64,000 nt of DNA from Piromyces finnis finn (lineage: Eukaryota; Fungi; Neocallimastigomycota): positions 169,646 to 233,645 of the forward strand of contig MCFH01000072.1 in the NCBI GenBank assembly GCA_002104945.1, read 5' to 3'. The notes beneath the pieces were generated by a model that searched no databases, was not told where the DNA came from, and worked only from the letters and a program-made list of their open reading frames with translations. Shown here in pieces: positions 1 through 64,000 of this stretch. The stretch's first letter is position 1; the number at the start of each line of letters is the position of its first letter. The position numbers and the translations under genes are program-made.

Positions 1-821
1 TATTTTAAAATTTAACAATTTAATAATAAAAAAAATTAAAAGATTTTAAAATCAAATTTTAAATCTTTTAATTTTTTTTATTCTTTTCTTTTTTTTTTTG
101 TACCATATCCTTAAAATTATTTATTCCTATTTATTCATTGGAATTATAACAAATAACAACAGTCAATTCAATAAAATTATTATAACAAGGATAAAATATA
201 TTTGAATTATTTTTTATTCAAATTTAAAGATAAAAATAAATATAAAAAATTTTCAAAAATTTAGAATAAAGAAAAAGAATAAAATTGAATACATACGATT
301 TATAAACATTAAAAAGTAATTTTAAAAAAAAATCTTGGTAATATAAAAAATATTTTAAATTGCGGGATTCATATACAAAAAGTAAATAAAAATTACAGAT
401 TAAAAGCATTTTATAATATAAATAAGTTATTTATATTTTGTTTTAATATAAATAAAATAAACCAATTCAAGTAAACGAAGAAACAAGGGATTGCCAAATA
501 TAAATAGAAATAAAAAGAGAATAAAACAATTGAAAAAGAAAATTAAAGTGAATTACCCCATTTTTTTTATTTATTTAATAAGAAATTAAAATTATTACAA
601 ATCAGTATTTAATTATTTGAAATTGTAAAATAAATAATATTATATACATTATACTAATATTAAAAGGTAATAAATTGTTTATTATATATATATTATTCAA
701 ATATTTAAATATAGTAATACTTATTAATTTGTTAATTATAATTTAATTATAAAATATATTTTTACATTTATAATAAAAATAAATATCTATTTTATTTCAA
801 AGTATACAAACAAATTAAATT

Positions 822-2367
822 ATGGATAATTTAAAAATTGTTGGTTTTTTATGGTGTATTAATAACTATTCAAAACTACCAGATACTGAAATTTTTAGTC
901 AATGTTTTTGGAGTAGTGGTCAAAGCTGGAGATTAAGTATCTATCCAAAGGGTATAAAAGATAAAAGTGATGATTATCTTTCTGTATTTTTAGAGGCAGT
1001 TCCATCAACTAATTTTAAAGAAACGACATGGAAAACAGACACATTTTCAGCTACTTTCTTTTTAAGAACAGAACCAGACGCTCCAGTTGATATAGTTAGA
1101 CGTGCTAGTAAATCAGCACAAGAATTTACATCAAGTAATCCATCATGGGGTTTTTTACGTTTTTGTGAACTGGAAAGACTTTATTCTTTAATGAAAAATG
1201 ATCAATTAGTAGTGGGTATAACAATTCGTTCAATTCCTTCAAATAATAATTTATCTATACCAAAGGAAATATCTAATTCAAATCAAAGATATAATTATTC
1301 AAATCGTGGAAATTTAAATAACAGTAATTCCATTGAAAAATTTGTAAATCTTCGTCATTCATCATCATCAGTTTCTCTTTCTAATGATACATCTTCTAAC
1401 AACAATATAAATTACCCTCAAGTAAAAGCAAAAACAAACGGTGAAATAGAATATCTTTGTAGTCCACCATCTTCTCCCACTTTATCAAGCAAACCAAAAT
1501 TCGTTAATAATTCCCTTTTTGATGCTAATCCAATGGTAATATTAAAAAAAATATATTTTTTTTATCCGTCATAAACAAATATTCTAATTATTAATATTAA
1601 TTTTAAATAGAATAAATATCGTCCATCAACTATTGAATTACCTCCAGCTTACGAAAATGAGGTATATTTAATCCAAATAGAAAATGAAGTAAAATTATTT
1701 TGTCCTCATCTTGACCGTATGTTCCGCGTTGTTAAAGAATTTGAATCTGAATTTAACAATGATAAAACTGCTGACGTCCAATTAATTATTGAAGGAAAAT
1801 GTATTTATGCACATAAAATTATATTAAGTGCTAGAAGTAACTATTTTAAAGCAATGTTTGATTCAGGAATGTGTGAATCAGGTAAAATTTTTATATTTGA
1901 AATTTTAATATTAAAAAAAAAAAAATATATATATATATATTAATATATATATTATGCTTTTAATTATCAATATAGAATCTTCAAAAATAACAATTACAGA
2001 TTTTAAATATTCAACAATTGAATCATTAATAAAGTTTTTATATTCAGTAAAAACCGAGATTAACGATGATCTTAATGATCTTATTGATTTATATCGTGCT
2101 GCTGATAAATATCAATTAGAATCATTAATGAATTATATTCATCAATCTATTTGCTCTAGAATAACTTGTCAAAATGCATGCTCAGTATTAAGTGAAATTT
2201 ATTGTTTCCCTCGTCTTGAAAAGTCATGTTTAGAATTCATTGCTCAACACTTGAGTACTATCTATTCAACACCAGATTTTCGTAACTTACTTTCTGGTGG
2301 ATATGAAGAATCATTAACAACCCTTTTTGGAATGTTAGCCATAGGACCAAACTTTAATAATTCATGA
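822..2367 (+). CDS. MATH-BTB (SPOP-like) Cullin-3 substrate adaptor; exons 822-1535, 1611-1881, 1976-2367
   Basis: N-terminal MATH motif (WRLSIYPKG...YLSVFL...SWGFLRFC) and BTB motif (ADVQLIIEGKCIYAHKIILSARSNYFKAMF...AADKYQLESL). The GT-AG introns join the three ORFs in frame. Confidence 0.9.
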
Positions 2368-3262
2368 AAAATTAATATAGTAAATAATTTCCATCGAAAA
2401 TAATATAAATATTATTTCTTCGACTTAATAGCCTATTTATTTTACTATAATTTAATCATTATCAAAACACATCGCATAAATAGTTAGCTATAAATTGTAA
2501 ATTTCAAAATTTTGTTATATAAAATAAATAAAAATAAAATATTAAAAAATAATTGTGGCTTTATTATTATTAATGTAATACAAATATTTAAATACTTGTA
2601 TTATAGATTATAGATTATAAAATTTTCTATATACATAAAACAAATCAATGGCAAAAGATACAAATTATATTTAATTAAATAATAGAAAAAGAATAATAGT
2701 AAAAATATATTTTTACTATTTTATATAAATATTATTGATGATTAATATTTATTTTTTTCTAAAATCTTATAATATTACATAGTATAATTTTTTATTTTTA
2801 ATTTTTTATACCAAAAAAAAATTTAATTTTTTTGAAAAAAGATGAAAAATTAAAATATTTCTTTTCGATATTATTGATTATTAACCAATCATATTTAAAG
2901 ATTGAAAGTTTTAAAAAATATGAAAATAATAGTTTTTAAAATTCAAAATTGCGATTAATAAAAAAAAAAAAAATTACTGTTTTTTTTTTAAAAAAAAAAA
3001 GTAAATATTAAAATTAATGTAAAAATAAATATAATTACTATATATTTTAAATAAAAACCAAGGAGTACATTATTATTATTATATTTAATAATAAAAGCAA
3101 ATTTCTTTTTAATAATAAATTAATATACATAAAATATTAGAGAATGATATATTAATCTTTAAAATATTTTTTTATAAATAATAATAATTTATTTTATCAT
3201 AATATTTATTATAAATGATTTCAATGAACAAAAAAAAAAAACAATAAAAATGATAATAAAGA

Positions 3263-4937
3263 ATGTCTTCTGAACAACAACCAGCTAAAGCCGTTGATGC
3301 CGTATTCGTTGAATCTGAAAAGGTTCCAGACGGTACCCCAATTACTAAAGGTTATGATTTTGATAATGGTATTAATTATGAAGAACTTTTCAAATCTTAT
3401 GCCACTACTGGTTTCCAAGCTACTCACATTAGTCGTGCAGTTGACCAAATTAACCAAATGGTAAATAAAATATATTATTACTATTATTCATTTATATAAA
3501 ATTGAAATAATATAAATTTATCTTTATAAATAATAAGTAATTTATTAAAAATTCTAAATTTATTTAATATATATATTTTATGATTTATCTATTAATAGTT
3601 AAACTGGAGACTCTCTCAAGAACCAATTGAAGCTGATGAAACTGATGAATTCAAGGACCCAGAAGTTAGAAAAAACACTAAATGTACTATATTTTTAGGT
3701 TATACCTCAAACTTAATTTCTTCTGGTTTAAGAGAAGTTTTCAGATTCCTTGTTAAACACAACATGGTAATTTATTTTTTTAATAATAACAATTAAAATA
3801 AAAAAAAAAAAAATTAAAAAAAATGTCATTTTAAATAGTTACATTTATTAATTAAATATTAATAAATATAATAAAAAGGTTAGTTGCATTGTTACTACTG
3901 CTGGTGGTGTTGAAGAAGATTTCATTAAATGTTTAGGTCCAACTTACATGGGTGAATTCAGTTACAAGGGTGAAACCTTAAGAAAGAAGGGTTTAAACAG
4001 AATTGGTAATTTATTAGTTCCAAATGATAATTACTGTAAATTTGAAGATTGGATTATGCCAATTTTAGACCAAATGTTAAAGGAACAAAAAGAAGATGTA
4101 AGTTTATCATGTAAATATTTTTTTTTAACATTATAAGTATGTATATATTTAACATTATATACTTATTAATAATAGAATGTTATCTGGTCACCATCAAAAT
4201 TCATTCACAGACTTGGTAAGGAAATTAATAATGAAGATTCAGTTTATTACTGGGCTTACAAGGTAATGATAATAAAAAAATAAAAATTATTTATTTTTGC
4301 AATTTTTGTTTTAAATATGTTAAAAGTAAGGAAAGAAATGTAAAAATATTAATTTTTATAAATAATTTTAACAAATAGAACAATATTCCAGTCTTTTGTC
4401 CAGCTGTTACTGATGGTTCTTTAGGTGATATGATTTTCTTCCACTCTTACCGTAACCCAGGTCTTATTATGGATATTGCTCAAGATATTAGAAAAATTAA
4501 TAGTATGGCCGTTCGTGCTAAGAAATCTGGTATCATTATTCTTGGTGGTGGTGTTATCAAACATCATATTGCTAATGCCAATTTAATGGTAAATAATTTA
4601 TGAAATAAAGCGAAAAAATTATAAGAATTAGTTTTAAATACATGAATTGGTAAAAAGAAATCTAATTAAATTATTATATTATATAATTATATACATAAAG
4701 CGTAATGGTGCTGATTATTCAGTTTACATTAACACTGCTAATGAATTTGATGGTAGTGATGCTGGTGCTTCACCAGATGAAGCTGTTTCTTGGGGTAAGA
4801 TTCGTTTAAATGCTCATCCAGTTAAGGTTTGCTGTGAAGCCACTACTATTTTCCCATTCATCGTTGCTCAAACTTTCGCTAAATATTACTTTGAACATAA
4901 AGATGAATTTCAAAAGGAAGAAGAACAAAAGAATTAG
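3263..4937 (+). CDS. DYS1: Deoxyhypusine synthase, 6 exons
   Basis: [85 protein letters not shown] (catalytic Lys present). Exons splice in frame. Confidence 0.97.
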
Positions 4938-5496
4938 ATTAAATTGAAGTAAAAAATATATATTTTACTAAAACAAACAAACAAACATTAAATATATATA
5001 GACATTTTAAATTGAAGAGAAAATCTATTAAAATTTTTTAAATTAGGTTTATTTATTTTTTAAAATAATAGAATACTTGATATTTACATTTTCTTTATTA
5101 AATTATATCCATATATATTAAGTAGATTTATTTATTTAGAATTAGATGTTAATTATTAAATAATTAAATAATTAATTTCTAATAAATTATATATTAATAA
5201 AAAGAATATAAATATAAAATGAATATTTTTATATTAGTAACATTATAAGTAATATAATTTTATTAATTTGTGTTTTTATTTTTATTTTTATTTTTTTGTT
5301 TTTAATATTTATTATCAAAAATGTTGGTTTTATTAAATGCTATATATCAAAATTTATTGAAAGAAAAAAATAAAAAAAAAAAAAATCTAAAAGTAAAATA
5401 TAAATTTCAAAACTAATTTAAAAAAATTAATATAAAGAAAAAATAGTTTTTATATTGTTTTATAAATGTAAACTAAACAAAAATTTATGTATTGCA

Positions 5497-8400
5497 TTAT
5501 TCTTTAAGCAATTTTATAATTTGACTTTGCTTAGATAATGATAATAATGGACCAATGGTAGCTAATATTGCTGAAACAATACAACATCCAACAACAACTA
5601 GTATTAATATGTATGGGAATGAGAAAGATAATGGTATATGAATAAATTCAGTTCTTTGTTTCATTATAGTAATTCCTAAAATGTATCCAACAATGATCTA
5701 AAGAAAAAAAAAATAAATAAATAAAAAAATTTATTGATTTTATAAATATTATTATATTTGAATTATTATTATTATTATTTCTAAATTTTATATAGATAAG
5801 AAAACCTACACCAAGAATACCAGCACTCATTAAAATGGTAAATCCTTCATAAATGTAAATTTTTATTAAACTAAATCTATTTACACCAAGTGACCTTAAA
5901 ATACCAATTTCTTGTTTTTGTTCCATTATATTCATATACATAATATTACTTAAACTGAAGAACGCAATTAAAGAGAATGCTACAGTGATAACACTAAAAG
6001 CATAATTAAGAATTGTTCTAACATCTTCAGTAAATTCTAATTCATCATCTAATGTCTCTACATTGACACGCATATTAAAGACTGTTAACATTTGGGATTT
6101 GATTTTCTTTTTAATTTCTTTAGTGATATTTGCATTATATGAAATTATCATATATTGAAGAATTATATCCTTCATGGAGGTATAGAACTCTTTTCCTAAT
6201 TCATACATACCAGGGAATGAAACTAATGAGGATAAACCACTCGCCATAACTTTAGACATATCTACAAGTGGAGCAGATTCTAAATAAGATAAAGGTTGAA
6301 CTTCTCTCCAACAATAAGTTTCATTACTGAAAATATATTTTATTAATAATTTATCATCAAATTTTCCTTCCATTACAAATTCATCTTTATATGCGACTGG
6401 GTAAATCATACGATTATCACCTTCATATGAGTAAAGTTGCTCTGTTTGTATAGACGTTAATTGATTCGTCATTTCATTTGTGGGATATAAAAATTTTGTC
6501 TTTCCAAAAGAAGTACTTACCACATCAAAAAAGTTTGGGCTTATTGCTCTTATATGAGTTCGATAAGGATCAACACGACCAATATTAGATATTTTTATAT
6601 CACTTATATTTTTATTTTTATATACAAAATGATCCGATAAATAAGCCCAATCATTTACCTCTGGTATTGAACTTAAATATTCTTCTGCTGCCTTTAATTG
6701 TAACCAAAAACTACCAGTATTATAAATATTTTGAATATATATTCGAGCGTCTGCACCAATTTTTGCTCTGGCACTATTTGATATAATTATTATATTAACA
6801 AAAAAAAAAAAAAAAAAGTATTATTTTTAAAAATAACAAAAAGAAAAATATATAATTTTAAATATTTATTTTATATCTATATTTTTTATAATCATATATA
6901 ATTATTATTATATTAATAATATTTTAATTTTTATTTCAACTTACTTATATTCCATTGTATTTAATTCAACATCCGATACAGATTGTAAGAATATAATGCA
7001 TGTAATACTCATAGCAAACATTAAAGCTGTCTTTTTATTTTTAAGTCTATGACTTAATAAATTTTTTTTTGTAAGAATACTAATTCCTTTTTTTTCCCAA
7101 AAGTTTATGAAAAAGACGATATACAATACTATTCGTTCTACTATTGGTTGTAAATTCAATGATAATGTTATCATACCAAAAAGCATACATAACAAAACCG
7201 CAAATAAAATAGTTAAAACATTAGCAATATTCATACTAATTAATGATGCTGGTAAAAAGTAACATAATAACCCTCCAATAAGAGAAAAAGATCCACCAAC
7301 AGCAATTAACGTTTTATTAGCTTTAATTGTTTTATAAAATTTATTCTCGACTGTAATAATATATCCATTAAGATTATGACGACGATCCAATGAATCTCTA
7401 ATATTAGATGACAACGCTTTTCTAATTGGGAAATACGAGGCTATAATTGGTACACATAGACCTAAACCAATACCACATAATACTGCTTTAAATGATAATA
7501 TTGGTGTAATAGAATGTTTTAATGTGGTTTCAATTAGTGGTTGGAAATATATAATTAATACTTGGGCCGTAATAAATGCTAATGCGGTTCCCGGAAGACT
7601 ATATGAAATGCCTTGAACCTTTTTTTTTTTTAGTTTAAAATAAATAATATAATTAACATAGTAAATAAGATATAAGTTTTTGGTTAAATAGCTAAATTAA
7701 AGCAATCATTTTGTATAAATTATAATAAATCCAAATATTAATAATTACCAATATCATAAATATCATATTTTTTCTTTTCATTCCCACCATTCTTTGAATA
7801 CCTAATTGATGTGTTTTTGATTCAACAGATACCATCATAAGACAATTAATTAAAAATATCGATAATAATGCTAATAAAAGTACAATGATTGTAAATGTTA
7901 AATTTAAAAATGATGCCATTGTTGAATTTTCTTTAAATTCTTTTAAAACGTCTAAAGATGTATATATTTCATGAAAACCAAGATACCATGCGATTTTTGA
8001 ACTCCATTGAATAACATCTTTCGCAATTTTATCGAAGGATTGTCCTAAATACCAGGAACTTCTAGGACCTGGTAAATTAAAAACAACATCATTAACATCT
8101 TCATAATATTTTTTATCAGTTTGTAATTTAAACATTAATGGGTAAGCTTCTATTTCAGCAAAAGATAATTCATTATCACGTATACGCATTTCTGCAATTT
8201 TTTGGTGAATTTCAGCAACATCCTGGAAAAAAGTTGTCATTTCAATAATTGCAATATAATTATTACTCGTAGATCCAAATTTGCACGAGGCACCACTAAT
8301 TGAAAAAATATCTTCTATTTTATATGGTATAGAATATATGATTGCATCAATATTTGCTCTTATGTTTGTAAAAACTTCATTAAATGCAACTGCGTACATG

Positions 8401-9128
8401 TCTCTAGTACTAAATGATAGTATTATTGTATCATTAACTTTAACTTTTAAATCATCTGCTAATGTATCACTGATGAGAATCTTCCCATTGGAAGGATATT
8501 TATAATTCCAATTCTTACAAATTTCCAATTTTTTTTCCTTTTCCATATCTAATATATATGTACTGATCTGATGATTTCGAGAGCAATCATTCAATAAATA
8601 ATTACGGGATTGATACCATTTTTTATGACTATATACAACATAATCAATAGGGTTGTTTAATGAGGAATTATATGAGGAACAACTTAATAAATTATGAGCA
8701 TATGCATTTCCATTTTTCCATCTAGGAGTATGTAATTGATATTTTTTTGGTAAATTACTGTCAATCACATTAGCTACTTTAGTGTAATTTATTGGTGCTT
8801 TAAAAGGAAGTTTTATATCCATATCAATTTCACCTGAATTTTGTTCACTTAATACTAAAAAAATAATTGGTGAGAATTTCAAGCACATAATTAAAAGAAT
8901 AACAATAAATACTACTAAATAAATAGAGCAACATCCTATTAAAAAGTGACCCTTTTTACTTTTATGATCTCTTATACTAAGTCTAGTATAAAGACTTACG
9001 TCACTTATAAAATTATTAAATTTTTTAACATATCCTTTTTTTTCTGTCCCATCTTTTTCTTCTTTTACTATTGTATTTTCACTATTTTTAAGAACATAAT
9101 TTATTTTATTGTTTTTTATATCATCCAT
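5497..9128 (-). CDS. FtsX/MacB-like (type VII ABC) permease with two FtsX-type TM domains and no NBD; 4 exons, about 1,100 aa
   Basis: Two repeats of (TM - large extracytoplasmic domain - FtsX motif): MVSVESKTHQLGIQRMVGM and MNIMEQKQEIGILRSLGV. The terminal exon IIVGYILG...SQIIKLLKE* ends at 5497. The introns join ORFs 7692-9128, 6941-7414 and 5648-6523. Confidence 0.8.
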
Positions 9129-9897
9129 TTATTTATATTTTATATAAATTTAATTAATTATAATATTTATATTATGCGTATGAATTTATTTCTATAAATT
9201 TATTATTTATATGCAGTGTTTTTTTTTTTTAATTAGAAAAATAATGAAAATCTATAATTCAATAAATATTTATAATCTTATTTAAATGTTTATTGTATTA
9301 AAGGTATTAGTAATCATATTTAAAACAAAAACTTTTTTATTTATTCAAGTAATTATTGTAATTTATTTTGCTCTATATGATTTCTAAATAATATGAATTA
9401 TAGAAAAGTAGATAAAAAAAAAATCTTCTATATTAATAAAAATAAATTTTAATAAAAATTTTATTTATTTATTATATTTTTTAATTAATTATTTTTTCTT
9501 CTATTTTTTTTTTTTTTAAATTTTTAAAAAACAAAACAAAGTATAATTAAAATATATTAAATTATAATTTTATTTTTTTTTCTTTTTTTGAATAAAATTA
9601 AAATTATTTTACACTATATAATACCAATAATATAATTGAATAATATAATTGGTAATAATCTTTATTCCGAAGTAATTTTAAATAAAAAAGAACTTTATTG
9701 AAATTGATGCTATTATTTAATATTTTTTTTCAAAGGAGTTTTTCATAAAAAAAAAAGTAATTCTTTTTAAATATAAATATATGATAAAGGTATATTGAAT
9801 TTTAAGTATGAAATATATCATAAATGTAAATTTTATTTATAATTTATGTAATTATTCCAATAAAGCAAATATATTATTATGATCTTTTATTAATTAA

Positions 9898-12800
9898 TTA
9901 ATCCACAACTTCAACATTTTCTGGTAGCTCAGTAATAAATTTTATTATCCAAATTCTTGAATAAGTGTTGCAATAACCTTCTACGGGTTCTTTCTCAGGC
10001 TCTCTACAATTAAAAGTACTACCAATATCCCATATTATTCCCCCTTTTAAAACTACCTTATAACATGTTTCAATAGTTTCTGGATTAAATGTTTTTAAGG
10101 TGATTACTGATGTAGATGTATTTTGATTTCCTTTTGCGGAACTATGAGGTTTTGAAGATACTTCTGGATTATTTTGTTGCGTATTAGTTGATATATAATT
10201 GATATTAGTTGAATTATTAGTTTCATCATTATTTATTTGATTATTTTCAATTTTATTATCTAATTGATCTGATTTCAAATTGGTATTATTATTATCATTT
10301 ATTAATATACTTTTACTTTTATTATTATTAATTAAATTCTGATAATCATCTGTTAAAAATTTAAAATCAGGGTTTTTCAGTATATTTTTATTAATATGAT
10401 TTGATAAATCAATTCCTTCTTTAAAATAATTACTCCAAAAGTTTAATACTGGATCTAAAATTTTTACACTAATTTTCTTTACTCCTACGTTTTCAGATGA
10501 ACCACTACTTGGCTCAATAATAAATCTTCTTTTAGAATCATTATTCACTTCATCTAATGGTATTACTGTAACTGAACCATAATTATTAACAAAAAATGTA
10601 TTATTATATGGTTTTATACTGAACTCTGATGGAATAATTTTTTTATTTTCTGTTTTTACAAAAGATGGAACTTTTCCATTAACAATATTAAATTCTTTTG
10701 TGAATAATACATAAACAGTTTGATTATATTTTTGACTTAAAGATCTTGATATTTTCCAAATAAATTTTAATGTTTTGTATCGTGGATGAATAAAAGTTGA
10801 TACTAATGAAAGGGGTATTATATCATTAATTTCATTTGGATTAGTTTCACCTTTTTTATCTTTTGTTTTTGATACTTTCTTTGGTTCTTCTTCTATTACA
10901 TTATCTTTCATATTTTGAGTTAACGACATTGGATTATTGTGATTTGCATATACCTCTAATGGAGGAATAACAGGATCTTCAATATACAAATCAGAATTAT
11001 GATCAAATCCAGATAAATAAAATGAGTTTTGCCAACATCTTCCATTTACTCTAATTTTTTGATATTCCTTTATTCCAATGATTTCAATAAAAAAGAAGTC
11101 ATAATAATTATCACTCTCATGATCTGGTGAAAACTTAATACTAATTTCGATTTTATCCATAGAAGATACTTCACCTTCATATGAATTAAAATGAAATGGA
11201 GAAATAAAATTAATATTCGAAGTTCCATTGCTTATAATTTTTTCATTGGAATCTTCCTTATCATGTACTTTATATTTAATAGGAATTGCTGTTTGATTAT
11301 TTATTGTTAAAATTTGTGTTCCGATTTCACCAAGCATTATATCATTAAATTCAATGTTTTTTGGTTCTATGGATACCTTTGGTTCAATTCCAGTACCATT
11401 TAGTTCAAGTTTAATACAAGATGTTTCAGTATAAAACTCACATATTTCTTTATATAATACTGGTCTTATTGGTCTAAAGAGTATTTTTGCAACAAAAGTT
11501 GATTTTGGTGGTATTTCTCTTAAATAACAAACTAAATCAAAGGGTCCTACAGGATTAAGACATTTCATATTAATTTTTTTTGGTTCATTCGATTCATTTT
11601 TTATTGGGATATCATATATGCTTTCACTATTAAGTAAAACGTTGCCGAAAAATATTTTGGATTCTTTATTATCATTAATTAAATCTGGTTTAGTAATTGT
11701 AGTTGATACTAATAAATGAATTACAAATTCATCGTTCTGTTGATATTCTTTTTCATTTACATCAGTTTTCATTCCAAATGGTATCTTTAATTTTGATAAA
11801 TCAATATTAAAATTCTTATGTTGATTTATTTTACATGGAATTATAAAATCTAAATTTTTAACTATTGGTGATTTTTCTGGAATAGTAATAGTGGATATTG
11901 AATTATTACTAATCGGTTTATTAGGTGTCTTTTTATTTTTTATGACTTTTTGATTAGATGACTGAGCTTGATTAGAAGAAGTAGCATTTATAGTACCTTC
12001 TTTTTTCATATTAACTTTTTTTTCATTACTTTCCTCAAAATGTACTGTTCCAATATTCTTCAATTCATCTTCAGACATACCACCTTCTATATTATAATCA
12101 GATTCTGATGGGAAAAATGAAATATCAAGATATTCATAATCAAGAGGCTTTAATGTACCCTCCTGAGGGGTGATTCTAATGCAATTATATATTCTATTTT
12201 TATTTTCTATTGGTATATCAGTAATTAATTTCTTACTTAAGTCAATTTCTTGTGCCTTAAAGAGCACAGGCATTCCAAATTTAAAATCAAACATACTTTG
12301 AGATTTAAAATTATCAGAATTTTTCCAATTATTGCCATCATTATGTATCATACCAATATATGTAGTATTAACTTTTCCAATAGATGTTGTAGACAATTTG
12401 ATATAATTCTCTGATAACCTAAGAGCTGATTGAACACCATTTCCAGTACACATTATTTCAAATTTTAACCCATGATCCGTATATCCTATAATTTTCATAT
12501 TACTTCCATTATATTTTATTGTTTCTAATGGTTGAAATATTAAATATACCTCAATAACTTCACGAGACTTTAATTTAATTATTGGTTTATTTTGAGAGTT
12601 TAATACTGATAAAACAGGATTCTTTGATTGGAAATATAATTTTTGAGGTAAAAGTGAATTATTTGTGATTTTAATTGGAAAATATCCTTTTTCACATATG
12701 GAAATATTTTTAAAATCTATTAATCCATTAGGTTCTACTTTTATTCCAACAGATGTAATTCTTCCTTTTAACAAAATTGGTATAGGACATTTGACATTAC

Positions 12801-15800
12801 CATATATATATGTAATTATTACAGGTATTTCAAAATATTCATCAATAAGATCTCTTTTTAAACTAATTTTCTTTTGGATTTTTATTTTAAACCATATTGA
12901 AAATGGTTCTTTTGGTTGAGCAAATGCAAATTGAGGACTTAATTCAAAAGATTCAATAAATGATGGTAATGATTTTATATAAAATTGACTTTGATCTGTT
13001 ATATTTAATCCCATATTTTTAAAGATATTAATGTCAATGTCTTCCAAAAGATTACCATTTGCTTTGTAGAATTTATCATTTGCTAAAGCAACTGTAAATT
13101 TTAATGCCATATTGGATTCATTTTTTATTTGAACTCTATTTCTATATAAACTTCCAGCTACACATAATTTAAAATCTAATACATTATTATCTATAAACAT
13201 AGGAACTTCTAATGCATGACCAATACATTTTATATATATTGGTTTTGCACTTTTATTATCAAATTCAATAATAAATAACTTTACATCTTCTCTAAATTGT
13301 AAAGATACATTATTTATTAGGTTATCACTTGGAGAATGAGGCTCATATTGAGGTGAATATTTAATATTAATATTAATATTTTTATCTCTTATCAATTGAC
13401 CATTGGAATTTTTTATGACTGAAAATAATGGTTCTTTACTAGAATTTCCAACTATATTTTGTTGAACTGTTTTATTTTTTATATTATTTATACTATTTGT
13501 CAGGTTATTATCCTCTATTGTATTTTCTTTAATAACTAAATCATTTGTAATATTAATTTCACTTTTTGATAAATCATAAGTATTATTTATAAAGCTATTT
13601 GAGGAATTTAATTTTTCATCATTATTATTATCGTTTAATTCATTATTTTCAAATATTTCAGTACTTTCTATTGGTCTTATAGAATATGATGTTTCTATAG
13701 CTCCAATATTTCCAATTTCTATAATTTTATTAATGAATCCTCCTGAAATACATTTTCCAAAATATATTTCAATTTCATTATCATTAATTATTTGATTTGA
13801 TGCATATTTTTTATTTGGATCATCACTACTTGCATTAAGTAATTGCGAATTATCACGTAATTTTTTATTAAGATTTTTACCATTAATAGATATGATTTTT
13901 GGAATACATTGTTTTACACAACAGTTAATTGGTATCTTAAATATTCCTCCATATGCCGCTTCAAAGTTAATACTTGAATTTGTAATATTTTCATTAAAGC
14001 CATTTGGACAATTGAAAATAATATCGATTTTGCATGTCATTCCAGCTGACATCATACCTTGTAGCTTATATTGAACTTCAAAATATGATGCTATTTCAAT
14101 AGGAAGTGGTAAAAGTTTAAAAGTATTTACTCTACATGAGGTATTAGTTAATGTTACTTTTTTAACATATCTTTTTCCTGATTCAAAATCTTCAAATGAC
14201 AAACTTGAAGGTTTTGCAGAAAATGGAATAATATTTTTATCTAGTTGATTGACTGTTTCATTTTTTATTTCTTTTACACTAGGAAGTGGGATATGTACTC
14301 TTTCGACTTTATTATTATTATTAAATTTATTTATATCCGATTTTTCTATTTCATTTAATTCACTATTAATTTTCGTAGTTTTTGTATTATCACTATCATA
14401 ATGATACTTTATGCCTTTCTTTTCAAAATTTAATGAATTTTGTTGTTTTTTTGAAATATCATTAAGATTTGATATTTGAATTTCTTTTTCACATGATTTT
14501 GTTATACCATCAATATTAAAACTGATATTTTTATCATTATAATTTTCTTTTTTTTTATCACCATTAGTATCATTTTCTAATGTAATTGTTTTATCTTTAG
14601 AATATGAAGCATTCTTCGTTAAAGTATCTATATTATCGTCATCTAATAAATATTCTTTATGATCTTCAATCAATTTTGAATAATATATATCTTTTTTTCT
14701 ATTATTTATCACATCAGTATATTTTAATATATTTTTATCTTTAATTTCTTTTTGTTCTTCATCAATAATTTTATTTATAATATTATTACTATTTAAATGT
14801 TGATGTATTTTATTTTTTTTAATATTATCATTAATTATAAATCTTCTAGCCTCTATATATTTTACTGGATTATTTAGTTGAAATTCATATTTCGATATTT
14901 CAGGTAAAGGATATTTTGTTTTTTTTAAATTTTGCTTATTTTGATTAATTTCATTATTTAGTAAATGTAAGGTTTCTAATTTTCTATTAATTTCCTTATT
15001 TTTTTGCTCTTCATTTTTAATATTTTCAATTTTATTCTGATTTCGAATTATTAAATAATTAATAATTATTTTGATATAAATATATAAATATAAATAATAT
15101 ATTATTTATAATGTTAAAAATTGTATAATTTTAAACATTTCTTTATTTACCTGGTTTTTAACTTTTAAAACTCTCATATATGCTTCTTTTCTTTTTTTGT
15201 TATTTCTTTTCTCTAGCGATTTATTTTTTAAATTTTCCAAATATTTTTTTTCTTTTTCATCCCTTTTTTTTTGCTTTTCATTTGAAATTAATTTTAAACA
15301 TTTATAATGCTCCATTTTTGATAATCTTTTAGAAGTTATTAACATTTCTTTTAATCTTTCCTTCTCCAACTCTACAGTTAAATAATCCAGGTCTTTGATT
15401 TTTTCATATTCAAGTGTAGAAATACCTAATCTTAAACCAATATTTATTCTTTTTTCATTTAATAAGTCAATTATTTTTTTTGATAATAATAACATTTTAT
15501 ATTTGTCTTTGTGTTCAATATACATATTTCTATATTTAATATCCTCTCGTAGTTCTCGAGACATAGGAACTCTCAATTGGTATGCATGGTTTATATTATA
15601 TTCAAAATCAACAAATGAATTACTTATATCTATATCTGGTACTTTTTGTTTAGCATATTCACATAATTTTATTGTATTATTAACATAATCCATCAATAAA
15701 ACATTTGCTGTATTCTATAATATATGTTCTAATTAATATAAATATATAATAAAGAGTATAATATTATTTATCATATAATATATACCTGTATACTTAGTAT

Positions 15801-16802
15801 ATCATTTTTAATCTCATTAAATAATTTTTCATCTTCCTTTAATTTATTTCTTTTTTCATTTATTTCCCTTTTTTGTTTGAAAAAATCTTTTTGAGCTATT
15901 TCAGAATTAAATTTTTTTGACTGATTATCTGAACTTAAATGATATTTATTTTTATAATCCATATATTTCTCTAATATTTTATTTTTACTATTTTTATATG
16001 ATTCTCCAGAAATATCTGGTAAATCATTAAGCGAATCCATATTTTGAAATAAATTATTATATTTAAATATAAATTCTTCATATTTTCTATCCTTATCATT
16101 TTCTATGCTAATTTTTTTGATAATATTATTTTCTTGATCTTGAATTTTAACATTATTTATATTATTATAATTCTCTTCATTTTCGCTCTTTTTGAAATAT
16201 TTATCTAAAATGTTATCTAGTTTATTTTTATCTTCCATTTTTGATTTAAATTCGTGATACATTCGTTCATCAGGATCATCTATATTATATGCATTTATAT
16301 TATTTTCATCAATTACACGAAAATCTTCTTTATTCTCTTGAAAATAACCAGGAAATAAGTTCTTATCATTATATATAAAATTAAATATTTCATCATTATT
16401 GTATAATTCAGTCCATTCTTCATCATTAATTTGATCTCTTGCATCTTCATATTGATCTTCGTCAAAAAGATTACTTTCTTCATCGCTACTGAAAATCCAT
16501 GGATTACTAGGAAAACTATCGTTATCATGGTCATCATCTTCAAAAGGATAATTAATATCTTCACGACTTTCATAATTATCATATTCGTTTTTAGGCATTA
16601 CCATATCATCATAGTATTTCAAATGATATACTTCAGTATCAATCAATTTATTTTCATTATTAACTAATTCTGTTTTTAAAGTAGTTTCATCCTTTTCAGT
16701 ATTATTATCATTGTCTATAATATTTTCATTACTCTCATCATTTTTTTCATCTTTATAAATAACTTCTTCATTATTTGTATTATTATCTATAGTTGTTTCC
16801 AT
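9898..16802 (-). CDS. CFAP74: Cilia- and flagella-associated protein 74 (ASH/Ig-like repeats); exons 16802-15786, 15714-15151, 15036-9898
   Basis: Acidic/coiled-coil N-terminus, then FEDFESGKRYVKKVTLTNTSCRVNTFKL...GMMSAGMTCKIDIIF and FSPDHESDNYYD motifs typical of CFAP74. The splice junctions keep the frame. Confidence 0.8.
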
Positions 16803-17216
16803 AATTTCAAATTTATATATTTTAATTTTTTTTTTTATTAATAAATAATAAATAATTTTATTAATAATACAAATCTCAAAAATTATACTGCTTTAAAAAA
16901 TAATTTCATTTAATTAAAAAATTATTTGAAATAATATAAACATTTTTAATTTTTATACAAAACTTTAAAAAGTGTAAATTTATTTGAATAAATACTTTCC
17001 ATTTTTATAAAATGTTGGTTATTGATATACATTTAATTTAAAATATATTAATCTAATGTATATTTAATTAATAATTATTTGTATACAAAGTTTTATAATT
17101 AAAAACAACTATTTTTATGTAGTTAATAAAATATAATGTAATTATAAGAATTAATAATAACTATATATAATTTCAATAATAATAATAATAAATAGTAAAA
17201 GTTAATAAGATTTTAA

Positions 17217-19567
17217 TTATTCTTTAGACATATTTTCATTAGCTTTTGGGAACATCTGTGGATGATTTTTCATGAAATTAATTGCAAATTCATCAGCTCC
17301 AACAATAACAAACGGATGTGACCAGAACTTAAGTTGTGCACCTTTTAATATATATTTTTAAATTTTAAAATAAATATTTAATTTATAAATATATATAGAG
17401 AGAATAATATAGCATTATATTACCTATATAGAAATCTTCTGTCTTAAATGTTTCAGTTGATGCTGGATTATTAGGTTCTTTTTTTATAACATTACGTTCT
17501 TAATCATATAAACATATATTTAATTAATATATTATTCCTTTAAAAGTTATGTAATTTATAAAATAAATACTACCTAAAAACTTTGTATGTATAATACCAC
17601 TATTTCTTTGTTGTGGTTCATATACACTAATTGTATCATCTTCTAAATAATATGTAATTATAAATCTTCTATCTAAATCAATTTGCTTTTCAGTATTTAA
17701 AACAGCAAGATATCTAAGATTTACATGCTCCCAGTTAATAAATTTTTGGAAATCTCTTTTAGCTGGTTTTTCAACCAATGGAGAAGCTGGTGGTATCTCA
17801 TATGATTCATCTTCAACATTATCATATTTTTCAAATTCTATATTTTCTAGCATTCTAATACCATATTTTTCATAGTAATAATTGCGAGTAAATTCATCAC
17901 AATCACATATAACGACTTTTCTATTATAAATATCTAAAGTTACACCAATACCTAAGTCATAATCTCTATAATATTCATTTGTTGGTGATTCTTTACATTT
18001 TTCCATATTAATATCTTGTAATGCAACTTTCTTTGGTAAACTAGATCTTCTAAGAAATTGAGTTGATTCATTTCTACCAGAATTTTGAGGGTAATGTTCT
18101 AAAATTTCAATTGTATCATCTGATAAATAATAATGTAAAATCTTTATTTATATAAATATTGTAAAATATTGTATATTAATTCATCAATAAATCAATTATA
18201 GCAAATATTTATGTATAGAATTGTATATAATCAATTATTTATTTACCAATTTACGTTTATCCCCAAACATAGAATTTCTATCATCCCAAATACAATAAAA
18301 TCTTAAAACATGTCTATCATTTTCTAAAAATTGTCTTAAACTATAATCAGCTTTATATGGACGCTTTGGTTGCATTCTATATTTTTTATTAAATAAAATA
18401 ATTACTAAAATTTTTTCATTTTCTTAAAGTAGTATTTTTTTTAAAAAAAAATACCTTCTTAACTCATCCTTTCTATTTTCTGTAAATGGATCAGATGGGT
18501 AATCTGAATTTTCTGGAACCTGAATACCCAAATTTGTTAAGAAATTCTATATTGTACATGATAAATTCATTAATTTTAACTGAATACAGTTTATTAAATG
18601 ATTTTTGATAATTAGTTTATAATAACATACACGAGTGAAATTATCACAACCAATAACAATGAAGTCTCTTGAGTAAATTTTTAAAACCTTTCCAACATTA
18701 AAATCAAGTACTGTATAATGTTGATTTTTTGGACCATTTGGTAAAGGAACTTTATGTCTATTTAGAAAATCGGCTTTAATAAGTTTTTATTAAATTTTAT
18801 TATTGGATTATTATTAAAATAATATGCAATTATGTAATTTTAGAAATTAATAAATTTAAATTAATAATTATATTTTGATTTTTATTATATGATTTTCCAT
18901 ACATTGAGGAATTCCACTGTTTAATATCTTAGGTTCAATAATATGAACAGAATCATCTTCAAGATAGAAATAAATAATTACTCTTTAAATTATATTTAAG
19001 CATATGAATTATGTTATTGTTAGTTATAATATAGTTCGTATTTATACTATTTTATATTACTTTCTAATTCGAAAGCGTTCATCTCTTCTTTCCTGTACAT
19101 CTTCCACAAAATAAGCATAAAATCTTAAAACCTTTCAAATATTTTTATATATAAAATGAATAATTACATTATTATTTAAAATTAAATAACTTATTTAGCT
19201 TTAAATATAATATTACTTTTCTATCAAAAGCAATCCATGCTGGAATACTTTCAGAACCATCACTTTTTGGATATACCGATATAGAAGTTTTAATATTATC
19301 TTGCTCAACATGTGGCAATGGTATTCCACCTACAGATATTATTTATAAAGTTTTGAATATTCAATAATTTATGAATCTATAATAGGCATAATTATTTTTC
19401 ATATAATTACCAATTCCTGGTTTTCTGTCATTAACTAAACTTATATCTCTTTTCTTGTCAAGTGCATGAGACTTTCTAAAATTTGGAAGAAATCTTTTAT
19501 TTAATTCAAAATTATTTCCAGGAAGAAATGGAAGACTATCCTGGAGCTTTTGATAAATTGGATCCAT
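17217..19567 (-). CDS. EFHC1: EFHC1/RIB72-family microtubule inner protein, three DM10 domains, no EF-hand exon found
   Basis: LPFLPGN N-terminus; DM10 motifs VLRFYAYF...YFYLEDDSVHIIEPKILNSGIPQ, VLRFYCIWDD...YYLSDDTIEI and NLRYLAVL...YYLEDDTISVYEPQQRNSGI; stop TAA at 17217-17219. Confidence 0.9.
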
Positions 19568-20074
19568 ATCAAGTTTTAGTTTTTATGAAATTCAAAATAT
19601 ATATTAAACAACAATGGATAAATATATTTTACAATACAAAACTTATTAAACAACTAATTAATAATTAATATTTTAATAATTAAAATTAATAATGTATAAT
19701 AGTTTTTGAATTAAATAATAATTTTATATACTTTTAAAAAGAATAAATTTTTTAAAACTATAATTTTTTAAAAAACTTAAAAATAAAAAAAACTGATATT
19801 AAATGTTTTTATATTAGTTTATATAAGTATTGTTAAAATTGTTATTAAATTTACAAAGGTTAACAAAAAATATTGTTTGTATCTTAAAACCAGCATGAAA
19901 TTAGTATTTAAATTAAATATAATTATATAATATATTATCCTAATAAAAATTATATAATTATAAATGTTCTAATATGTAAAATTTTTACATAAATAAAAAT
20001 ATTGTTTTTTTTTAGATTTAATAATGAAAATTTTTATTAAATAAATGTTTTTTATTATTATAAAATATAAATTA

Positions 20075-21091
20075 TTAAAGATTATTGTTTTTAGATGAAA
20101 TAATTTTCTTTGAATTTTCATGAATACAATTAAATATAGATGTTTCCAGCGATTTCATTCTAATTGCTTCTTTTTCATATAAAGTCTTTATATATTCGTC
20201 CTTTTTCTTAATATCAGATTTTAATTTATTAATTATTTCCTTATTCTGATCATCATTATCATTAAGAATTGATATTTCATTTTGATATTTTACTTCTCTT
20301 GCACGAAATTCATCTTTTATCTTTTCTATTTCGATTTTCATATCATATTCAGCGTTTTTAAATTTTCCTTTATAAGTATTTATTTCACTCATGAGTGAAA
20401 TTATTTTTTCATTTAATTGATCTAATTTTTTCTTTTTATTATTTAATTCATATTCTAATTTTGAATTAATTTTTTCTTTTTCTTTAATTTTATTTTCTTT
20501 TTGACTTATTTCTTGACTATATTGTTTTCTAAGAACTTCTAATTGTTTTTCAAAATTCCCTTTCTGATGCTGGAATTCACTAACTTTCATCAATATAATT
20601 CTTATTTTATTTTCCTAACAGAAATTTAATATTATTAGTTTATTACTCTAAAAAAATATTTTAGTTTGAATAAATAAATATGCAACAATCTTACAATATC
20701 ATTCTTTAATTGTCTTTTAATACATGCTTTTTCATTTTCTGATTTTACTTTAAAACTATTTATTTTATTTTCCATTATTTTAAGAGTCTTAAATATATAT
20801 AATATTTTTTTATATAGAATAATAGATTGATTATTAATATTACTACTAAAATTTTTATATATAAATAATTTTTTAAATATATATAACATTAACCTTGCAA
20901 AGTAATATTTTTTCTTTCTCTAATTCAGATATTTTATTAATATATTTTTCGAATTCACTGCTATATTTATTTGTTAGTTCATATTCATTATCTTCAATTT
21001 TTTTAGCATATTGAATATCTAAATTAAACAATTTATCTTAAATAATATAAAAGAAATTAGAGATAATTTTAATATTAGTAAATACAATAAC

Positions 21092-21156
<65 letters not shown>

Positions 21157-24100
21157 CTTCAAATTGTTTAATTAAAGAGTCTTCTTTTCTTTTTAAATCT
21201 TCTATTTCTTCATTCATTTTATCATTTTCTTTAGATGTTATTATTAATTTATGTTTTAAATTATCTATTATTCTTTTGTTATTTTCATATTCTTTATTTA
21301 ATAATATGATATCCTCAGGAGTAATATAACCCTTTAATACATAAATAATTTTTAATATATATATATTTTTAATTAACAATTATTTATAATAAAATAATAT
21401 TATTTATTAATATAATAATTAAATTAAGCTATTTTTTTATGTTGAATTAGTCAATTACATTATCTTCGTGGAACTTTATTCTTGATTTTAAATATTCATT
21501 TTCTTTCATTATTTGTGTTATTTGTGATATCAATTCTGGAGAAAGGATTTTATTCGGAATACAATTTTCACTATTTATTGAACTAACTTCAGATAATTCA
21601 TCTTCTTTATCATTATCATTACCTCTTCTATTTTCAAAGGATGAGTCAATATATATTTTATCATTTATTAACTTAATATCACTTTGACTTGTAGAATTTG
21701 ATTTAATATCATTAAACTCATTTGAATCTATGCTTTTTTCATTAAAATTTTTATTATAATTATTATTAACTATATTGTCATTGGCATTGGCATAATTGTT
21801 ATTGTTATTGTTATTGCTATTATTATTATTATTATTATTAATATTATTATTATTATTATTTGTAGTATTTTTAATATTATTATTATTATTTATAGTATTT
21901 CTAATATTGGCATTAATTTTATAATTGTTGTTGTTGCTTGTATAATTAGCATAATTAATGTTGTCGTTTTCATAATTAGGATCAGTAATGTTGCTATTAT
22001 TAATAAAGTTGGAATCACTAGTATTGTTATTTTCATTTATATTATTTGTGCTATTATTATAATTGTTATTATTAATATTACTTGAGTTATTATAAATATT
22101 ACTTTCGCTATAGAGCTCATCATTATCATTATTTTCGTTTTTATTATTAATTTTATTATTAATAATAATTTCGAGATTTTGTAAATCTATTGTTAAAATA
22201 AAAATTAATATTAAATATTAAAAAATAAATAATAATATAAATAAAAATATATTTTATATTATATATTTATTAATCTTTTAAAATTTTATTACTTTCATTG
22301 GCCTTACTATTAAAATCATTTATATTTATATCTTTTAAATTGTCAAGAAACATATTTTTTTTAGAATTAACTCTATTGCATAAACATTTATCCTGAATAT
22401 TATTGCATTGACAATCATTAGAACGTGTTGAATATTGGTTATTTGCTTTATAATTATATATGGATTATTTATTATTTCATTATATTAATATTATATTAAT
22501 TTTTATAAAATATATTTAATTAGTATTAGTAATATTAATATTTTAAATATTATATTATATGATTATATATAAAATATTTACAATTAAACAAAATATTTGA
22601 ATTTATATAGTTATCATTTATATTAAAATCAAAATTGTTTAAAATATTTTTATTATCATTTTTCATATTTAATTTTTCATTAGTTATAAAATCTACTTTA
22701 TTATCATAGTCCATATTAAAGGATAAAAGATCATCAATTGAAATATTTTCTTGAGATGACAAAAATTTAATAAAATCATCAATTGAATCAGTTTTATCTA
22801 AATCTATTTTAAATGTTTCTGTATAATTTTTCTCAGTATTTTTCTTTTTATAATTTGTTAATTCTTTTGGTTCTATCTTTACGTTTCTACTATATTTAAT
22901 TATATCCTCACTTTCACTATCGAAAGATTTTAAGTATTTATCATAATTTTTTATTTCGAAATTTGAATCAAGATCCATGCTAAGATCCAAATTAAGATCA
23001 ACATCAAAAGAATTATTATATGATGATGGTATATCACTTGATTTATTATTATATAATGAATATGTTTTACTGGATGGTTTTTTATGAGATGATTTATTAT
23101 CGGTTTTTATTTTATTCTTTTGATGTTTTAAATATTCTTTATTTGATATAGATGATTTTTCATTTTCATCATCATTGTCTTCGTCATCATTATCACTTTC
23201 ATTGATTTTACAAAGTTTTTTATCTTTTTTATTATTAAATAAAATATTTTAATTTAATTTTTAATATTTTTAATATAAAAATATAATTATATTATTATAT
23301 CATTAATACTCAATTATTTATAATTATATATACCAATTTTCTTCAATAAATCCGAATCTATATTATTTCCAAATAAATCTAATTCTGTTAAAGAATTATG
23401 TGGTAATAACTTCATAATATATCTTGCAAATGAATTTCCAAACTTATTATATTTCATGTCTATAATTATTAAGTATTAATACATATTACAAATATTAATT
23501 ATAAACATTTATAGAATACTAAATCTCAAATATAAATCTTAATTGTTTTATTATTTACCAATTTTTTTTATTTTCCTATTCTTTTTTAAACATTTTATAA
23601 ATTCTATTGCCCCTTCAGATGTAATTTGATTATGATTTAAAATAATATCTTCTATTGTTTTATTTTTTGTAAGTGCTTCGCCTATTTTTTTCATATTTTC
23701 AACCTCCGAACCCAATAAATTTTCTTCTAAATTCAAGCTTATATTATAATGAACAAACTATTAACATAAATATATATTATATATAAGCATATTAATTTTA
23801 TATTTATTTACCATGTAATTGTTTTGTTTTTTACTATTAATTCAACTATGTCATCAATATTTTCTTTTCTTTAAAAAAGGTTTTTTATATATTTAATATA
23901 TCATTCAATATTTTTTTATTATATGTTGATCATATATATCAAAATAAAATCATTATATTTACTAACTTTAAATGATTATTTTTTAAATATAATACTTTAA
24001 TAGTATTATTTGATGCAAGGGTCTCAGAAATCTTCGAAAATCCTCTTGAACTGAATGCAAAATAACACTGAGTAAGTGATAATATGTCGAGATTTTCTTG

Positions 24101-24397
24101 TCCTTTAATTAATTCTGATAAAATTTTTACTTTCTATTTAATTATTAAATAAAAAATTATTAATTTATTCAAAATATATTTTATAAAAAAAAATTTTACC
24201 TTTTTCATATTACTTATTTTATCCTGAGAAGACAATTTTTTAGAATTACTAGAAAGGATCCACTTTATATCCATTGTATTAAATCCATTATCATTACCCT
24301 GATCCAATACTAAATTCATATCTAATAGATCCATGTCATATTTATGGCATAATTTAATATATTGAGAATTATAATCTTCACTAACGACGGAACTCAT
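20075..24397 (-). CDS. LRRC45: LRRC45-like protein: N-terminal RI-type LRRs, N-rich linker, C-terminal coiled coil
   Basis: EDYNSQYIKLCHKY N-terminus; LRRs LNLEENLLG, IILNHNQITSEGA, DMKYNKFG and NSLTELDLFGNNIDSDLL parallel human LRRC45 from memory; long K/E coiled coil in the last exons. Confidence 0.7.
21092..21155. repeat. (AAT)n microsatellite, about 21 units, at the 5' end of an LRRC45 intron
   Basis: Direct inspection; follows the donor GAAG|GTATT on the minus strand. Confidence 0.95.
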
Positions 24398-25544
24398 TTT
24401 TCTTTTTTTATAATAATTAATTAATCCTCATAAAATTCGAATTATTATAATCTTAATTTTGTTAATATATAAATGGATATTATATTAAAAGTATTAAAGG
24501 ATAAGAGCAAAAGACTCTAATATATAAATAAAATATTTTTACAAGTTAACATTTAATTCGAAAAAAATAAATATAAAGTGTAAAATCAATATATAAACTG
24601 ATAATTTAATACATTGACAAATTTTTTGCAATTCTACAACTTTAATATATATAATTGTATTTTATGTATTTTATAGTTATTAAAGGTGCAAAATAGTTTA
24701 ATTTTTAATTATAATAAATATATAAAATAAAAATTTGTTTATTTTTTCTTGAAAAGCTCGAAATAATTGAAAATCACCTTTCAATAAACATAAATACAAT
24801 ATATATATATATTTAATAAGAGTTCCCGTTTATTAAAAAATATATTTCATAAAATACTATAAAAAGAAAAAGTTGCATCATTCTTTATATAAAATATATA
24901 ACTTGATTAGGTTAGCTGGTATATATATTTAAAATTTTTAATAGTGATAGCTAATGTACTTAATGTAACTGACGTACATTTTTTCTAATATGTATTTTTC
25001 TATTATTTTACATTAATTCTTTATAATGTATAATCCATATAATAGAAAATATAAAATTATTTTAAAAAAATCTTAAAATTTTATATTTATTATTAATATA
25101 TATATTATATAAGTAAATGATTTATTTAACCATTTATTTAAATCAATAATAATTAAAAATCAAATTAAAAAATCAAGTTAATTTTAATATATATATTAAA
25201 TTAAAAAAAAAATAAATGTAAAGTTTTAAAATTAAAATCTTTTTACATAAATAAAAATATTATTATTAATAAGGTAAATTTAAAAGAAATTATTTATCGG
25301 CACTTTGAATTAACAATAATAAATATTAAATTAATTTAATAACGATAGTAAATATTAATATAAAATTAGTTAATAATTATGAAAAGAGTATTTAAATTTA
25401 TTAATAATATTATAATTTATTTATTTTATAAATGTCTTTAATTATTTTTTATTTTCATTATTCACTTTTTATACAAATAATAAATTTATTAAAAATTAGT
25501 AATTAGAATAATTTTATATTTAAAAAGTCTTTAAATTATTAAAT

Positions 25545-27438
25545 ATGACTTATCGCTTACCTCAACGTTTTGAAGATGAAAAACCAAAAAACATAATGCC
25601 ACTCGGTCCTCCAACCGGATTTCAATATCACGGTTATGATACTGCATACGGAAGTATGGGTGATTCCGCAGAAGATGCTGTTCGCGGAACTAATGACTCA
25701 GCTGTTGAAAGTAGATGGTAGAATTATCAATAAATATCTTTATTAATATTAGTATTATTTATACATTAAATTTTAAATTTTAATAATAGTTCAGCAGTCA
25801 ATCTTGGATACTTTAAAGATGAATTTGTAAAATTCTTTACCAGAAGAACTGAAAGAAGACCTCCAATTATCAATAGAGGTATATACAATATATGGCATGT
25901 TTAGTTATATATTAATATATAATTTTTTTTTTTTTTTTTTTTGAATTGTTAAAAAGATATTATATTTAATAATTTATTTTTTATATCATTAAATTTTATT
26001 TTATTTATTACTATTTTATTAATTTATATATAATATTTTAAAATATTTTGAAAGGTTCATATGCAAGATTTATGGGTTTTGATATTTTCATTAATAAATT
26101 CCTTGAAGCTGGGGATATGAAAAAGCAAATTGTTGTATTGGGTGCTGGTTCTGATACCAAATATTTTAATTTAAAGGTAAATAAAAAAAATATTTATAAT
26201 ACTAAAAAAATAATGAATATTTATAATAATATTCTTTTTTTTAAAAAAAAAAAAGAAAGAAAATAAGCAACCATATAAATTTTTTGAAATAGATTTTCCT
26301 CAAATTACTTTCAAAAAAATTCAAACAATTAAGCGCAGCAAACAAATAAGTGGTTTAATTGGCGATTTTGAAATCAGTAAATATACATTACTTGCTTTAT
26401 TAATAATGTATTTTTTTATATTTTATAGTGTAAAATAACATTTAAATATTTTTTATATTCAAAAAAAAAAAAAAAAAAAAAAAAAAAGATATAGGACATA
26501 CTGAACTTTATGGCCAAGATTATTATATTATTAGTGAAGATTTAAAGAACTTTACTACAAAAATTGTTCCAAAACTTGAAGAACATGGATTTGACAAAAA
26601 GTAATAAATTAATTTTAAAATTTATTTAATTGCAATTGCATTGTTATCATTATATAAAATAAGTAGTAAAATTTAATATTTTCAAAAAAATATTTTTTTA
26701 AATAAAAATTAAGTCTTCCAACCATGTTTCTCTCTGAATGTGTTATGATTTATATGGATCCAGAACATTCCGATGCCATTGTACAATGGATTAGTGAAAA
26801 TGTCCCAACATCATTAATAATGGCATATGAACAAATTTTACCAAATGATGCATTTGGACAAATGATGATTAAAAACTTAAAGGTAAAATTTAAAATATAT
26901 GTATTTTTACTAAAATAATTAATCATAGAAATATTAATAATATTATTATTGTTCTACCAAAACTTATTTATAAAATCCTTTAGGCAAGAAACATTGAATT
27001 AAAAGGTATTGATGCTTATCCTGACCTTGAAGACCAAAAAAATAGATATCTTAGTCGTGGTTGGGATCAAGCTTTTGCTATAAATATCAATTATTTCTTC
27101 AACAGCCATATTGATCCTTCAGAATATCATAGGTACTTAATAATAAGAATATTTAACCTTTATTCTATACAATGATTTTTTATTAATAATATTTATTTAT
27201 AAAAATTAAAAATATCCTATATAAAAATAGACAAATGTTAATTGAAATTTTTGATGAAATTGAAGAATGGAAACTCATTGCCCAACACTATTGCTTTGCT
27301 TGGGCATTTAATATGAAAAATGAAGATTATAAATTTATCTTTGATGATATAAAATTCCCAACTTACAGTTTATCAATTCCAAAACACGCATTACCAAAGA
27401 AAATAAGTTCAAATGACAAAATGGATGTAGATAATTAA
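25545..27438 (+). CDS. PPM1: Leucine carboxyl methyltransferase 1 (PP2A methyltransferase), 8 exons
   Basis: DAVRGTNDSA, LGYFKDEF, RRPPIINRGSYAR, QIVVLGAGSDT, FEIDFP, FLSECVMIYM, YEQILPNDAFGQMMIKNL, FDEIEEW...HYC. Confidence 0.95.
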
Positions 27439-28154
27439 ACTTTTTAAAATGAAATAATAATAACATTTAAATTTTAAACATAAATAACAGCAAATTAAAA
27501 TAATAAATAAATATATCACACATAATTTTAAAAAAATTACCAATTTTCCATTATTTAATTATTTTATATTTTTCCTTTTTTTTATTTTTATTTATTTTTA
27601 AATTAAATATTAATACTCATATTTCAAGTAAAAATTTATATAGATTTTATAAACTATATTAAATTCTATTAATTTTCACTTTCGTTTCTTTTTTATAAAA
27701 TTTCTGAAATCTGGTATGAGCAATAATATCAATCAATAAATTCCCAAGTTGTTGTTGCGTTAAAAGAATAAATCGTCTATTATGCCCAGCTTAGATTTCA
27801 AGTTTAATCTTAGACTCAAGGTAGAGGTTAAAATGAATAGTAGAAATTAACATTTCACCTACAATATTGGTCTGTAATTTTTTTAATACTTTCATTAAAA
27901 ACAATTAACACATTTTTATAATACTTTAATTGTTTTTAATTTATATTTTATTTTTTCTTATTTTTTCGATTCTACTTTTTTAATAGAGAAGAAAAAAAAA
28001 TTTTTACTTAAATCTTTTTATTTATATAAATGCTTATAAGTTTATCCAATCAATTAACAGTAATTATTTTAAATTTAATTTATAATATTTTAATATATCT
28101 TTATTTAATTATTTGCAGATAGAAAATGTAATGTACATTATTTTAAAAATTACA

Positions 28155-30878
28155 TTAATTTAATTTATTAATAATTTCTTTGGCTTCTAGATAAAGTTCT
28201 CTATACCTAACAGATTTATTTCCTTTTTTTAATCTTATCCTTTTCAACTGAGCTTCATCTTTACTCCTAAGTAAAATTTCATCTTCTTCTTTAGACCATA
28301 TCCATTCCTTTAATTTAGTATCCACTATTTCATCAGAACTATGATGTTTTGTTTTTAATAATGCTTTTGTAACTGGAAGAGAGCCATTACATTGATGTAG
28401 TGATTCATATAATTCCTGTTTAGTTACATTAGTTTCTTTACATAGTAAAAGACATTGTTTTATATATATTTTTTTGTGCTGCTTCGACACTTTTGGAAGA
28501 TGAATGAAATTTCTAGAATGCTCAATATTTCTTGAAAGATAATTATCATATTCTAAGCTACTAGAAGATATAGGTATTTCAATATCTCTATTATTTGTAA
28601 AGAAATCAGAATAATTAAAATAAATGTTTTCCTCAACTGATCGTAAATATCTATTATCTTTATAATTATTTTTATAACTTTCATCTATATTATTTGCACT
28701 TATGGGTATATTTTGATTGCTATTATTATCACTATTAACAATAGCATCATCATTATTTTTATTAGTAGTAACAATAGAATTGTATATTAATGAACTTAAA
28801 TATTTTCCTGCTCCTTTATTTGGGCTTTCTTGACTAAAGAATTGATTATCATTAAAATTTATTATTGAATTTCTCAAATTACCTAAGCTATTTATTTCTC
28901 TTGTATTTATATTTAAATTATTATTATTATTATTATTATACTTATTATTATTGTTATTGTTATTGTTATTATTATTATTTGATAATGTATGTTTAGCATT
29001 TAAATCATTCAATAATTTTTCTATTTTATTAATATTTGGTCTATTTTTTGTACTTTCACTTGTTGATGCATTTGTACTTTCATTATTATTGTCATGTATA
29101 TTAGAATTATCATTAATTTTTTTATGATTATTTGTAATAATATTTCCTGCGGCAGATACAGTTGTTATGTTTTCATTACTTCTAGTTTCTTTTATTTTAG
29201 CTTCATCTCCTTGCATCTTTTTATTTTTAAGATTTTGTATGTTTTTTTTGTTAAAATAATTACTTAAATATGATTGAAGTTCTTCATCATCATCATCATC
29301 ATCTGAAGATCGGATTTCTGAGTTATTATTTATATTGCTATTTGATTTACTAATATCTTGGCCATTTATATTATCAAAAACTGGATTATTTTCATTATGA
29401 AGTTGACCATTACTTTCAGGAGAACTTTGATTATGAACTTTTTGAATAATATTATTATATTTCATATTATCCTTTTCTTTTTCTATTAATTTTTTCCTTA
29501 TTTCTCTATTATTTTCTTCATTTACAATGGAATTATTAACCAATAAACTATTATTTAAAGTATTTCTTTCATTATTTCGTTCATTATCCTTTTTATTATC
29601 ATTATTCTCTTTAATAAGATTACTTGATGAACTTGAAGAAGATAATTGGTTTTTCTGTAAAATAGTTGATTCTTCTCTCTGTGAATTTAAACTATCCTTT
29701 TCACCCTCAATATGTTTATTTGAACGTTTCTTCTTTATAAACAATCTTCTTTCTTGGATAATTTGTGGCATTATACTGTCTATCAATTTAAAAAAAATAA
29801 AATATAATTAAATTAATAAATAACACAAAACACATTATTGTTTATTATAATTTTATTAATAAAATATTAACCTTCTGATGTTTCATTATCACTACTGATA
29901 TCATTATAAAATAATTTTCTTCTATCTTTAGATTTCGATGTTTTTTTATTATTTAATTTAACATTTACTTCATCGTTAATTTCATTATCTCTAATAATGG
30001 AATCATTACTCTTTTTCTTTGAATTTTCATCTTCACTTAAACTGTAATTATTTATATTTCTATTGCTTTCCGTATCAGAGGGGAATTCCATATTTATATC
30101 ATTAATTACATCAATTCTTTCATCTATATTATTATTATTGTTGTTGTTGTTATTGTTGTTGTTACTGGAATCACTATCACTTTGTTTGCTATTGTTAATA
30201 GTATTTTCTAAACTATCTTTATTTTTATTATTTATATTTGATTCTGTTTGTTCTTTTTCATTTATATTACTTTGAACAAAACTTAATGGAATTATTCTAT
30301 TTTGTAATTCTGAGGATTTATTAATTATACTATGGTTGTTGATATTATTGGTATTATTAATATTATCATCGAAATTCTCATGATTTATATCATCACTAGG
30401 TCTTTTATTACTTTCTGGATAATATATATAAATATTAAAAAAATGATAAATATTAATCTAATTATTTTATATAACACTGTAAAAATTAAAAAATATAATT
30501 ATCTATTTATTACTTTATTTTATAATAATTTACCATTAACATTTGTGTAATTTTTATTTTTTTCATTTTTATGCTTATCACTATAATAATAAGTTGGCCA
30601 TTTTCCTGTTTCTAAAGCTGGTCCTACAACTTTTATATACCTTTCTCTCCATGACTGCCATGTATGATGAGGATACTTTTAATTCAATTTAATAAATGTT
30701 AATATTTATTCAATTTTGTAATTTAAATTTCAAAATTACTAATTATAATTAATTTAATACTTTTAATTCCATTTCTTTATATATAGCTTTTCCTTTTGGA
30801 TATAAGCAATCTTTTATATATGAAGCTAATAAATTATCATCTTCTTTCGTATATTCGGTTCTTTTATAATTATTTAAT

Positions 30879-30918
<40 letters not shown>

Positions 30919-31522
30919 TCAGAATAAATTTTCCCATTATTACTGTAAAAGTAATCTAATTGATTCCATTTATATAATATTTATAAATTTCAAATTAAAT
31001 CCTAATAGAATAAATAATTTTATGAAATTATTCCTTATTGTATTATAATTATAATAACCTTGATTTTTTTTGTCTTTGAGATATAGCTTCCTTAACTTCG
31101 ACAGTCTGTGTGGATTTTGGAATTTCAATTTTATATTTGCTTAATTCCTGTAATTCATTATAAAAGTATGAGTCAATAATAATTTCCTGGGAATAAACAT
31201 TTTGATAGTTTGAAGAAATTGATTTGCTATAAATTATTATATCGGCATTGTCACTATCAGTTATTTGACCACCACCTTCCTATTTAAATAATTTATTATA
31301 ATACAATTATAATTATTATTAAAAATAAAATACAGAAAGATATTAAAACAAGTTTTATATTCACACAAATTTAAAAATCATATATATATATATATTAATA
31401 TTATTTATAACATTTACTAATATCTTTTGTTGGAAAAAAATTGATTGTGGTTCATTTGGTAAGTAAAATTTTAATGGTTTGTTGTTCCTATAAAATAATT
31501 TGTTGCTTACTCTTCTTTCCAT
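28155..31522 (-). CDS. TERF2IP: Telomere/shelterin protein Rap1 (BRCT - single Myb - long N-rich linker - Rap1 C-terminal domain), 6 exons, about 920 aa
   Basis: BRCT start LFYRNNKPLKFYL...EGGGQI; Myb RTEYTKEDDNLL...KGKAIYKEM...HHTWQSWRERYIK; RCT WIWSKEEDEILL...KKGNKSVRYRELYL. The exons not shown in the ORF track were reconstructed by hand. Confidence 0.85.
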
Positions 31523-32184
31523 TAATATTTCCGATATTAAATAAAAAGTAAAATAAAAAGTATTATTCTTATTTATTTAAGTTTATTTTAAATAACTATT
31601 ATTATTATTATATGTATATATATATATATTGTTTAATTATGTATAAAATAAATTTAAAATTTATAACAATTATGTTTAGAAATAAAAAAAAAAAATAAAT
31701 AAATAAATAAATGAATGAATAAAAAATAAATAAATAAAAAATGTAAAAAAAAAAAAAAAAAAATTAAAAAAAAGTATATTATTTACATTTACAAATTATA
31801 TATATATATATATAATTACAAATATATAGAGTATTATAATAGTTTTTTCAATATTTTTGATTTAGTACCAAAACTACGAAAATTGTTTAGTACATAGACT
31901 CTTTAATATTAAATAAAATAATTATTTTATTATAATATTTTATTATCTAACAATTATTATTTATTATTATTTATTACTATTTCTACTACATTATTATTAT
32001 TTTAACCTTTCTTAAATACTATCTATAAATATTATTGTTAGTTTCCTTTTACCCTATTGTTATTATATATATAAAAAATTCGACTTTATTATTATTAAAG
32101 TTTTTTGTTGTATCTGTTTTATTTTTGTTATGCATAAGTATATAAATATGTATTATTAAAATATTTTTATTATATAGCTTAATC

Positions 32185-32999
32185 TTATAAATTATCTTTG
32201 TAACGATTAAAACGATAGTCTCCAAGTCCTGCGCAATTTTGAGAAAAAGATGAAAACTCAGTATTATTATTAATAACCCAAACTAAATCATATCTATTTT
32301 TTGGATATTTCGGTGCTATACGGTAGTTCATTCCGAAATATATTAAAAATTTACGCATATCTTCATGGTTCCATGAAATTAAAACAGGGTCAATATCTAA
32401 TGGTAATTCACTAATATCTTTTGCAAGTGCTTTGACTTCAGATGCATGAAAATGATTATCTATAGTTAAATTTAATGCTCTAGCTAATGGTGCAACTGTC
32501 TGAATTTGACGACGAGAATCAGGAAGATTTTCATCTTCTTTTTTATGGTTAGCAGCTTTTTGAGCATATATCTTTTTTGGTGCTAAAGTCTTATTATTTT
32601 TAAACAAGTCACTTATGCACTCAGCTCTTAACCATCCTCTTTCTGATAAATCCTATATAAATATATTTTATATTAAATAAATTTTAAAATTTCAATCAAA
32701 ATTCATTTTAATATCTATAATAATTTTTGATATATCTAAAATCAAAACAAATTATTTTTTACATTTCTAAATTAACTAATTTTATTTATTATCATTTAAA
32801 TTTGAATTTAGAATCTTATAACAAGTACTAGATAATATATTAAAAAACTTACATTTCCAGATAAAGGTTTTTCAGCATGTCTTATTAATATTACTCGTCT
32901 ATTAGTGAAAAAAGTTATATTAGATTTAGAGAGGACTGTTTGAAATAAACATATTAATACTATAAAAAAAAGGAGTAAAGGAATTTTTTTAAATGGCAT
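32185..32999 (-). CDS. Secreted histidine-phosphatase (phosphoglycerate mutase-like) superfamily protein, 2 exons
   Basis: Signal peptide MPFKKIPLLLFFIVLICLFQTVLS; RHAEKP catalytic motif; DLSERGWLRAEC; SRRQIQTVAPLA; LISWNH. Confidence 0.85.
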
Positions 33000-34177
33000 T
33001 TGATTTGTTTTATTTGTCAATATAAATTAGGATTAAAATCTTTATTGATTGAAATTTTAAATATTGATTTTTGTAGTTTCTTCAATAACTGAGATTTCTA
33101 AATGATTAAGGTATAATTTTTAATTAGATTATTTTTTAATTATTGTTGCTAAAATTGTTGTTGTTTTTTATTATTAATTTAGCAAATATATAAATAAATG
33201 TTATATATAATTAATAATTAAAATTAATAATTTATTTACTCTATATAATAAATTTTATTAAAAAGAAAGAAAACAAATAATATGGTTTGATATTTGATAT
33301 ATTGTTTATTAAGTTTTTCTCTTTTTTAATTTTAGTTATTTAAATAAAAATGAAATTTATTATAGTAAATATAAAAATGAAATTTTTATTTTGTTTTTGC
33401 TTTACTTTTAATATAATGTTACTTTATTGTTTAGTTTTTATAATTGTTAATTTGAATCCATATATATTTTATATAATAATAAAATCATATTTTATATGTT
33501 TTTTTTTAATTATATTCAAATATGAAAATTTTTTTCTTCTTTTTTTATTTTGTTTTCTTTTAACAATTCGTTTCTATATTAATAGAAACGTTTATTTCAT
33601 AACTTGAAATGATGTAGTACTTTTAACTTTTTATTTTTTAAGAATATTTTTACATTTATACATATTCCAAATTAAATAAAAGTAAATTTATACAGAATAT
33701 AATATTTAAACTTTATTCAATAATAAAAATTGTGATAATTAAAAAAATAAAAAAGATAAAAAAAAATTTATACATTTTATATAATTAATAATTAACAATC
33801 TTTCGAAAATTTAAAAGTAATAATATTAATATACTTATAAAATCATGTTGTATCATGATCACTATTATCATTGAAATACGATTTTTGAAATTAAGACTTC
33901 TTTAAATTGATTTTAATATATGTTTAATAATATTTATTAAAAAATATTTCTTTGTTTAAAATTATAAATTACAATTAATATAATTATATAATTATATATT
34001 AATAATATTAACTATAAAAAAATAATATATAATATAAATGTGCTTAATTAATACATGAATAAATAAAAAGATATTTTGCATGTGTATGTGCATATATGTA
34101 TGATGCTTATTTTTTTTTTTTTTTTGTATTTTTAATATAAAATATATAAAAAATTCATTGATTCAAATTAATGGATA

Positions 34178-36192
34178 TCAATAAAATTTTAAAATAAATA
34201 TTAATACCAATGATATTACAAGCATTGCATTTGTTAACTTTAGAGAATGACTGAATATTGACTTTTATGTACATAATTATATAAATATATAAATATAGAT
34301 TGATTAATATTATATTTTTAAAAAATAAATATATATATATATATTTAGCCTACATTTGAATCATTAGTATTTCTTCTAACATAAACTTTTTTATATTGAA
34401 CTGTACAAATACATTGGTTAAATGGACAACAAGACTGAGCATCTTTTGATGATGATAAATATTTATATGACTTTATAATTATCATAATATTAAGTATTTA
34501 TTATTTTAGTATTATTAAATGTTTTTCAATAATAGACATTTATTATATTGTTTTAAATGTCCTTATAATATTTTATCATAAAAAAAAAAAAAAAAAAAAA
34601 AAATTAAATACAACTTACAGGTTCAAAATAAATATTTCTAATTTTCATCCAACTAGTATCAGAACTTCCATTACATATATCTAGACGATCATATAATTTG
34701 TCATACATAATATCTTTAAACTCTACTTCAATTGTACTCCATTCATCCTAGAGATTTTTTTTTTTTTATATTTTTGATTTATGATTATTTTTTTTTTAAT
34801 ATATATATATATTAATTCAGAAATTACTAAATATTTTTTACAAAAAAAAAAAATAATATTAAATTTATTATGTATACTTATGTATATAATAATACCTCAT
34901 TAAATACAAAATCTTGACCTTCCTCAGTTTTGTTCCAGAATGTTAATAATTTCAATTCACCTTCAATTTCCATACCAGTATATAATTTAAAATCCTGTGG
35001 AGCCTATATATATTATCAAATATATATTAGCAAATAAGTTTATTAAATATGCTAATAAATAGAAATTTGATTTTTAATTAAATTCATTATATATGATAAA
35101 TAGTAAAGATTTATATTATATTTTTTTTTCCTTCTAATACCTTTATTTCAAATCTAAAGGATGCCCATGGACCAACATAAGGGTCTTTCAAATCAATAGA
35201 CAAACATCCAGTTGGATTTACAAATTTGTACATAATATTATTTATAAATGTTGAATTTTTGAGACAATAAAAAGACCAGTCATTTCCATATAATTTCAAA
35301 TTATCCAAAACAGTTCTTGGAGTAATGTAAATTAAACGAGCCTTTCGCATGTAAAACTTTACACTGTTTTCTGGATCGGGATTACTAAAATTCTACCATT
35401 ATGTATAAATAATATTGTATGAAGATGCAAACAAGAAAATTAAAATAATGTTTTCAAAAATTTAGAATATATTCCATTTCAATTTAAAAATGATTTATTT
35501 ACAATAACTGAATATTCTCCATCCATAGTTTCAGGAAATTTAATAATATATGATGTAAAATTCTTATATTAAATGAATATATAAATAAGGATTAATTAAT
35601 TAACAATTATATTATAAATTTATATATTTATATTTAGTATTCAATGGTTTTACATAATTCTGAATTTCTTCTTCGGTAAATTCTGTTTCATCTACTGATT
35701 TTATTGTTGTATATTTATCAGAGTTTGGTTCTTCTAAATTTATATTTAATTTTCCATTCTTAATTATTTTTGAAATAAATTAGCTATTGACATTTTAAAA
35801 CTTTTATTATATTATTTATTTTCACTAAAATAGATTACCAAAACTATTAAATCAATTTCCATATCTGAATAGTATTCAAATGCTGAAAAAAAGCCAACAT
35901 CACCTGTATTATCATATGCTAATTTAATTCCTGTAGTGCATCCTGGTTTTATTTCAACCATTGCAAATTTATATTTTACTATATCATCTTCCGTTAATTC
36001 TTCTGTGTCATTTGTTGGCGGGATTGGTGAACTTCCAATATCCCATGATACACATTCACTTTCTTTTTCAATTGGAAGTCTATTTAATCTATATGTAGCA
36101 AATGCATCATATCCAAATAAACCCAAATTTGCACTTACATACTTAATTATTACACTTATAAAACTTAATAAATACAATATATTTATATCCAT
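34178..36192 (-). CDS. Secreted, probably GPI-anchored non-catalytic protein with two tandem CBM29-like beta-sandwich modules; 8 exons, about 400 aa
   Basis: Signal peptide; all eight exons join with phase-0 GT-AG introns; module 2 has GNDWSFYC...SFRFEIK...DEWSTIEVEF...YDRLDICNG...MKIRNIYF; hydrophobic C-terminus NDSNSIFSHSLKLTNAMLVISLVLIFILKFY*. The gene model is well supported; the CBM29 call is from remembered motifs. Confidence 0.6.
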
Positions 36193-38723
36193 TGACTATA
36201 ATAGTTTTCAATAAATACTTTTAAATATTATTATTTTATTTTTTTTTTTTGATAATTGTATTTGAATATGAAATACTATTTTATATTTTAAATATGTTAA
36301 TACAATGTTTTTCTTTAAAGAAATTAATTGAACTTTATAAATTAATCATAATATTTATAATATTGTTTATGTATATTAATAAAGTTTTTAAAAATATTAT
36401 ACCCATAAATTCTTTTATTAAATAGTAAAAAATTAGTATGAAATTTCAATTATATTAATATATTATATCTTATTTACTATGTTTTGTATATAAATTATTC
36501 ATTAGAAGTAAGAATCAGAATCACATATTTTCATTAGTAGAAATTTTTACTAATGATACTTTTGTAAAAATAACCTTTTAAAATTAATAACCATTTAGTA
36601 ATATAAAATGAAAACATAAATTCAAAGATATACAACATTATAACATTATATAAGTGATAATTATTAAATACACATTATTCATAAAAGGCATGGAGAAATT
36701 GAATCACCTATAAAGGATTCAAAAAGATGTATCTAATTCAAATGTTGAATTAAAATTCATTATGAATTTTAATTTTATCCATATAACCTTAAATTAGTTT
36801 TTTTTTTTTTTTTTTTGTATAAAAATAAAAAAAAAATAAAATAGCTATCTATATCAATTTATAAATATACAAAAATGATAAACTACTATTAAAAAAATAA
36901 TAATATGAATAAAAAATAGTAATAATTAATATATAAATGCACTTTAAATTAATTTTATTAAATAATAATGTATTATACACTTTTCTTAAACAAATTTATG
37001 TTGAATAAATTTCTTTTTATATATTTAATTTTACATAAATCAATGTTTGATCATATGATTTAGTTAATAAATATAAATATCATGCCATATTAATGTAACA
37101 CAAAGTTGTTTTTTCAACATTAGAGAAATTTCTTATTTATTTATCAAAAAGTATTATTTTGATTTTATATATAGAGTACTTTGAAAAATTGACATTTTTA
37201 GTTAATTACAACTAAATAAAATAAATTATTTAATTAACAGAATAAATTAATAAAAACCTCAAGTATATATTAGTTTTTTAATAATTATATTGAAATATTT
37301 ATTATAATTAAAAAAGAAGCATGCTTATTGTTTTATTATTATTAAAGAATTCTCAATATATTATTCTTTTATTTTTTAATTAAACCATAAAGAAAAAATG
37401 GGATAAACCACATGAACTTAAAAATTATATTAAAACTCAATTATTAAGTAATGCTTAAAGGAATAATAAAAAAAATACACTATTACAACAAATTACAACA
37501 ATACTCCAATAATATAGCACTCATAGTCAAAAGAAAATCTTTAACTCTATTTTTTATTACTTATTAGACATAAAGAAATAATATAAAAAAAAAGTTACAT
37601 TAGAAGTTTTAAATTTATAATATAAATATTGAAAATTCTTTTTTTTTTTACTTTAAAGGTTTTTTATTAAAAACAAAAAAAATAAGATTACTATTTTTGA
37701 TAATATCACGTGATTTAGATAAAGGATTAGTTAATAAATAATTTCTTTATCTCAAGCCATAAATTAATTCTATATTTAAAATATAAATTAAATATTAATT
37801 TTATAATAAATTAATTTTAATACATTGATATATATAGATTTTTTAAATTAATATATTATATAAAATTAAATTTTTTTGAACTTTTATAAATTTATTAAAA
37901 ATTAATAATTGATTTCAATACTTTTTTAATGTAGATGTTTTTTATTTATTTTTAAAAATATAACAGCCATTTGTATTTTTAAAACCAGTTTATATTTATA
38001 GAGAAATATAATAATATTAATTATTATTAGTTTATTATACACCCACATAATTATTTATTGGATTATTAATTTCAAAATTTAATCTAACTTGTTATTTATT
38101 ATTTAAAAATATTTCAATATAGATTTAATATATTAGAATATATTATATCTTATATTTAACATATATTTTTTAAAATATTAAATGTTTTAAATTTTTAAAA
38201 ATATCAAAATTTTAATATATAGAAATTAATTTTATATAAAATAATAAATTGTTAAAATTTTATTCTAGTTTTAGTTGTTGTTTTTTCTTTGTATAAAGAG
38301 ATAGTAAAGAAACAAATATTTATTATTGATAATTAAAGAAAAAAAATTTTTTTTCACTTATTATTTAATAGTAAAATAGTTTATTTAAAAAATAAGAAAT
38401 TTTACCCTGTAAAGCGAATTTTGTTTATATAGCATTGAGAATTAAACAAAATTCGTAATAAAAAAAAAAGCAATTATTTTTAAAATTACCAAAATTTATT
38501 ATACTCTAAAAAGTAAAGGACACTAATTATCAAAATATTTTTAATAAAAAGTACGTAATTGAAGCAATTATTTAAAATATTGTAAATCTAATAGAATATT
38601 TTTTCAAATTTTAATTTAGATAGTAGAAATATACATAAAATACATTCTTTATAATAATACATAGAAAATTCATTATAATAAAGCTATATTCCATATTAAT
38701 TATACTTTTAAGGAATTCAAAAA

Positions 38724-40022
38724 ATGTCGAATGATAATAACTTTCCTAGCATGAAAAAATCAGATTTCACTTTGAACATAATGCAGAAACCTACTGTATT
38801 AAAATACTCTGATGTTCTAAAACAAAAGAAAATTAACATTAACAATTCTCTAAAATTTAATGAAATTACTGATAAAGAAGCTAAAAATGAAACCAAAACT
38901 GATAAATTAATTAAATCAATTTCTGAAAAAACTAAAAAGCTTGCTTTAGATAATTCTATTGAATTTAATGAATCAAATAAAATTAATAAGAATACCAATC
39001 ATAAATTGAATCAAGATGACCTTCAAAATAAATATAAAAACAATATAGATAATATTATAAAAATTCAAGCATGGTGGAGAATGATTTCCATAATGAAATC
39101 TATAAAAAATATTGAAAAGAATAAAGTAGATAAAAAAGATGATAAGAAAGAGAATGAAAAGAAAGAGAATATTCAAAAAAAAACACTTCCAAAGAAACCA
39201 TCTTTCTCTGACATTGTAAAATTAGCACCTTCAACAGAAACTAAACAATTAAAGAAATCTGGTATAAAGAGCATTACTAATAATGATAATAATAAAAATA
39301 AAAAGATTAATGGTGAAGAAATAAATTCAATATTGAAGAATATGAAGTTTATGGGTTTAATTGAAAAAGAAATTGATGATTTAACTGAAAAGAATACTAT
39401 TGTTAATGGTAAACAATTTGCAAAAACTAAAGTAGTAACCATAAAAAAATTTTCTAGAAGTTCCTCCAATTCTTCATTTAATATCAATGATATTATTGAA
39501 AACGATAATAAAAAGAAAAATGGTAAAAATGAAAATAAATCAAATAATAAGAAAAGACTTAAAAAGAATGTTAGTTTTAATGAAAAAGATGAAGTTTTCA
39601 ATGAATATAATCATGTTATGAAAAAATTAGACTTACATATAAGATGTGATAAGAAGTCCTGTCTTATAGATTGTTATAGACGTTTATACAAGAAAGATTG
39701 GGAAGAAAATATTATAGAAGATAATGACAGTATAAGTGAAAATGAAGAAAATACCGAATCTACCTCTATAAAAAAATCAGATTATTTATACAATGATATT
39801 TACAATCCTAATTATTCTAAATACTACAGTGGTTCTGATTATGATATAAGAAATCGTTACTTTACAGGTAAAGAAAGATTAAAGAAAGCTCTTCATCTTG
39901 AACCAGTAGAAGTTACTGTACAAAAAATTATATATCAACCAATGAAATCATCAAAGAATAATAAGCGTAATAATCAACAAAAAAGGAAGAATGGTAACAA
40001 TAACAAGAGAAGACAAAAGTAA
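38724..40022 (+). CDS. Intronless K/N-rich protein with one IQ calmodulin-binding motif; function unknown
   Basis: 432-aa ORF with ATG; IIKIQAWWRMISIMK motif; basic C-terminus. Confidence 0.7.
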   Translation: MSNDNNFPSMKKSDFTLNIMQKPTVLKYSDVLKQKKININNSLKFNEITDKEAKNETKTDKLIKSISEKTKKLALDNSIEFNESNKINKNTNHKLNQDDLQNKYKNNIDNIIKIQAWWRMISIMKSIKNIEKNKVDKKDDKKENEKKENIQKKTLPKKPSFSDIVKLAPSTETKQLKKSGIKSITNNDNNKNKKINGEEINSILKNMKFMGLIEKEIDDLTEKNTIVNGKQFAKTKVVTIKKFSRSSSNSSFNINDIIENDNKKKNGKNENKSNNKKRLKKNVSFNEKDEVFNEYNHVMKKLDLHIRCDKKSCLIDCYRRLYKKDWEENIIEDNDSISENEENTESTSIKKSDYLYNDIYNPNYSKYYSGSDYDIRNRYFTGKERLKKALHLEPVEVTVQKIIYQPMKSSKNNKRNNQQKRKNGNNNKRRQK

Positions 40023-40410
40023 AAAAAAAAAAAAAAAGAAGGAAAAAGGAAAAATATTCAATTTATTTTTAAGTAGTTATGTATATACATTTGTAAATTA
40101 ACAAAATTTTATTATCCATATAGAGATTTTTATTATATATCTTTGAGAGATATAAAAATAACTATAAAAAAAAATAATTAATAATCATTCTAATTTAAGT
40201 TTTTTTTATTTTTATTTTTATTATTATTTTATTTTATTTTTTTAAAAAAGAAAAAGAATTAAATAAATCATTTTTTACTATTATATATTATCTATATAAC
40301 TTATTATAATTGATACAATAATGATGAAAGAGGTAGTTTTATATTATATATATATAATATATATTTTTTTAAGTTTAACTTAATTTTCATTTGAACTTTA
40401 ATCTTTCTAT

Positions 40411-40449
<39 letters not shown>

Positions 40450-40614
40450 CTTTTTTTTTTTCTTAATAATTTATTTATTAATCAAAGTTTTATTTTGCAC
40501 TTTACTATTTCATATGTTTTATTTCATTAAAATAATTCATTAAATATAATGGTTATTTTAATTTTATTTATTATAATTCAGTTTATTATTTACTGTGTTT
40601 CAAAATACATTTAG

Positions 40615-40639
40615 TTTATTATTATTATTATTATTATTA

Positions 40640-40670
<31 letters not shown>

Positions 40671-40690
40671 ATTATTATTATTATTATTAA
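40615..40690. repeat. (TTA)n microsatellite with (TTAA) interruptions, intergenic
   Basis: Direct inspection. Confidence 0.85.
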
Positions 40691-40941
40691 TTGTATTATT
40701 AAAAGTTTTATTATTATTCAATAAAAAATAAAATATAAAAATTTTATTTATTTTTATTATTTATATATACATATTTAGTAGATAATAAACATATTATTAT
40801 GGATTAATTATAAATAAATAAAATGATAGCAATTATATATTAAACTAAAAAGAAAGTAGCTTAATAAATATAAAATAATATATGATATATGATAATATTT
40901 ATAATAATTATGTTAATAGGATATTAAAATTAAATTAAATA

Positions 40942-42215
40942 TTAATAATCATCCTCATTGTCATAATCATTATCAAAATCGAGATTATCTTGGATTAAGT
41001 TTTCTTGAATATATTTATTTTCTTTAAACTTAATCCTATGATTTAATTTTATTTCAATATCATCTTCAACATCATCGTCATAGTCATCATCATCAAATGA
41101 ATAATCATTTTCATCATCATCATCATCACTTATATTATCATCTTCGTCTTCTTCTATATAATAATTATTACCAGAAACAGCATCTTCTGGATTTTTTGGT
41201 ATTTTTGGTTTGGTTGGATTAACAGCATAGAAAACATTATATTTAGGATTACATCTAGAAAAAGCATTAATACAATTTATTGGACCTTCAACTTCAAAGG
41301 TATTTTTTGCATGGAAACATAAACGTACTTCAGACATATATTGACGTTTCTCACGTTTATTATAAACACAATTAATTTCTACTTGAGTATTATTGAATGC
41401 ACTCTTAAAAGCATCTTGAAGAGTGTCAAGTGAATAACCTTCTTTATCATTGGGTACAATATCAGCTTTTTCAAGAATTGGGTATAAATCATATATAGAA
41501 CGTAATTCAACAGCTTTTTCGAAATAGGTAATGATATCATCATCCTTTTTATAGTTTGAACCAAGACATTGTGGAGTAATAGTTGAAACACATTGACCAT
41601 GTTTATTCCATTCATGAGCCCAGAACCAATTATTATCTTTAAGTTGATCTGGGTTACCACTAAGCCAAATCTTTTCCATTTCAGATAATAAATCTTCATC
41701 TTTTGTTCTTATAATTTCTTCAATGTTTTCTTCTTCTCTTTCTGGATTACAATTAGTTAGATAAGTTTTACCATCACAATTTCCTGGCCAAAGACCATGT
41801 AAAGTCCATGTATCTTTTTCAACCTTTTTTAAGGTTCCTTTTTTACATGGCTTGTTTCTTCCAGCATTTTTACAATAACTATTTAAAATTGAAAAATAGG
41901 GAAAGAATTATAGAAAATATTAATACTCAGAAATTTCTTTATTATTATTCATAATGTTTATTATAATATGTAATAAGTAATAGATATATATATATATATT
42001 TACCTAGGTAACCATTGAAGTGCAAGAACCATATGTCCTTGATCTGGAATACAACATTTATTAACTAAACCTTCATTATTAGAACATGCTACAATATCAA
42101 ATGAAGGACACTCAATCTCTTTTTTCTCTATTAAAAGAAGTTGAGAATCAAATACTCTTCCATTAGATTGAATAACAAGGTAAAGCAGAACAATTATATA
42201 AATAATACGTTTCAT
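40942..42215 (-). CDS. Secreted ribonuclease T2 with acidic C-terminal tail, 2 exons
   Basis: Signal peptide MKRIIYIIVLLYLVIQSNG; CAS I TWTLHGLWP and CAS II FWAHEWNKHGQC; fungal-type CC..P..G.MVLALQW start. Confidence 0.95.
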
Positions 42216-44408
42216 TTTGATTATATTGACTATAATATTATTACTTTCTTTAAAAATAAATTTATGTTTTACGATAAATATCAATGAAATATTAATTATT
42301 ATTATTATTGTTAATCTACTGTTGCTTCCAATAAATAAAATATTAAAGTTTAGAAATTATAAATGCTGCGTAAAAATTTTTATATAATTATCATAATAAA
42401 AATTGTTTTTATTTTTTATTTTAAATGACCTTTTTTTCCTTTTTATATTTATTAATAATGTTTTTATATTTTTTTATAAATTTTAAGGGTATTGTTATCC
42501 TTTTATTTTTTCTCTTTCTATTCAATATTTGAAATTACAAGTGTATTTGGAATTATTTACAATTAACTATTTTCTTCAATGTTATATAATATCAAATTTA
42601 GTTAATTATTTTTTATTTTTATTTTTATTTTTTTTTTTTTGTTAAAAAAAAAATTAAACTTTATTTTACTCTAAATTTTCATAATATAATTTTATTTTAT
42701 GTAATTTTGTTTACCTTGTTTTTTTTAAGACGAAAAAAAAACCTATATTTATATTGTATTGACTTTTAAATAATCAAAACCATTAATATATATTTTATTT
42801 TTAATAATATACGAAATTGTTTTTATATCCTCTCCTTCATCACAATTCAAATTTTAATATAATTGTTTTTAAAAGTTTATTATTATGATTTAATAAATAA
42901 CATCATCAATCAATATTTGGTTGGTTAATATTTATTGTTTGAACTTTCTATTTATAATTTTTATTAAATAATAATTAAATCACACCTATTTGCTTAATAA
43001 TAATAACTACTATCATCTATTACATATATAAGATTTCAAAATAATTATTTCTACTAAATATATATATAATTTTATACATATGTTTCTTTTTTTTTAAAAT
43101 ATATATAGGTTAAAACTTTAAATATTATAAAATTTAGAATATCATGATGGTTTAAAATATTTATTATGAATTAAAATTTAAAAAAATAATTTAAAAATTA
43201 TAAACTAATTTTAATTATTCGTTGTTTTTAAAATTAATTGAAATATTATATTTTCTATTATATTTCATCAAAATAAATTTAATGTGTCTTTTGATGAAGC
43301 ATGCGCAATAATAATAATAATTTATTTTAATTTAAGTAAATAAAAAAGAAATAATTATATTTTTAAGGGAAAAAAAAACATGATATATTAAAATATAATA
43401 TTAATAATAATAAGCTAAACCATCAGTTAAAAATAAATTAAATAAAAATACATCTGTTAATGATCACGAATATTAAATAAAAATGAAAATTATTAAGTTT
43501 AAGGATAAAGTAAATTCTGAAAATAAGAAATAAAAGAAAATAACTAATATTATTAATAAAAGAACAATAAAAAAATATAATTGAAAATAATTAATTAAAT
43601 TATAATTTAAAACTACTACAATATCTATTACTTCTTGTTTTCTATTCAGTAGTTATTTTATAAATTAGAACTAAATATAACTATAAAATCTATATATCAA
43701 AATTCATATTTGGTAGTAGTGTCTGTGTCATTTGATATAACAATCATGTGACCTTTACATTTTATTAAATTTATTCTATTTACAATGTAAAAATGTAATG
43801 TAGAAATATGTAGTGTAAAAGACAATATAATACAAATACTTTTAATTGAGGTAAGTTTATTTATTATAAAAATATAATAGGGTTAATAAAAAAGGCCAGT
43901 CATTCACAACGATGAAAAAAAAAGTTTTGATTTTTTGAGAAAAGGAAATAATTATTGAAATATATATTCTTTAAAGATTAATTCCTTTATATATATATAT
44001 ATATATAAAACTAACTCGTTATATGATTAATTATAATATTTATTTAATAAGAATTATAGGATACTTATTAGATAAGTTTTCCATTTCCTGATTTACTATA
44101 ATTTTATATTAATTTCATAAAAGTATCATAATATAATATTTAGTCAATATTAAAAAAATAGCCAAGTAAATCTACATTATTTTAAATTTAAGCTCAAATA
44201 TAAACTAGAAAAATAACATGACCATTGTTAATGTTATTTTTATTACTTTTATAAAAAAAAAAAAAAAATTGAATATTAAGCTTGAAAAATATTATTATTT
44301 ATTTTTAAATTTTTCAAGATATTAAGTTCATATATTTTTTCTTAAAATAAAAAAAATATATATATACTTAATGAATAATTAATATATATTTATATATATT
44401 TATTCCCT

Positions 44409-44445
<37 letters not shown>

Positions 44446-45165
44446 GAAGTGTTATTAAACATTTAAATGTATATATTTTTTTAAGTCTTTTTAACCATAA
44501 ATTTATTTAAAAAAAAATTATGGTATGTATCACATATAAAGATAATATATATTTGTTTATCTTTAAATTTTCGAAATTCTTTAATATTTGAGCTAGTAAA
44601 TATATTCACATGTTTTGGAGGGGGGCAAGTTCAGGCCATCTAAGACCTGTAAATTTACTAGATCATGTATAGCTGGACTTATTTATATATTACTACAATC
44701 CATAGTAGAATAAATTCATTTATTTTATTTATATTGTAACGTTTTATATTAAAAATATATAGTTGAATAAATAAATTATTTTTTATTCATGTCTGTTATT
44801 AAAAGTACTATATAAAAGTATACATTGTTATCATTGTTAATCATTAAAATATCCTTAAAATAGTATTTTAGTGTATTTTAGTGTGACAGAGATAATTAAT
44901 AAATTGTACTATTTCACAAATTCTTTTCCCTTGTTTTTTCTTATTTTATTAACTTTATTATATTATATTATATTATATTTTCTTTAAATAAAAAAATAAA
45001 GGGTTATTGGATTAATATCTTTAACAATTATAATAATAAATTCAAAAAAGATATTTATTGATTCAAGAATAATATTTAAACTTTTTTTATTATTATTATT
45101 AATAAAAACAAAAACTAATAATACTAAATATAATAATAAATAATGAATAGTTAATAAAAAAACTA

Positions 45166-45484
45166 ATTGTTCTTTTAGGGTAAATATTTGAAGAAAATAA
45201 TTCTATTAATAAAAAATAATAAAGGAAATTAAACTATTCTATAGATTGTTCTTTTGATATTATTATAAAACTTATTATGTAGTAAAATGTTTTGGATTGT
45301 TCTTTGGTAAATATTTGAAGAAAATAACTCTATTAATAAAGGGAATTAAACTGTTCTATAGATTGTTCTTTGGTAAATTAAGAGAAAATAATTCTATTAA
45401 TAAAAAATAATAAAGGAAATTAGACTGTTCTATAGATTGTTCTTTTGATATTATTATAAAATTTATTATGTAGTACAATGTTTC
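45166..45484. repeat. Composite tandem repeat A-B-A-A-B; every unit begins ATTGTTCTTT
   Basis: Unit starts at 45166 (79 bp), 45245 (51 bp), 45296 (66 bp), 45362 (74 bp) and 45436 (about 49 bp). Confidence 0.85.
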
Positions 45485-45726
45485 AAGTTTTAATTTAGAT
45501 TTAATACAGTTTAAAAAATTAATTTTTTTTAAACAAAAAATAAAACAAATAAAGAAATAAAAACGGATTATAGAGTATTCTTAAAATTTTAATTTTAAAA
45601 GAAATATTAAAGTATTAATATTAATATAAATTGTGACTCTAATATAATGTGTGTGACTCAGCCGAAAAATTAAATTTTGTTAGAGAAAGTAAAATTATGA
45701 TAAATAAATAAATAAATAAATAAATA

Positions 45727-45797
45727 TAGTAGTTGGAATACCAAATGATGCAGTAGATGCTAAATCATTATTTGGAACAGTTTTAGTAGTTGGATCA
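45727..45797 (-). pseudogene. 71-bp ectopic copy of a coding segment of the neighbouring DPBB gene (46916-46986)
   Basis: 68/71 identical, including a 51-bp perfect run; same orientation, offset 1,189 bp; flanked by an upstream in-frame TAA and a (TTTA)n tract. Confidence 0.85.
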
Positions 45798-45977
45798 CTT
45801 ATGGGTTACATTAGCTCTACTGGCTCTGTTTCATTTTTTTTATAGTCTTAAAATCATATATAATACTTTTTAGGTATTAATCATTATTGACAAAGAAAAA
45901 ACATTGCATAATTTTGGTGAAAGAATTCTAAAACAACCTTTCAAAAATGAATATCTTTCCTAAATACCAAGATTAAT

Positions 45978-46008
<31 letters not shown>

Positions 46009-46604
46009 ATTTTTATTTTTTTTAATTTTTAATAGCTTTTATATATAAAATAAAATAACAATAACAACCATTACAAAAAAAAAAATATTATATATATATA
46101 TATATATTTTTTTTCAAAAGATAAATAAATTTATTAAATTTTTATTTATTTTACTTTATGAAATATATATTTTTTTATGCATATTTATGTTTATTACAAT
46201 TATATATATTCTATTATTATTCGAATGTAGCTATTTAATTTTAAATTTTATACTATGTGATTATATAACATCATGAATTATATAAACTAAATAATTTAAA
46301 AGATAATGTAATTATAAGTTAGAAAAAAAAAATTGTTTTTTTTTAATTACAAATTTAATATTCTATTATTTAACAACTAAAGACAATTCATAATTATTAA
46401 ATATAATTACATTAATAATAATTAATATATATCTGTAAATTTTAATGTATATATTTATAATTAATAATATATTATGATGTAGTATAAAATATGAATATAG
46501 TTATTTATAAACATATTTTAATAAATTAATTATATTATAGTAAACTGATAATCAATTTGTCATATATGATTTTTTTAATATATTTTGGAGTAATAAAATT
46601 ATAA

Positions 46605-47976
46605 TTAGGCCATTTCAACTGATGGGTGGTGTCCTCTTTTAGTAACACTTCTTTTAAGTACAGTAGCACCACGAGAAATTCCTCTTTTAACTTGGTTGAA
46701 TGATTCTGGGAACTTTTGTTTAAGATCTTCATATGCATTTGGATTTCTTTTCTTCATTAAAAGTAAACCAACACCGGCAGCACCTATGCAAGTACCACCA
46801 ACAGCAGTTAAAATACCTACTGTTGAACTAGAATTACTATCATCATCACTATTTATATCCTTATTTACTTTATCTATTTCAGAAATAATATTTGTTTGAC
46901 TAGCTACTTTAGTAGTAGTAGTAGGAATACCAATGGATGCAGTAGATGCTAAATCATTATTTGGAACAGTTTTAGTAGTTGGATCAATTAAAGTTTTTGG
47001 TGCAAAATTAAGGACTTGTTTTGTTGAAGTTGGAACTGACTTTGAAACAGAAAAACTGGAAATAATAATTTTAGATGAATTAGTAGATGGTACTGGTAAA
47101 GTTTTGGCAACGGTGGTTGGTTTTGGTGTAGTAGTAGTCTTTCTAGTAGTAGTAGTCTTTTTAATAGTAGTTACCTTAGTGGTTGTTGGATGGATTTCTG
47201 CACCAGATGATGAGAATGATCCAGTATTACTACCACTACTTGCTAATCTTAAAGCACTGGCATTAAAGGATGCAATGAAAGCAGATTTAGACATTCCTAA
47301 TTTAGAAGCTACAGAATCAAAATTTTTACTGTATGGTCCAGCAACTTTTTTTCCACTAGGTGAATAAATACCCCAAACAACTTCAGCGACACCATCATTT
47401 TTATCTCTTAAAAAAGTAAAAGCAGAATAAGATAAATCAACATGATATGTTTCACATTCCCCACAAGTATCTACAATCTTGGCTTTAACTATTATTTTTA
47501 TTTCAATTAAAAGTAGTTATATGTATTTATTGATATAATTAAGTTAATTATAAAAATATTTTTATAATAATATTAAGAACTATATCATTATTTATTTATA
47601 TACCTACCTAATTTTTTATTTCCGTTAGCAAGCATTACAATAGCATATTGTCCACAAACACTCTTTACATTAGGATAACTAGTTGCCTTTATAATTTATT
47701 TTATTATTTTAATTATTATTTATAATTTATGAATGTGAAAAAATTAATTATATTTTAATATTTGTAAACCAAATTCATTTATATTAATATTTTACTTACT
47801 AAGGCTACAAAATACTTTGTATTAATAGGAATTCCACAAGCAGGGTCTTTTTGGGTATGACATTCTTCTGGACAACCATAATGGGTCATTTCATAACTTT
47901 TTGGTCTACTTTTTCCACATAAAACAAAAGAAATTGCAATAATGCTTGAAATGAATAAGAAATTGAATATTTTCAT
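46605..47976 (-). CDS. Expansin-like/RlpA double-psi beta-barrel protein with S/T-rich stalk and C-terminal TM helix; 3 exons
   Basis: Signal peptide; THYGCPEEC...PACG...FVAL...CGQY...KIVDTCGEC...HVDLSYSAF; Thr-rich linker; TM VGILTAVGGTCIGAAGVGLLLM followed by KKR. Confidence 0.85.
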
Positions 47977-48741
47977 TTTTTAATTTATTATTCCAGAAAA
48001 TTTATAGTATCTTTTATTTATCAGTTTTAATTATTGCTATTTATTCTTATCAATAATGATTTGATTTATTAATATTTCATTAAATTTCTCTTTTTTTAAT
48101 TTTTTTCAAATTGTAATTATACCATAGAAATAAATAAATATTATTTCTTTATTTGAAATAACTTTAAAAGATGAAAATTAAAAGAATTTTTCTCTTTATA
48201 TAATAACTTTTTAATATATAATAATATATTATAGTATAAATAAAAATAAAAAGAATTTGTACTACATTTATTTTATATATAAGTAATTTTATTAGAATAT
48301 CAATATTTCTATTTCAAGTAGATACATATACATATATTTTAAATATAATATTTATATATTGTTTATTATATAATACATTTATATTAATTATATATTAAAA
48401 ATAAATCAAATATTAAAGATTAAAAATGATATGGATTATTATATATTATAATATTATTATATTATGATTAAAAAACAGAAAAAAATAATATTTAATAAAA
48501 AATAAAATAAGTAGATATTATTTAATAAATTATTATAATATCATTTTACATACATATTTTAAAGTCAAGTTTTATTTAAAATATTTTACATGTGGATGTT
48601 ATAAATTTCTTTATATTTAAAAATTAATCTAACCAATAAACTTTCAATTTAATATTTATTAAATATTTTTTTTTTTGGCAAAAAATTTAAATTGTTCTTT
48701 TTTTAGTATTATTAGAAAAGAAATATTTTTTAATTTTGAAA

Positions 48742-49097
48742 ATGTTTTCCTTACCAGCAAAATTGGTTGGTAATAAACTTTCAAATACAATTATTCCAAA
48801 TGGAATTGCTTTAAAAAGCTGCAATTTATTATCTAATTTGAAGTTTTCAAATTTAAGCTCAAATCAATTAAGACTTCCAACAGGCCAAATTGGTGTATAT
48901 GGTAAAAGTATATATGGATATTCAAACTTTTATTTAAATAAATCCAACATTCGTTTTTACACCGAAGCAGCTGAAAAAAAGAATAAAATAGAATCAAATT
49001 TACGTATTCAAATTATTCCAGCTGGTCTTCTTAGTGTAAATTGCTGTATAATAAATGATAAAAAATCAAAAGAAGTATGTAATAAATAATAATAATG

Positions 49098-49129
<32 letters not shown>

Positions 49130-50282
49130 AATAAAGTGATACAATAAATTATCATTTTATATTATTATTTAAATTCTATATGTATATGGATTAAAAACAT
49201 ATATAGCAATTTAAAATTACAATAATAAATTTATAATGTTCTTATTAATATTTAATAATAAATAGGCTTTAATTGTTGACCCAGGGGGTGATTTTGAAAT
49301 TATTAAAAATATAATTGAAAAGAATAACCTTGAATTAAAATCAATATTATTAACTCATGCGTAAGTATTTTTAATTTTATATATCTATATGCTTTAATAT
49401 TTATTGAAATATATTTTGATGAAAAATTCATCAATATAGTCATTTTGACCATATTGGTGCTGTAGGTCAATTAAAAAAAGCTTTCAATTGTAAGGTTTAT
49501 TTACATGAAGAAGATATGGTATACTATTTTTAATATTAATTTTAATTAATAAAATATTTCCTTATATTTTATTTATATTACTAATTTTTCTTATGAAATG
49601 AAATCTAATATTAGTATTTATGGAGTAATCATGCAGAACAAGCAAAAGCTTTTGGATTAAAATATAAAGAAGAAGAAGAACTTCCAGAAAAGCCAGATGT
49701 TTTATTAAGTAAGTATTTTAAAATTTTTAGAAAATTGTTAATCCAATAATTTTGAAATTTAATTTTTAAAATATATATAATATTAATTTTAATTATAATT
49801 TTCTATTTTTTACATTGATATTAATTAATATATATTAGAGGAAGATGATGAAATTATGTTAAATGGTAAAGCAATTGCTAGAGTTATTCATACACCAGGA
49901 CATAGGTATATATAATATTCATTATATTTCTTCAATTTTATTATATAAATTCTAATGGTTTTAATTTATATAATTATAGTAAGGGTTCTGTTTCTTTCTA
50001 TTTCCCAAAAGAAAAAATAGCTATTGTTGGTGATACTCTTTTCAAGTAAGTGTATAATATATAGTCACTCAAACCACCATTGGATAATTTATTAATATAA
50101 TATATATATATTGAAGGGAATCTGTAGGAAGAAGTGATCTTTGGGGAGGAGATGGTACTCTTTTAAGAACATCTATTAGAGACAAAATATATCCTTTAGG
50201 TGATGATACATGCATTATTCCAGGTCATGGTCCAACTACAAATGTTGCCTATGAAAAGGTTGAAAATTTTAACGTTTTCTAA
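48742..50282 (+). CDS. MBL-fold metallo-hydrolase, GloC/YcbL (glyoxalase II-like) type, with N-terminal organellar presequence; 7 exons
   Basis: VNCCII...ALIVDPGG...LLTHAHFDHIGA...HTPGHSKGS...VGDTLFKESVGRSDL...IRDKIYPLGDDTCIIPGHGPTT. The first 74 aa lack acidic residues. Confidence 0.9.
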
Positions 50283-50539
50283 AAATCCAAATTGAAAAGA
50301 TCAATTATATAAATGAGATTTTATAAAGTAAAGAACAACGATAAATACATTTTTTAAAAAAAAATTAAGCAAAAAAAATAAGCAAAAAAAATTTGAAGAA
50401 AATATCATAAATTGTAATTAAAATTAATAGTACTTTAAAAAAAATTATTTTCAATAAAATAATAAAGATATAAAAATGATAATAAATTCCCTTTTAATAA
50501 AAGTTAAAAAAAAAATAGTAACTTAAGTAATATTTATTT

Positions 50540-50600
<61 letters not shown>

Positions 50601-50940
50601 TTTATTTATTATTATTATTAAAATTAATTATATTTAAAACAATGTTTTGCATTAAACTTTTTTTTTTTGTTTAATTTTTATTTTTTCTTTTTCTTTTAAC
50701 TATACATTTTTAATTAATGATAATATTTTCATATTTCCACCTTCTTTTAATTTCCCCTTTCTTATTTTTATTAAGAATAAAAAAGTTAAAAAAAATTCAA
50801 ATAATGTGATAAAATAAACTACTTTTTTTTTTTTTAAAAAGAAAAAAAAAAAAACTTTTAGTATTTATATGTAAAAAAAAAATATATAAAAAAAAATCTA
50901 TAAATTTATATTTTATTATTTAAATAATTATTTTGTTATT

Positions 50941-52693
50941 TTAAAGAAGGAATGGAATAATAGCGGTTCTTTGTTTTGGGAAAGCATCACCGAATTCCTT
51001 AATGTAATTACGTCTCTTCTTAACAGCCCATTGGTACATCTGTTTATTTAAATTATATATATAATTTAATTTTTTTTTTATTAAAAAAACAAATAAATAA
51101 ATAACAGTTAAGTTTAATTTATATAATTATTTCTCTTCAAACTTACTTGAGCGAAGGCGACAATAGTGAATATGTAGGCTGAAAGTTATAATAATAAAAT
51201 TTAATGTTAATAATGAAATTATTTTGTATTGAAAGTCTCTAGAATTAAAAAAAAAAATTAAAAAATAAATTTACATGAAATTGAACCGGTAAGTAAACAA
51301 ATAGCAACCCAACCTAAAGTTTCAAAGAAATAATTTGGACAGGTAACATGGTTAAAACCATAACCATATGGGATTTTTCTAACTCTAGTACCAGCTGGTC
51401 TTAAGTTACGTAAAATAATGTGAGTTAAGAGGTTGGAAACTTCAGAGTACTGGAATTTTAATGTATTATTTTAAATTTTGTTTAAATAAAGGGTTTATCT
51501 TGAAGTTTTAAGAAATTATATTATTTAAAAATAAAAAGGAAAATAAAATAAACTTACAACCCATAAAATGCAACATAAAGCCATACCAACAGTAGATGTG
51601 ACAGCTGGAATATGTCCACTAGCAAAACCTGGTCTGTAAATCCAGTAAGCCATGTTAACACCAGATAAAATCCAGTAATGGAAACTGTTTTTAAAGATGT
51701 TCTTTACTGGCATAGAATTGTTACTAAAACGATGAACACAGATAGTTTCAAATTCACGCTTAAGGAAATGAATCATAATGAATAAGAAACAGATTCTATA
51801 GTATTTTTATTTATTAGTTTCAAAATTAATATTATATTTAATATTTTATATATTATTATTTAGAAATAAAGAAAAAAAAAAGCTTACTTTTGAACTGGAG
51901 TGTGTTCAACAACACTTTTGTAGAATAATTTTTGACAACAATAGAATAATGGATGGATAAATAATGGACCAAAATATTCAACAATGAAGACATTTCTCCA
52001 ACTGATTTGTGGACCTTTTGTTAGCAATAATTATACATATGGAATGTTAATTATTAAATTGAGAATATTTTTATTTTTTTCTATTTTATGTATATATATA
52101 TTTAAATTTATAAACCTAAATCCTTGAAGGTAATAACAGCTTTTTTTTTTTTTTTTTAATATTCAGATTTATTATATAAAACATAAAAAATTAATGATTT
52201 TTCTTCAAAATTTTAATTTGAATACTTTTATAAATAAGATAAATTACTGTTATCCTTAATATTATGTTGTTCTAAAGAATCTTTATCATATAAGACAGTT
52301 TTATCTATTTAAATGTTGTATAATAATAAAATATATAATAATATGCATAATATGAATATGAATTGTTCTACAATAAATAATATTTAACTACTTTTATTTA
52401 GTAATACCGATAGTTAATCTTTGTCTGTCTGGATAATACTTTGGGACTTTTATATTTAATGAGAAAAAAAAAAGTTTTAATTATTAAATAAAATAAACAA
52501 ATGATTATATTTTGTGATGATTTAATAACTATTAATAATATTAATTCCTATTATTGTATTTTAATTTTTAAAAAACGAATATAATACATTGCTTTTGGAA
52601 GGCCTTTTTAAGATCAAGAACTGTTTCTCCATCAACGTCTAATTTTTCAGCAAGGACACTTCCACTACGAGATTGAACGCTTACAAAAACCAT
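50941..52693 (-). CDS. TSC13: Very-long-chain enoyl-CoA reductase (ubiquitin-like N-terminus plus steroid 5-alpha-reductase-type C-terminus)
   Basis: YYPDRQRLT; FKDLGPQISWRNVFIVEYFGP; HFLKREFETICVHRFS; MPVKNIFKNSFHYW; C-terminus RTAIIPFLL*. Confidence 0.95.
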
Positions 52694-53845
52694 TTTCTTT
52701 AAATTTAATTTTATATAAAAAAATTTGTTAATATGAATCAAAAATTTATATTTGTATATAAATGTATAAAGAAATGGAAAAGATATATTTCTAATTTCAT
52801 TCGTTTCAATTTATTAAATTGAACATGGATTTAAATTCATATCAAAGGAAATATGATATTGAAATTATTTGATGTAATATAATGAATTTTATGAAAGCAT
52901 TTATTATTTTTGTATACTTTATAAATAATATAATTACTATTATTATTAATACAAATGTCTCTACCTTTTATATATATATATATATATATTTTATTTATTT
53001 TATTTTTTTTTTTATTTTTTGTTTTTTTGTTTTTATATTTAAAAGCAAAGCGAAGAAAAAATATTTAATGTAAATTTTTAATTAAAAATACCACTATGAT
53101 TATATTAATGTACATATGATTTATTGAATGTATGTATCAATAATATATACTTTTTTAACAAATGAAATTCTTTTTGACTGATACATTATTATATAAAATA
53201 AAATTATAAAGTATAATTATTAAAATTAAATATATTTATGTTATTTCAATATATCATATATACTTTCTTATAAAATTCAATAATTTAGAGCATATAAAGA
53301 CTTTCTAATAATATCCAAGGTTTATATTAATAAGTCAAAAAAAAAAAAAAAAAAAAAAAAAAAGATCTATTATATTTCTTTAGACTTAGAAAAAAAAATT
53401 GTTATTTTATTATAACAAACCAAAATTATTTTTAGATATATTTTGGACTATTCTCATTATAAAATTCAAAAAGTTCAAGCATTAAATCTATTTGATTTAT
53501 TTTTTATCTTTGATAATATAACAAATAAAAAAAGAAAAAGAAAAAAGAAAAAGAAAAAAAGAAAGAGATTAAAAAAATAATATATAAAGTCAAAAATTTA
53601 TGAAGTTTACTATTAATAAAGTACTTTATATAATAACTAAGTCGTTTAATAAGACAATTTTCAGAAATAACTAATAAAATTTTACCGGTATTTTTATATT
53701 TAAGACATAAACTATATCTAACACTACAATACAAAAAGTTCGTTTAAAATGATACATATTTTATTAGAATGAATCAGTTGAGTATAAAAAAAATCATTTT
53801 AAAATTTTTAAACTTTATTTCTTAATTAATTAAATTTGAATATTG

Positions 53846-53854
53846 TTATTGGCT
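53846..53854 (-). promoter_or_regulatory. Possible CCAAT box (AGCCAATAA) about 115 bp upstream of the CHD1L ATG
   Basis: Motif match only. Similar AACCAAT words lie upstream of DYS1 (about 2883) and the MBL gene (about 48632), but chance matches are likely in this composition. Confidence 0.25.
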
Positions 53855-53962
53855 GTCAGTATAATATTTTTATAATTTTAAATATCAAAAATATTTATAT
53901 TATTTTCATTTTTATTGTTATAAAGCCTATATAATTATATTAAAATAACTTAATAATTCAAT

Positions 53963-60615
<6,653 letters not shown>

Positions 60616-61170
60616 CTTTTTTTTTCTTTTTTTTTATTATTACTTTTATTTACTTATTATTATTTATTTTTCATTTATTCTTAATACAACTTATAAATTA
60701 TTTCTAAATATTTTTTTTTTTTTTTTTTTTAATAAATTGCCTTTTAATATTTTACAATACAACACATTTTTTTAAAAATATAATTTGATTTGTTTTGATA
60801 AAATATTTTATTAAGTATAAGACACTATGAATAATAATGATAATAAAAAGAAAAAAGAAAAACATAAAATGTTTCTTTTTCCATTTTTTTTTTTTTTTTA
60901 ATATATAATGGGTTTAATTATATATATATATAACACAATGGTGTTTAAAAAAAATTTAAATAGTTTTTCTTTTTCTTTACTATACATGCATAAGAAATTG
61001 AAAGATAGATAAAAAAATTAAAAAGTGTATATTAATTTTTAATTTTTATTCATATAAAATAATTTTCAAAAAAATTGTGTATTACACTAACTAATTAACT
61101 ATTAATTTAAATTTATAATTGGTATTATGAATAAAAAAAAAAAAAAAATAGAAATTATGAATTCTTTAAT

Positions 61171-61218
<48 letters not shown>

Positions 61219-61455
61219 TTATGAAAAGATTAAGATTCAGGTCTTAACATTCGATGATATATTTAAATAATAAATTAAAAAAAAAAAAAATTATAAATAT
61301 TAACAGTTATAAAAATTATAAAGATATTTTTTTTAATAGATATGATAATTATTTAAATGATATTACACTAATATTAATTATGACTTCTTCGTTTTTTAAT
61401 ATATATATTATATTATATATAATTATAGTATAATATTAATAACTTTTTAAAAAGT

Positions 61456-64000
61456 TTATTCCAACATTAAACGATCTAATGCATCAATATACTTTTGACG
61501 TTGAGTATTAGAAAGATCAGGATTATCAATTTGTCTTTGTAAATATTCCATACGTGTTTGTCTTTCTTCAATACGACGCATTTCTAATTGCATACGAATA
61601 GCTTCATCATTATTTTGATCTATATATGGTGAGTATACTGATTCTGAAAATACTTCTTCATAATTTGGTGGTTGTGGTTCTTCAATTTGTTGACGTATAT
61701 CTTCTGGTATGTTGTTATATTCATAATGTTCATTATTAATTTCATTTTGATTATATTCCTTTGAACTATTTTTATTATCGCTTTTACCTAATTTATTACT
61801 ACCAGGAACTTCAACATATATTTCTTCCGTCAAATCTGGATTTTCTATTAAATGATTATTATTGGTATATATAGGGGTATTCTTTGTAGCATTGTATAAT
61901 GAAGAATGATTTGAAGAAATATTAGAGTTAATATGATTATTGTTATCCTTATCATCTGAATGATGATCTTGTGAAGAAATATTATTTTTAGTTAATTCAT
62001 TTACCTTTGGGTCATTTAGAGAAATGGAAGTATTGGTTGAAATCAAAGATGGATTAATTGACGTTTTATTGGTATTAACATATTGTTCATTACTATCTGA
62101 AACCGATGGTAAGTCATAAGCATTCTCAACTCTATTGGCTAAAGGTGAAACATTCATATTGTTTTGACTTGAAAATTTGGTAAGAATAGATGGTTTTTTG
62201 GTGTTCATTGAAGGAAAACTAATACGATTTTTATTTTTACTCATTATAGGAGTTGAACTATGAACTGAATTAGAAATACTGAAATTAGAAGTGGAAGTTT
62301 CTGAAACATTGGTAACTTTAGTTACGGTAGTTGAACTCTTTTCAATTGGATAAGGTATAATATTTTTCCTACTATTTACAACATGAACAGTATTATGATG
62401 AATGGCATCATCATTTGATGTTGAGAGTCTTTTAGTATCATACGTTTTTCTTTGATTTGTATTTACAGTTGAGCTTTTCAATGCAAAAGGCGATACTGGA
62501 TATGGAATACTTGAATGTTTTGAACGTTTTTCATCAATATTTGGAGAGCTACTAGCAGATGCCATTTTTGGGGAGCCATTATATGTTCCGGTATTAGTTA
62601 GTCTTCTTTTTCCAGCTCCATTAGGAGGAGAAGACTGGTTAACTGAATATAAATTCATACGAACTAGATTTGGGCTACTTTGAGACTTTGTGTAACTAGA
62701 TAAATTTGCTGATATTCTTTTTGGAGGTGGAGTTGATATTGTTGCTACCATTTGGGAATTAGTATCATTAGTAATATTTCCATTATTTAAAACAACAATA
62801 TCACTTAAATCCTGTTCTACAGATTCAACCGGAGTTCCATGTTTTTTATTTCTATTCAACGAATTTGTAGTATATGCCCCTCCTTGGTTAGAAATTGTAT
62901 TAGTTGGTGATATAGCATAATTAGTAGAATGAAGTGATCCATAATTACTTGATTTGCTACCTGTTGATTCATATAAACTTGAATCATCATATGAACTTAT
63001 TTGACTATTAACATCATTTGGAACTGTATTATTGAGTTGAGGATTAGGTCTACTCAAAGAGCAAATTTGAATAGAAGCATCAGGATCTTCACCATTATAA
63101 CTTTGTATATTTTCATCTTCAAAAATTTCTGAAGTACTGTATCCAGGAATTGGATTTTTAATTATAACAGATTTTTGTCTACGACGTTTACTGCAAATTA
63201 AAATTAGTATAATAATACACAAAATTAATAAACCTATAAATCCTAATGCAATCCATTGAAATATTTTATCATGGTTGTTATCTTTTCTGTTATCAGAAAA
63301 ATCTTCTGGTCCTAAAGTTGGACTACTTATAGTACTACTATTGTTATCACTAACTAAAGTGTTATCTTCTTCGGTTTTTGAAGGAGTATCATCTGTTTTT
63401 GATTCATTAGTATTATTAATTAATTCACAACTTTTTATTCCATTTGTACAATGGTTTCTTGTACCATTAATACATAAATTTGTAGAACTAAAGCTACATT
63501 CTTTTAAAGTATCTGATAAATTTGGAAGTTCACCACTTAACTGAGGATTTCCAGAAAGACGCAAAACTTGAATATTTTGTAATGACTTAAAAGAGCTTGG
63601 AACATTACCTGAGATTTTATTATTGCTTAGATTTAAATGTTGTAAATTAATAATTTTTCCAAGAGATGAGGGTATTTGACCTTCCAATTGATTGTTAGAT
63701 AAGTCAATAAATTGCAAATTTGAAATTGAAATCTCACTAGGAATTGGACCTGATAATTGATTTCCAGTAGCATAAAGATATTGTAAATTATTCATTCCTT
63801 GAATTGATGAAGGAATTTTACCCGAAAATTTACAATTTGAAATATTACTAATACATTAATTATTAAAAAAGTTAGAATGATATATATTTTTATAGGCGAT
63901 AATAATTTACAAAAACTATAAAATATATTTTTACTTACATATACTGTAGTGAAGTCAATGGCATTAAAGTTTCAAAATCACCACTATATCCTTTACTACT
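61456..64000 (-). CDS. Plant-type LRR transmembrane receptor-like protein without kinase (5' end outside window)
   Basis: LRR consensus LxxLxLxxNxLSGxIP repeated; Cys cap; S/T stalk; TM IALGFIGLLILCIIILILIC followed by KRRR; long S/N-rich cytoplasmic tail with PPNY motif; one intron near 63849-63938. Confidence 0.85.

Follow-up and report, generated by a model that had tools for sequence, protein, structure and literature searches.

The means by which anaerobic gut fungi attach themselves to plant particles, and sense them, are poorly understood, and it is the dockerin-borne parts of the cellulosome that have received most of the attention. The locus described here, on the minus strand of a 64,000-nucleotide stretch of Piromyces finnis DNA (the window, to which all positions refer), raises the question of whether these fungi may also present carbohydrate-binding modules at their surface, outside the cellulosome. 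The first-pass annotation had read it as a GPI-anchored, enzyme-free protein with two tandem CBM29-like modules, and as a candidate plant-fibre adhesin. In our view, the gene probably encodes a secreted, non-catalytic surface protein with two divergent modules of the CBM29 fold, which would be GPI-anchored and bind polysaccharide in fibre attachment or sensing.

Exon-by-exon translation of positions 34178-36192 gives one gene, running from ATG to stop in 402 codons and in the following eight exons:

36192-35839, minus strand, exon 1
35758-35654, minus strand, exon 2
35562-35503, minus strand, exon 3
35392-35141, minus strand, exon 4
35003-34896, minus strand, exon 5
34747-34619, minus strand, exon 6
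34470-34354, minus strand, exon 7
34261-34178, minus strand, exon 8, stop included

All the exons are phase-0 and all the introns are of the GT..AG type; the latter are 80-148 nt long, contain in-frame stops in every case, and have a GC content of 0.09-0.17, versus 0.20-0.31 for the exons. The deposited protein P0016 ('hypothetical protein BCR36DRAFT_416367, partial [Piromyces finnis]', 388 aa) consists of exons 1-7 plus the initial 13 residues of exon 8, which confirms the junction between exons 7 and 8, and the full product is BCR36DRAFT_416367 with 14 extra C-terminal residues and a stop. Whole-protein analyses were run on P0016 as deposited, without these final 14 residues, and exon 8 was the subject of a separate analysis. 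The orthologues have 384-411 aa and an identical layout. One of them, L004, is a 1,370-nt transcript-type contig with untranslated flanks and a single 394-codon ORF, which runs without interruption and takes in the hydrophobic tail, and the genomic copy of Neocallimastix lanati shows the identical eight coding blocks. The exon chain is thus supported by the intron-free transcript-type contigs of orthologues and by the Neocallimastix coding blocks, and is not a chance construct. P0016, L004 and the N. lanati copy all agree with the eight phase-0 exons of the first-pass annotation, and every motif quoted there is found in the translation, both in module 2 and the linker (GNDWSFYC, SFRFEIK, DEWSTIEVEF, YDRLDICNG, MKIRNIYF, SCCPFNQCIC) and in module 1 (FTSYIIKF, YSVINFSNP, FYMRKARLI).

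The product is laid out as follows:

36130..36192, minus strand, signal peptide, residues 1-21 (MDINILYLLSFISVIIKYVSA), judged by inspection
35324..36123, minus strand, module 1, residues 24-196, the span including introns 1-3
34619..35323, minus strand, module 2, residues 197-336, the span including introns 4 and 5
35273..35287, minus strand, GNDWS of module 2, residues 209-213
34670..34696, minus strand, LYDRLDICN of module 2, residues 311-319, nearly invariant across the family
34354..34470, minus strand, stalk (exon 7), with the four-Cys motif CCxxNQC[IV]C at 34405-34431
34178..34261, minus strand, C-terminal tail (exon 8), SIFSHSLKLTNAMLVISLVLIFILKFY plus the stop

By inspection, residues 1-21 are hydrophobic and end in VSA before an Asn, a feature conserved across the family, as is the wider cleavage context, YV[SK][AT] before and N[LK]G[IL]FGY after the cut. 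Module 1 is formed by the remainder of exon 1, exons 2 and 3 and the initial 23 codons of exon 4, and module 2 by the rest of exon 4 and exons 5 and 6; they contain the conserved residues Cys47 and Cys85, and Cys236 and Cys318, respectively. In exon 7 a conserved basic stretch (KKVYVRR) comes after the four-Cys motif, and this stalk is found nowhere else in the P. finnis genome; if exon 7 is left unspliced, reading continues to a stop at 34345, after NVG. Exon 8 encodes a hydrophobic run of 13 residues, ending three residues before the C-terminus, which can be read as a GPI-type signal or as a short membrane anchor.

Several features of the C-terminal region make GPI anchoring plausible at the level of sequence. 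A hydrophobic run of 9-17 residues, followed by 0-5 residues, is present in all six full-length orthologues as well as in exon 8. The fungal GPI pattern of De Groot et al. (2003) reportedly comprises an omega triplet of small residues, a spacer and an uncharged tail. Its strict form is matched by four of the six orthologues (SGA, NSS), in one of which a dibasic RK immediately precedes a classic SGA site. The genome encodes the GPI transamidase subunits Gaa1 (PF04114) and Gpi16 (PF04113), both found as series of collinear exons that score above their Pfam cut-offs. Of the first-pass annotation, the signal peptide, the conserved Cys-rich stalk and the short, conserved hydrophobic tail are sustained, but the gene's own sequence fails the strict pattern, as do P0017 and P0020, in each case solely through a Lys located 3-5 residues from the end (three residues in this gene). 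These Lys residues, together with the far upstream position of NDS at residue 372, the single omega-like triplet of this gene, would suit another reading, in which the hydrophobic stretch crosses the membrane once as an anchor and leaves a cytoplasmic stub of 0-5 residues, or in which the protein is set free; a soluble isoform ending in NVG would result if exon 7 stayed unspliced. We consider this reading rather unlikely, as the hydrophobic runs are short for a stable transmembrane helix and the tail is present both in the transcript-type contigs and in the deposited model, in addition to the orthologues that match the strict pattern, including the one with SGA after RK, and the encoded transamidase subunits.

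In its domain content the protein differs from cellulosomal components. No CBM_10 dockerin (PF02013) was detected by Pfam in any exon, nor in P0016, P0015, P0017, P0018, P0002, P0001, P0003 or P0005, and the identical scan of two classical CBM29 genes recovered three dockerins in each. The Pfam scan of the exons and family proteins thus bears out the proposal of an enzyme-free, dockerin-free protein, whereas the classical CBM29 genes of P. finnis carry CBM_10 dockerins, GH10, CotH or CBM_1. The family comprises about ten proteins, all from anaerobic fungi, among the 5.8 billion searched, with five true matches among 1.84 billion representatives. Within P. finnis it is single copy, since this gene alone is returned when the genome is searched with exons 1, 4 and 7 and with the module 2 profile; a weak match, C200 (E 0.1), was dismissed. 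The long multi-stretch matches of the exhaustive search, P0006-P0013, were discarded as repeat-driven noise; the four inspected (P0008, P0009, P0012 and P0013) are repetitive proteins, and what matches in them is a short recurring word, 'NPRGCISLD' for instance. No earlier account of CBM proteins tethered by GPI or to the membrane in anaerobic fungi came up in our literature searches.

Comparison of AlphaFold models with 48,161 representative PDB chains showed that modules 1 and 2 are each modelled as a CBM-type beta-sandwich, the fold that the first-pass annotation had put up for checking, and that the best PDB match for both is CBM29-2 of Piromyces equi (1gwk). The AF2 model of module 1 has a pLDDT of 77 and a pTM of 0.76; the whole-protein model is of no more than moderate quality, with a pLDDT of 63, and gives low TM scores in Foldseek because the orientation of the two domains differs, so that the per-domain searches are the decisive ones. 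Module 1 matches 1gwk with Z 12.2 and 1wcu with Z 11.1, followed by the next chain at Z 10.0, and its best 15 chains in Foldseek are all CBM29-2. Module 2 matches 1gwk with Z 12.5 (rmsd 2.6, 125/141 residues aligned, 16% identity) and 1wcu with Z 11.0, with CBM8, CBM15 and CBM86 within 1 Z of CBM29. The identity to CBM29 in the structural alignments is 13-16%. The CBM8 of Dictyostelium (7T7Z), which is part of a cellulase, ties with CBM29 for module 2 (Z 12.4) and ranks lower for module 1 (Z 9.5). PMC9079177 reports that the three aromatics with which this CBM8 binds overlay their counterparts in CBM29-2, and treats common ancestry of CBM8 and CBM29 as itself unresolved.

At the sequence level the relationship is a very distant one. 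Ordinary sequence searches reveal no link between the protein and CBM29, phmmer with CBM29-2 misses the gene, and a CBM29 HMM built from 12 P. finnis modules gives 35 matches in the genome, with the present gene not among them. Applied to the spliced P0016, the same HMM reaches 15.4 bits, for which E is 8e-7 only at Z=1, compared with 143-153 bits for true modules, although it picks up both modules in the correct register in all family members. Pfam gave no match for any exon or family protein, which is uninformative for CBM29 because the true CBM29-2 is also without a Pfam match (Pfam has no CBM29 model). Searches of PDB sequences by phmmer and hmmsearch with the exons, P0002 and the family profiles A1 and A2 returned a homeobox, a Fab, a deoxyguanosine kinase and AcrF6, all considered to be chance matches. 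Profile-profile comparison by hhalign with the 12 genuine P. finnis CBM29 modules gave a probability of 85.7% for module 2 (P=5.5e-6, 111 columns) and of 41% for module 1 (P=2.8e-4, 112 columns), both alignments being full-length and in register. The scores for modules 2 and 1 were 39.4 and 30.2 with the tool, and 34.0 and 29.7 in a local run, against 11-15 for reversed profiles and maxima of 24.7 and 23.9 over 100 shuffles, which places both real matches more than 5 sd above the shuffled and reversed controls. Profile-profile comparison thus shows a detectable remote homology of both modules to CBM29, while membership of CBM29 in the annotation sense fails. Of the CBM29-like tandem of the first-pass annotation, then, the fold and the profile-profile similarity hold, and an annotation-grade HMM match does not. 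The CBM29-2 motifs it had cited are essentially right, with DNWGWGC, SLRFDMK, DEY.TYILD, FDRI(D/N)FQD and IWIKNLVH present in the P. finnis NCP1 orthologue L011 and in 1GWK. Direct comparison of module 1 with module 2, including their profiles, showed no similarity, so that a 'tandem duplication' rests solely on the CBM29 likeness of each module.

The ligand contacts of CBM29-2 include W24, W26, Y46, R112 and Q116 (PMC9079177), and W26, R112 and Q116 are invariant columns across the 12 P. finnis CBM29 modules. In module 2, the invariant W212 aligns with W24, Y215 (Y/F in the family) with W26, R314 with R112, D316 with position 114 and N319 with D117; the Y46 position is variable, and an invariant Cys, C318, takes the place of Q116. 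Module 1 has Val at W24, an invariant Trp at W26, Thr at Y46, Val or Ile at R112, and Ser at Q116. The aromatic platform W24/W26/Y46 is kept at two of its three positions in module 2, and at one of three in module 1. The CBM29 ligand site thus seems only partly kept, and binding of cellulose or mannan is not to be assumed, because the R112, W26 and Q116 columns are incompletely retained; the invariant Cys at Q116 suggests that the glycan specificity of module 2 is probably unlike that of CBM29-2. The Cys pairs C47/C85 and C236/C318, which are invariant and lie at or beside cleft positions, are proposed to form disulfides.

The loss of these contacts, including those of W24 and R112 in module 1, could also mean that the fold and ancestry are as proposed, but that the modules have lost plant polysaccharide as a ligand and instead recognise chitin or glucan of the fungal wall itself, or else another protein, the product acting in wall organisation or cell-cell recognition and not as a fibre adhesin. 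The two Cys pairs may reshape the cleft, and the strict single copy, compared with the expanded and shuffled classical CBM29 modules, would better suit a housekeeping surface role. This alternative is in our view unlikely, since nearly all of the best structural neighbours are polysaccharide-binding modules, and the most strongly conserved blocks of module 2, NDWS, GC.SI and LYDRLDICN, align with the strands bearing W24/W26, Y46 and R112-Q116, suggesting that a ligand site is maintained in this module. That the CBM29 likeness is merely that of a generic beta-jelly-roll, without common ancestry, is very improbable, for despite the low structural identity, the tie of CBM8, CBM15 and CBM86 with CBM29 for module 2, and the missing profile similarity between the two modules, CBM29 comes first for module 1 by two independent aligners with a gap before the next family, the hhalign matches of both modules exceed their controls over the full length, and CBM29 is otherwise typical of the anaerobic gut fungal lineage.

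Among known systems, the closest are the CBM29 modules of P. equi NCP1 (1GWK/1GWL/1GWM, 1WCU) and of L011, which are likewise tandem beta-sandwiches of about 140-170 residues in a non-catalytic secreted protein of the same group of organisms, and which provide the best structural match for both modules; module 2 shares with them W24, an aromatic residue at W26, R112 and an acidic residue at 114. In contrast to NCP1 and L011, the present protein has a Cys-rich stalk and a hydrophobic C-terminal signal instead of dockerins, Cys or Ser at Q116, a module 1 without W24 and R112, and a low identity overall; it is also encoded by a single-copy gene that seven introns interrupt, while long open frames run through those classical CBM29 genes that were looked at here. 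The SGBP-B proteins of Bacteroides (7KWB, 7K44), whose structures are among the Foldseek matches, may be analogous as lipid-tethered, enzyme-free surface glycan binders made of several beta-sandwiches, but they are bacterial lipoproteins with an N-terminal lipid, belong to polysaccharide utilisation loci and have no sequence relationship to this family. CBEL of Phytophthora parasitica, a cell-wall lectin implicated in adhesion to cellulosic substrates, is likewise an enzyme-free surface glycoprotein with two CBMs, but it is an oomycete protein in which these are CBM1 modules combined with PAN/Apple domains, not beta-jelly-rolls, and it is wall-bound without a GPI-type signal.

Returning to the reading that we favour, of a GPI-anchored polysaccharide-binding protein, the signal peptide would be cleaved to leave two beta-sandwich modules, very distant relatives of the Piromyces CBM29, followed by the four-Cys stalk, the basic stretch and the short hydrophobic signal, the last most probably being replaced by a GPI anchor. 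So tethered, the protein would lie at the outer surface of the plasma membrane or wall, presenting two lectin-like clefts. That of module 2 retains the CBM29 core (W, Y/F, R, D), with the Cys at Q116 probably conferring a specificity different from that of CBM29-2. Its likely task would be polysaccharide binding at the cell surface, in the attachment to or sensing of plant fibre, independently of the dockerin and cellulosome system and in parallel to the lipid-anchored surface glycan-binding proteins of Bacteroides; one could imagine such a protein in the attachment of zoospores or rhizoids. A bolder version, which we regard as doubtful, would make it the first representative of a single-copy sister family to CBM29 that spans the Neocallimastigomycota and has so far gone unrecognised, and a lipid-anchored, cellulosome-independent receptor for fibre attachment or sensing whose cleft was rebuilt around a C236-C318 disulfide replacing Q116, with a new glycan specificity, as the eukaryotic counterpart of the Bacteroides proteins.

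The gene is thus a concrete candidate for plant-fibre attachment or sensing in these fungi, being conserved, single-copy, probably surface-tethered and endowed with two modules of the CBM29 fold. It indicates that this fold reaches past what HMM-based CAZyme annotation detects, and, if binding holds true, the replacement of Gln by Cys in an otherwise conserved cleft would constitute a natural experiment in CBM specificity. The stalk and tail could also serve for surface display in anaerobic gut fungi.

The eight-exon, phase-0 chain that the first-pass annotation had proposed at 34178-36192 was reproduced exactly on the minus strand, and every motif quoted there was found in the translated exons. 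The exons (36192-34178) comprise 118, 35, 20, 84, 36, 43, 39 and 27 codons, phase 0 throughout, separated by seven GT..AG introns of 80-148 nt, every one with in-frame stops. In this window, which lies on contig C203 of the 56.46-Mb P. finnis assembly (232 contigs) and has a GC content of ~19%, GC is 0.20-0.31 in the exons of the gene against 0.09-0.17 in its introns and 0.11 in its flanks. The chain, including the exon 7/exon 8 junction, is already in GenBank, since a deposited 388-residue protein (P0016) matches exons 1-7 and the initial 13 residues of exon 8. This entry ('hypothetical protein BCR36DRAFT_416367, partial [Piromyces finnis]') is 3'-truncated and carries no function, and the window adds 14 codons and the stop to its 3' end; whole-protein analyses were performed on P0016 or orthologues, and exon 8 was analysed by itself. 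In a 1,370-nt environmental contig (L004), the orthologue is one unbroken ORF of 394 codons between AT-rich untranslated flanks, and this contig behaves like a spliced mRNA. By tblastn, the genomic copy of Neocallimastix lanati (L039) has eight coding blocks, with boundaries at protein positions matching those of the P. finnis gene. The gene is real, and it is single-copy in searches of the P. finnis genome. The N. lanati copy (L039:2692-5646, JACVTC010000038.1), one gene by tblastn, is annotated as two (150 and 224 aa), the 224-aa half being the family member P0020, which begins at MRKARLIYI.

Other ORFs were observed in the same window:
40942-41679, minus strand: 245-aa ORF with the motif WAHEWNKHGQC, which we take to be RNase T2-like from its resemblance to RNase T2 active-site motifs, and a long acidic Asp/Glu-rich tail
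32185-33020, minus strand: two ORFs resembling exons of a putative secreted histidine-phosphatase-type protein, with a signal-peptide-like start and 'LIRHAEKP'
28155-29786, minus strand: low-complexity ORF of 543 aa, rich in Asn and Ser, with a possible Myb/SANT-like stretch at its end, 'EWIWSKEEDEILL'

Relatives of the protein are few. An exhaustive HMMER search of exon 4 against 1.84 billion representative proteins retrieved five true relatives (62-75% identity), the remaining matches being repeat-driven noise, and the full-length relative P0002 retrieved 10 proteins from a 5.8-billion-protein collection. The named sources among these are all anaerobic fungi (Piromyces finnis, Neocallimastix lanati and an Orpinomyces-labelled EukProt model), and the other members come from JGI environmental contigs. 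One member, P0003 (282 aa, from a 2,324-nt JGI contig), equals P0017 through '...WIKVRNI' and then has a different C-terminus of ~95 residues, the last stretch of which ('EFWVDDVSFEP') resembles a further CBM-type strand. A chimeric assembly, a retained intron or a genuine isoform carrying three modules might explain this.

The following parts account for the full protein:
Residues 1-21: signal peptide, with conserved cleavage context
Residues 24-196: module 1
Residues 197-336: module 2
After module 2: stalk that contains CCxxNQC[IV]C and a basic segment
C-terminus: hydrophobic tail

Eight cysteines are conserved, two in each module and four in the stalk, whose exon is unique to this gene, no counterpart being found elsewhere in the P. 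finnis genome. The earlier statement that no dockerin or catalytic domain is present was borne out by Pfam searches of the exons and family members. In all six full-length orthologues and in exon 8 the C-terminal hydrophobic run spans 9-17 residues, with 0-5 residues beyond it and no cytoplasmic domain; a run of this length would hardly make a comfortable transmembrane helix. Four of the six orthologues fit the strict fungal GPI pattern, reportedly that of De Groot et al. 2003 (e.g. RK-SGA followed by a 15-residue spacer), and the studied gene, P0017 and P0020 miss it solely through a Lys located 3-5 residues before the C-terminus; the P. finnis genome codes for Gaa1 and Gpi16. The GPI anchor claimed in the first-pass annotation is moderately probable; instead, the tail may be a short membrane anchor, or the protein may be released.

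Ordinary sequence searches are silent on a kinship with CBM29. No exon or family member had a Pfam match, which is uninformative, since the genuine CBM29-1/CBM29-2 protein likewise has none, and no PDB chain was matched by sequence at E ≤ 10 with single proteins or family profiles as query. Genuine CBM29 sequences were located with a heptapeptide quoted in the first-pass annotation, used as a degenerate DNA pattern, which matched exactly at one place in the genome, the P. finnis orthologue of P. equi NCP1 (L011, G000:C173:28274-31294), with signal peptide, dockerins, Thr-rich linker, CBM29-1 and CBM29-2. The CBM29-2 of this protein matches 1GWK with E = 3e-78, confirming the CBM29-2 motifs of the first-pass annotation. 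Searches with phmmer and an HMM place at least 24-35 CBM29 modules at ~9 loci of the P. finnis genome. In an alignment of 12 distinct modules (A4), W26, R112 and Q116 are invariant, and W24, G61 and D117 almost so; several of these columns are CBM29-2 ligand contacts (PMC9079177). The HMM built from A4 registered the two modules of all spliced family proteins in the correct order and register, at 6.5-20.6 bits (15.4 for P0016) against 143-153 for true modules withheld when it was built; in searches of the P. finnis genome, neither this HMM nor phmmer recovered the gene.

Profile-profile comparison (hhalign) aligned module 2 with CBM29 over 111 columns, nearly the whole module (probability 85.7%, P = 5.5e-6), and module 1 over 112 columns (41%, P = 2.8e-4). 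With local settings the scores were 34.0 and 29.7, respectively, against 11-15 for reversed profiles and means of 12.5-16 (sd 2-3, maxima 24.7 and 23.9) for 100 column/block shuffles. Direct comparison of the two modules detected no similarity between them.

The AlphaFold2 model of P0016, from an 11-sequence family alignment, is of moderate quality (pLDDT 63) and shows two beta-rich domains with a disordered stalk and tail. Compared with 48,161 representative PDB chains, without Foldseek pre-filter, module 2 has as top match CBM29-2 (1gwk_A; Z 12.5, rmsd 2.6 Å, 125/141 residues, 16% identity), statistically tied with CBM8 (Z 12.4), CBM15 (11.9) and CBM86 (11.7); CBM29-1 (1wcu) scores Z 11.0. 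Module 1, better modelled alone (pLDDT 77, pTM 0.76) than in the whole protein, gives a cleaner result than module 2, with Z 12.2 for 1gwk and 11.1 for 1wcu before a drop to 10.0 for the next chain, and the top 15 matches of an independent Foldseek search are 15 CBM29-2 chains. CBM29-2 thus ranks first for both modules.

Taking structure, profile-profile comparison and HMM registration together, we regard the two modules as very distant CBM29 relatives, outside the reach of HMM-based CAZyme annotation. By descent the protein is a divergent sister of CBM29; on annotation criteria it is not a member, and each module has lost two of the three invariant columns (W26, R112, Q116). The tandem CBM29-like modules proposed earlier therefore hold as to fold and remote homology, but not with an annotation-grade HMM score (15.4 bits).

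Equivalents of CBM29-2 binding-site positions, from the hhalign alignments
W24: module 2, W212, invariant; module 1, V48
W26: module 2, Y215 (Y or F in the family); module 1, W50, invariant
Y46: module 2, T234, variable; module 1, T86
A48: module 2, C236, invariant; module 1, G88
E78: module 2, not aligned; module 1, E127, invariant
D83: module 2, E273, variable; module 1, D132
R112: module 2, R314, invariant; module 1, V172 (V or I)
114: module 2, D316, invariant; module 1, N174
Q116: module 2, C318, invariant; module 1, S176
D117: module 2, N319, invariant; module 1, N177

K74 has no confident placement in module 2. The best-conserved blocks of module 2 (NDWS, GC.SI, LYDRLDICN) align with the contact-residue stretches of CBM29-2, which argues for a putative site that is maintained. 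Judged from these alignments, the putative site is rebuilt relative to CBM29-2, possibly around a C236-C318 disulfide, and the cellulose/mannan binding of CBM29-2 cannot simply be carried over to this protein.

The classical CBM29 genes of P. finnis are built differently, with dockerins, GH10, CotH or CBM1, and all those listed here lack the hydrophobic C-terminal tail:
C175: three CBM_10 dockerins and six CBM29 modules
C162: GH10, five CBM29 modules and three dockerins
C157: CotH, CBM29 modules and CBM_1
C1: gene similar to the CotH-CBM29-CBM_1 gene of C157
C193: CBM29 modules and a CBM1-like module
C173 (NCP1): dockerins and two CBM29 modules

The CBM29 expansion on C175, C162, C157, C1, C193, C44, C180 and C152 gives at least 35 HMM matches, and its CotH genes carry 2-3 CBM29 each, sometimes alongside CBM1. 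On C44 the array, near-identical to the modules of C175, reaches the end of its contig and contains in-frame TGA stops, and may therefore represent a degenerate or collapsed duplicate. Two CotH-CBM29 genes are closely followed downstream by ORFs that are retroelement-like by eye (L036:4550-6028, 492 aa; L037:4661-5215, 184 aa).

In the literature on anaerobic fungi we found no CBM protein described as tethered to the membrane or through GPI. The fold, remote homology and architecture of the first-pass interpretation stand, whereas we infer the ligand, anchor type and role. In its likely mode of action, the protein would be similar to the surface glycan-binding proteins (SGBPs) of Bacteroides, which are lipid-tethered and enzyme-free and are present among the Foldseek matches of its models, and would also resemble the oomycete CBEL, an adhesion lectin.
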